Below are positions 1-49,840 of a stretch of DNA of 49,840 nucleotides, piece after piece; positions within the stretch are counted from its first letter, which is position 1; every line of letters begins with the position of its first letter. A model generated the notes under the pieces. That model ran no database searches. It saw only the letters and a list, made by a program, of their open reading frames with translations, and had not been told where the DNA came from. Origin of the DNA: Candidatus Eiseniibacteriota bacterium (GTDB lineage: Bacteria > Eisenbacteria > RBG-16-71-46 > SZUA-252); NCBI GenBank assembly GCA_031370645.1, contig JANMQV010000198.1, forward strand, positions 1 through 49,840. The letters run 5' to 3'. The position numbers and the translations under genes are program-made.

Positions 1-308
1 GTTGCGAGGGCTATCTTCAGCAAGGCGGCCCCTACGCCTTTTCCGACGTGTTCTGGGTGGACATACAGGTGGTGGATCCAGGAGTGCTCCGCGCCTGCCT
101 CGATCGACATCATCGCGACGATCTGGCCGTCGCGTTCGGCCACCGTCACCTGGCCTGATGGAACCACGCTTTCGCGGATCCATGCACGCACCTGATCATC
201 GCTATGCGCGAGCGCCACGGTAGGAATGAGTTCGTGAAACGAACGAAGGTAGACCTCAGCAATCCGAGCGGAGTCAGCGGAAGTTGCGGGACGAAGGATG
301 AAGCTCAC
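1..308 (-). CDS. GNAT family N-acetyltransferase (runs off the window edge)
   Basis: Not in the ORF track; translated by hand from GTG at 308: SFILRPATSADSARIAEVY...WIHHLYVHPEHVGKGVGAALL, containing GNAT motif A (LYVxP..GxGxG). Confidence 0.85.
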   Translation of the reverse strand, partial: MSFILRPATSADSARIAEVYLRSFHELIPTVALAHSDDQVRAWIRESVVPSGQVTVAERDGQIVAMMSIEAGAEHSWIHHLYVHPEHVGKGVGAALLKIALA

Positions 309-317
309 CGGAATGCC

Positions 318-2551
<2,234 letters not shown>

Positions 2552-2622
2552 GTGGATTGGGGCTCCCCTTCGTAGTGTCGGCCGGAGGGCCGGCCGACCG
2601 GCAAGTGAAGTAGTAGCCGAGG

Positions 2623-2651
2623 ATTCTACCGACCGGCGCCCCGGGTGTCAA
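2623..2651 (-). promoter_or_regulatory. sigma70-type promoter for the OMP-guaB-GNAT unit
   Basis: Minus strand TTGACA (2651-2646), 17 bp, TAGAAT (2628-2623). Confidence 0.75.
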
Positions 2652-2726
2652 TCGGGGGCTCCCCCGACGCGTCGGAGTGAAAACCCCGCAACTCGCTGTG
2701 GAATGGGCAGTCCCGGGGGGGTCGGC

Positions 2727-2755
2727 TTGACACTCCGTGGCCCTACTCGTAAAGT
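2727..2755 (+). promoter_or_regulatory. sigma70-type promoter for tRNA-tilS-ftsH
   Basis: TTGACA (2727-2732), 17 bp, TAAAGT (2750-2755), 12 bp before the tRNA. Confidence 0.75.
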
Positions 2756-2767
2756 TGAGGGCTGGGT

Positions 2768-2842
2768 GGCGGTGTAGCTCAGCGGTAGAGCAGGGGAATC
2801 ATAATCCCTTGGTCCGGGGTTCAAATCCCTGCGCCGCCACCA
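2768..2842 (+). tRNA. tRNA with CAT anticodon, most likely elongator tRNA-Met
   Basis: Cloverleaf: GGCGGTG/CGCCGCC acceptor stem, GCTC/GAGC D-stem, GGGGA-ATCATAA-TCCCT anticodon arm, TTCAAAT T-loop, encoded CCA. G1-C72 is paired, so not an initiator. Confidence 0.95.
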
Positions 2843-2880
2843 TTTTCCCCTCCTGGCCCCGTGCTACCATCGAGGGTCCC

Positions 2881-3996
2881 ATGACGACCCGCCTGAACCC
2901 CCGCGACGCGACCCTCGAGCGATTGGCCGCGCGTTCCATCTCGGATGGGAGTCTCCTCCCGAATTCGGCCTCGCCGATCGTGGTTGCCGTGTCGGGCGGA
3001 CCCGATTCGATGGCGCTCCTTCACTTCATGTTCGAATGGGCGAAGCGGTCGGAGCGGGGCGAGGTGGCGGGTCGCGAATCTGGTGGCCGCCGCGTCATCG
3101 CCGCGCACGTAAATCACGCGCTTCGTGGTGCCGCTTCCGAAGAAGACGCCGCCTTCGTGCGCGCTCGCGCCGAAGCGTGGGGCGCGGAGGCGGTCGTTCT
3201 CGATGCGGCGCTCTCCGTGAACGCACGCACGCGCGCCGCCGCCGGCGCCGCTATCGAAGCCGATGCCCGTCGCGCGCGTTACGCCGCGCTACGAGAAATT
3301 GCCGAGCGCGTGGGCGCCGATCGCGTCTTCACCGCCCACACCGCGGACGACCAGGCGGAGACGGTGCTCCTTCGGCTCGTGCGCGGGGCGGGGCTCCGCG
3401 GACTTTCCGGCATGGCGCCGATCGCGCGCGTTCAAGGAATCCGCGTCGCGCGGCCGTTTCTCGCCGTGTCGCGAGAGCAGGTGTCCGAGTACGTAAATCG
3501 CCACGCCATCGCCTATCGCACGGACGCCACGAACGCCGAAACCGCCGCGGCGCGAAACTACGTCCGTCACGAGATCGTGCCGCGGCTAGAGGCGCGGCTC
3601 AATCCAGCCGTGCGCGAGGCACTCCTTCGCGCGGGTGCTAATTTCCGCGAGGCGGACGACTATTTCGAGCGCCGGGCCGCCCGCATCTACAAGCGCCTGT
3701 TGATCCAACGCGAGGAAGCGAAGATCAGCCTTGATGCCCCCCGCCTCCTCCTCTACCCTAAACTCCTGCGAACGTACGTGTTCCGCCGTGCGGTGCGCGA
3801 GCTGAACGGGAACCTCCGCGACGTCGCCACGGTACACCTCCGCGCGCTCCATGAACTTGCCTTGTCTCACCGCGGCCATACCGCCGACCTCCCCGGAGGA
3901 GTGCGCGCCGAACGCGACCGAGATCGCGTGATTCTGAGCCTGAACCATCCGCGGAAGCCCGAACCGAAGCCCCACAGAGAGCCATCCAAGGCTTGA
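2881..3996 (+). CDS. tilS: tRNA(Ile)-lysidine synthetase
   Basis: PP-loop AVSGGPDS, AHVNHALR, ARRARY, TAHTADDQAET, RNYVRHEIVP. Confidence 0.93.
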   Translation: MTTRLNPRDATLERLAARSISDGSLLPNSASPIVVAVSGGPDSMALLHFMFEWAKRSERGEVAGRESGGRRVIAAHVNHALRGAASEEDAAFVRARAEAWGAEAVVLDAALSVNARTRAAAGAAIEADARRARYAALREIAERVGADRVFTAHTADDQAETVLLRLVRGAGLRGLSGMAPIARVQGIRVARPFLAVSREQVSEYVNRHAIAYRTDATNAETAAARNYVRHEIVPRLEARLNPAVREALLRAGANFREADDYFERRAARIYKRLLIQREEAKISLDAPRLLLYPKLLRTYVFRRAVRELNGNLRDVATVHLRALHELALSHRGHTADLPGGVRAERDRDRVILSLNHPRKPEPKPHREPSKA

Positions 3997-4037
3997 GACT
4001 TGGCGCTTCAGTGCCGATAAGAAAGGATCAATCCTAC

Positions 4038-6154
<2,117 letters not shown>

Positions 6155-6155
<1 letters not shown>

Positions 6156-7029
6156 TGATCTTCACCCACCGCCACGGCTCCTGGGACTTCGGTCCGGGCG
6201 CGCGCGCGCGGGTGGTGGGGATTCTCAATCTGACCCCTGATTCGTTCTACGACGGAGGGCGCTACGCCGACGCGGGCCGCGACTCGATCACGCGCTCCGC
6301 CTCGCGGCGGAGGGCGCCGACGCGCTCGACGTCGGCGGCCTGAGCACCCGCCCCGGCACCCGACAAGAACCCACCATCGGCGCTGACGAAGAGTGGCGCC
6401 GCCTTGAGCCCCTCCTGACAGCGCTGGCGGGGCGAATCCGCATCCCTCTCTCGGTCGACACCTACCGCGCTTCCGTCGCCCGCCGCGCCCTCGAGGCCGG
6501 CGTCTCCATGATCAACGATGTGAGCGGGCTGACCGCGGACCCCGAGATGGCCGGCGTCGTGGCCGGATCGGGCGCCGGGCTCGTCCTCATGCACGCCCTC
6601 GGCGCCCCCGACGCGCTTCACGCGGCGCGGGAGTACGAGGATGTCGGTCTCGAAGTGCGGGAGTTCCTGGCCGCGCGGATGGCGGAGGCGGCAGCGGCCG
6701 GCGTGGCGGCGGATCGGATCGCCCTCGACCCCGGCATCGGCTTCTCCAAGCGGGCGGAACAGAGCGTCGAGGCGCTTCGCGCGCTTCCGCGCTTGACCGC
6801 GCTCGGCCGGCCGCTTTACATCGGGGTATCGCGAAAGTCGTTCCTCGGGACGCTCACCGGGCGTCCCGTGGAGGAGCGGCTCGCCGCGAGCCTCGGCGCC
6901 ACCGTGGCCGCCGTTGCCCTGGGCGCCCGCATCGTGCGCACGCACGACGTGGCCGCCACGCGCGACGCGCTGGCCGCCGCCGAGGCGATCCTTCACCCCG
7001 AGCCCCGTCACGAGGCGAGCCGCGCATGA
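6155..7029 (+). pseudogene. folP: dihydropteroate synthase with a single-base frameshift near 6281 (pseudogene or sequencing error)
   Basis: N-part GILNLTPDSFYDGG from ATG 6155; remainder LDVGGLSTRPG, SVDT, INDVSG, DPGIGF, SRKSF, RTHDV is in another frame from about 6283. Confidence 0.88.
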
Positions 7030-7820
7030 TCGACGTCCGTCCCCAGCTCCTCCTCGACATCATCGACATTCTGGTGGTCGCGTTTCTCTTCTACCGCCTC
7101 TTCGCGATGATCAAGGGGACGCGCGCGTCTCAGATGTTCGTCGGGCTCGTCGTCATCGTCTTCGCTTCGATCGTGGCGCAGTGGTTCCGTTTGAGCGCCC
7201 TCAACTGGATGATCGGAAGCCTCAAGACGGTCTGGGTCATCCTCTTCGTGATTCTCTTCCAGCCCGAACTTCGCGCGCTTCTCACCCACATCGGGCAGAA
7301 CCGGCTCGTCCGCGCGCTCATTCGCGTCGAGGAGTACGGCGTGGTGAGCGAAGTGATCAAGGCGGTGGAGGAAATGAGCAAGGATCGCCGCGGCGCCCTC
7401 ATCGTCTTCGAGCGCGACATGGGGCTTCGAAACTACGTGGAAACGGGGACGAAACTGGAAGCGAAGGTCTCGGCGGAACTGCTCGAGACGATCTTCACGC
7501 CCCATTCGCCGCTCCACGACGGCGCCTGCGTCATCCGCGGCGACGAAATTGTGGCGGCCGGCTGCATTCTGCCCTTGAGCCAAACGGGGGGGCTCTCCCC
7601 CATCCTCGGCACGCGCCATCGCGCCGCACTCGGGTTGGCCGAGGAGACGGACGCGGCGGTCCTGATCGTGTCGGAGGAGACGGGCGCGATTTCGGTCGCG
7701 CACAAGGGCGACCTCAAGTGGAACCTGGACGAGGGGCAACTCCGGAGCGAGCTCGCGGCGATCTTCAACGCGCGCCCCGAGGAGTCACGCGACTCCGAGG
7801 AAGGAACGCAGCCCGCCTAG
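7026..7820 (+). CDS. cdaA: diadenylate cyclase CdaA (DacA)
   Basis: Three N-terminal TM helices, FQPELR, DAC motifs LHDGA and GTRHRAA, VSEETG. Confidence 0.95.
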   Translation: MIDVRPQLLLDIIDILVVAFLFYRLFAMIKGTRASQMFVGLVVIVFASIVAQWFRLSALNWMIGSLKTVWVILFVILFQPELRALLTHIGQNRLVRALIRVEEYGVVSEVIKAVEEMSKDRRGALIVFERDMGLRNYVETGTKLEAKVSAELLETIFTPHSPLHDGACVIRGDEIVAAGCILPLSQTGGLSPILGTRHRAALGLAEETDAAVLIVSEETGAISVAHKGDLKWNLDEGQLRSELAAIFNARPEESRDSEEGTQPA

Positions 7821-8791
7821 CGGGACGCGGCGGGCCCGAGCCGGCCGCGGAGGTAGCCGTTCAGATACGCCACGTCGTACACCACTTTCAGAAGCGGCAC
7901 CCCCACCAGCGCCTCCATCGCTCCGATCCGGCCAAAACCGCGCCGTGCCTGCTGCGCGATGAAGAGCGCGGCCCCGAGGGCCAGCACCACCCACGCCGCC
8001 GGGAAGACGAATCCCGCGAGCGCGAGGATCACCGCGAGCGCGTATTTCGCCGCGATCGTCCCGTAGAACCAGCCCTGCACGCGCGACTCGCCGTCCCCCA
8101 GTCCGAAGCGGCGGTGTTGGCGGTAGAACGAGCGCAGGTCGCCGCGCGGTCGCCAGCCGACGATCGCGAGGGGGGCGAAGGCGAAGCGGCAGCCCACGTG
8201 CTTCAACTCGAGCGCGAACGGCGTGTCCTCGTTGTGCGCAAGCGATTCGTCGAAGCCACCCGCCTTGTCCCACGCCTCGCGGCGAAACGCGATCGAGCGG
8301 GTGGAGGGGAGGAAACGCTCGAGGTTCACTTCGGAGAGGTGCGGCGCCGAGACGACGCCTGCCGCGCGCTCGAAGGAAGTAGTGGCGATCGGGCGATAGA
8401 AGCCGGCCACCACATCGATGCGTTCCGGCGTGGAGCCTCCCTCCTTCGTCGCCGCGCCGCCGGCGAAGGGCTTTACGATCTCCTCGAGCCAAGTCGGCTC
8501 GACTTCGACGCCGGCATCGGTGCAGGCGATGATTCCGTGACGCGCGGCGCGGATCGCGGCGTTTCTTCCGACCGAGCGATTCCCCGGGGTCTCGAGCACG
8601 CGGAGCCGCGGTTCCTTCGCGGCGCGGGCGCGCAGTCGGGCCACGGTGTCGTCGGTGGAGCCGCCGTCGGCGATGACGATTTCATCCGGGGGGCGAGTGC
8701 CGCGGAAGAGCGAATCGAGGAGCGCGTCGATGCTCCCCGATTCGTTTCGAACGGTGACGATGACCGTGGCGGCGAGCGAGTCGGTTCCCAC
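7817..8791 (-). CDS. glycosyltransferase family 2
   Basis: VIVTVRNE, ADGGSTD, GRNAAI, DAG, NEDT and C-terminal TM helices; start taken at GTG 8791 inside the longer ORF. Confidence 0.88.
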   Translation of the reverse strand: MGTDSLAATVIVTVRNESGSIDALLDSLFRGTRPPDEIVIADGGSTDDTVARLRARAAKEPRLRVLETPGNRSVGRNAAIRAARHGIIACTDAGVEVEPTWLEEIVKPFAGGAATKEGGSTPERIDVVAGFYRPIATTSFERAAGVVSAPHLSEVNLERFLPSTRSIAFRREAWDKAGGFDESLAHNEDTPFALELKHVGCRFAFAPLAIVGWRPRGDLRSFYRQHRRFGLGDGESRVQGWFYGTIAAKYALAVILALAGFVFPAAWVVLALGAALFIAQQARRGFGRIGAMEALVGVPLLKVVYDVAYLNGYLRGRLGPAASR

Positions 8792-8814
8792 GGCGCGCGG
8801 CTCGGGCGCGGGGC

Positions 8815-11574
8815 CTACCAGCCGCCGGGGCGCGTCTCGGAGACGGCGTACGGGCGGCGGCCCGCGTCGGGGTACTGGAAGTACTGGAACGCGTAGCGTT
8901 GCATGTCGTCGGGCGAGACCGCCTGCAGCTTGGCGGGGAAGGCGACGACGTAGTCGACGGGCAGCTTGAAGAGCTCTGCCCGCGCGAACTGGAACGCGCG
9001 CCCCTGGTTCGACGAGATTCCCATCTGGAAACTGCCGACGGCGTGGCGCTTCGCGTCCTCGAGATCGGGCGCGAAGTCGTTGATGAGCCGAATGGCGGCG
9101 AGCGACCGGAACTGTCCGAATAGCATGCGCACCGACTGCTCTTCGGACGGCGGTCCCTCGACCGTGATCGTCGCGATGAGCGGCGACTCGTCGATGGCGT
9201 GCGCCACGAAGCAGTCGAGATCCCGCACGAAGGCGGACTTCTCGCGGATGAACCGCTGGAACCAGCCGCGGGGATTCGTGAAGAGCGAATTCACCACGTA
9301 CGTAGTCGGAATGTCGGGGCTTGTCGCCGGCGGCCCGTCGAATGCGATGGAGACCGTGCAGGTGGGGCCTTCGCCGAGTTCCCACTTCTCGCGGAAGTTC
9401 TCGAACGTCCCTTCCTTGGACAGCGCGCCCGGCGCGAACGGGCCGGGAGCGACGCCACGGAACGCTTCCGCCACCGCCGGACCGACCTCGTCGGACTTCA
9501 CGTCACCGAACACGGCGACGACGAGATTCGGCTTCACGACCATCTTCCGGTAGAAGGCGGCGACGTCGTCCACCGGCAAGTCGACGATGCTCATCCTCGA
9601 GCCGAGGATCGGGAGCCGGTACCCGCTCACCTGGTACTTCGTGTCGAAGATGAGCTGGCGGCGGCGGGCATCGTCGTTATCGAGCCACTGCGATTGCTGA
9701 TCGAGGACCAAGAGCCGCGTCGCGTCGACCGTGATGCTGTCGATTTCCGGCTTCGCGATCATCGAACCGAGCCGCGACAGGGCCTCTTTCCAACGCGAGG
9801 CGGGGACCGTGAGGGAGTAGCCCCACATATCGCGATCCTGGTACGGAACCAAGCGCCCGATGTCGACGAGCGAGAAGCGATAGGCGCGCCCTTCGGCCGA
9901 GGGATCGGCCGACGTCAGGAGTGTTTCGCGGAGAAGCCTGGTGATGCCGTTGTTCTTCTCGGTCTCGTAGCGGACGCTCCCCTCCAGGAAGACCGAGATC
10001 GTCGCGATCTCCGCACCCCGGTCCTCGCTCGCGAGAACGCGGATCCCGTCCACCCGGTTCCGCGTCACGCGACCACGACCGGCATCGCGCGGCGCCGAAG
10101 GAATTGCCGCGAGCGGGGCATCGACGCGGCGGCGGCGTTCGTCCGGCGTGGTCACGGTCGCGAGCGGGCCGCTTCCGCCGCGATAGGGCGCGCCGGCCAG
10201 CGTCAGCTTCTCCGTGACGCTCGTTTCGAAATTCTTGTAGAGGTCGAGACTGTCGACGATGCTCTTCGGAGCCATGTGGACGATCACGGCCTGCTTCGGA
10301 TCGAGGTATTGCCGGGCGACCGCGACGAGATCTTCCTTCTTCAGGGCGCGCAGGCGGGCCACGTAGACCTCGTCGCTGCCCGGGCGCGACTGCATCGCGC
10401 CGTAAGCGGTGACGCGTCCGGTTCCGGCGAGGTCGGCCTGCACGATGAGATCGCGAGCAATCATCGCGTCGATCGTGTGGCGGAACTCGTCGTCTTGGAT
10501 CGGCGTGAATCGCGCCCGCTCGATCTCCGTGAAGAGAATGGCGTCGGCGTCGATCATGTTCTCCGGCGCGGCCGCGATCGAAATCGCCACCGTCCCCCCG
10601 TCCGCCTCGAACGAACGCTGGGCGGAAGCTCCCTGGAGGTACGGCACTTCTCCGAGCCGCCGCTGGATGCGCGCGTCGGCGTAGTCGGCGAGGAGCGCGA
10701 AGAGTGCGTCGAGCGCGAGCGCGTCGGCCGAGCCCCACGCCGGCGCGCGGAATCCGATCGTCACGGCGGCGCCTCCCGCCCCGTCCGGATTCGTGAGACC
10801 CAAGATCTTGGGGCCCGAGAAGGAGCGCTCGGTGCTTCGATTCCGTTTCGGCGCGCGGGCCGGAGATGCCGTCGCGAACGCCGCCGTGACCGCCGTGGCC
10901 GCCTCCTCGGGATCGACGTCGCCGGCGACGACGACGAGGATGTTGTCGCCGGTGAACCACGCCTTGTGGAAACGGGAGGCGAGCGGAGAGGTGAGCGCGC
11001 CGATCTCGAGTTCGGGAACCGAGGCCGGCGCCCCGAGCGCGTTCGCCGGATGAAGCGCGTCGCGCAGCGGGTTCATCGCGGCGAGCGCCGCGTGGCCGAG
11101 GGCGTTTCGCGATCCGGTGCGCGCGTGCGACTTGGCGTTCTCCACCATCTTCCCGTCGAACGACGGATGGAGCACGATGTCGCCAAGCGTCTCGATCCCC
11201 TGTTTGAACGAGCGGGCCGGAAGATCCATTTCGTAGAGGATCGCGCCGTTCGACACTTCTCCGTTGTAGCGCCCGCCGACAAGGCTCGCCACGCGATCGA
11301 TGTCGTCCCTCGAGCGGTTCGCGTTTCCCTCCCACGGCAACTGCGCCAGGACCGCCGCGGCCCCTCGTTCGCTCCGACCCTCGTCGCGCGTGCCGGCGCG
11401 GACCCAGACCTGAATGGAGACGGCCGGGCGGGCCCGGTTCTCGCGCACGATCAGGGTCGTCTTGTTGGGGAGGGTGCGAACGAGTTGGGGGGCGGCGAGG
11501 GCCGGCAACGCGATGCCGGCGACGACGATCGCCGCGAGGGCGACCGAGGCCAGGCGGGTGACGTGGGGGCGCAT
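8815..11574 (-). CDS. exported M16 (insulinase/pitrilysin) family protein, zinc motif degenerate
   Basis: Signal peptide; two tandem M16 halves (LPNKTTLIVRE..VWVRAGTRDE; FLEGSVRYETEKNNGIT); HXXEH replaced by AVLAQ. Confidence 0.8.
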   Translation of the reverse strand: MRPHVTRLASVALAAIVVAGIALPALAAPQLVRTLPNKTTLIVRENRARPAVSIQVWVRAGTRDEGRSERGAAAVLAQLPWEGNANRSRDDIDRVASLVGGRYNGEVSNGAILYEMDLPARSFKQGIETLGDIVLHPSFDGKMVENAKSHARTGSRNALGHAALAAMNPLRDALHPANALGAPASVPELEIGALTSPLASRFHKAWFTGDNILVVVAGDVDPEEAATAVTAAFATASPARAPKRNRSTERSFSGPKILGLTNPDGAGGAAVTIGFRAPAWGSADALALDALFALLADYADARIQRRLGEVPYLQGASAQRSFEADGGTVAISIAAAPENMIDADAILFTEIERARFTPIQDDEFRHTIDAMIARDLIVQADLAGTGRVTAYGAMQSRPGSDEVYVARLRALKKEDLVAVARQYLDPKQAVIVHMAPKSIVDSLDLYKNFETSVTEKLTLAGAPYRGGSGPLATVTTPDERRRRVDAPLAAIPSAPRDAGRGRVTRNRVDGIRVLASEDRGAEIATISVFLEGSVRYETEKNNGITRLLRETLLTSADPSAEGRAYRFSLVDIGRLVPYQDRDMWGYSLTVPASRWKEALSRLGSMIAKPEIDSITVDATRLLVLDQQSQWLDNDDARRRQLIFDTKYQVSGYRLPILGSRMSIVDLPVDDVAAFYRKMVVKPNLVVAVFGDVKSDEVGPAVAEAFRGVAPGPFAPGALSKEGTFENFREKWELGEGPTCTVSIAFDGPPATSPDIPTTYVVNSLFTNPRGWFQRFIREKSAFVRDLDCFVAHAIDESPLIATITVEGPPSEEQSVRMLFGQFRSLAAIRLINDFAPDLEDAKRHAVGSFQMGISSNQGRAFQFARAELFKLPVDYVVAFPAKLQAVSPDDMQRYAFQYFQYPDAGRRPYAVSETRPGGW

Positions 11575-11641
11575 GAGAATCGAATCCTCCGAGCTGTTCC
11601 GACGGGGCGAATCGCGCATCAAGCCTACCCCATTCACCCCT

Positions 11642-11678
11642 AAAACGCGAACCCCGACGGGGTCGCCGCCGGGGTTCG
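11642..11678 (-). terminator. intrinsic terminator after the cold-shock gene
   Basis: Minus strand CGAACCCCGGCGG-loop-CCGTCGGGGTTCG followed by CGTTTT. Confidence 0.75.
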
Positions 11679-11704
11679 GTTGCCGCCGATGTTTCGGCGT
11701 TTGC

Positions 11705-11914
11705 TTAGGCGTCGACCTTGACGACGTTCGCCGCTTCTCGGGCGCGCCGTCCTACGATCGGGTCGAACTCCACGGTCTCACCTTCGTGCAGGGTGCGAAA
11801 TCCATCGGCCTGAATCGCCGAATGGTGCACGAAGAACTCCTCGCCCGAATCCACCTGGATGAAGCCGTATCCCTTGGCCTCGCTGAACCACTTCACCGAA
11901 CCGCGTGACTTCAA
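11705..11914 (-). CDS. cold-shock domain protein
   Basis: TTG start after AAAGGAGG; GSVKWFSEAKGYGFI (RNP1), FFVHHSAI (RNP2). Confidence 0.92.
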   Translation of the reverse strand: MKSRGSVKWFSEAKGYGFIQVDSGEEFFVHHSAIQADGFRTLHEGETVEFDPIVGRRAREAANVVKVDA

Positions 11915-11982
11915 CGGTGGGAATCCTCCTTTCGGAAGGAAGGGTCCTTGGGGTGTCGATTGGCGTGGAGAGGGGGTCCCGA

Positions 11983-12324
11983 CTACCCCCTTCCGGACTT
12001 CGATGACTGGAAACAGTCGCGGCAGTAAACCGGCTTGCCGGCCGTCGGACGGAACGGCACCTGCGTCGGCGTGCCGCACGACGAGCAGATCGCGTCGTGG
12101 AACTCGCGCGGTCCGGAGCTCATGCTGCCCCCGCGATCTCCGCCCCCCATGCCGCCGCCGCCTCCGCCGCCGCCGCCCGACATCTTCTTCGAATCGCGGC
12201 AACGGCGACAACGGGTGGGCTCGTGCTGGAATCCACGTTCGCGGTAGAATGCCTGCTCTCCCGCCGTGAACACGAATTCCTCGCCGCAATCGCGGCATTT
12301 GATTACCTTGTCTACATCAGACAT
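11983..12324 (-). CDS. zinc-ribbon protein (zf-trcl-type plus CxxC-x17-CxxC domain) with Gly-rich linker
   Basis: CRDCGEEFVFTAGEQAFY..RCRRC, poly-Gly linker, CSSCG..VPFRP..PVYCRDC; GGAGG RBS. Confidence 0.9.
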   Translation of the reverse strand: MSDVDKVIKCRDCGEEFVFTAGEQAFYRERGFQHEPTRCRRCRDSKKMSGGGGGGGGGMGGGDRGGSMSSGPREFHDAICSSCGTPTQVPFRPTAGKPVYCRDCFQSSKSGRG

Positions 12325-12528
12325 GAAGCCTCCGGGACGCTCTCGCCACGAAAAATGACACGGCCCCCGACGGGCAAGAATCGACGGGGGCTCGATGGGG
12401 TAGCAATCGAGAGGAGTGGGGGAGCGTTTCGGAGATGAGATTGTTCGGGGCGAAGGATCACTGCATTCCACTCGTTGCTGCCGAGACTCCTGGGGCACGG
12501 GATACGAAAGCACCCTAAGCAAACGGTA

Positions 12529-12557
12529 ACTATAGCGATGAATATCACTTGTGTCAA
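12529..12557 (-). promoter_or_regulatory. near-consensus sigma70 promoter for the zinc-ribbon/csp unit
   Basis: Minus strand TTGACA (12557-12552), 17 bp, TATAGT (12534-12529). Confidence 0.82.
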
Positions 12558-12579
12558 GCGATTTCGTAACGAATTCGGC

Positions 12580-14295
12580 ATGAGGACGCCCCTTTTGGGG
12601 GTGGCTGCGGGGCTCTTTTGCCTCCTTCTCGCGGGGCTCCCGTCGGGCTCCGCGGCGGGTCGTCCGGGGACAGCCGGCGCCGTCGATTCTCTGGTGGTGC
12701 TCCACACGAACGATGTCCACTCCCATCTCGATCCCTTTGAAGCGAGTAACGGGGAACGGATCGGGGGCGTGGCGGCCCGCGCGATGCTGATCAAGCGCCA
12801 GCGCGGGCTCGGCGGCCGGGTCCTCCTGCTCGACGCCGGCGACCTGGTCCAGGGGACCCCGTACTACAACCGATTCCGCGGCGAGCCCGATCACCGCCTC
12901 TTCGATCTCCTCGGGTACGACGCGCTCGCGCTTGGTAACCACGATCTGGACGACGGCGTGGATGCCTGGTTGGCGCGCGCCGCGAAGACGCGGACCCCCA
13001 TTCTCAGCGCGAACGTCTTCGCCACGGCCGCGCATCCGGCCGCGGGGGGCGCTCGGGACATTCCTCCCGCGTCCGTGACCCGGAACGCGAAGTGGGTCGG
13101 CGGCGGCAAGGTTGCCGCCGGAATCGAGCTCCACCAGATCGCGAAGCCCTACATCATCGTCGAACGAGGCGGACTGAAGATCGCGATCCTCGGCCTCACG
13201 ACGCCCTCGCTCGATCGCATCGTCGCCTCGCGGAAGAACCAGGGCGTTGCGGTCGGGAGTCCAGTCGCCGCCGCGGCTTATTACGTCCCGAAACTGCGGC
13301 GCGAGGCCGACGTCGTCATCGCGCTCACGCATCTCGGGGTCGATCAGGATCGGTGGCTCGTCGATCATGTTCCGGGGATCGATCTCGTCGTCGGCGGACA
13401 TAGCCACACACCGCTCTTCAAGCCGATACTCGAACAGGCGGAAGGCGGGCGCGCCACGCCGATCGTGCAAGCCGGGTCCTATGGGCGCTACCTCGGGAGG
13501 ACCACGCTTCGCTGGAGCGGCGAGCAGGCGAAATCGGCCTTCGGGCGCCTGATTGAGGTTCGGCCCGCCGACGGTGAGACGGCGGAGATTGAAGCGTTCC
13601 TTGCGACGTATCGCTCGCGCCTCGGGTCCGATCTCGATCGAATCGTCTTTCGCTCGCCGAAGCGAGTCGAGTCCTCTTCGCGCCACGAGGGTGATTCCCC
13701 GCTCGGCAACTTCGTCTCGGATGTGTTGCTGGATCGAACGGGCGCCGACCTCGCGGTGATGAACGCGGGAGGCATTCGGGCGCCGCTCCCGGCGGGAGAC
13801 GTGCGCGTCCGAGACATCCTCACGATGCTCCCCTTCGACAACAGCATCGTCGTCGTTTCGATGAACGGGGTCGAAGTCCAGCGGATGCTCGACCGAATCT
13901 CGCGCCACCTCGGGAAGAGCGGCTTCGGGCACGTGTCGGGCGCGTCGTACGTGATCCGGCGCGACCGCGCGACGGAGGTTCGTGTTTGGAAGCGGAGCAC
14001 TTCAGGCCGGCGCGGCGCCGCGGGCGCGTGGGGCGCGACCGTCCGTCGCTCCCGCGACGGCGAACCGCTCGTTGGCAATCGGGTCTACCGCGTCGCCACG
14101 ATCGATTTCTTGGCGGACGGCGGCGACTACTTCGATGAGTTACACAATGCCGCTTCGAAAGAGCGAACCGAGATCCTGCTCTCGGACGCGGCCATCGCGT
14201 TTCTCCGCGCGCATCCCGACTATCGCTTCGGGCAGGACGGCCGCGTGCAGTGGCGCGGCACCGGCGAGGCATTCCGCGACATGGGCGTTCGCTGA
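12580..14295 (+). CDS. exported bifunctional metallophosphatase/5'-nucleotidase
   Basis: Signal peptide; HTNDVH, LDAGD, LGNHD, LTHLG, GGHSH; C-domain NAGGIR, LPFDN. Confidence 0.92.
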   Translation: MRTPLLGVAAGLFCLLLAGLPSGSAAGRPGTAGAVDSLVVLHTNDVHSHLDPFEASNGERIGGVAARAMLIKRQRGLGGRVLLLDAGDLVQGTPYYNRFRGEPDHRLFDLLGYDALALGNHDLDDGVDAWLARAAKTRTPILSANVFATAAHPAAGGARDIPPASVTRNAKWVGGGKVAAGIELHQIAKPYIIVERGGLKIAILGLTTPSLDRIVASRKNQGVAVGSPVAAAAYYVPKLRREADVVIALTHLGVDQDRWLVDHVPGIDLVVGGHSHTPLFKPILEQAEGGRATPIVQAGSYGRYLGRTTLRWSGEQAKSAFGRLIEVRPADGETAEIEAFLATYRSRLGSDLDRIVFRSPKRVESSSRHEGDSPLGNFVSDVLLDRTGADLAVMNAGGIRAPLPAGDVRVRDILTMLPFDNSIVVVSMNGVEVQRMLDRISRHLGKSGFGHVSGASYVIRRDRATEVRVWKRSTSGRRGAAGAWGATVRRSRDGEPLVGNRVYRVATIDFLADGGDYFDELHNAASKERTEILLSDAAIAFLRAHPDYRFGQDGRVQWRGTGEAFRDMGVR

Positions 14296-14330
14296 CCGAA
14301 CGAGCGTAGGCCCTCGCTCGAGCGCGGTCA
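14293..14330. terminator. hairpin between convergent genes (possible bidirectional terminator)
   Basis: TGACCG..CGAGCG / CGCTCG..CGGTCA inverted repeat; no U tract. Confidence 0.35.
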
Positions 14331-14333
14331 CGG

Positions 14334-16052
14334 CTAGCGCGACAGCTCGAGCGCGGCGTCAACGCCGCCGAGATTCGGCGGCACATCGAACGGTCCGAGT
14401 TCGCGTGTCGCGAATCCTTCCGCTCCGATCGTGAGTCGGTACATGCCCGGCGGGAGATTCGGAATCGTATAACCGCCCCCCACGTCGGACCTCGTCTCCC
14501 CCGCGGCGGGTGAATCGCCCGGTGCCGCCCATTCCCCTGCAGCGCCGCCGGTCCGTTCCCACGCCACGCGCGCCCCGACGATCGGCTTTCCGCCGGAGCG
14601 ATCGGTCACGCGCCCCTCGAGAAACGGATAGAAGATCGCGTCCCGCGCGTTCGGGATTCCCCAGCCGTAGTCGTTCGTAGGACGGTCGGCGCGATCGGCG
14701 CTCATGACGATCGCCTCTCGAATCGCTTCGGGTCCCCAGTCGGGGTGCGCTTCCACGACGAGTGCCGCGAGTCCGGCGACGAGCGGCGTGGAGTAGGAGG
14801 TGCCGCTCCCGCGATGATAGCGGTCGAGGGACCCCGCGCTCGCGACGAGCACTTGGGAGCCGGGCCCCACGACGTCCGGCTTGATTCGTCCGTCGCCCGT
14901 GGGACCTCGCGACGAAAATCCCACGATTCGTCCGGCGAGCGACGTGGCCCCTACCGTGATGTTCCCCGGCGCGTCGGCCGGCGCGCCGAGCGTTTGCGGT
15001 CTCGGTCCCTGGTTTCCCGCCGAATTGAGCATCACGACTCCACGCTCCCACGCGAGATTCGACATCCGCGTGGTGATCGCGGTTCGGCCGTCGAAATCGG
15101 GGCTGCGATACCAGCCCGTGTAGGAAAGCGAGGTCGTGATGACGTCGGCGCCCATCGCCTCGGCCCACTCGATCCCGGCGCACCAGAAATCCTCCTCGAT
15201 CTCCGTCTCCGAGCCGCTCTGCTCCGTCTTCGCGAGCACGAACGCGGCGCGAGGGGCGGCGCCGATCATCTTCCCGGGGCGATACGCCGCGATCAGGCTC
15301 AGGACCTGTGTGCCGTGATTCTGCGATCCGGGCGGGTCCCTCGGGATGTGGGAGCGGTCGTCGGAGGGATCGTCGTCCCCTTGCACGAAGTCGTGCTCGC
15401 CGCGGAGGTCGAGTTCGCGGAATACCTCGTGTCGAAGCGTGAAGCCGCTGTCGAGGACGCCGATCACGACTCCTTCGCCGTGATAGCCGAGCGCGTGCGC
15501 CTCGAGAATTCCGAGCGGGGCGAGCTGCGAATACGCGGGCCCCGCCTCTTCGACGTCGCCCGGTTCGAGTTCGTCCACCGCTCGATCGTCCGCTTGGAGG
15601 GTCGCAAGCAGTCTCACTTCGGAGACGAAGGCGAGCGAGCGAATGGAGCGAAGCGCCTCCGGCTCGGCTTCCACGCTGGCGGCGTTCAGCCATCGCGAGA
15701 CGGTCCGCACACGCCCCCCCGCGGCGCGAACAGCGTCGAGGTAGCGGGATGCGGGGGCGGCGTCCATGCGCGGATCGATTGTGACGGCCGGATCCCCCAG
15801 CGCTTCGCGTTCGCGGCGCGCTTTCTCTCGCCGCGCCAGCGCGTGGGACGTTGGGAGGAGTTCGGAGGAAGCGACGGCGGAGTCTCGGTCGCGAAAGAAG
15901 ACCCAGGCGGGGGTGGCGGGCTCCGCTTCGATGCCGGCGGCAGTCGCGGCGCCGGCACTCACGGCGGCGTCGGCGGCAAGAGCGACGGCGGATCCCGCAA
16001 CCAGCACCGTCGCGATCACGACGGCGGCGGAGACGTTCCGAGCCAACGCCAT
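14334..16052 (-). CDS. exported S8 (subtilisin) serine peptidase with C-terminal carboxypeptidase-regulatory-like domain
   Basis: Triad motifs VLDSG, NHGT, GTSYSTP; oxyanion AGN; C-terminal EGRVTD..PIVGARV..PPGMY. Confidence 0.9.
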   Translation of the reverse strand: MALARNVSAAVVIATVLVAGSAVALAADAAVSAGAATAAGIEAEPATPAWVFFRDRDSAVASSELLPTSHALARREKARREREALGDPAVTIDPRMDAAPASRYLDAVRAAGGRVRTVSRWLNAASVEAEPEALRSIRSLAFVSEVRLLATLQADDRAVDELEPGDVEEAGPAYSQLAPLGILEAHALGYHGEGVVIGVLDSGFTLRHEVFRELDLRGEHDFVQGDDDPSDDRSHIPRDPPGSQNHGTQVLSLIAAYRPGKMIGAAPRAAFVLAKTEQSGSETEIEEDFWCAGIEWAEAMGADVITTSLSYTGWYRSPDFDGRTAITTRMSNLAWERGVVMLNSAGNQGPRPQTLGAPADAPGNITVGATSLAGRIVGFSSRGPTGDGRIKPDVVGPGSQVLVASAGSLDRYHRGSGTSYSTPLVAGLAALVVEAHPDWGPEAIREAIVMSADRADRPTNDYGWGIPNARDAIFYPFLEGRVTDRSGGKPIVGARVAWERTGGAAGEWAAPGDSPAAGETRSDVGGGYTIPNLPPGMYRLTIGAEGFATRELGPFDVPPNLGGVDAALELSR

Positions 16053-16055
16053 CGT

Positions 16056-17501
16056 CTAGTACGTGTAGCGGACCGTGTAGGTGAGCGTGCTCTCGCCGCG
16101 GGCTGGGACCTTTACATCGAACTCGATCGACTCCGCCGATTTCTGTCGGTAGTCGCTCGACTTCTGCGTGATCTCCCACGTGCCGTAGAGCGTTTCCGTC
16201 ACGGTGACGGCCGCTTCGGAGGCGCCCGCGTTTCGGAGCCGGATCGTGAATTGGTCCTCGGTCACGTTTCGCGCCGTTCTCGTGTGCGAGAGCCGCTTCC
16301 GTTCACCCGTGATGTCGAAGGCGACGCCGCAGAAGAGGCGAACACGCTCCCCGGCCGGTGTATGGTCGATCGTGTCCTCTCCGATCCACGCCATCGCCCC
16401 AGTTCCGGAGCCGGAGGGATCGAGACCGAAGACGCGGACGCGCCCCGCGGGTAACGGCGCTCCGAGTCCACTCTGCTTGTCGTTCGTGAAGACCACTTCC
16501 GCACGCACCTTCGCCCCGTCCTTCGCGCCGTCGTAGCGATAGGCGCGCGAGGCGGCGATCTTGGGCGCGCGGACGAGCGGGACCTGAAGCGAGCCCCACG
16601 CCGGCAAGTCGACGGGCTCGTCGACGCGATAGAGGTGGTAGGCGAAGAGTCCGTTGGGTCGCGGCGCATCCGCCGGTGCGCGATCGTCGAACTCCGAGAG
16701 CGCGGGATCGGGAGAGCCCCCCACGCGATGGAGTTCCCCCGCCACAAGCGATACGCGCGCCCCGCGATACGAGGCGCCCGACCGGTTGGCGATCGTGGCC
16801 CACCCCGAAAGCGCCAGGGATCGCTCGCCTCGTTCCAACGTCGCGGTGTATTCGGTTGTCCAACCGAGCGCGCGTGTGAGGTAGGTGAGGAGGACGTTTC
16901 GCTCCCCGGCCCGCTCGGCCCGAACCCGCCATCGGAGCGAGGGGCGAGTGGAGAGGGCGGGAGCGCCGCGGCGCGCGGGGAACTCGATCTCTTGCAGTTG
17001 TCCGCGCTTCACCATCAAAAGCACGTCGGTCGAGTCGCGGCGGCGGATGAAGAGGTCGTCGCCGTCGATGCCTTCGAGCACGCCGCGCGCCGGACGGTTC
17101 TGCCAGCGGAAGAAGATCGAGTCGCCGAGGAAATTCCGGAACACCTTGTCGCCGCTCCAGAGGTCGTAGTGAAACGATTGCTCGCGGACGTCGAAGTCGG
17201 CGCCTTCGAGGCGCACGGACGTGGAGTCGAGCCGCTGCGGCACGCCCTCCAATCCGACGACGTTCTCCCCTTTCGTCAGGGAAACCCGGCGAGGATCGCG
17301 AACGTAGGCTACGTCATCGGAGTAGATGACCACGTCGGGCGGACCGGCAGGCTCAAGATCGCTCGACGGAGCGAGTCGCGCGGAAGCCTCGGTCGCGGCG
17401 GCTCGCGACGTGCCTGCCGGTAAGGCGGCAAGAATCCCCGCGAGTGCGAAGACCGCGGTCCGAAGCGTTCGGAAGTGATGGGGCCAGCAGGGGAAATTCA
17501 T
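16056..17501 (-). CDS. exported DUF4139-domain protein
   Basis: VVIYSD..VRD, YLTRALGW..Y, LVAG, PLPAGRVRVF, IGEDTIDHTP, AFDI; signal-like N-terminus. Confidence 0.78.
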   Translation of the reverse strand: MNFPCWPHHFRTLRTAVFALAGILAALPAGTSRAAATEASARLAPSSDLEPAGPPDVVIYSDDVAYVRDPRRVSLTKGENVVGLEGVPQRLDSTSVRLEGADFDVREQSFHYDLWSGDKVFRNFLGDSIFFRWQNRPARGVLEGIDGDDLFIRRRDSTDVLLMVKRGQLQEIEFPARRGAPALSTRPSLRWRVRAERAGERNVLLTYLTRALGWTTEYTATLERGERSLALSGWATIANRSGASYRGARVSLVAGELHRVGGSPDPALSEFDDRAPADAPRPNGLFAYHLYRVDEPVDLPAWGSLQVPLVRAPKIAASRAYRYDGAKDGAKVRAEVVFTNDKQSGLGAPLPAGRVRVFGLDPSGSGTGAMAWIGEDTIDHTPAGERVRLFCGVAFDITGERKRLSHTRTARNVTEDQFTIRLRNAGASEAAVTVTETLYGTWEITQKSSDYRQKSAESIEFDVKVPARGESTLTYTVRYTY

Positions 17502-17603
17502 TTGTCGTCGTACGGTACGCGCGCGGCAATTCCGGGTCAAACATTCCGTTGACACTCCCGGAGGGGTGCACCTACCGTCGCTCGAGTGGAGGTGATTCAC
17601 ATC

Positions 17604-17807
17604 ATGCGTAAGCGCGGAACCGTGAAGTGGTTCAACGAGTCGAAGGGCTTCGGCTTCATCTCCCAGCCGGGCGGCGAAGACGTATTCGTCCACTACTCAG
17701 CGATCCAAGGCGAAGGCTTCAAAACCCTGGCCGAAGGCCAAGCCGTGGAGTTCGAAGTCGTGGAAGGCGATAAGGGAAAGCAAGCCGCGAACGTAATGGC
17801 CGTTTAG
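17604..17807 (+). CDS. cold-shock protein (CspA family)
   Basis: [40 protein letters not shown]. Confidence 0.96.
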
Positions 17808-17862
17808 AGCGATAGCGGTCTAGACAAGCCAAGTGAGAGATCGGTAATTCGAGGCTCGGCGC

Positions 17863-17891
17863 CCCGGAGGGAGGCGGTTACCTCCCCCGGG
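17863..17891 (+). terminator. probable terminator hairpin after csp
   Basis: CCCGGAGGGAGG-CGGTTA-CCTCCCCCGGG stem, weak T-rich tail. Confidence 0.5.
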
Positions 17892-17939
17892 TGTGCGTTG
17901 GTGTTGCAGGGTGCTTTCCTCTATACTCCCACGCTCGTT

Positions 17940-20009
17940 ATGGTTGAAGACCCGCCGAACCTGGAAGACCCCTCGCCGGCGCCATTGCCGGGGCCGCCGC
18001 CTGGCGAGCCGCTCCCTGAGTACGAGGAGCCGGCGTCGGTCCGTTTTTTCCAACGCGCCTGGGCCGCCGTCATCGGGCCCGCTCGAAGGATCACCGACCC
18101 CGCACTCTTCCACAAGATCACCCTCGCCGCGTTCCTCGCCTGGGTAGGGCTTGGCGCCGACGGACTTTCTTCCTCGGCGTACGGACCGGAAGCAGCGTTC
18201 CTGGCGCTTCGGGAGCACACCTTCCTCGCGATCCCGCTCGCCGTGATGGTCGCGATCACGGTCATGGTGATCGCGGCATCGTACATCCGAATCATCGAGC
18301 GCTTCCCCGCCGGCGGCGGCGGTTATGTGGTCGCGACGAAACTCCTCGGGCCGGGAGCGGGACTCATCTCCGGCGCGGCGCTCCTCGTCGACTATGTTCT
18401 CACCGTCGCCATTTCGCTCGCGGCCTGCAGCGAATCGATCTTCAGCCTCCTTCCGGCTTCGGTGCATTTCACGTACTTGCCGGTCACTTTCCTGCTCCTC
18501 GGGCTCCTCACGGTGCTCAATCTGCGCGGCGTGCGGGAGTCGGTCGCGCTCATTTCCCCCATCTTCCTCCTCTTCGTGGTGAGTCACGTGATCGCGTTGA
18601 TCGCGGGAATCGCCTTCGCCTGGAACCAGGTTCCGATGGAGATCCACCATCTCCGCGAGCAGTCGGCGGTGTCGGTGCAGCAGATCGGATGGCTGGGACT
18701 CCTGATGATCCTCTTCCGCGCCTTCACGCTCGGCGGCGGAACGTTTACCGGAATCGAGGCCGTCTCGAACGGCGTTCCGATGCTTCGGGAGCCGAAGACC
18801 GAGACCGCGAAGGCGACGATGCGTTACATGGCCATCTCGCTCGCGCTCATCGCGTCGGGGATTCTGGTCAACTACCTCCTCTATCAGGTGAGCCACGTTC
18901 CCGGGAAGACGTTGAACGCCGTTCTCTGGCGCGCGGTGCTCGGCAATATCTTCACGACCGGGAGCAATCTCCCCGACATCCTCACGGGCGTCATTCTCGT
19001 CTCGGAAGGCGCGCTCCTCTTCGTCGCCGCGCAGACCGGATTCCTCGGCGGACCTCGCGTTCTCGTCTACATGGCATTCGACCGCTGGGCGCCGTCGCGC
19101 TTCGGAAACCTCTCCGAGCGGCTCGTCACGTCGAACGGCGTTCTCTTTATCGCCATCTCCGCCGGCGTCACGCTCCTTCTCACGCAGGGGAAGGTGCACA
19201 TCCTGGTCGTGCTCTATTCGATCAACGTCTTCCTCACGTTCGCGCTCGCGCAGCTCGCCATGTGCCGCGACGCGTTGATTCTCCGGAAGGAAGGACAACC
19301 GTGGGTCCGGCCGATCCTGATCAGCGGGCTCGGCTTCGTGGTGACCGGATCGCTTCTCGTGGGAACCATCACGTTCAAGTTCATGGACGGAGGATGGGCC
19401 ACGCTTCTGGTGACGGGGCTCCTCTGCATCGTCGGTCTCGCGATTCGCCGGCACTACAGCAGAACCACGGTGAGTCTCCGCCGCCTCGACGAGAGCCTCA
19501 CCACCGTGCCGCTTCCGAGCCACGAGCCGAACTCGCAGCCACTCAAGCGGACGGCGCAAACGGCGGTCTTGACCGTGACCTCGTTCGGCGGGCTGGGGAT
19601 CCATACGCTGCTCAATCTCTTCCGCGTCTTTCCGAACCAGTTCAAGCAGGTCGTCTTCATCTCGATCGGCATGATCGATTCGGGCCGGTTCAAGGGAAAG
19701 GACGAGCTCGACCATCTTCGCGCGAGCACGGAGCAGGAGTTGCGGAAGTACGTGGAGTTCGCGCGGCGGATCGGTGTGCCGGCCGAGTATCGCTACGCGC
19801 TCGGCACCGACATCGTGGACGAGTTGGAGACGCTCTGCCTGGAGATCAACGAATCGTATCCGCGCTCGGTCGCCTTCGGTGGGCAGTTGGTGTTCCAGAA
19901 GGAGGGGGCCGCAAACCGCTGGCTCCACAATCAGACCTGCGCCGCGTTGCAGCGCCGCCTCGCGTTTCACGGACTCCCCATGGTGATTCTGCCCGTTCGC
20001 GTCTACTAG
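17940..20009 (+). CDS. APC superfamily permease, KimA/YdaO-like (putative K+ importer)
   Basis: ADGLSSSAYGPE, GGGGY, LLVDYVLTVAIS, LNLRGVRES, TGIEAVSNG, about 12 TMs plus cytosolic C-domain. Confidence 0.85.
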   Translation: MVEDPPNLEDPSPAPLPGPPPGEPLPEYEEPASVRFFQRAWAAVIGPARRITDPALFHKITLAAFLAWVGLGADGLSSSAYGPEAAFLALREHTFLAIPLAVMVAITVMVIAASYIRIIERFPAGGGGYVVATKLLGPGAGLISGAALLVDYVLTVAISLAACSESIFSLLPASVHFTYLPVTFLLLGLLTVLNLRGVRESVALISPIFLLFVVSHVIALIAGIAFAWNQVPMEIHHLREQSAVSVQQIGWLGLLMILFRAFTLGGGTFTGIEAVSNGVPMLREPKTETAKATMRYMAISLALIASGILVNYLLYQVSHVPGKTLNAVLWRAVLGNIFTTGSNLPDILTGVILVSEGALLFVAAQTGFLGGPRVLVYMAFDRWAPSRFGNLSERLVTSNGVLFIAISAGVTLLLTQGKVHILVVLYSINVFLTFALAQLAMCRDALILRKEGQPWVRPILISGLGFVVTGSLLVGTITFKFMDGGWATLLVTGLLCIVGLAIRRHYSRTTVSLRRLDESLTTVPLPSHEPNSQPLKRTAQTAVLTVTSFGGLGIHTLLNLFRVFPNQFKQVVFISIGMIDSGRFKGKDELDHLRASTEQELRKYVEFARRIGVPAEYRYALGTDIVDELETLCLEINESYPRSVAFGGQLVFQKEGAANRWLHNQTCAALQRRLAFHGLPMVILPVRVY

Positions 20010-20498
20010 TCGCGCGCCGTCCGGGAAGGACGGCGGGGGTCCGGCCGGTTCGTGGTAGAGGTGGGGACCGGAACACCCCGCCGCAAGTCGTGCCCACGGG
20101 AATCGCGACCGCGCGAACTCCGCACCTCCCGGCCAAGACGCCCCTCCCTCCGAGGCGTCCCGGAACTTCCCGCGCGACCACGCCGATCGCTGTCTCGCGG
20201 CCAGCGCCCGCCGGCCGCCGCGGTACCGTTCCCCCCATCGCACTCGGAGCCTGCGCTTCCGCGGCCCGTGGGTTGCGCCGTTCGCGCCCCGCAAGCGGGA
20301 GCGGGGCCGATGCGGCGCATGGGGGTGCTGGGCAAGACGCGTGCCCGCCGGGGGAGTGCTCCCGCTGCGCGCTAATCGATTGCGGGGACGCGTTGGTGCG
20401 CGAGGGGCGGGTGGCCTCGATGGCGTCACGGCGTCAGCGATCCGACGCCGTCGAACCGCACCTTGACGCCCTGCCCTGCTACCGGCCACCCTTCCGCC

Positions 20499-21038
20499 AT
20501 GCACTTCGACAGTCCCCGGCTTCGGACGACACGCCTCGAACTCGTCGCCGCCACTCTCCAGATGGCGATCGCGGAACGAGACGATCGCGGCTCTCTGGAG
20601 CGCGACTATGGCATTCGGCTCGCGCTCCCGTGGCCCCCGCCGCTAAACGACGAGGCATCGCTCGCCTGGTCGATCAGCGTCCTGCGCGAAGCGAAGGGGG
20701 AGGCGGGTTGGGGATTCTGGTACCTCACGCTCCCGGCCTCCGAGGAGGGCGAGCCGCTCCTGGCCGTCGGCAACGGCGGATTCCGAGGAGGGCCGGACAG
20801 CACAGGGACCGTGGAGATCGGCTACGCCGTGCTCGAGGAGTACCAGAGGCGCGGGTACGCGAGCGAGGCGGTGGAGGCGCTGGTGGCGTGGGCGTTCTTG
20901 CAGCCGGGAGTGCGCCGCGTCATCGCGGAGACGTATGCCGTTCTGATCGGCTCGATCGGAGTGCTTCGAAAGACAGGGTTCCGCGAAATCGGCCCGGGCT
21001 CAGATGAAGGCGTGATTCGATTCGAGAGGTTCCCGTAA
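20499..21038 (+). CDS. GNAT acetyltransferase (RimJ/RimL type)
   Basis: LRTTRLEL, GTVEIGYAV, QRRGYASEA, SIGVLRKTGF. Confidence 0.88.
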   Translation: MHFDSPRLRTTRLELVAATLQMAIAERDDRGSLERDYGIRLALPWPPPLNDEASLAWSISVLREAKGEAGWGFWYLTLPASEEGEPLLAVGNGGFRGGPDSTGTVEIGYAVLEEYQRRGYASEAVEALVAWAFLQPGVRRVIAETYAVLIGSIGVLRKTGFREIGPGSDEGVIRFERFP

Positions 21039-21109
21039 CGCTTCGCGGTGCCGCCCCTACCGATAGATCGACTTGATCGAGCCCCAGGTCGTCGGCGTGA
21101 GCGCCGTCG

Positions 21110-22432
21110 TCACCGCGCCGAATTTCTGGACGCGCGCGTTGTCTTTGTCCGCTTGCTCGCGCCTCGCGCGAGGTAGTCCACGAGCACCCGCGCCATCGCG
21201 CGCGAGCCTACCCCGATCGCCGCCTCATCGACCGCGAATCCGGGCGAATGCGGCATCCCGACGATTCCCTTCTTCTCGTTCGACACTCCGAGGAAGTACA
21301 TCGCGCCGGGGACCCGCTTCAGGAAGTGGGAAAAGTCCTCGCTGAAATAGCGGGAGCCGCGCGGCAAGATTTCCAGCCGATCCTTGCCGAGCGAGCGACG
21401 AAGAGCGGGGTAGGTGGCGCGCACCGTCTCGAGGTAGTTCACCGTGGCGGGGACGATCGAGTGTTGGTAGGCGAGTTCGGCCTTCACGTCCGGTAGCGCG
21501 AGCGCCGCGACTTTCGCGCGGAGGTCGCGCTCCACGCGAGCGAAGATCGTCTCGCTCGCCGCGTGGATGCCGCCCGCGACCGCCACGCCGTGGTCGCCGT
21601 CGGGAAGACCTTGGTTCCAGATTTCGACGCCGACGAACGAATCGGCAGCGGCGCCCTGTCGCGGCGTTTCCATTCCACGGAGGAGCGCAACGGCGGCTCT
21701 CGCGGCCGCGCCGAGGTCGCCCGCGCCGGATAGATGAATGGTCGCGGCATCGAGACCCGGGAGCACGAGCCCTTCGATAGCGGCGATCGTGCCGACTTCG
21801 AACGGCGCACAGTGAAGCGCGAAGACCGCGCTCGGGGTCGGATTGTCGAGCGCGCCGGCGTCGATCATCGCGCGCGCCCCTTCGGTCGTCTCCTCCGCCG
21901 GCTGGAAATAGAACACTGCGGTGCCGGGGAGATCGCGCTTCACCGAAGCCAGCGCCGTCGCCACCCCGAGGCCGACGGCGGTGTGCACGTCATGACCGCA
22001 ACTGTGACGGACGCCGGGGATGATGGAGCGGAAGTCGACCGGGTCGGGATCGCGCGACGGAACGGCGTCCATGTCGGCGCGATAGCCGACGACGGGTCCG
22101 GGCTTCCCTCCCCGGAGAACGGCGACGATGCCATGGCCTCCGACGCCGGTGCGAACTTGGAGCCCAAGGGCGCGGAGCTGCTTCGCGACGAGAGCGGAGG
22201 TGCGCGATTCCTGGCCCGCGACCTCGGGGTGGCGATGAATGTCGCGGCGGGTTTCGATGAGGGCGGGGAGCGCGGCTTGAATTCGCGCATCCATCTGCCC
22301 CTCGAGTGAAGGGCGCGCGCGCGGAGGCGACGGGGTGGCGGCGTCGGCGAAGCCAGGCAACGTTACGCCGGCCACGAGTAGCACGGGGCCCAGCAGAAGA
22401 GAGCAAATCTGGCGGTACGACAAACGGAGCAT
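21110..22432 (-). CDS. M20 family amidohydrolase with signal peptide
   Basis: RRDIHRHPE, RADMDA, HSCGHD, FQPAEE, SEDFS, HSPGF; GGAGGAG RBS. Confidence 0.88.
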   Translation of the reverse strand: MLRLSYRQICSLLLGPVLLVAGVTLPGFADAATPSPPRARPSLEGQMDARIQAALPALIETRRDIHRHPEVAGQESRTSALVAKQLRALGLQVRTGVGGHGIVAVLRGGKPGPVVGYRADMDAVPSRDPDPVDFRSIIPGVRHSCGHDVHTAVGLGVATALASVKRDLPGTAVFYFQPAEETTEGARAMIDAGALDNPTPSAVFALHCAPFEVGTIAAIEGLVLPGLDAATIHLSGAGDLGAAARAAVALLRGMETPRQGAAADSFVGVEIWNQGLPDGDHGVAVAGGIHAASETIFARVERDLRAKVAALALPDVKAELAYQHSIVPATVNYLETVRATYPALRRSLGKDRLEILPRGSRYFSEDFSHFLKRVPGAMYFLGVSNEKKGIVGMPHSPGFAVDEAAIGVGSRAMARVLVDYLARGASKRTKTTRASRNSAR

Positions 22433-22464
22433 CGAGACTCCTCCCCCACGGGAGCCGGCTGCGC

Positions 22465-23475
22465 TCAGTATACCCCGACTTCCGGATCGAAGATCGGCGG
22501 GGTCAGCTCCACCATTGCTACCACGTCGAGGAGGTTGTGGTGGAAGACGGGAACGAGCCGGTGCGGCTCGCCCCGCTTTACGTACTCGTGGTAGTGGCCG
22601 GGGATCTCGGCGCCGTCCACGTCGCCCCCGCGTCGCCGACGAAGGATCCGCCATTCGAGGGTCTGGAGACGGCAGTTCGGGAGATGTCCCTTCCAACGCC
22701 GCCGCGCCATCCAGAGGAGATCGAGATGGGGATGGGGAAGCGCGAATGGTACGCGGTGGTGGACCGCGCGATCGTAGAGGAACGGCGCGTCAAAGGTCTT
22801 TCCGTTGAACGTGACGAGCGCGTCGAAATCACGAGCCACCCGCGCGACCTCCGCCAGGAGTGCGCGTTCCTCCGAGTAATCGCGGGCGAAGAGCTGGCGA
22901 AAGACGATGTTTCGATCCACCACGAACCCGAGCCCCACTAGGAAGACCGGCACTCCCGACAATCCGCACGTCTCGATGTCGAGGTAGAGAAGCCGGCGAT
23001 GTCCGAATCGGCGGAAGAGCCCGCGTTCCGGCGGATCGACGGCCGCCGCGAGATCCGGAAGATCGCGCACAAGGCGCGGGCCCTTCACTCGCGTGCGCGA
23101 TCGATTTCGGCGACGACGCGTGCGGTTCGCTTCGGCGGCGCGCTCGTCGTCGTCGTACGAGCCGCGGTCGAGCGCGGCGATCTTTCGGAGCAGCGGCATC
23201 GGCCGCTCGCCCAGGTCCGTGTAGAGGCGCTCGTGGACGAACAGCGAGCCCTCCTCGTTCGTGACGACACCGCCGGAGAGAACCTCCTCGATCGGGACCG
23301 CGAGGACCGTTCGTTCGCGGACAACGGCGCGGCGTGCCTCGGCCACGGCGCGCGCGACACTCGCGGCGCTCCCGCTAGCGCTCTTCTCCTTCAGCGCCCC
23401 CACGCCGCCGCGCCGGGCAGGCCCCTCCTCTCGAAAGAGATCGCCGATCTTCGCGCGGAGCGTCTTCGAGAGCAC
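22465..23475 (-). CDS. RNase H-like (DEDD) exonuclease, YprB/MrfB-like
   Basis: YLDIETCG, TFNGKTFDAPFL, HLDL, HNLLDV; GTG start overlaps the helicase TAG. Confidence 0.85.
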   Translation of the reverse strand: MLSKTLRAKIGDLFREEGPARRGGVGALKEKSASGSAASVARAVAEARRAVVRERTVLAVPIEEVLSGGVVTNEEGSLFVHERLYTDLGERPMPLLRKIAALDRGSYDDDERAAEANRTRRRRNRSRTRVKGPRLVRDLPDLAAAVDPPERGLFRRFGHRRLLYLDIETCGLSGVPVFLVGLGFVVDRNIVFRQLFARDYSEERALLAEVARVARDFDALVTFNGKTFDAPFLYDRAVHHRVPFALPHPHLDLLWMARRRWKGHLPNCRLQTLEWRILRRRRGGDVDGAEIPGHYHEYVKRGEPHRLVPVFHHNLLDVVAMVELTPPIFDPEVGVY

Positions 23476-25901
23476 TAGCGCCCCAGAAGTCGTCGAAGGA
23501 GGAGCGTCGTCGCGGCCTTGCTCGGAATCGGCCAGCCACCGTTCAGGTCGTAGTCCTGCTGCTGCGCGGGGCGAAGCACCGGCATGCCGACGCATGAGGG
23601 ACAGCCGAGTTCGCAGGGACAGTCCGCCGCCAGCGCGAGCGCGGACGAGAGTAGCTCTCCTACGATCGCGTAGCCGCGTTCCGAGTAGCCGAGCCCACCG
23701 GGATAGCGGTCGTAGACGAAGAGCGCCTGCTCGCCGAGATTGCTGCTGTTGAGAATCCCCCCGAGATCGGGCCGGTCGCACATGACGTGGAGCGGCAGGA
23801 GCGTGATCAGCAGATTCCGGATCCCCGACAATCCCTCGGCGGGATTGAGCCCCTTCACGCGCACCGCGTTCCGCGCCGCCTCGTCCGGGCGAATCCAGAA
23901 AGCCACCGTATCGAGACTGAGCCGCGGCAGTTCGAGCGGGTGATAGCCGATGGCGTCGAGACTCCGGAAGCGGATCTTCTTCATCGCCACCGTGGCCCAA
24001 TTCACATCTGCTTGCCCGAACCCGATCTCGGCGTCGCCGTATCGCTTCGTCTGCCGCGTCTCCAAGAGCCGAAGCCGCGTGTCTAGCACCGGCTGGGTGT
24101 AGTAGTCGACTTCGCGCGCCTCCACGTACGCCACCTTCTGCGCCAGGTCGAGTTCACGAACGAAGTAGGTGTTCCCCTCGTGGAGGTAAATCGCCTCGGG
24201 ATAGACGAGTTCGAGCGCGCTGATCGCATCGACATTCGCGATGACCATGTTCTCGCGCTTCGCATCGAGAATCGAATAGGTGTCGTCGGAGATCGTCCGA
24301 AGGCTCACCTTCCCGGCCGGATAGTCGGGCTGCGCCCAGTAGCGTCGGCCGTCGAGCGAAGTAAGTGTTCCCTCTTCCTCGAGAAGCGCCGCCAGGCGCG
24401 GTGCCCGGGCGCCGAAGAGCGCCTCGTCCTCGGGAGCCAGCGGCAGTTCGTACGCGGCGCAGGCGATGTGGGAGGCAAGCACGTAGGGATTCTCCGGATC
24501 GAGCACCGCGCTCTCCGGCGTCTGCGCGAAGAAGTACTCGGGGTGGCGCATGAGGTATTGATCGATCGGGTCGTCGTAGGCGATGACCACCGCGAGCGAG
24601 GCTCCCTGCGAGCGCCCCGCGCGCCCCGCCTGCTGCCACGTGCTCGCGATGGTGTTCGGGAAGCCGACCAAGACCGCCGCGTCGAGCGACCCCACGTCGA
24701 TCCCGAGTTCCAACGCATTGGTCGCGACCACGCCGCGGAGTTCCCCGTCGAAGAGGCGCCGCTCGATGGCGCGACGCTCTTCCGGCAAGTAGCCGCCGCG
24801 ATAAGGCGAGAGCCGGTCGGCCAGGCCGTCGGGGTCGTTCTCCAGCCGCTCGCGCGTGTATCGGTAGATCAATTCCGCCGCGATGCGAGACTTGGTGAAC
24901 GTGATCGTCTGGACGTCGTGCCGCATGAGGGAGACGAGAATCCGCTCCGCCTCCACCGAGGCGCTGGCGCGTCCCGGCGTGTCGCCGCCGCGCGGCATCG
25001 GGTTCCAGAAGGCGAAGAGCTTTGGCCCCCGAGGCGAGCCGTCCTCGTCCACCACCTTCACCTCATCACCCACCAGGAGTGCCGCCTGTTCGCCCGGATT
25101 TCGAATGGTCGCCGAGGAGAGGAGGAATTGCGGGTCGGCGCCGTAGTGCCGCGCGATCCGTCGAAGGCGGCGGAGAACATTCGCCACGTGTGAGCCGAAG
25201 ATCCCGCGATAGGTGTGCATCTCGTCCACCACGACGTAGCGGAGGTTCGAGAAGACGCGGCTCCAGCGGGAGTGATACGGGAGAATCCCCTGATGCAGCA
25301 TGTCGGGGTTCGTGAGAATCGCGTTCGCCTCCTCGCGGAGGCGCCGGCGCGCGCTGGTTGGGGTGTCCCCGTCGTAGGTGCCTGCTCGGAGCGTCGGGCG
25401 AAGCGCCGACGAGAGATCGCGCACTCGCTCAAGCCCACGGAGTTGATCCTGAGCCAGCGCCTTCGTCGGGAAAAGATAGAGCGCGATCGCCTCCCGATCG
25501 AGGAGCATACGCTCGAGGATCGGGAGGTTGTAGGCGAGCGATTTCCCCGAAGCCGTCCCGGTCGCCACCGCCACGTGCTCGTCCGCGCGCGCATGCTCGA
25601 TCGCCCGCGCCTGGTGGACGTAGAGGCGCTCGATCCCCTGCGCTTCGAGGAGGCGGCGGAGAGCGTCGGGAAGCGGTTCGCTCAGGTCGGCGTGGATCGC
25701 TTCCCGCGCGGGGAGATGCTCCAAGTGCGCCAATTCGTTCGACTGCCCGAGACCATGGACATCTTTCGGGCCGCGTGTGCGGGTCAGAAGTTTGGCCAGA
25801 AGTGCCTCGAACTCCGCCAGCGTCTCCGGCGCGCCGACGCTTCGAGGACGTTCGAAGAGCGTCGGAATTCCATTCGGGCGAAGCCGTACGTCATGGATCA
25901 C
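23475..25901 (-). CDS. DEAD/DEAH-box helicase with DUF1998 zinc domain, YprA/MrfA/Hrq1-like
   Basis: TGTASGKS, FPTKALAQDQ, TNPDMLH, DEMH, SAT, QQAGRAGR, C-terminal C..CPCELGCPSC. Confidence 0.93.
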   Translation of the reverse strand: MIHDVRLRPNGIPTLFERPRSVGAPETLAEFEALLAKLLTRTRGPKDVHGLGQSNELAHLEHLPAREAIHADLSEPLPDALRRLLEAQGIERLYVHQARAIEHARADEHVAVATGTASGKSLAYNLPILERMLLDREAIALYLFPTKALAQDQLRGLERVRDLSSALRPTLRAGTYDGDTPTSARRRLREEANAILTNPDMLHQGILPYHSRWSRVFSNLRYVVVDEMHTYRGIFGSHVANVLRRLRRIARHYGADPQFLLSSATIRNPGEQAALLVGDEVKVVDEDGSPRGPKLFAFWNPMPRGGDTPGRASASVEAERILVSLMRHDVQTITFTKSRIAAELIYRYTRERLENDPDGLADRLSPYRGGYLPEERRAIERRLFDGELRGVVATNALELGIDVGSLDAAVLVGFPNTIASTWQQAGRAGRSQGASLAVVIAYDDPIDQYLMRHPEYFFAQTPESAVLDPENPYVLASHIACAAYELPLAPEDEALFGARAPRLAALLEEEGTLTSLDGRRYWAQPDYPAGKVSLRTISDDTYSILDAKRENMVIANVDAISALELVYPEAIYLHEGNTYFVRELDLAQKVAYVEAREVDYYTQPVLDTRLRLLETRQTKRYGDAEIGFGQADVNWATVAMKKIRFRSLDAIGYHPLELPRLSLDTVAFWIRPDEAARNAVRVKGLNPAEGLSGIRNLLITLLPLHVMCDRPDLGGILNSSNLGEQALFVYDRYPGGLGYSERGYAIVGELLSSALALAADCPCELGCPSCVGMPVLRPAQQQDYDLNGGWPIPSKAATTLLLRRLLGR

Positions 25902-26884
25902 AGGAGTCCTTCCCCCTCGAGTAGGCGTCGCATCAATTTCGCTCCGCTCGCGGCCTGCCCCACGTGACAGTTGTTAAAGAAGACAAACGTCTTCTTCGCC
26001 TTCGCGGTCATCTCGCGGATCTTCCCGACCCACTCCTGCAATTCCGCCTCCGAGTAGAGGTAGTCGTAGCGGTCGCTCGACGTACCGGAAGGTCCGGGCG
26101 TGGGGGGTGCAGCGGTGGCGGCGAATAGAGGTCCGTACTCCGCGGCCGTCACCGGCTCGGCCGCCCGGCGCCGCGTCCCCTCCACACTCCCGCGCACCGC
26201 TCCACGCGACTCTCCACGCGAACCGTCGCCCCGATCGGGTCGCCCCCGTTCCGGATTTCGCCACCAATTCTCTTTGTTTCGCCCATGAAGTCGCACGTAC
26301 CCGATTCGTTCGGGTCCGGTGACGCGCGCGATCGGCGGCACGAGGCCGGGAAGATCGGGTTCGTCGACGCTCACGTATCCGATCCCCTCCGTCTCGAGCC
26401 GCTCCCAAACGCTCTCCTCCGCCCACGAGCGATGGCGGAATTCCACGAAGAGCGGTACTTCGGGGAGACGCTCCTTCAACGCGACGAGGAAGTTTTCGTT
26501 TTCGGCCGTCCGATGAAACGAGGTGGGAAACTGCGCCATGATTCCCTGCAACTTTCCCGCCGCCAGAATCGGATCGACCGCGCGCGCGAACACTCGGTAG
26601 AGCTCGGGGTCCAACGAGCGTGCGTGCGTCATGTCGTGGTGCGTCTTCACGACGAACTCGAACTCCGGCGGCGTCTTTCGTTCCATGGCCTGAAGCGTCG
26701 CCGGTGGCGGGATGCGGTAGTAGGTAGAGTTCACTTCAACGGCCGGAAATTCCCGCGCGTAGAAATCGAGCATCTTCCCGCGCTCGATCCCCGGCGGGTA
26801 GAAGCGACCGGCCCAGTCGGGGAAGGAGTAACCGGAAGTTCCGAGAAGAATGCGCGGGCGCTCCTCACCTATCTCACTCATCAC
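25898..26884 (-). CDS. DUF72 (YecE/YunF) family protein
   Basis: GTSGYSFPDW..FYP, VEVNSTYY, QFP, VEFRH, YVRLHGR, YDYLYS, FFNN. Confidence 0.92.
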   Translation of the reverse strand: MMSEIGEERPRILLGTSGYSFPDWAGRFYPPGIERGKMLDFYAREFPAVEVNSTYYRIPPPATLQAMERKTPPEFEFVVKTHHDMTHARSLDPELYRVFARAVDPILAAGKLQGIMAQFPTSFHRTAENENFLVALKERLPEVPLFVEFRHRSWAEESVWERLETEGIGYVSVDEPDLPGLVPPIARVTGPERIGYVRLHGRNKENWWRNPERGRPDRGDGSRGESRGAVRGSVEGTRRRAAEPVTAAEYGPLFAATAAPPTPGPSGTSSDRYDYLYSEAELQEWVGKIREMTAKAKKTFVFFNNCHVGQAASGAKLMRRLLEGEGLL

Positions 26885-28097
26885 GGCCCCACTGGAGCGC
26901 CCCGGCCCGAACGAGCACCGAGTCGCCGAACTTGTCCCGCAGCGAATCGACCGCCTCGGTCATCTTCCGGCGGTGCTGATCGGCGTCGAAGAGCTCGCGC
27001 TGCTTTCCCGCTCCGGAGACGAGCGAGGACATGGAGACTCCGATCAACCGAACCGGCCTCCCATCCCAGTTCTCGTCGAAGAGCGCGTTCGCCACTTTGA
27101 AGATCTGCGTCTCGTCGTCGGTCAATTCGGGGAGCGCGCGCTGTCGGATGGTGGTCTTGAACGCTTGATCGCGATACTTCAGCGAAACGACGCGCCCGAC
27201 GTATCCGTCCGTCCGCATGCGCCGCCCCACTTGATCCGACAAGCGAAGCAGGTGCGCGGCGATTCGGGCACGATCGGCGAGATCCTTGTCGAGCGTGAAC
27301 TCGTGACCCATCGATTTGACCGGCACACCCTCGTAGAACGGGATCACGGGCGAGTCGTCTTCACCCCAGGCGGCATCCCTCATTCGATCGCCGTTCAGAC
27401 CGAAGTGATACGTCAGGAACTCGCGCGGAAATTTCGCGAGTTGCCCCGCCGTTCGAATGCCGAGTTTCCCGAGCGACTCGGCGGTCTTCTCCCCGATTCC
27501 CCATAGGTCCTGAACCGGGCGAGGCCAGAAAATCTCGCGGTACATCTCGTGCGTGAGCGCGGTGAGCCCTCTCGGCTTCTTGAGCCCGCTTCCCATCTTC
27601 GCGATGTACTTGTTCGGCCCGATTCCGATCGTCGCGGAGAGTCCGACCCGCCTCCAGACTGTCTTCTGCATGGCTCGAGCGATGTCGCCGGCGGCGTTCA
27701 AGACAGCGGCGGGATCGCGCGTATCGACATTACCCGCTCGCAGCGCTTCGACCAACCGAGGCGCCTCCGTCAGATCGAGAAACGCCTCGTCGATCGAGAA
27801 CGGCTCGATGATGGGCGTGAACTCTTTGAGTGAGTCGAGAACCTGAAGCGAGACGTGGACGTACTTCTTGGGGTCGCCTTCGAGGAAGGTGGCGTTAGGG
27901 CAGAGCCGAGCCGCCGTGGCGATCGGCATTCCCGCGTGGATTCCGAACTTGCGCGCCGGGTAATTCGCGGCCGAGACGACGCCGCGCCGCGTGATGTCGC
28001 CCCCCACCACGAGCGGCTTCCCGGCCAAATGCGGATTGAGTTTCTCCTCGACCGACGCGAAGAAGGCGTCCATGTCGAGATGGGCGACGATGCGCAC
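26874..28097 (-). CDS. dinB: DNA polymerase IV (Y family)
   Basis: HLDMDAFFASVE, YPARKFGI, SIDEAFLD, LWGIG, VRLIGV, clamp-binding-like QRELF. Confidence 0.95.
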   Translation of the reverse strand: MRIVAHLDMDAFFASVEEKLNPHLAGKPLVVGGDITRRGVVSAANYPARKFGIHAGMPIATAARLCPNATFLEGDPKKYVHVSLQVLDSLKEFTPIIEPFSIDEAFLDLTEAPRLVEALRAGNVDTRDPAAVLNAAGDIARAMQKTVWRRVGLSATIGIGPNKYIAKMGSGLKKPRGLTALTHEMYREIFWPRPVQDLWGIGEKTAESLGKLGIRTAGQLAKFPREFLTYHFGLNGDRMRDAAWGEDDSPVIPFYEGVPVKSMGHEFTLDKDLADRARIAAHLLRLSDQVGRRMRTDGYVGRVVSLKYRDQAFKTTIRQRALPELTDDETQIFKVANALFDENWDGRPVRLIGVSMSSLVSGAGKQRELFDADQHRRKMTEAVDSLRDKFGDSVLVRAGALQWGRDE

Positions 28098-28147
28098 GGC
28101 GTGTCATCCCTCCGTCCACAACCCGGTTGATCCGTTCACGAATCTGA

Positions 28148-28176
28148 ACGATACTGCACAAATGTGCAGTTGTCAA
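28148..28176 (-). promoter_or_regulatory. dinB-operon promoter with putative LexA operator (28153-28170)
   Basis: TTGACA-17-TATCGT on the minus strand; palindrome ACTGCACAAATGTGCAGT (+ strand) fills the spacer. Confidence 0.88.
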
Positions 28177-28231
28177 GGGGAGGGGGCTACGGGGTAGCAT
28201 CGGCGGCTCGATCCGAGGGGAGGTCGTGACC

Positions 28232-29071
28232 ATGAAGCCGGAAGAGCCTCGAAACGCGCCGCCGCAGGAAGTCGTCGAGTATTACAGCCGTTATCCCGAG
28301 GAAGGGCGGCTCGGCCAGGGCGCGTTCCGTCTGGAATTCGAGCGCTCCAAGGAACTTCTACAGCGCCTCCTCCCCCCGGCGCCCGCGCGCGTGCTCGACG
28401 TCGGCGGCGCGGCCGGAGCCTACTCCGCCTTCCTGGCCGGCCTCGGCTACGAAGTCCATCTCGTCGACCTCTCGTCCCGCCTGGTGGAAGAGGCGCGGCG
28501 GCGAAACGCCGACCTGAAGCGGCCGATCACGTCGCTCACGGTGGCGGATGCGCGTCATCTCCCCCAAGAAGAGGGCTCCGCCGATGCGGTCCTCGTGATG
28601 GGTCCGCTCTATCACCTCCCCGAGCCAGCCGATCGTTTGGAGACACTCCGCGAGGCGTATCGTGTGCTTGCCTCCCCGGGGATCGTGATCGTCGCGGCCA
28701 TCTCCCGGTACGCCTCCACCCTCGACGGCATGGCGAGCCGTCTCGCGTCCGACCCGGAGTTCGTCGCGATCCGCGATCGAGACCTGGTCGACGGACAACA
28801 CCGAAACGCGACCGGGAAGGACTACTACTTCACGACGGCCTACTTCCACCGGCCCGAGGATCTGCGTGCCGAGTTGGAGATGGCTGGTTTTCGCGACGTG
28901 GCGGTGCTCGGCGTCGAGGGGCCGGGTTGGTTGACTTCCGACTTCGAAGCTCGTTGGGCTGACGATGTCGAGCGGAACGATTTGATGCGGATTGCGCGCG
29001 CGCTCGAATCGGAGCCCTCCGTCGTGGGAGTCAGTTCGCATCTATTCGGGGTCGGGAGAAAGACGCAATGA
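28232..29071 (+). CDS. class I SAM-dependent methyltransferase
   Basis: VLDVGGAAG motif I, VADARHLP, MGPLYHL. Confidence 0.88.
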   Translation: MKPEEPRNAPPQEVVEYYSRYPEEGRLGQGAFRLEFERSKELLQRLLPPAPARVLDVGGAAGAYSAFLAGLGYEVHLVDLSSRLVEEARRRNADLKRPITSLTVADARHLPQEEGSADAVLVMGPLYHLPEPADRLETLREAYRVLASPGIVIVAAISRYASTLDGMASRLASDPEFVAIRDRDLVDGQHRNATGKDYYFTTAYFHRPEDLRAELEMAGFRDVAVLGVEGPGWLTSDFEARWADDVERNDLMRIARALESEPSVVGVSSHLFGVGRKTQ

Positions 29072-29685
29072 GCGCGGCGGCTCGTCCCAACGATGCGGCC
29101 GCCGACGCGAGGCCGCGCTGCCCGTGGCCCTACGAAAAGCCGCACTGGCGCGACTACCACGATCTCGAATGGGGCACACCGGTCCACGACGACCGCGTGC
29201 TCTTCGAATTCCTCGTATTGGAAGGCGCGCAAGCCGGGCTCTCGTGGGACACCATTTTGAAGAAGCGCGCCGGTTACCGCGCCGCGTTCGCGGGCTTCGA
29301 TCCCAACAAAGTCGCGCGTTTCGACGCCCGCCGTCGCGCTTCGCTGATCAAGAATCCGGAAATCGTTCGCAACCGCCTGAAGATCGAGTCGGCGACGACA
29401 AACGCGCAGGCGTTTCTCGCCGTGCGGAATGAATTCAAGACGTTCGACCGTTACCTATGGGACTTCGTGGGAGGAGCGCCGCTTCAGAATCGCCGCGCGT
29501 CCATGCGAGAGGTCCCCGCGAGCACGCCCGAATCCGACGCCCTCAGCAAGGACTTGAAGAAGCGAGGTTTCCGATTCGTCGGCACCACGATCATCTACGC
29601 CTACATGCAGGCAGTGGGGCTCGTGAACGACCATGTCGAGACCTGCTTCCGCCACCGCGAGTTGGGCGGAAAGGAGCGCTCATGA
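29068..29685 (+). CDS. tag: DNA-3-methyladenine glycosylase I
   Basis: RCPW, YHDLEWG, LEGAQAGLSW, RNRLKI, QAVGLVNDH..C. Confidence 0.96.
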   Translation: MSAAARPNDAAADARPRCPWPYEKPHWRDYHDLEWGTPVHDDRVLFEFLVLEGAQAGLSWDTILKKRAGYRAAFAGFDPNKVARFDARRRASLIKNPEIVRNRLKIESATTNAQAFLAVRNEFKTFDRYLWDFVGGAPLQNRRASMREVPASTPESDALSKDLKKRGFRFVGTTIIYAYMQAVGLVNDHVETCFRHRELGGKERS

Positions 29686-30302
29686 TCCTCGAACCAGGGC
29701 TCGTCCCGCCGGAGCGCATCGGGGAAACGGTGGCGGCCCTCTGCGACGCGTTCCATGACTACCCCGTCATGACCTACATCGTGGGAAACGCCGGAGCGGA
29801 GTACGATCGAAATTTGCAGGCGTTGATTCATCTCTTCGTGTCGGCGCGCGTGCTCCGCGGGGAGCCAATCCTCGGCATCGAGGATGGAGGCCGCCTGGTC
29901 GCGATCGCGACGCTCACGCCGCCCGGCGAGCGCCCCATTCCATCATCGTTTCCCGCGCTCCGAGAAGCGCTGTGGGAGCTTCTCGGTCCGGAGGCAAAGG
30001 CTCGGCACGAAGTGCTCTATGAGATCTGGATGCGCTACACGCATCCCGGCCTCCATTATCATCTCAACATGCTTGGAGTTCGCGGCTCGTACGCAGGACG
30101 CGGACTCGGCGGCCGGCTCCTCCGCGAAGTTCACGCGCTCTCGAGTGCCGCGACGGACTCGGAGGGCGTCACGCTGAGCACCGAGGATCCGAAGAATGTG
30201 CCGCTCTACCAGCATTGCGGCTACGAGATCGTGACGCACCACCGCGTGACCGACAATCTGGAGACGTGGCAATTCTTTCGCCCCGACGACGAGCCGCGGT
30301 GA
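29682..30302 (+). CDS. GNAT acetyltransferase
   Basis: AFHDYP, LNMLGV..GRGLGGRLL, NVPLYQHCGY; ATGA overlap with tag. Confidence 0.85.
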   Translation: MILEPGLVPPERIGETVAALCDAFHDYPVMTYIVGNAGAEYDRNLQALIHLFVSARVLRGEPILGIEDGGRLVAIATLTPPGERPIPSSFPALREALWELLGPEAKARHEVLYEIWMRYTHPGLHYHLNMLGVRGSYAGRGLGGRLLREVHALSSAATDSEGVTLSTEDPKNVPLYQHCGYEIVTHHRVTDNLETWQFFRPDDEPR

Positions 30303-30330
30303 TCCCGTTTCCCCGAACGAAGGGCCGTTC

Positions 30331-30798
30331 ATGTACCTGGTGCTGAAACTCGTGCACATCTCCGCGGTGATCGCGTTTCTCGGAAACATCACGACCGGGC
30401 TCTTCTGGCACCGGCACGCCGCGCGCACGCGGGATCCCAAACTCCTCGCGCACACAATGGACGGCATCATTCGAAGCGATCGCCTCTTCACGATCCCCGG
30501 CGTCATCGTGATCACCTCGGCGGGCATCGCCGCCGCGATCGCCGGTGGCCTCCCGCTTCTCCACACGAAGTGGATCGTCTGGACGCTGGCGCTCTTCACG
30601 ATTTCCGGAATCGCGTTCTCCGTCCGGGTGGCGCCGCTGCAACGGCAATTGCGGGACATCGCGCGGGATGGTGTGGATTCTGGCGCGTTCGACTTCGCGC
30701 GCTATCACGCGGTGGCGCGCCGTTGGGAGATCTGGGGCGCGATCGCGCTCGGCGCCCCGCTCGTGGGACTCGTGCTGATGGTGCTGAAGCCTCAATGA
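30331..30798 (+). CDS. DUF2269 family membrane protein
   Basis: YLVLKLVHI N-terminus, four TMs, C-terminal LMVLKP. Confidence 0.8.
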   Translation: MYLVLKLVHISAVIAFLGNITTGLFWHRHAARTRDPKLLAHTMDGIIRSDRLFTIPGVIVITSAGIAAAIAGGLPLLHTKWIVWTLALFTISGIAFSVRVAPLQRQLRDIARDGVDSGAFDFARYHAVARRWEIWGAIALGAPLVGLVLMVLKPQ

Positions 30799-31325
30799 CC
30801 ATCGTCGAAACGGAACGCCTTCGGCTTCGCTGGCTCACGCCGAACGATGCCGCCTTCATGCTCGAGCTCGTGAACGACCCCACCTGGATCGAGTTCATCG
30901 GCAAGCGAAACGTGAACACGGTCGAGGAGGCGCGCACCTACATCACGACGAAGTACGTCGCGGATTACAACGGTCGCGGCTTCGGGCTGAACCTCGTGGA
31001 GTTGAAGGATTCCGGAACGCCGGTCGGGATCTGCGGGCTGATCAAGCGGGAGACGCTGGAGGACGTGGATGTCGGCTTCGCGTTCCTTCCCCGTTACGCC
31101 GGGCAAGGCTACGCCACGGAGTCCGCCGCCGCGGTGCTCGAGCATGGGCGCCGCGCTCTTGGAATCGGGCGAATCGTAGCGATTACGCTTCCCCACAACC
31201 TCCGCTCCATCCGAGTTTTGGAGAAGGCGGGGCTTCGGTTCGAGCGGATCATCCGCATGGCGGGCGACGACGAGGACTTGGCGCTCTACGCCCAGGAGCC
31301 GAATGAGGAGTGGTTGCGGAAGTAG
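30795..31325 (+). CDS. GNAT acetyltransferase (RimJ/RimL type)
   Basis: ETERLRLR, DVGFAFLP..GQGYATE, NLRSIRVLEKAG. Confidence 0.9.
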   Translation: MTIVETERLRLRWLTPNDAAFMLELVNDPTWIEFIGKRNVNTVEEARTYITTKYVADYNGRGFGLNLVELKDSGTPVGICGLIKRETLEDVDVGFAFLPRYAGQGYATESAAAVLEHGRRALGIGRIVAITLPHNLRSIRVLEKAGLRFERIIRMAGDDEDLALYAQEPNEEWLRK

Positions 31326-31347
31326 CGGCGAGGATTCGCCGGCCGCG

Positions 31348-31599
31348 CTACCCCTCCATCCAGACCCGCGTCAACTGCCAGGTCATCTCGCGCGTGTCGT
31401 AGCGGATTTCGTAGTAGTCGGCGTTGTCCGCGAGGAGCGCGAAGTAGTGGATCTTGTTCTGCCCCTCGTGGCGAACCCAGTCGCCGGTCACCTTGGCGAT
31501 TTTCACCGTCTTCTGCTTCCACCGAAAACGAATCGGCTTCATGACGCCGCCGGCGAAGACGGTGATGACTTCGATGGGATCGTGGATGGACTCGATCAT
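31348..31599 (-). CDS. small conserved-looking protein, DUF6504-like
   Basis: 83 aa: DPIEV..PIRFRWKQK..W..HYF..YEIRYD..WQLTRV pattern; behind an operator-bearing promoter. Family assignment by recollection. Confidence 0.7.
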   Translation of the reverse strand: MIESIHDPIEVITVFAGGVMKPIRFRWKQKTVKIAKVTGDWVRHEGQNKIHYFALLADNADYYEIRYDTREMTWQLTRVWMEG

Positions 31600-31713
31600 G
31601 AAGTACCCGCTGTCTGCAGTAGGGAACGAATGTGCATGAATCATCCGTCGAGCCTCCGGAAACCGACCGCTTCCTTGCCTGCCGCTCCTTCGATTCCTCT
31701 TCCCAACAGAAGG

Positions 31714-31742
31714 AAGATACTGCACATTTGTGCAGTTGTCAA
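31714..31742 (-). promoter_or_regulatory. promoter with putative LexA operator (31719-31736)
   Basis: TTGACA-17-TATCTT on the minus strand; palindrome ACTGCACATTTGTGCAGT. Confidence 0.88.
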
Positions 31743-31804
31743 GGGGCGGGGGCGAAAGAGCGTATCGGTAGGGCTAACGAGGCCATGGAAAAGGGGATAG
31801 AGCG

Positions 31805-32320
31805 ATGACCGAACGGGTGCCTCCGTATGGCGCCACGCGAGCGGCGGCGGACGACGCGGCGCGTGATTTCGATTTCTGGATGGGGCGGTGGAAGATCGTG
31901 AACAAGCGACTCATGAAGCGGCTGGCAGGCTCCACCGAGTGGGAGGAGTTCACGGCGACCTGCCGCGCCTGGCCGCTCCCCGGCGGCATCGGCAACTACG
32001 ACGAGTTCGTGCCCGACACCTGGCGCCCCGGCTTCGTCGGCATGTCGCTTCGAATCTTCAATCCCGAGACGAGGCTCTGGAGCATCTACTGGGTCGACAA
32101 CAAAGTCGGCATCCTCCAGCCTCCCGTGGTCGGGCGATTCGAGAACGGAGTCGGAATCTTCGACGGCCCCGACGAGTTCGACGGCAAGCCGATCGTCGTG
32201 CGGTTCACGTGGTCGGAGATCACCGCGACAGGCGCGCGATGGGAGCAGGCTTTCTCCCTCGACGAAGGAAAGACGTGGGAGACGAATTGGGTGATGATGA
32301 TGTCGCGGCTGCCGGAGTGA
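31805..32320 (+). CDS. DUF1579-like hypothetical protein
   Basis: DFDFWMGRW, WSIYW, RWEQAFS.D.GKTWETNW. Confidence 0.7.
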   Translation: MTERVPPYGATRAAADDAARDFDFWMGRWKIVNKRLMKRLAGSTEWEEFTATCRAWPLPGGIGNYDEFVPDTWRPGFVGMSLRIFNPETRLWSIYWVDNKVGILQPPVVGRFENGVGIFDGPDEFDGKPIVVRFTWSEITATGARWEQAFSLDEGKTWETNWVMMMSRLPE

Positions 32321-32337
32321 CGAACACGGAGCGAATC

Positions 32338-32721
32338 ATGAGAGATATCGCGATCTCCCTGGAGCATCGGCCCGGAGCGCTCGCGGAGATGGGCGAAGCC
32401 CTCGGCCGCGCCGGCGTGAGCGTGGAGGGCGGCGGCGTCTTCGCCGTGAACGGAGTCGGGGTGGCGCACTTTCTTGTCGCCGACGGCGCCGCCGCTCGGC
32501 GCGCACTCGAGGCGGCCGGGATTCGCGTCGACGCCGAGCGCGAGGTGGTGACCGTGCGGCTAAGGCAGGAGGAGCCGGGCCAACTCGGGAAGATCGCCCG
32601 CCGCATGGCCGACGCCGGCGTGAACATCGAGGTGCAATACAGCGACCACGACCATCGGTTGATTCTGGTGGTGGATGACGTCGAGAAGGCCGAGGCAGTG
32701 GCCCGGGAGTGGACAACGTGA
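32338..32721 (+). CDS. tandem ACT-domain protein
   Basis: HRPGALAEMGEALGRAGVSVE and EPGQLGKIARRMADAGVNIE. Confidence 0.85.
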   Translation: MRDIAISLEHRPGALAEMGEALGRAGVSVEGGGVFAVNGVGVAHFLVADGAAARRALEAAGIRVDAEREVVTVRLRQEEPGQLGKIARRMADAGVNIEVQYSDHDHRLILVVDDVEKAEAVAREWTT

Positions 32722-33890
32722 CGCCACCGGCGCCATCCATTCCGGGGAACGCAGAGCCCCTCCCCGATCAGCGGGCGAAGTTCGATGTGGATGGCGCGGT
32801 CGCCTATTTCAATACCGCCGCGTTGTCGCCGGTGCTTCGGGGCGTTCGGGCCGCCGGTGAGGCCGCGCTCGCCTGGCGATCGAAGCCGTGGGGCATCGCC
32901 ACCGCCGATTGGTTTTCCGGCGGCGAGACGCTCCGCTCGCAGCGCGCCGCATTGCTCGGAGCTCACCCCGACGAGATCGCGCACATTCCCGCCACCAGTT
33001 ATGGACTCGCGACGGTCGCGCGGAATCTGAAGGCGAAGCCGGGCGACCGCGTGCTGGTCCTGGCCGGCGAATTTCCGTCGAACTACTACACGTGGAAACG
33101 ATTCGCGCTTCGAACGGGGGCGGAACTGCTCGTGGTCGAACGCGAGCCGGGGCAAGAGTGGACGGAGGCGATCGTCGCCGCGATCGACGAGCGCGTGGTC
33201 GTTGCCTCGGTCCCGAACGTCCACTGGACGAACGGCGCGTTGATCGACCTGACGCGCGTGGCGGCCGCGGTTCACGAAGTTGGGGCGGCGTTCGTCATCG
33301 ACGCGAGCCAGTCGGTGGGCGTCATGCCGCTCGATGTCCGCGCCCTCCGCCCCACGGCCGTGGTGACGGTCGGCTACAAGTGGCTCCTCGGCCCGATGGG
33401 CTTCGGATTCCTCTACATCGACCCAACGCTTCGGGACGGCGAGCCGCTGGAAGAGAATTGGATTTCGCGTGCGGGAGCCGACGACTTCACGAGTCTCATC
33501 GACTACCAGGACGTTTACATGCCGGGCGCCCGGCGTTTCGACGTCGGGCAGCGCCCGAATTTTCATCTCGTGCCGATGGCGATCGCCGCGATGGAGCAGA
33601 TCCAGGAGTGGACCGTTCCCCGGATCGGCGCGACCTTGGCGAAGCTGACACGGGAGATCGGGGAGCGAGCGACGGAGATCGGGGTGACGGTGCTCCCCGC
33701 CGAACAGCGGGCGCCGCACATCATCGGTCTCGAACTTCCGGTGCCGGCCGCCCGGCGCGTGGCCACCGCTCTAGAAGCCGCGAAAGTCTACGCCAGCAGG
33801 CGCGGCTCCTCCCTCCGCATCGCCCCCCATCTGCACAACAGCCCCGAGGACGTCGACCGGCTCCTATCCGCAGTCGCCTCCGCGTTGTAG
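32718..33890 (+). CDS. class V PLP-dependent aminotransferase-fold enzyme
   Basis: YFNTAA, IDASQSVG, GYKWLLGP (PLP lysine), LRIAPHLHN. Confidence 0.88.
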   Translation: MTPPAPSIPGNAEPLPDQRAKFDVDGAVAYFNTAALSPVLRGVRAAGEAALAWRSKPWGIATADWFSGGETLRSQRAALLGAHPDEIAHIPATSYGLATVARNLKAKPGDRVLVLAGEFPSNYYTWKRFALRTGAELLVVEREPGQEWTEAIVAAIDERVVVASVPNVHWTNGALIDLTRVAAAVHEVGAAFVIDASQSVGVMPLDVRALRPTAVVTVGYKWLLGPMGFGFLYIDPTLRDGEPLEENWISRAGADDFTSLIDYQDVYMPGARRFDVGQRPNFHLVPMAIAAMEQIQEWTVPRIGATLAKLTREIGERATEIGVTVLPAEQRAPHIIGLELPVPAARRVATALEAAKVYASRRGSSLRIAPHLHNSPEDVDRLLSAVASAL

Positions 33891-33908
33891 CGGCAGGGCC
33901 TTTCGTGG

Positions 33909-33947
33909 TTGACGTGACTCGGTAAATACGTTACTATTGGGTCACAT
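33909..33947 (+). promoter_or_regulatory. promoter of the SRPBCC-ArsR unit with probable ArsR operator
   Basis: TTGACG-17-TACTAT; imperfect inverted repeat ACGTTAC-N6-GTCACAT (33928-33947) over the -10. Confidence 0.65.
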
Positions 33948-34009
33948 AAGCGTCGGTGCGCGGGGACCAGATGAGTGCCCTCGCTCCGCGCTCCTAAGGA
34001 GGAATGGCC

Positions 34010-34450
34010 ATGACCCAAGGCACATTGGAAGACCTCGTCCTCGACATCGAGCAAACCCTCGAGATCAAAGCGGCGCCCGGCGACGTCTACGAAGGTCTGC
34101 TCCGGCGCCTTTGCAACATTGAGAATGAGGAAGGAAAGCCGAACATCGTCCTGAAACTCGAGCGCTGGCCGGGCGGTCGTTATTTCCGCGATCTGGAAGG
34201 CGGCACCGGGCACCTCTGGGGGATCGTCCAGTCGATCAAGCCACCGACCCTGATCGAGTTCTTCGGCCCGATGATGATGTCCCACCCGGTGGCGGGCCAC
34301 CTGATCGTCCGCCTCACCGCGATCCCTGGAGGAACGAAAGTCGCCTTCCGGCACCAGGTGTTCGGGATCATTCCGTCCGACTTCCGCGAGGGACTGCCTC
34401 AGGGCTGGGGCAAGATGCTCGCCAGTCTCAAGCGGGATGTGGAACGGTAG
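34010..34450 (+). CDS. SRPBCC/AHSA1 domain protein
   Basis: LEIKAAP..VY, LERWPGGR..RD, GW..ML..LK; AAGGAGG RBS; next to ArsR. Confidence 0.82.
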   Translation: MTQGTLEDLVLDIEQTLEIKAAPGDVYEGLLRRLCNIENEEGKPNIVLKLERWPGGRYFRDLEGGTGHLWGIVQSIKPPTLIEFFGPMMMSHPVAGHLIVRLTAIPGGTKVAFRHQVFGIIPSDFREGLPQGWGKMLASLKRDVER

Positions 34451-34465
34451 ACCGGTGCGCATGGC

Positions 34466-34789
34466 GTGAAGCGCGACCTCGACCCCGTCTGGAAGGCGCT
34501 CTCCGATCCCACGCGGCGAGAGATCCTCGATTTACTGAAGCAGGGGCCCCGCACCACGACTGAGATTGTGGAGCGGGTCCCCGGGCTCTCGCGGTTCGGC
34601 GTGATGAAGCACATTGGGGTCCTTCGCGACGCGGATCTGGTTCGGACGCGGGAGGAGGGACGCCAAGTCGTCAATAGCCTCAACGTGACGCCAATACGAA
34701 TGATTTACGACCGGTGGGTCAGCGGGTATCAGGATCTTTGGGCGAAGAACCTCGCCTCGTTGAAGCGATCGCTGGAGGAGGAGAAGTAG
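34466..34789 (+). CDS. ArsR/SmtB family transcriptional regulator
   Basis: KALSDPTRREILDLL, SRFGVMKHIGVL..ADLV..R.EGR. Confidence 0.92.
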   Translation: MKRDLDPVWKALSDPTRREILDLLKQGPRTTTEIVERVPGLSRFGVMKHIGVLRDADLVRTREEGRQVVNSLNVTPIRMIYDRWVSGYQDLWAKNLASLKRSLEEEK

Positions 34790-34813
34790 AAGGGACGTCG
34801 AACCGCGTCCACC

Positions 34814-35614
34814 TCAGCTATCCAGCCTTCGAAACACTCCGACCACCTTCCCTGCCACTCGCACGTCGGGGTCCGACGGCCGGACCTCGATCGGCTCGTA
34901 TGCATCGTTCTCCGGGAAAAGCAGAAGCTTGTCCTTGCGCGGGAAGTAGCGCTTCACCGTCGCTTCGTCGCCGATCACCACCACCGCGATATCGCCGCTC
35001 TTCACGGCGGTGTCGTGGCGGACGATGACGACGTCGCCGTTGAAGATCCCCGCGTTCTTCATGCTGTCTCCGCGCACGCGGAGCGCGAAGTGCTTCCCGC
35101 CCCGGGCCATAGTGCCGTCGATGACGAACGTGTCTTCGACGTGCTCCTCGGCCAGGATCGGCGCCCCCGCGGCCACACGGCCGATCAGGGGGATCTCCAG
35201 ATAGTCGCGCTCGGGGCGCTTCGCGCCGGCGCGGGAGAGTGGGGGGCGAGGACCGGGCACATCCTCACGCCCGCGGGACGGCGTCGTGCGTGACGCCGGC
35301 TCGAGCGAACGCCCCTCGATCGCCTGGAGCTCGATGCCACGCGAGGTCCAACGGTCTCGGCGGATTTTGCCCGCCTGCTCCAGGCGATCGAGGTAGTAGC
35401 GCACGCCATTCGTGGAAGCGATACCGAAGGCCGCGCCGATTTCCCGGAGCGTCGGCGGCCGGCCGCTCTCGTGCAGTGAGGCGGCGATGTACTGGAGGAT
35501 CGCCTCTTCGCGGTCGGGGCCGGGATCGGTGATGGCCGCGAGTGTCGGAGTGGGACGCATCCCGGACTTCGGCTTCGCTTTCAGGCCCCGGTGGGGCTTT
35601 GGCTTCTTGTTCAT
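34814..35614 (-). CDS. lexA: SOS repressor LexA
   Basis: wHTH PPTLREI..STNGVRYYL; cleavage site GRVAAG; catalytic Ser GDSM and Lys ATVKR. Confidence 0.95.
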   Translation of the reverse strand: MNKKPKPHRGLKAKPKSGMRPTPTLAAITDPGPDREEAILQYIAASLHESGRPPTLREIGAAFGIASTNGVRYYLDRLEQAGKIRRDRWTSRGIELQAIEGRSLEPASRTTPSRGREDVPGPRPPLSRAGAKRPERDYLEIPLIGRVAAGAPILAEEHVEDTFVIDGTMARGGKHFALRVRGDSMKNAGIFNGDVVIVRHDTAVKSGDIAVVVIGDEATVKRYFPRKDKLLLFPENDAYEPIEVRPSDPDVRVAGKVVGVFRRLDS

Positions 35615-35621
35615 GCCTGAG

Positions 35622-35650
35622 AAGATAGTGCACATTTGTGCACTTGTCAA
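35622..35650 (-). promoter_or_regulatory. lexA promoter with putative autoregulatory operator (35627-35644)
   Basis: TTGACA-17-TATCTT on the minus strand; palindrome AGTGCACATTTGTGCACT; ATG 7 nt after the -10. Confidence 0.9.
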
Positions 35651-35842
35651 GGGGGTGGGTGAAAGAGGGCGGAAATTCGGTCGATTCGCTTGCGTGGTAG
35701 GCACTTCTTCGGGCACGCTCGAAAGCATCGTTCCCCGCGACGAGTCCTGGTCGGGGAGACCGGCTCATTATGGCGGGGTACAGCGGCACACAGCCCTCAG
35801 GTTCGGTGGGTTGGGTGATGCAGCGTCGTCTCTCTCTATCGC

Positions 35843-36571
35843 ATGAGGTTTCCCTTGTCCCACGTGGCGTTCCCCGTAGTTACTCGAGTCCCGATTTGGC
35901 TCTTGGCACTCCTAGTCGCGCCCGAGATCGGCGGCGCCGCTGCAGCCGTGACACCGCCTGCACCGCATCGGCAGGCAGAACACAGCGTTGGTTCCCGCGC
36001 GCGGGCGTTGGAACCCGCCGCCTCGGCCTTCGAGGACCTTGCCGACCCACAAGAGTCCGGCAATTCATCTCGCGCCGAGCGGACGCTCAAGACGGGCGAG
36101 CCTCGCATCCACCGCGCCAGGGCGTTGCTCGGTACCTCGGCGGCACTTCAGGTCGACTCTCTCCTCGCGGCGGTGAAGACCGCCATCCATGAGAACAGGA
36201 TTCCCGAATCGGCGCTGGCCGCCGCGCAGGGCTATCGCGTCATTGTCGAGGCGGCATGGCCTTCACCGTCCGCCCCGGCGCGCCAACTCGCCATGCTCGA
36301 CTACGTTGGATATCGGACCGCCGCGCTGGCGGCGATTGCGCCGGTGGATTGGGAGTCGGTAGAGAATTCAACGAGCATGGGACATCAGCAGTGGACGCTC
36401 GTACGAGCGCGAGTGCATTCCCCCGGACTTCGGGACGCGATGGATACGGCGATGCTCACGCTTGGGGAAGCCGCGCACTCGCGTTATCCGAAGATGACGC
36501 GCCTCTCGGCCCAACTTGTTCTCGACCTCGTGGATTTGGTGGAGAGCGACCAGGCTCGGGGCCGGCCATGA
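35843..36571 (+). CDS. exported hypothetical alpha-helical protein
   Basis: 242-aa ORF with hydrophobic N-terminus and normal globular composition; stop overlaps the next ATG. Confidence 0.65.
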   Translation: MRFPLSHVAFPVVTRVPIWLLALLVAPEIGGAAAAVTPPAPHRQAEHSVGSRARALEPAASAFEDLADPQESGNSSRAERTLKTGEPRIHRARALLGTSAALQVDSLLAAVKTAIHENRIPESALAAAQGYRVIVEAAWPSPSAPARQLAMLDYVGYRTAALAAIAPVDWESVENSTSMGHQQWTLVRARVHSPGLRDAMDTAMLTLGEAAHSRYPKMTRLSAQLVLDLVDLVESDQARGRP

Positions 36572-36652
36572 ACAAGATCGCCAGCCTCTTCGCGATCTCT
36601 TTCGTGGCGGCGTCCCTCGCGTTGCGGGCGAACGGCACGGCATCGAAGTAAC

Positions 36653-36868
36653 GTGGGAGATCTCGCCGTCGTCGCATTCGGCCTGCTCGGGCTCACCGCA
36701 CTGGTGCTCCTCGGCCTCGGGAGCGCACGGAGATCCCGGACGTTGACGGTGGCGGGCGCGGCGCTCTTGGTGGCGCTCGCCGGCGCCTGGGTCTTCGGCC
36801 CTCTCGGCGCCGCGACCGGCCTCGTCGCACTCACCTTGCTCAAGCGCCCGCGCACGGAGCCTTCATGA
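36653..36868 (+). CDS. small membrane protein
   Basis: 71 aa, 2-3 hydrophobic segments, ATGA overlap with the next gene. Confidence 0.6.
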   Translation: MGDLAVVAFGLLGLTALVLLGLGSARRSRTLTVAGAALLVALAGAWVFGPLGAATGLVALTLLKRPRTEPS

Positions 36869-37365
36869 AACGATTCGTCTGGAGCCAATTCGGCGCCGCC
36901 ATCGACATGCTCGAAAACGCCATGCGCGCCGCGCCCGATCATGTGTGGGGCGATCGATCGAAGCAGCCGGAGTTCTGGTATGTCGCCTACCACACGCTCT
37001 TCTTTCTCGATTACTACCTTTCCGACACGTCGGAGGGATTCGCCCCGCCGGCGCCCTACACGCTGAGTGAACTCGACCCGCAAGGCGTTCTTCCGGATCG
37101 CGTCTATTCGAAGGTAGAGCTGCTCGCCTACCTCTCGCACGGCCGGGAGAAGTGCCGTACCGCCCTCGCCGCGCTCACCGACGAGACCGCGGCCCGCCCC
37201 TGCCGCTTCGAGCGCCGCGACATGTCGGTGATGGAACTTCATCTCTACAACATGCGCCACGTGCAGCATCACGCCGCGCAGTTGAATCTGATGTTGCGAC
37301 AGGCGATCGATTCGGCGCCGGAATGGGTCGGAAAGGCGCGGAGCGGGCTTGATGGCAAGAAGTAA
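36865..37365 (+). CDS. DinB/YfiT-like four-helix superfamily protein (not a polymerase)
   Basis: FWYVAYH, RHVQHHAAQL metal-binding His pattern. Confidence 0.85.
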   Translation: MKRFVWSQFGAAIDMLENAMRAAPDHVWGDRSKQPEFWYVAYHTLFFLDYYLSDTSEGFAPPAPYTLSELDPQGVLPDRVYSKVELLAYLSHGREKCRTALAALTDETAARPCRFERRDMSVMELHLYNMRHVQHHAAQLNLMLRQAIDSAPEWVGKARSGLDGKK

Positions 37366-37422
37366 CGTTGGAGTATTCGGCGGGACCGCGCCGCCGGTCC
37401 CCTAGCCGCAAGGAGACCTTCG

Positions 37423-37752
37423 ATGCCGCAGATCGACTACTCCCGCACCGAGCGCGCCTGGCTTACGGCGCTCGCCGTCATCGGCTTCGTCGCTGTGAAC
37501 GGCGCTTTCCTCTACGGCCTGCTTGCCCGACCCGGAAGCCTACGAGCCGCGCTCACGAATCCCATCTCCCTCGCATTCCTGGCAGAGGCGTTGCTGATGC
37601 TCATCGCACTCGCCTACCTCCTCGGAAAGTGGGGCGTGAGCCGGATGTCGTGGCGGTGGTTTCTCTTTATCTCGCTTCTCGGGAGCCTGGCGTTCGCCCT
37701 CCCCGTCGTTCTACTCTGGCGCGGATGCCGCGCTTCCCCGACACACTCTTAG
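37423..37752 (+). CDS. small membrane protein
   Basis: AAGGAG RBS, three hydrophobic segments. Confidence 0.7.
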   Translation: MPQIDYSRTERAWLTALAVIGFVAVNGAFLYGLLARPGSLRAALTNPISLAFLAEALLMLIALAYLLGKWGVSRMSWRWFLFISLLGSLAFALPVVLLWRGCRASPTHS

Positions 37753-37764
37753 GAGATCGAGCCC

Positions 37765-37923
37765 TTGCCCTCGACCACCGAGTTGAAAGCGAAGGTCGAG
37801 GCGCTCGGCATCACGTCGCTCGCGCAGTTCTACACGAGCAAGGCGAAGTACGATCCGGACGGCTTCCGCGAGGACTCCGCGAAACTTCGCGCGCTTCTCG
37901 AATCGAAGCACTTTCTGCCATGA
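37765..37923 (+). CDS. 52-aa small protein missed by the ORF track
   Basis: AGGAG then TTG; MPSTTELKAKVEALGITSLAQFYTSKAKYDPDGFREDSAKLRALLESKHFLP; strong G/C third positions; TGA overlaps the next ATG. Confidence 0.55.
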   Translation: MPSTTELKAKVEALGITSLAQFYTSKAKYDPDGFREDSAKLRALLESKHFLP

Positions 37924-38429
37924 ACAAGCTGCGGTCGTCGTTCGACCGGATCGACGTGCACGTCACGAGCACCATGGCCCGCCTTGGTTTGCTCCTACTT
38001 CGAGTCAGCCTCGGCATCGTCTTCTTCTGGTTCGGCGTGCTGAAGTTCTTCCCCGGCATGAGCCCCGCGCAGGATCTCGCGATTCGAACGATCGGCATCC
38101 TCACGTTCGGCGCGATTCCGCCCGAGACTTCCTTGCTCCTCCTCGCGACCTGGGAGTGCGTCGTGGGGCTTGGCCTCATCTTCGGGCTCTTCATGCGCGC
38201 GACGCTCCTTCTCCTCCTCCTTCAGATGATCGGCACCATGACGCCGCTCGTCTTCTTTCCCCACGAGGTTTTCACGCGGATTCCCTACGCCCCGACCCTG
38301 GAGGGGCAGTACATCATCAAGAACATCGTCCTGGTGAGCGCCGGACTCGTGCTGGGCGCGACGGTGCGGGGAGGAAGGGTCGTCTCGGATCCGCGCGTGA
38401 TCCTTCCTACGCCGGCGCGGAAAACATGA
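37920..38429 (+). CDS. DoxX family membrane protein
   Basis: LLRVSLGIVFFWFGVLKFF..SPA, EGQYIIKN. Confidence 0.85.
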   Translation: MNKLRSSFDRIDVHVTSTMARLGLLLLRVSLGIVFFWFGVLKFFPGMSPAQDLAIRTIGILTFGAIPPETSLLLLATWECVVGLGLIFGLFMRATLLLLLLQMIGTMTPLVFFPHEVFTRIPYAPTLEGQYIIKNIVLVSAGLVLGATVRGGRVVSDPRVILPTPARKT

Positions 38430-38442
38430 AGCGGGAGCGGGC

Positions 38443-38874
38443 ATGACCGCGCCGCCGGATGCGAACATCCGCCCGCTCCGTGCCTCCGATTTCGAAGCCG
38501 TGCGCCGTCTTTGGGCCTCGTCGGAGGGCCTGGGCGTCGGCCCCGGCGATTCCCAGGAGGGAATCGCGCGATTCGTCGAACGGAATCCCGGCCTCTCGCT
38601 CGTCGTCGAGGAGGCAGGCGCGATCGTCGCCTCGATCCTCTGCGGTCACGACGGGCGCCGCGGCTTCATTTATCGCCTGGCGGTGGCCCCCGCGCAGCGG
38701 CGGAAGGGCCTCGCCGCTGACTTGGTGCGCCGCTCGATCACGGGGCTCAAGGCCGCGGGGATCGAGCGCTGCCTTCTGATGGTGCAGGTGGATAACGAAG
38801 ACGCGCGTCGCTTCTGGACGTCGATCGGCGGACGCCTCCGGAGCGATCTCGTGGGGTTCTCCATCGATGTCTGA
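38443..38874 (+). CDS. GNAT acetyltransferase (YpeA-like)
   Basis: CGHDGRRGFIYRLAV.P..RRKG, N..ARRFW. Confidence 0.88.
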   Translation: MTAPPDANIRPLRASDFEAVRRLWASSEGLGVGPGDSQEGIARFVERNPGLSLVVEEAGAIVASILCGHDGRRGFIYRLAVAPAQRRKGLAADLVRRSITGLKAAGIERCLLMVQVDNEDARRFWTSIGGRLRSDLVGFSIDV

Positions 38875-39445
38875 GCGAATACCGCGGACGGCCACACTCC
38901 CGAAAATCCGCCTCGTCCCGGCATCGCTCCGCCATGAAGCTGCCTTCCTCGCCGCCGCCCGACGAAGCCGGGAACTCCACCACCCCTGGTCCTCCGCCCC
39001 CACGACCCCGGCCCGGTTTCGCCGCTATCTGAAATCGACCCGTCGCGGAGCGGACGCCGGATACTTCATACTCTCCGCTGCCGGTGAATTGACCGGCGTC
39101 GTGAACCTGAGCGAGGTGGTGCGTGGGCCGTTCCGGAGCGCCTATCTCGGTTACTACGCGTTCGCGCCGCACCAAGGGCGCGGCTACATGACCGCCGGCC
39201 TCGCCGCGGTCGTGAAGGCGGCGTTTCGCGAGATGAAGCTCCACCGGCTCGAGGCGAACATCCAGCCGGGCAACAAGGCGTCGATCGCGCTCGTGAAGCG
39301 GCTCGGCTTCCGGAGGGAAGGCTTCTCGGAGCGATACTTGAAACTCGGCGGCCGGTGGCGGGACCACGAGCGGTGGGCCATCACCGTCGAACGTTGGAAA
39401 CGGCCGCGCCGCCCCGCTCGGCGCGCCAGGAACCACAGCAAGTAA
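38867..39445 (+). CDS. GNAT acetyltransferase (RimJ-like)
   Basis: SAYLGYY, GRGYMT, LHRLEANIQPGN, GFRREG, WRDHERWA. Confidence 0.9.
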   Translation: MSERIPRTATLPKIRLVPASLRHEAAFLAAARRSRELHHPWSSAPTTPARFRRYLKSTRRGADAGYFILSAAGELTGVVNLSEVVRGPFRSAYLGYYAFAPHQGRGYMTAGLAAVVKAAFREMKLHRLEANIQPGNKASIALVKRLGFRREGFSERYLKLGGRWRDHERWAITVERWKRPRRPARRARNHSK

Positions 39446-39468
39446 CGGGGAGCCCTTTCGGAGGATTC

Positions 39469-39834
39469 ATGGCCGTCGTTCGCTACCTTGTCACCGACGT
39501 CGACGCGGCGCTCGCGTTTTACGCCGTGCTCGGATTCGAACTCGCCGATCGCTGGGGGCCTCCCTTCGCCATCGTCCGGAAAGGGGACCTCGATCTCTGG
39601 ATCAGCGGCCCCGGCACCTCCGCCTCGAAGACACTCTCCGATGGATCGCAGCCTGTTCCCGGGGGATGGAACCGCTTCGTCGTCGAGGTCGCCGACATCG
39701 ACGCCGCTATGATCGATCTCAACGCGAAGGGCGGACGCTTCCGCTCCGAGCCGATCAAAGGGCCGGGCGGACGACAAGTGCTCTGCGAAGACCCATCCGG
39801 CAACCCGATCGAACTCTTCGAGCCCGGCCATTGA
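39469..39834 (+). CDS. VOC/glyoxalase family protein
   Basis: VRYLVTDVDAALAFY, GPGGRQ..EDPSGNPIELF. Confidence 0.9.
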   Translation: MAVVRYLVTDVDAALAFYAVLGFELADRWGPPFAIVRKGDLDLWISGPGTSASKTLSDGSQPVPGGWNRFVVEVADIDAAMIDLNAKGGRFRSEPIKGPGGRQVLCEDPSGNPIELFEPGH

Positions 39835-39882
39835 ATTCGGGCCGCCTTCGAAGCGCCGCACCCTTCACCTCCGAGAGGAACC

Positions 39883-40554
39883 ATGACCGCCACCGCCTCG
39901 CACGCTGACGTCGATCAGTATCTTTCGAATCTCTTCGCGCCGCACGACGCGGCGCTCCAGAACTCGCTCACCGCGAGCACGGCAGCGGGACTTCCCGAAA
40001 TCCAGGTGTCGGCCACGCAGGGGAAGTTCCTCCACATGATGGTGCGGCTCCAGAAAGCACGCACGATTCTCGAAATCGGCACGCTCGGCGGCTACAGCGC
40101 CATCTGGATGGCGCGCGCGCTTCCGTCCGACGGTCGTCTCGTCACGCTGGAGTTCGATCCGAAGCACGCCGAGGTGGCAAAGAAGAATCTCGCGGTGGCG
40201 GGCCTCGCCGATCGGGTCGATGTCCGGGTGGGCCGCGCGCTCGAGACCCTTCCGAAGGTCGCCGCTGATGGATTGGGCCCCTTTGATCTCGTCTTCATCG
40301 ACGCCGACAAGCAGAGCAACCCGGACTACTTCACCTGGGCGCTCAAACTAACGCGCCCCGGGAGCCTCATTCTCGTGGACAACGTGGTTCGCGACGGCGC
40401 CGTGATCGACGCCGGGAGCGCGGACACCTCGGTGCAGGGGACGCGGCGCGTGCTCGAGATGATGGCCGCGGAGCCCCGCGTCAGCGCCACAGCACTCCAG
40501 AGCGTGGGCGCAAAGGGATGGGATGGGATCGCCATGGCGGTTGTAATTTCCTGA
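39883..40554 (+). CDS. O-methyltransferase (caffeoyl-CoA/catechol type)
   Basis: LEIGTLGGYS, FIDADK, VDNVV. Confidence 0.92.
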   Translation: MTATASHADVDQYLSNLFAPHDAALQNSLTASTAAGLPEIQVSATQGKFLHMMVRLQKARTILEIGTLGGYSAIWMARALPSDGRLVTLEFDPKHAEVAKKNLAVAGLADRVDVRVGRALETLPKVAADGLGPFDLVFIDADKQSNPDYFTWALKLTRPGSLILVDNVVRDGAVIDAGSADTSVQGTRRVLEMMAAEPRVSATALQSVGAKGWDGIAMAVVIS

Positions 40555-40566
40555 TCGGAGGATTCG

Positions 40567-41046
40567 ATGCTTCGTGGATTTGCCTTCGCCCTGTTGTTGC
40601 TCACGCTCGTGCCGGCGTGCTCGAACCAGCCGTCGAGGCCTACACCCATCCGGTTGCTCGAGGTGAAGTCCTCGCTCGACACCCTCTGGACCCGGTACGC
40701 GTTCGCGTCCGACGCGCATGACGCCGGCGGTTTCGAGCTTCTCTTCGTCGATGACGCGACGCTTGCGTTCTCAAGCGCACCGACGGTGAAAGGTGGCTCC
40801 GCGATCGGAGCATTCTTGGAGAAATCCTACTCCGGCGTCGACGCCACGGCGTTTCGAGTCGACGGGCAGTATTTGAACGTCATGGGAAACACGGCGTTTC
40901 AGAGCGGCGGGTTCGAGGAGGACTTCACCGAGGGCGGCGTCGAGAAGACCAAGTACGGTCGCTTCACGCTCTATGCGGAACAGGCGGCGAACCACGAGTG
41001 GCGGATCCGAAACCTCACCGCCATCGCCGACTCGGTCCGCCCCTGA
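40567..41046 (+). CDS. NTF2/SnoaL-like lipoprotein
   Basis: Lipobox-like VPAC; LFVDDA..KG..AI, C-terminal WRI. Confidence 0.75.
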   Translation: MLRGFAFALLLLTLVPACSNQPSRPTPIRLLEVKSSLDTLWTRYAFASDAHDAGGFELLFVDDATLAFSSAPTVKGGSAIGAFLEKSYSGVDATAFRVDGQYLNVMGNTAFQSGGFEEDFTEGGVEKTKYGRFTLYAEQAANHEWRIRNLTAIADSVRP

Positions 41047-41050
41047 GCCG

Positions 41051-41626
<576 letters not shown>

Positions 41627-41653
41627 CGTCGAACGTACGAATCGAGGAGAACC

Positions 41654-42130
41654 ATGGGCACGATCATCAAGGCAGGCGTGATTCTCGGAATCCTCGTCGA
41701 ACTCTGGACGGTGGTCGTCATCGCCGCGGGGTGGCACAAGGATCCGGCGATGATGGCTCTTTTCTTTCTCGTCATTCCGATTCAGATCACGGTCATCGTC
41801 ATGACACTCAAACAGACGGCCGCGACGACGCGCTTTCCAGGACAGGTGATGAACGGGTTCGTGCTCTCGAGCATCGCGGGAGCGATCATCTTCGTCGGTT
41901 CGTACCTTCTCACCACCGTCGCTTTCCCCCACTACTTCAGCGAATTGCAGGCCGCCGCGACGGACATTCTCGCGAAGGCCGGGAAGAGCCCCGATGAAAT
42001 CGCCGCGGAGATGAAGAAGAACGCGGGGATGTACGACCCGATCTGGAATTCACTCTCGGGTTTCATCGGAACGGAAGTGACCGGACTCTTCGTCTCGTCC
42101 ATCGTCGCCATCTTCGTGCGGAAGAAATAG
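41654..42130 (+). CDS. DUF4199-like membrane protein
   Basis: Four TMs with an extracytoplasmic helical loop, ends AIFVRKK. Confidence 0.65.
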   Translation: MGTIIKAGVILGILVELWTVVVIAAGWHKDPAMMALFFLVIPIQITVIVMTLKQTAATTRFPGQVMNGFVLSSIAGAIIFVGSYLLTTVAFPHYFSELQAAATDILAKAGKSPDEIAAEMKKNAGMYDPIWNSLSGFIGTEVTGLFVSSIVAIFVRKK

Positions 42131-42135
42131 GTTCG

Positions 42136-43218
42136 GTGGCTTCCCTCTCGCTCCGCGACCTCTCGCTCACCTACCCGAACGGCGCCCGCGCCGTGGACGG
42201 GATCTCGCTCGAGTTGCCGGACGGCGCGTTCCTGGCGCTCCTCGGCCCCTCCGGCTGTGGGAAGTCGTCCCTTTTGCGAATGATCGCCGGGCTCGAGACG
42301 CCGACTTCGGGCGCGGTGCTCCTCGACGGGCGAGACGTCACCGACACCGAGCCGAAAGACCGTGACGTCGCGATGGTCTTCCAGGGACTCGCGCTCTACC
42401 CCCACATGACGGTCGCGGAGAACATGAGCCTCGGACTTCGCGCGCGCCGCACGCCGGAGGAGGAAATTCGCCGTCGTGTGTCCGAGGCGGCGGAGATGTT
42501 GGGGCTCACCCGCTATCTCTCGAAGAAGCCGCGCGAACTCTCCGGGGGCGAGCGGCAGCGCGTGGCTCTCGGACGAGCGCTCGTGCGGCGCCCGAAAGTA
42601 TTCCTCTTCGACGAACCTCTCTCCTCTCTCGACGCGCAACTCCGCCAGGAACTCCGCGAAGAGTTGGCGCGGCTCCACGCCCACACGCGGACCACGTCGG
42701 TCTACGTGACGCACGACCAGAAGGAAGCCCTGTCCCTCGGCGATCGGGTGGCGGTGCTTCGCGCCGGGAGACTGCGGCAGGTGGCGACACCGGAGGCGAT
42801 CTACCGCGAGCCGGGCGATCTCTTCGTGGCGCGCTTCGTGGGGGAGCCGGCGATCAATGTGGTCGAGGGGGAGTGGCGGACGGAGTCGGGAAGTACGGCG
42901 TTTCACGCGCCGGGGCTGCATCTCGCCGTCTTGGGAGTCGCAGCGGCGGTTGCGGCCGGCACTCGCGCGGTTTCGCTCGGAGTTAGGCCGGAGCATGTCG
43001 CCCTCGCTACCTCGGGCGCCGCGACCCAAGCAAAGGTGGAACGAGTGGAGCGCCTCGGCGGCGAGACGCTCGTTCATCTGCGCGGCACCTGGGGTGCCAT
43101 GATCGCGCGAATCGCGCCGGCGGCAACCCCGCCGGAAGCGCGGACGACCATCGGCATCGCGCTCGATCCCAAACACGCGATTTACTTCGATCGGGAATCG
43201 GGAGCGCGAATCGTTTAG
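42136..43218 (+). CDS. sugar-type ABC ATPase (MalK/UgpC family)
   Basis: GPSGCGKS, LSGGERQR, FLFDEPLS, YVTHDQ, TOBE C-terminus GVRPEH. Confidence 0.93.
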   Translation: MASLSLRDLSLTYPNGARAVDGISLELPDGAFLALLGPSGCGKSSLLRMIAGLETPTSGAVLLDGRDVTDTEPKDRDVAMVFQGLALYPHMTVAENMSLGLRARRTPEEEIRRRVSEAAEMLGLTRYLSKKPRELSGGERQRVALGRALVRRPKVFLFDEPLSSLDAQLRQELREELARLHAHTRTTSVYVTHDQKEALSLGDRVAVLRAGRLRQVATPEAIYREPGDLFVARFVGEPAINVVEGEWRTESGSTAFHAPGLHLAVLGVAAAVAAGTRAVSLGVRPEHVALATSGAATQAKVERVERLGGETLVHLRGTWGAMIARIAPAATPPEARTTIGIALDPKHAIYFDRESGARIV

Positions 43219-43257
43219 GCAGTCCCTCCACGCACGTACGTATGCTTCAATCTATTC

Positions 43258-44040
43258 ATGAACGATCATGAGTCGGAATCCCCCCTCGATCTCGACGGAC
43301 TGGCGGTCGGATCCGATGCCGCGGCACCACGCGAATCGCCCCCGGCCGACCCTCGCTCCCTCTCGACGGTCGCGCCCGCGTGGCACACGGCCATCCTCCT
43401 CCTCTTCCTCGGCGGAATCAGTTGGCTGAGCGCCGCCTCGGCGCCGGGTGACGGACCGTCGACCACGGTTCCGCGCCCCTTTATCTACGCTACGGTGCTC
43501 GTCTTTCAGTGGATGCTCTTCGGAATCGCGTACTGGGGACTGCGGCTCCGCCGTGTCTCCATCGGCTCGCTCATTTCCTATCGCTGGAGAGGATGGAGCG
43601 GCCTCGGGCGCTGCCTCCTCCTCGCCGCGGGCTGTTGGATCATCGCCTTCTTCGCGGTAGCCCAGGGACTCGACGCGACCGGAATGCGCGATCCCGACGA
43701 AATTCGCCGCGTCGTCGAGATGATCGCTCCCCACGGGGCATTCGAAATCGCGATTTGGATCGTGGTCGCCGTGACGGCGGGATTCGTGGAGGAGGTCGTC
43801 TTCCGAGGGTACCTCCAGCGGCAATTCTCCGCCTGGACTCACCACCACATCGCCGGTTGCGCGATCACGGCCCTCGTTTTCGGCGCCGGGCACCTCTATC
43901 AGGGCCTCGCTTCGGCCGCCCTCATCACGATCGCCGGGTTCGCGATCTCCCTCTTCGCCTACGCCTCGCGAAGCCTTGCCCCGGGGATGGTCGCGCACGC
44001 GTTCGAGGACCTCATTTCCGGGATCGCCGGGCGCGGATAG
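43258..44040 (+). CDS. CPBP (Abi) family intramembrane metalloprotease
   Basis: EEVVFRG, FGAGHLYQG, AH..ED. Confidence 0.9.
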   Translation: MNDHESESPLDLDGLAVGSDAAAPRESPPADPRSLSTVAPAWHTAILLLFLGGISWLSAASAPGDGPSTTVPRPFIYATVLVFQWMLFGIAYWGLRLRRVSIGSLISYRWRGWSGLGRCLLLAAGCWIIAFFAVAQGLDATGMRDPDEIRRVVEMIAPHGAFEIAIWIVVAVTAGFVEEVVFRGYLQRQFSAWTHHHIAGCAITALVFGAGHLYQGLASAALITIAGFAISLFAYASRSLAPGMVAHAFEDLISGIAGRG

Positions 44041-44204
44041 AGCCCCGAAGCGCCTCGGGAGAAGGGGCGGAAATGCCCGCCCGCTGTGGTAAACTTAGGG
44101 CCTTAGAGGAATCCGCCTCGAGCGACCGATCCCGATCAGGCCCCTTGGACCGATCCTCGCGACGAGCCGACTTCCTGAACGGAACGGACCGGATCGGAGC
44201 ATCG

Positions 44205-45959
44205 ATGAACTGCACCCTCGTGCCGTCGCGGCGTCGCCGCTATTTCCGGACGTTCCCAGCGATCTTGGCGATCGCACTCTTCGCGACTACCGCTCTTCCC
44301 CTCGCGAATCCAGCGCAGGCCGCGACCTCGCGGGCGGTCCCCATCGTGCCCGATCCACTTTTCGTGCCCGGCGAACTCCTCGTCCAGTTCCGCCCCGAAG
44401 TCGCGAAGTCCGACCGCGCCCGCGTGGCGCGAGAAGGAGGGGCCACGCTCTCGCGCGAGGTGACCGCGGACGGACTCGTGAAGGTGCTGCTAGGGCCCGG
44501 GGACACGGTGGAGGGCGCCGAAGCGCGCTTCCGCGCTCGCGCCGACGTCGAGTACGCGATTCCGAATCTCCGCGCCAAGGCCTTCTTCACGCCGAACGAT
44601 TCGCTCATCACCTCCAAGGATATGGACCTCGCCTGGAATCTCCGGAGCGTCCATGCCTACGACGCCTGGGACATCCAGACGGGCGATCCCGATATCGTCG
44701 TCGCCATCGTCGACACGGGCGTCGCCTATGAGGATCACGAAATTCCCGCGTATGAAAGCGCTCGGCTCTGGCCGGGGACGACGAGGTACAAGCGCTCGCC
44801 GGACCTGCCGGGACCATTCGTGCCGGGATGGGACTTCGTCTACGGCGATGCCTTCGCGGACGACGACAACGGACACGGCACGACTGTCGCCACCATCGTC
44901 GCCGGCGCCCCGAACAACATCGCCGGGAGCGCGGGGATCGCCTTCGGCGTGACGATCATGCCGATCAAGGTGATCGACTGGCAGCGCGACTCCGAGATGT
45001 CGTTGATCACGAGCGGCATCCGATTCGCGGCCGAACATGGCGCCGACATCGTGAATCTCTCGCTCGGCTTCCCGCCGCTCGACACGTTTCGGGGCCTCGG
45101 CTACACCGAAACTCAGATTCGCGAAATGTTCCGCCCGCTCCGCGAGGCCGTGAACTACGCGCAGCGGCGCGGCTCGATCCTCGTCGGGTCGGCGGGCAAT
45201 TTCGACGCCAGCGAAGTCAGCCTTCCCGCTGGCTACCCTGGCGTGATCGCCGTAGGCGCCACCGATCCCGACGGCCGGCGCTCTTCCTACTCCTCGTACG
45301 GCCGCGACCTCGACTTCATGGCCCCGGGCGGCGACTTCACGGATCTCAACAACGACCACGTTCAGGACGCCGTCTTCGTTCTGTCGATCAAACCGAACCG
45401 CTCCGAGGGCTCGCTCGCGAAGCCCGACTCTTTTGGCTGCTTCCCCTTCTTCGGAACCTCAGGCTCCGCTCCGCACGTCTCCGGCGCGGTGGCGCTCTTG
45501 ATGTCGAAGGGATACCGCTCCCAGGGCGCCATCGAGCAGACGCTTCGCGACACCTCGGTTCGGCCGCCCGACCGGCCGACCGGCCTCGACGCCGAATACG
45601 GCGCGGGCCTCATTCAGCTCGACGCCGCGCTCCGCGCGCGGATGCCGAAGAGCGCGGGCTCCGCGACGACGGAAGCAACGGGAACGATCGCCGCGCGCCT
45701 TCTCTCGCGGAATCCCGCGCGAGGCGACGTATCGATCGCCTATCGAAGCGAGCGGCCCGGCCGCGTGCGCGTGCGCGTCTTCGATGTGAGGGGAGCGCTG
45801 GTGCGGACCATCGAGGATCGCGACGTTCCGGCCGGCGAGCAGCGCGCGCGATGGGATGGCCGAGACGACGCCGGTGGCCACGCGGCCGCGGGAGTTTATC
45901 TCTTCCGCGTCGAGACCCCTGCGGGCATCGCCACGCGCAAGGTCGCCTTCCTGCGTTAG
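44205..45959 (+). CDS. exported S8 serine peptidase with C-terminal FlgD-Ig-like domain
   Basis: IVDTG, GHGT, GTSGSAPHV; tail FDVRGALVRT..WDGRDD.G..GVY. Confidence 0.9.
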   Translation: MNCTLVPSRRRRYFRTFPAILAIALFATTALPLANPAQAATSRAVPIVPDPLFVPGELLVQFRPEVAKSDRARVAREGGATLSREVTADGLVKVLLGPGDTVEGAEARFRARADVEYAIPNLRAKAFFTPNDSLITSKDMDLAWNLRSVHAYDAWDIQTGDPDIVVAIVDTGVAYEDHEIPAYESARLWPGTTRYKRSPDLPGPFVPGWDFVYGDAFADDDNGHGTTVATIVAGAPNNIAGSAGIAFGVTIMPIKVIDWQRDSEMSLITSGIRFAAEHGADIVNLSLGFPPLDTFRGLGYTETQIREMFRPLREAVNYAQRRGSILVGSAGNFDASEVSLPAGYPGVIAVGATDPDGRRSSYSSYGRDLDFMAPGGDFTDLNNDHVQDAVFVLSIKPNRSEGSLAKPDSFGCFPFFGTSGSAPHVSGAVALLMSKGYRSQGAIEQTLRDTSVRPPDRPTGLDAEYGAGLIQLDAALRARMPKSAGSATTEATGTIAARLLSRNPARGDVSIAYRSERPGRVRVRVFDVRGALVRTIEDRDVPAGEQRARWDGRDDAGGHAAAGVYLFRVETPAGIATRKVAFLR

Positions 45960-46027
45960 ACTCCGGACTTCGAAGAAGTATCAGCCGGGCTCGCCCCGCG
46001 CCTGACCCTCATGGAGGAGGAACGGGA

Positions 46028-46546
46028 ATGATCGATTCACGCCACGTTCGCGCCGCGCGCGTCCGAATATCCGCCGCATCCCTTTTTGCCATCCTGCTCA
46101 CGCTATCGATCGCCTTCGCCACTCCCGCGCACGCCGGCGAACCCTCGGGAAAGAGCGTGACGGCGGTCGGCACGCCCACGACCGGCGGCCGCGAAACAGC
46201 ACTCGCCCGGATTCAGCGCATGGTCGCGCGCCTCAATCAGGAATCTTCGACGCCCGAAGGAGAAGCGGTCGTCGTCGCGCGGCTGGCGGGGCAATATCGC
46301 ACGAGTCCCGACTCGCTTCGGGCGCAACGGTCGGCGTGGGGACTCGGCTACGGCGAGGTCGCCATGGCGTACGGCTTCGCGCGCAGCAGCCGGAAGCCCG
46401 GCACCACGCCCGAACAGGTCGTCACGATGCGGCGCGAGGGAAGATCGTGGGAGTCGATCGCGAAGGAACTTGGCGTGAAAGTGGACGCCGTGGCTTCGCG
46501 GATGAAGCGGCAGGTCGGCCCGAAGAGTGCTGCCGCGAAGAAGTAA
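46028..46546 (+). CDS. exported hypothetical protein
   Basis: GGAGG RBS, signal peptide ending AHA|GE, GYGEV..A..G.SW..IAKELGV. Confidence 0.75.
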   Translation: MIDSRHVRAARVRISAASLFAILLTLSIAFATPAHAGEPSGKSVTAVGTPTTGGRETALARIQRMVARLNQESSTPEGEAVVVARLAGQYRTSPDSLRAQRSAWGLGYGEVAMAYGFARSSRKPGTTPEQVVTMRREGRSWESIAKELGVKVDAVASRMKRQVGPKSAAAKK

Positions 46547-46556
46547 GTAGCGCGCG

Positions 46557-47741
46557 CTAGCGCTTTGTCCCGGTGGCCGGGGTCGCGCTCTTCTTCGTCG
46601 TCGTCTTTGTCGTCGTCTTCTTAGGCACCACCGACTTCGTGGTGGTCGTCTTGCCCGCGGGCAGGGTCTTGAACGACGGCGCCTTCTTCGCGGGAGCCGG
46701 CGGGGGCGGCGGCGGAATCGTGATGTCGCTCGCTACCCAGATATCCTCTTTGCCGGGCCCGCTGACGGTGTACCAGATCTCCTTCCCGTCGGCGGACCAG
46801 GTCGGCTTCGAGCAATTCCCGCCCGTCGTGACCTGCACCGGGGGGCGCTTTCGCTCCACGTCCACGAGCCAAACGTCGTTCTTCATGTTGACCCGCTTCG
46901 CGACAGCGATCCACTTCCCGTCGGGCGACCACGTCGGCCAGACGTCCTCGTCCTTCTCTTCCGCCTTGAGAAGGCCCGAGAGCTGAATCGGCTTCCCGCC
47001 ATCCACCGAGACCTTGAAGACGCGGAACGCCGCGAAGATGGCGGTCCGCGTCGACTGCATCCCATTCCCGAGCTGCACGACCTTCGTCGTGTCGACGTCC
47101 TTCGAGACGAAGGAGATCCATTTTCCGTCGGGCGACCACGTCGGATGGCCGGGGCTACCGTTCATCTTCGTGATTTGCCGCGCCCAGTGTCCGCTCGACT
47201 CGCCGTCGGGGCCCATGAGGTAGAGGTTGTAGCCGTAGAGCGATCCGGAATCGAGGCGGTTCGACGGAAAGGCGATCTGCGAAGCGTCCGGCGAGTACGA
47301 CGCGAAACGATGGCTCCCTGGGGCGCGCGTCATCTGCTTCGCCTTTCCACCCTCGAGCGGGATGGAGTAGACGTTGTACTGCTTATCGCGCGTGGAGACG
47401 TAAAGGATCGTTTTCGAATCGGGCGACCAGGTGGGGGTCATGGCGCGAGCAGAGTCGGGCTCGTTCGTTACCTGGCGCGCATCTCCGCCGCCGATCGGCA
47501 TCACCCAGATTTCGGTGAGCGTGCCCGTCTTCGCCATCGTGAAGGCGAGCCACTTCCCGTCGGGCGAAGGAGTCGGATCGCTCTCACGCATGGTGTCGGT
47601 GAGGGCCGGGCGGAATTGCGTGGCGGCCGCGGGGATCGCCGGCACAGCGAACACCGCCAAAAGGACGAGTGCAAAGACCGCAACCCCTTGGGGCGCATTG
47701 GCTACGGAATCAAGCAGTGAGTTGAAACGCGTCTGAATCAT
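46557..47741 (-). CDS. TolB-like PD40 beta-propeller protein with Pro/Lys/Thr-rich tail
   Basis: Repeated P.WSPDG motifs, signal-like segment, tail PPPPPAPAKK..TTTKTTTKK. Confidence 0.85.
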   Translation of the reverse strand: MIQTRFNSLLDSVANAPQGVAVFALVLLAVFAVPAIPAAATQFRPALTDTMRESDPTPSPDGKWLAFTMAKTGTLTEIWVMPIGGGDARQVTNEPDSARAMTPTWSPDSKTILYVSTRDKQYNVYSIPLEGGKAKQMTRAPGSHRFASYSPDASQIAFPSNRLDSGSLYGYNLYLMGPDGESSGHWARQITKMNGSPGHPTWSPDGKWISFVSKDVDTTKVVQLGNGMQSTRTAIFAAFRVFKVSVDGGKPIQLSGLLKAEEKDEDVWPTWSPDGKWIAVAKRVNMKNDVWLVDVERKRPPVQVTTGGNCSKPTWSADGKEIWYTVSGPGKEDIWVASDITIPPPPPPAPAKKAPSFKTLPAGKTTTTKSVVPKKTTTKTTTKKSATPATGTKR

Positions 47742-47778
47742 CGCCTGTAGTACCCCGGAATCGCCCCTTCGGTTTCGG

Positions 47779-48369
47779 TCAGGGACGGGGCGTGAAACCC
47801 TCGCCGACCGTGATCACCTCGTAGGAAGCGACGCTCAACGCGTGCTTTCGGATCTGACTCCACGGGCGATCGAACACGTAGCACTTGAGAAGCGCGAGAA
47901 CCACCTGGTGGGAAACGATCGCGAGCAGTCCCTTTCCCTCTTCGGGGTGCCGCGCCAAGATATCCTTCATCGCGCCGACCGCGCGATCGTGAACCGCCTG
48001 GAGCGGCTCGATGCCCGGAAGATCGACGGCGCTCGGATCTTCCCGCCACCGGCGATAGAGCTCGGGGTCGGGGAGATCGGCCTCCAGCATGCCTTCCCAG
48101 TCGCCGTGATGAATCTCGTTCAGGCGCGCGTCGGTCGTGATGTTGAGGCTGTGCGGCCCCGCGACGTACGACGCGGTCTCGAGCGCGCGCGGCAACTCGC
48201 TCGAGTAGATCGCCTGCAGCGGCACTTCCCAGAGAAGCCGCGCGAGCCCCTTCGCCTGCTCCTTCCCCGCTTCGTTGATCGGAGCGCCGGTCGAGCCCTG
48301 GAGCCGCTTCTCGCGGTTCCAGTCGGTCTCGCCATGGCGAACGAAGACGATGTCGCGGCCGCGGGACAT
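47779..48369 (-). CDS. histidine phosphatase family protein
   Basis: RHGETDWN, SSEL.RA.ETA, LNEI..G.WEG, VSH. Confidence 0.92.
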   Translation of the reverse strand: MSRGRDIVFVRHGETDWNREKRLQGSTGAPINEAGKEQAKGLARLLWEVPLQAIYSSELPRALETASYVAGPHSLNITTDARLNEIHHGDWEGMLEADLPDPELYRRWREDPSAVDLPGIEPLQAVHDRAVGAMKDILARHPEEGKGLLAIVSHQVVLALLKCYVFDRPWSQIRKHALSVASYEVITVGEGFTPRP

Positions 48370-48377
48370 GCGGGGGA

Positions 48378-49451
48378 CTAGAGACGTCCTTCGCGCTCGA
48401 GGATCTCCGCGTTCAGGATCGCCGCGCCCGCGGCGCCTCGTACGACGTTGTGGCCGACCGCGTCGAATTTCCAGTCGAGCACGCTGCAGGGGCGAAGCCG
48501 CCCCATCGTGATGCCCATGCCTCCGTCGCGATCGGCGTCGAGCCGTGGCTGCGGGCGGTCGTCTTCCTCGCGGTAGAGAATCGGCTGCTCCGGCGCACTC
48601 GGGAGCGACAGCTTTGAAAGCGGGCGAAACGCGGCGATGGCCGCGAGGATCGCCTTTCGCGTCGGGCGGCGGCTGAATTTCACGCTCACCGCCGTGAGAT
48701 GCCCGTCGATCACGGCGACCCGGTGGCACGCGGCGCTCAGCGCGAAGTCGGCCGGCTCGATCGTCTTCTTTCCGAGGCGTCCGAGAATCTTGTGCGTCTC
48801 GCTCTCCATCTTCCCTTCCTCGCCCGCGATGTACGGCACGACGTTTCCCAGAATGTCGAGCGAAGGGACGCCCGGGTAGCCGGCGCCGCTCGTGGCCTGG
48901 AAGGTCGTCACGATCACCTGCTCCACGCCGAAGGCGCGATGGAGCGGTGCCAGCACCATCGCGAGAACGATGGTCGAGCAGTTGGGGTTCGTGATGATCC
49001 CGCCCGTCTTGTACGGCTGGCGCTCCAGCAATTCCAGGTGGTCGCGGTTCACTTCAGGAATCACGAGCGGCACGAGCGCGCCCATCCGGTGATTCCGCGC
49101 GTTGGAGGAGACCATGTGTCCGGCCTTCGCGTAGTGCGACTCCACCTCGCCCGCCACCGACGCGTCGAGCGAAGAGAAGAGAAGCCGGGAGCGAAGCGGA
49201 TCGCCCGGGCGCTTCACCTTCAATGTGGCGACCGAGGCGGGAATGTCGCTCGGCAGTTTCCACCGGGAGCCGGTCGCCTCGGCGTACGACTTTCCGGCGC
49301 TCTGGTCGGAGGCCATGACCTCGGCCACCTCGAACCAGGGGTGGTGCTCCAGGAGCTGGACAAAGCGCTGCCCGACCGTGCCGGTCGCCCCCAGTATGGC
49401 CACTGGCCGCCTGCGGGAAGTCGTTGCGGGAACGCGCTTTCTTGTTACCAT
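48378..49451 (-). CDS. asd: aspartate-semialdehyde dehydrogenase
   Basis: ILGATGTVGQ, VIPEVN, NPNCST, SGAG, GHNVVRGAAG. Confidence 0.95.
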   Translation of the reverse strand: MVTRKRVPATTSRRRPVAILGATGTVGQRFVQLLEHHPWFEVAEVMASDQSAGKSYAEATGSRWKLPSDIPASVATLKVKRPGDPLRSRLLFSSLDASVAGEVESHYAKAGHMVSSNARNHRMGALVPLVIPEVNRDHLELLERQPYKTGGIITNPNCSTIVLAMVLAPLHRAFGVEQVIVTTFQATSGAGYPGVPSLDILGNVVPYIAGEEGKMESETHKILGRLGKKTIEPADFALSAACHRVAVIDGHLTAVSVKFSRRPTRKAILAAIAAFRPLSKLSLPSAPEQPILYREEDDRPQPRLDADRDGGMGITMGRLRPCSVLDWKFDAVGHNVVRGAAGAAILNAEILEREGRL

Positions 49452-49481
49452 ACGCCTTCCATGATAGAGGCCCTCACCGCC

Positions 49482-49840
49482 ATGTCGCAATGCCTCATCC
49501 GAGCCTGCTCGCGCCTTCGCCGGGCATCGCTTCGTTCGGCCGCTCTCCTCGCCTGCGCCGCGGTCGCGATTGCCACCGCGACGCCGGGCAAGGCGAGCGC
49601 CACTCCCATCACGCAGATCGCCACCAATCCCGCGAACAACGCCGATCGCGTCGCACCCGAAGCGGAACTCTCCTTCGTCTTCGATCAGCCGACCGCGAAG
49701 AGCGGTGCTTTCTCGGTGGCCGATCTCGACTCGGGAGCGGGCGGCGTGCTCCTCGCGCTTCAGTCGCCGCGCTGGTCGGCCCTCGGAGACACGGTTTACC
49801 TGAAGCCGGTTCAATCGATGACGTTCGGCCATCTCCACGG
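49482..49840 (+). CDS. exported protein with Ig-like (Big_5-type) domain, partial
   Basis: Not in the ORF track; open from ATG 49482 to the window edge: signal peptide ..ASA|TP, TNPANNA..LSFVFDQP..WS..DTVYLKP. Confidence 0.7.
   Translation, partial: MSQCLIRACSRLRRASLRSAALLACAAVAIATATPGKASATPITQIATNPANNADRVAPEAELSFVFDQPTAKSGAFSVADLDSGAGGVLLALQSPRWSALGDTVYLKPVQSMTFGHLH

Follow-up and report, generated by a model that had tools for sequence, protein, structure and literature searches.

Mutagenesis cassettes headed by lexA are reported, and two LexA regulons are said to cohabit in one genome, as in Pseudomonas putida with its lexA2-imuA-imuB-dnaE2 cassette. The LexA box of Fibrobacter succinogenes is reportedly TGCNC-N4-GTGCA, a consensus that was not found stated in the literature searched. 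LexA has been characterised in that species (PMC3091678), and the Gram-positive (Cheo) box of Bacillus subtilis is CGAAC-N4-GTTCG (PMC9578287). Y-family polymerases (PolY) with stand-alone ImuB-C modules were described by Timinskas et al. (NAR 2026, PMC12926913); in that paper the DnaE2-[ImuB-C]-PolY-RecA type is restricted to Actinobacteria, Eisenbacteria go unmentioned, and the name DUF6504 has 0 occurrences. The literature searched likewise yielded neither that name nor a paper pairing Eisenbacteria with LexA.

The window, meaning the whole stretch of 49,840 nucleotides analysed here, comes from a Candidatus Eisenbacteria MAG of the FCB group. Its nearest records are titled Candidatus Eisenbacteria, which bears out the uncultured FCB-related lineage proposed in an earlier, sequence-only reading. 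Three copies of the palindrome TGCAC-AWWT-GTGCA span 7.5 kb (Table 1), all with an A-W-W-T spacer and in the same promoter register, and the 18-mers reported by that reading lie exactly where it had placed them. It had also assigned them to 17-bp spacers of minus-strand promoters upstream of dinB, a small gene and lexA. A promoter scan of positions 26500-36500 confirms this assignment: it returns four promoter-like sites against a shuffle mean of 1.0, and three of the four are the palindrome sites, each with 10 of 12 matches to a promoter made up of TTGACA, 17 nt, and TATCTT (two sites) or TATCGT. With up to one mismatch allowed, TGCAC-N4-GTGCA occurs four times in the window, as the three exact copies plus a one-mismatch match at 44211; shuffled windows average 0.61 such matches, and four were reached in 0 of 100 shuffles.

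Table 1. Coordinates of the predicted operators, promoters and genes of the three transcription units
Feature	Position	Strand	Basis
Predicted LexA operator copy 3, AGTGCAC-ATTT-GTGCACT on +	35627..35644	.	Spacer of lexA promoter; same box before lexA in relatives
Predicted lexA promoter, TTGACA-17-TATCTT	35622..35650	-	Promoter scan, 10/12
lexA (LexA1, 266 aa)	34814..35614	-	LexA DNA-binding domain and S24 peptidase domain
Predicted LexA operator copy 2	31719..31736	.	Motif scan
Predicted promoter of 98-aa DUF6504-like gene, TTGACA-17-TATCTT	31714..31742	-	Promoter scan
98-aa DUF6504-like all-beta protein	31348..31644	-	Pfam DUF6504 E 2.9e-4, below cut-off
Predicted LexA operator copy 1	28153..28170	.	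Motif scan
Predicted dinB operon promoter, TTGACA-17-TATCGT	28148..28176	-	Promoter scan
dinB, Y-family polymerase	26874..28097	-	D8, D10, D103, E104 conserved
DUF72 gene	25898..26884	-	Start overlaps dinB stop; same order in G054, L039
MrfA-like helicase	23475..25901	-	Start overlaps DUF72 stop; same order in G054
MrfB-like RNase_H_2-fold exonuclease	22474..23292	-	tblastn match, start not fixed

The half-site letters and 4-nt spacing of the box fit the consensus reported for Fibrobacter, a fellow member of the FCB group; in a related locus (L083) one arm reads TGCCC, in keeping with the N of that consensus. The phylum is a different one, however, and the Eisenbacteria box occupies a fixed place between -35 and -10, often with C/G and A/T flanks that lengthen it to 16-18 bp. 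The B. subtilis box likewise combines 5-nt inverted arms with a 4-nt, usually AT-rich spacer and overlaps lexA and repair promoters, but its arms carry GAAC rather than TGCAC, and its regulon comprises 33 genes (PMC9578287) as against three units here.

The box is conserved at lexA among relatives. It occurs in exact form just upstream of lexA in 17 of 23 LexA-related loci (L006, L016 and every one of the 15 titled Eisenbacteria), and in 35 of the 36 loci of the LexA1 clade. The exception, L017, has a version with three mismatches in the same promoter slot; in L027 the box lies about 395 nt upstream of lexA. The strict motif TGCACAWWTGTGCA is present in 26 of 61 genomes of the phylum, with one to three sites per genome, while its reversed control is found in 0 of 61. 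More distant lexA genes, whose products are 35-41% identical to LexA2 (the second LexA of this genome, described below), have the same core with GC-rich spacers and a TTGAC...TA promoter. Other genes behind the box in relatives are DUF6504-PolY-DnaE2 and radical-SAM genes. As in other SOS boxes, a dyad precedes lexA, it overlaps the core promoter, and further sites stand ahead of repair and damage-tolerance genes; comparative genomics thus supports the earlier proposal that LexA autoregulation and control of dinB act through TGCAC-N4-GTGCA.

The fixed promoter arrangement claimed in the sequence-only reading holds for the window, where each box sits between -35 and -10, and extends beyond it: of 36 distinct sites, 27 have a -35-like TTG[AC][CT] word at a constant distance from the box. 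The box-to-start distance of lexA, 28 nt, recurs in loci L001-L004 and L008-L011. The -10 of the lexA promoter ends only 7 nt before the ATG, so that a leaderless lexA mRNA is predicted. RNA runs contain 5-7% of the sampled words and, being stored as contigs, cannot show a transcript start. That reading had further noted a compensatory G/C swap preserving symmetry in the lexA copy. The swap is present; a general constraint on symmetry did not hold up, as the flank is asymmetric in 14 of the 36 distinct sites, including the lexA boxes of the closest relatives.

LexA1 has an N-terminal winged-helix domain (PF01726, 48.4 bits) and a C-terminal S24 peptidase domain (PF00717, 110.4 bits), with a VAAG cleavage segment providing the Ala-Gly site and a Ser/Lys dyad in GDSM and TVKR, the features that define a LexA repressor; the protein also has an N-terminal extension rich in basic residues and a lengthy linker, and its best PDB matches are LexA chains. 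In a tree of 59 LexA rows, 34 box-bearing LexAs together with those of L017 and L027 form one group at SH-aLRT 90, a node below the 95 mark in what was a quick search only. All sampled box-bearing LexAs read STNGVR at the helix aligned to the E. coli recognition helix; the next residue is Y, except in L016, which has S. The paralog LexA2, on contig C107, heads a cassette of an inactive PolY and DnaE2. LexA2 proteins form a separate clade (SH-aLRT 100), and the same helix reads SLNAVAK (SLNSVSK in L062), while box-less LexAs of families f3 and f4 have STRAASD. The promoters of LexA2-type loci carry a direct repeat, TTCACC-N5-TTCACC, in 12 of the 12 with upstream sequence. In searches for this repeat in the present genome and the closed genome G054, only the lexA2 promoter looks real; the other exact match lies in what appears by eye to be a tRNA gene, and a one-mismatch match with an AT-rich spacer in G054 falls inside a long open reading frame. 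Rfam models at the gathering score found only a tRNA in the window plus four LexA2 loci. The predicted LexA box of this genome is thus not of one kind, being a palindrome for LexA1 and a direct repeat for LexA2, and in the sequences compared box type tracks LexA clade and recognition helix, with STNGVRY belonging to the palindrome.

The exact 10-base core occurs three times in the 3.0 Mb assembly, always in the window, where mononucleotide composition predicts about 3.2 sites; the core is as frequent as expected, and the statistical case therefore rests on context and conservation. One-mismatch matches number 24, with GC-rich spacers and no promoter context. A position-weight scan scores the three sites at 28.5-32.9 bits and the next match at 16.0 bits, with nothing between, although weak sites could be missed by a matrix built from exact-core sites and a scan pruned on the left half. 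Of 26 box loci in the phylum, 23 adjoin lexA, DUF6504 or a dinB-like Y-family polymerase gene. At recA, uvrA and uvrA2 the box is absent: the closest sequence there departs from it at 3-4 of 10 positions, no better than in 500 random windows. The set does not amount to a broad SOS regulon of the classical kind. The predicted regulon is minimal, with three transcription units and with recA and uvrA outside it.

DinB is predicted from its conserved residues to be an active Y-family polymerase. The MrfA-like helicase has DEAD, Helicase_C, HRQ1 winged-helix and MrfA Zn-binding domains, and the MrfB-like protein is 68% identical to a G054 protein called RNase_H_2 by Pfam. The middle unit encodes a 98-aa protein that scores 21.5 bits against PF20114, where the cut-off is 24.2; 11 of 13 relatives match DUF6504 with E-values no higher than 0.01, the lowest being 4.5e-6, and of 14 control genomes only Caulobacter vibrioides has matches to PF20114. 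The AF2 model is all-beta with seven strands (pLDDT 87). Foldseek found no match for the model at E up to 0.001, VIA-align reached a best Z of 5.6 with no convincing fold match, and a profile search of PDB sequences gave a single match at E 0.94. A complex prediction with DinB scored 0.00 and gave no answer. Beta-rich, without a PDB relative, and neighboured by PolY and DnaE2-like genes, the family fits the beta-barrel fold (PMC12926913) and the context described for ImuB-C, and the protein is probably ImuB-C-like. What it shares with the modules described in PMC12926913 is a small beta-rich protein without a PDB relative beside an active Y-family polymerase, followed in family f2 relatives by a DnaE2-like polymerase. 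No DUF6504-like C-terminus was detected in the C107 Y-family protein by hhalign (probability 0.2%) or by Pfam.

We consider it very probable that the three palindromes are operators of LexA1. Binding by LexA1 is predicted from sequence, and an ArsR-type HTH gene (34466-34789) adjoins lexA, so another transcription factor might be thought to bind the palindromes and control the same genes. The ArsR gene is on the strand opposite to lexA, however, and no such gene was seen by the box in the other loci when these were searched with the seven window proteins. The regulator that always accompanies the box is lexA, even where it is far from the DUF6504-polymerase operon (G031), and the type of box changes together with the recognition helix of LexA; a different factor is accordingly highly unlikely. 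Still less probable is that LexA2 binds the palindromes, instead of LexA1 or alongside it. Both repressors would be present in the same cell, but LexA2-type promoters carry the direct repeat and not the palindrome, the recognition helices differ, and the palindrome also occurs in families whose genomes show a single LexA match.

Least probable of all is that the palindromes are structural or mobile elements, such as hairpin terminators or REP/MITE-like repeats. Copy 2 was listed as terminator-like, with a 7-pair stem and then a weak T-rich tail, but this flag falls on just one of the three copies. The 3.0 Mb assembly has no more than three copies, all of them within promoters and in one register, and conservation of the sites extends to orthologous promoters in other families.

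If the palindromes are LexA1 operators, a LexA dimer on the 14-16 bp dyad would fill the -35/-10 spacer, and bound LexA1 would keep RNA polymerase off the three promoters. LexA1 would thereby repress its own promoter, whose mRNA is probably leaderless, the small DUF6504/ImuB-C-like gene, and the dinB-DUF72-mrfA-mrfB repair operon. Once DNA is damaged, RecA would stimulate LexA1 to cleave itself at its Ala-Gly site by means of the Ser/Lys dyad, and all three units would be released. For the three promoters, we infer binding, repression and damage induction from the DNA and protein sequences.

The arrangement of the units differs among relatives. In L028, L044, L045, L048 and L049, lexA, DUF6504 and dinB stand behind one box, and in the closed genome G054 the lexA-DUF6504-dinB operon continues with DUF72, mrfA and mrfB; in the present genome two blocks of opposite-strand genes separate the three units. 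An ancestral single operon may thus have split in three, each unit keeping its own promoter-operator copy, and the direction of the split is likewise a deduction from gene order. Such operon fission would have left each fragment with a copy of a promoter-operator module of about 45 nt. The LexA1 cassette resembles the reported P. putida-type cassettes in that lexA heads and would autoregulate an error-prone polymerase operon, and the genome resembles those systems in having two LexA paralogs with different boxes. The LexA1 cassette differs in combining an active DinB with free-standing DUF6504, DUF72 and MrfAB-like proteins, without ImuA, ImuB or DnaE2, and in being broken into three promoters in this genome. 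A wider picture can be offered tentatively, and we hold it somewhat less probable than its opposite: a self-contained, LexA-autoregulated cassette of lexA, the ImuB-C-like gene, dinB, DUF72, mrfA and mrfB would be ancestral in Eisenbacteria and would have been broken in this genus by insertion of unrelated genes, with duplication of the module, so that two non-cross-reacting LexAs each govern only their own error-prone polymerase cassette and recA and uvrA lie outside both.

These results document a predicted LexA operator for a candidate phylum without cultured members. Across three LexA clades in one phylum they provide a clean natural example of co-variation between recognition helix and box, and the split operon would be a similarly clean example of fission with a regulatory module copied to each fragment. 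The uncharacterised DUF6504-like protein, a constant companion of Y-family polymerases under predicted LexA control, is by virtue of that companionship a candidate for study. The general picture of SOS regulation is left unchanged. The system appears to be a conventional SOS switch, notable only for the operon split. Should the wider picture be true, the 'SOS response' of this lineage would be two private polymerase switches and not a global regulon.

Three 18-mers bearing TGCAC-N4-GTGCA occur at precisely the coordinates that the sequence-only reading had claimed, as a direct read of the window confirms. Allowing one mismatch, the pattern has four matches in the window, the three exact copies and one at 44211, while shuffled sequence gives a mean of 0.61 and none of 100 shuffles attains four. 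A consensus scan for promoters over 26500-36500 found four promoter-like sites against 1.0 expected, and three of the four coincide with the palindromes. Each palindrome fills the 17-nt spacer of a minus-strand promoter, as had been described, with hexamers TTGACA-17-TATCTT (twice) or TATCGT (once) and 10 of 12 consensus matches apiece. An alignment of 81 nt per copy shows a common module of about 45 nt, from a C-rich stretch 5' of the -35 to just beyond the -10, outside which the three copies diverge. The genes behind the sites proved to be those named, dinB, a small gene (a 98-aa DUF6504-like ORF) and lexA. In the whole assembly (G000; 3.0 Mb, 247 contigs, 65.9% G+C, 95% complete) the 10-base core occurs three times, always within the window, where base composition alone predicts about 3.2, so the case for function rests on context and conservation rather than on number.

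Features of the window and of other contigs discussed in the text
Feature	Position	Strand	Remarks
Palindrome upstream of lexA	35627-35644		
Palindrome upstream of 98-aa ORF	31719-31736		
Palindrome upstream of dinB	28153-28170		
lexA (LexA1)	34814-35614	minus	LexA DNA-binding and S24 peptidase domains; VAAG, GDSM, TVKR motifs
98-aa ORF	31348-31644	minus	weak Pfam DUF6504 match, 21.5 bits vs cut-off 24.2
SAM-methyltransferase and 3-methyladenine glycosylase I (Tag) genes	28226-29685	plus	divergent from dinB promoter, 56 nt off operator
dinB	26874-28097	minus	all three Y-family domains
DUF72 gene, in dinB unit	25898-26884	minus	overlaps neighbours stop/start
MrfA-like helicase gene, in dinB unit	23475-25901	minus	overlapping stop/start with DUF72
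MrfB-like exonuclease gene, after mrfA	22474-23292	minus	tblastn match
tRNA gene	2768-2839	plus	Rfam RF00005, 67.9 bits
LexA2 unit (L056/L057)	G000 contig C107, 1-5348	minus	LexA2 cut at 5' end by contig end
Second DUF6504 gene	G000 contig C113:14083-14406	minus	72.5 bits, far better family match
Exact box upstream of mraZ homologue (L093)	G031:C1:1221469		CTGCAC/GTGCAG flanks

The attribution to an uncultured FCB-related lineage agrees with the nearest LexA loci, which come from MAGs titled Candidatus Eisenbacteria. An exact box lies directly upstream of lexA in 17 of 23 loci, namely every one of the 15 titled Eisenbacteria together with L006 and L016; the other six (L017, L019-L023) have none there at one mismatch or fewer. 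The strict motif TGCACAWWTGTGCA is present in 26 of 61 sampled genomes of the phylum, at one to three per genome, and its reversed pattern, used as a control, in none of the 61; this tally counts the unpublished genome G015, from which no locus was used. Around strict-motif matches, the scan of relatives that had been proposed finds the box again at a lexA, DUF6504 or dinB-like gene in 23 of 26 loci. No such gene adjoins the box in L025, L026 or L031; in the last two it lies upstream of radical-SAM genes. More distant lexA genes from other families retain the two arms around GC-rich spacers, and their boxes too fall between a -35 of TTGAC and a -10 starting with TA.

The top PDB matches of LexA1 are LexA chains. 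In the family of the window genome the protein carries about 30 extra residues, basic in character, at its N-terminus, and its linker between the DNA-binding and peptidase domains is unusually long, about 45 residues. We infer that the lexA mRNA would be leaderless, since the ATG falls 7 nt past the -10 hexamer and box and start are likewise 28 nt apart in L001-L004 and L008-L011, where the match starts at residue 1.

G000 and most of its family encode two LexA paralogs. On C107 the second, LexA2, stands ahead of a 155-aa ORF with no Pfam match, the gene of a Y-family protein with seemingly disrupted catalytic motifs and that of a DnaE2-like polymerase. The LexA2 promoter falls beyond the contig end in G000; in all 12 relatives whose upstream sequence is present, the promoter spacer holds a TTCACC-N5-TTCACC direct repeat (period 11) and the palindrome is absent. 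Several genera (L058-L067) share a conserved GC-rich leader of about 90 nt, roughly 20-130 nt downstream of this promoter and before the start codon; it could be a structured RNA, and gave no Rfam match at gathering score in L059, L061, L062 and L065. When 59 distinct LexA sequences are placed in a quick maximum-likelihood tree, the 34 palindrome-associated proteins form one group (SH-aLRT 90) with L017, which has a 3-mismatch version of the box in the same promoter slot, and L027, whose box is about 395 nt upstream of lexA; LexA2 is set apart in a clade of its own on a long branch (SH-aLRT 100). The helix aligning with the E. coli LexA recognition helix reads STNGVRY in all sampled palindrome-associated LexAs except L016 (STNGVRS), SLNAVAK in LexA2 (SLNSVSK in L062) and STRAASD in box-less LexAs of families f3 and f4. 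Of the indirect evidence for LexA1 as the protein that would bind the palindrome, this co-variation of helix and box is the strongest. Box-less lexA genes of f3 (L071, L077, L084) have in common a ATTAGATT-containing element about 100 nt upstream, which is possibly the phylum's third kind of LexA box.

Comparative genomics thereby lends good support to the palindrome as a putative LexA operator that would work like any other. It shares its architecture with the 5-N4-5 box of Gram-positive bacteria, and in its letters it presumably fits the Fibrobacter LexA consensus. There are precedents both for two LexA regulons in one genome and for polymerase cassettes headed by lexA. The lexA copy does carry the G...C pair that had been called compensatory, but symmetry at that position, adjoining the core, is not required: 22 of 36 distinct sites are symmetric there and 14 asymmetric, the latter including those ahead of lexA in the nearest relatives, L002-L004. 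The pair is common to L001 and may be a second change restoring symmetry, in one lineage only.

A single box followed by lexA, DUF6504 and dinB in succession is found in L028, L044, L045, L048 and L049, and in the closed genome G054 the operon extends to DUF72, mrfA and mrfB. The window keeps the same genes, order and strand, but two opposite-strand blocks are interposed: a 171-aa ORF, class-V aminotransferase, AHSA1-like gene and ArsR-type HTH gene between lexA and DUF6504, and a methyltransferase, Tag glycosylase, two GNATs and DUF2269 between DUF6504 and dinB. Each of the three fragments has its own copy of the promoter-operator module, and lexA is likewise separated from the next box in L001 (LexA 95% identical). 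The single operon was probably ancestral, since it is present in several families (f1, f8, partly f10). As in the window, L039 has a methyltransferase gene running divergently from dinB.

The regulon appears to be small and cassette-like, as judged from the few sites per genome. In a position-weight scan of G000 the three sites score 28.5-32.9 and the next best 16.0, and the enrichment at recA and uvrA that had been proposed as a check did not appear, the upstream regions of recA, uvrA and uvrA2 giving core matches of no higher quality than those of 500 random windows. G054 has two matches to the N4 pattern, one at lexA and the other, whose spacer is GC-rich, within coding sequence. Of the five matches in G031, one is at lexA, one at a DUF6504-PolY-DnaE2 operon and one at another DUF6504 gene; the remaining two lie upstream of mraZ and in coding sequence.

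The DinB catalytic Asp and Glu residues are unchanged in all relatives compared. The small protein has a confident all-beta AlphaFold2 model (pLDDT 87, 13-row alignment) and no convincing relative in PDB searches. PF20114, the Pfam family that it matches weakly, is otherwise matched only by Caulobacter among 14 control genomes. The second DUF6504 gene of G000 sits at a contig end, with coding-like sequence before it and no box nearby. PMC12926913 describes stand-alone ImuB-C proteins encoded beside an active PolY, whether or not DnaE2 is also present, and ImuB-C as a beta-barrel without PDB relatives; the name DUF6504 does not occur in it. By its modelled fold and its setting, the small protein fits this description. 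In family f2, L087 (G031) and L088 (G002) have a box followed by DUF6504, an active PolY and a DnaE2-like polymerase. PMC12926913 places the DnaE2-[ImuB-C]-PolY-RecA type in Actinobacteria only; if DUF6504 is ImuB-C, the f2 Eisenbacteria would widen the range of this type beyond Actinobacteria.
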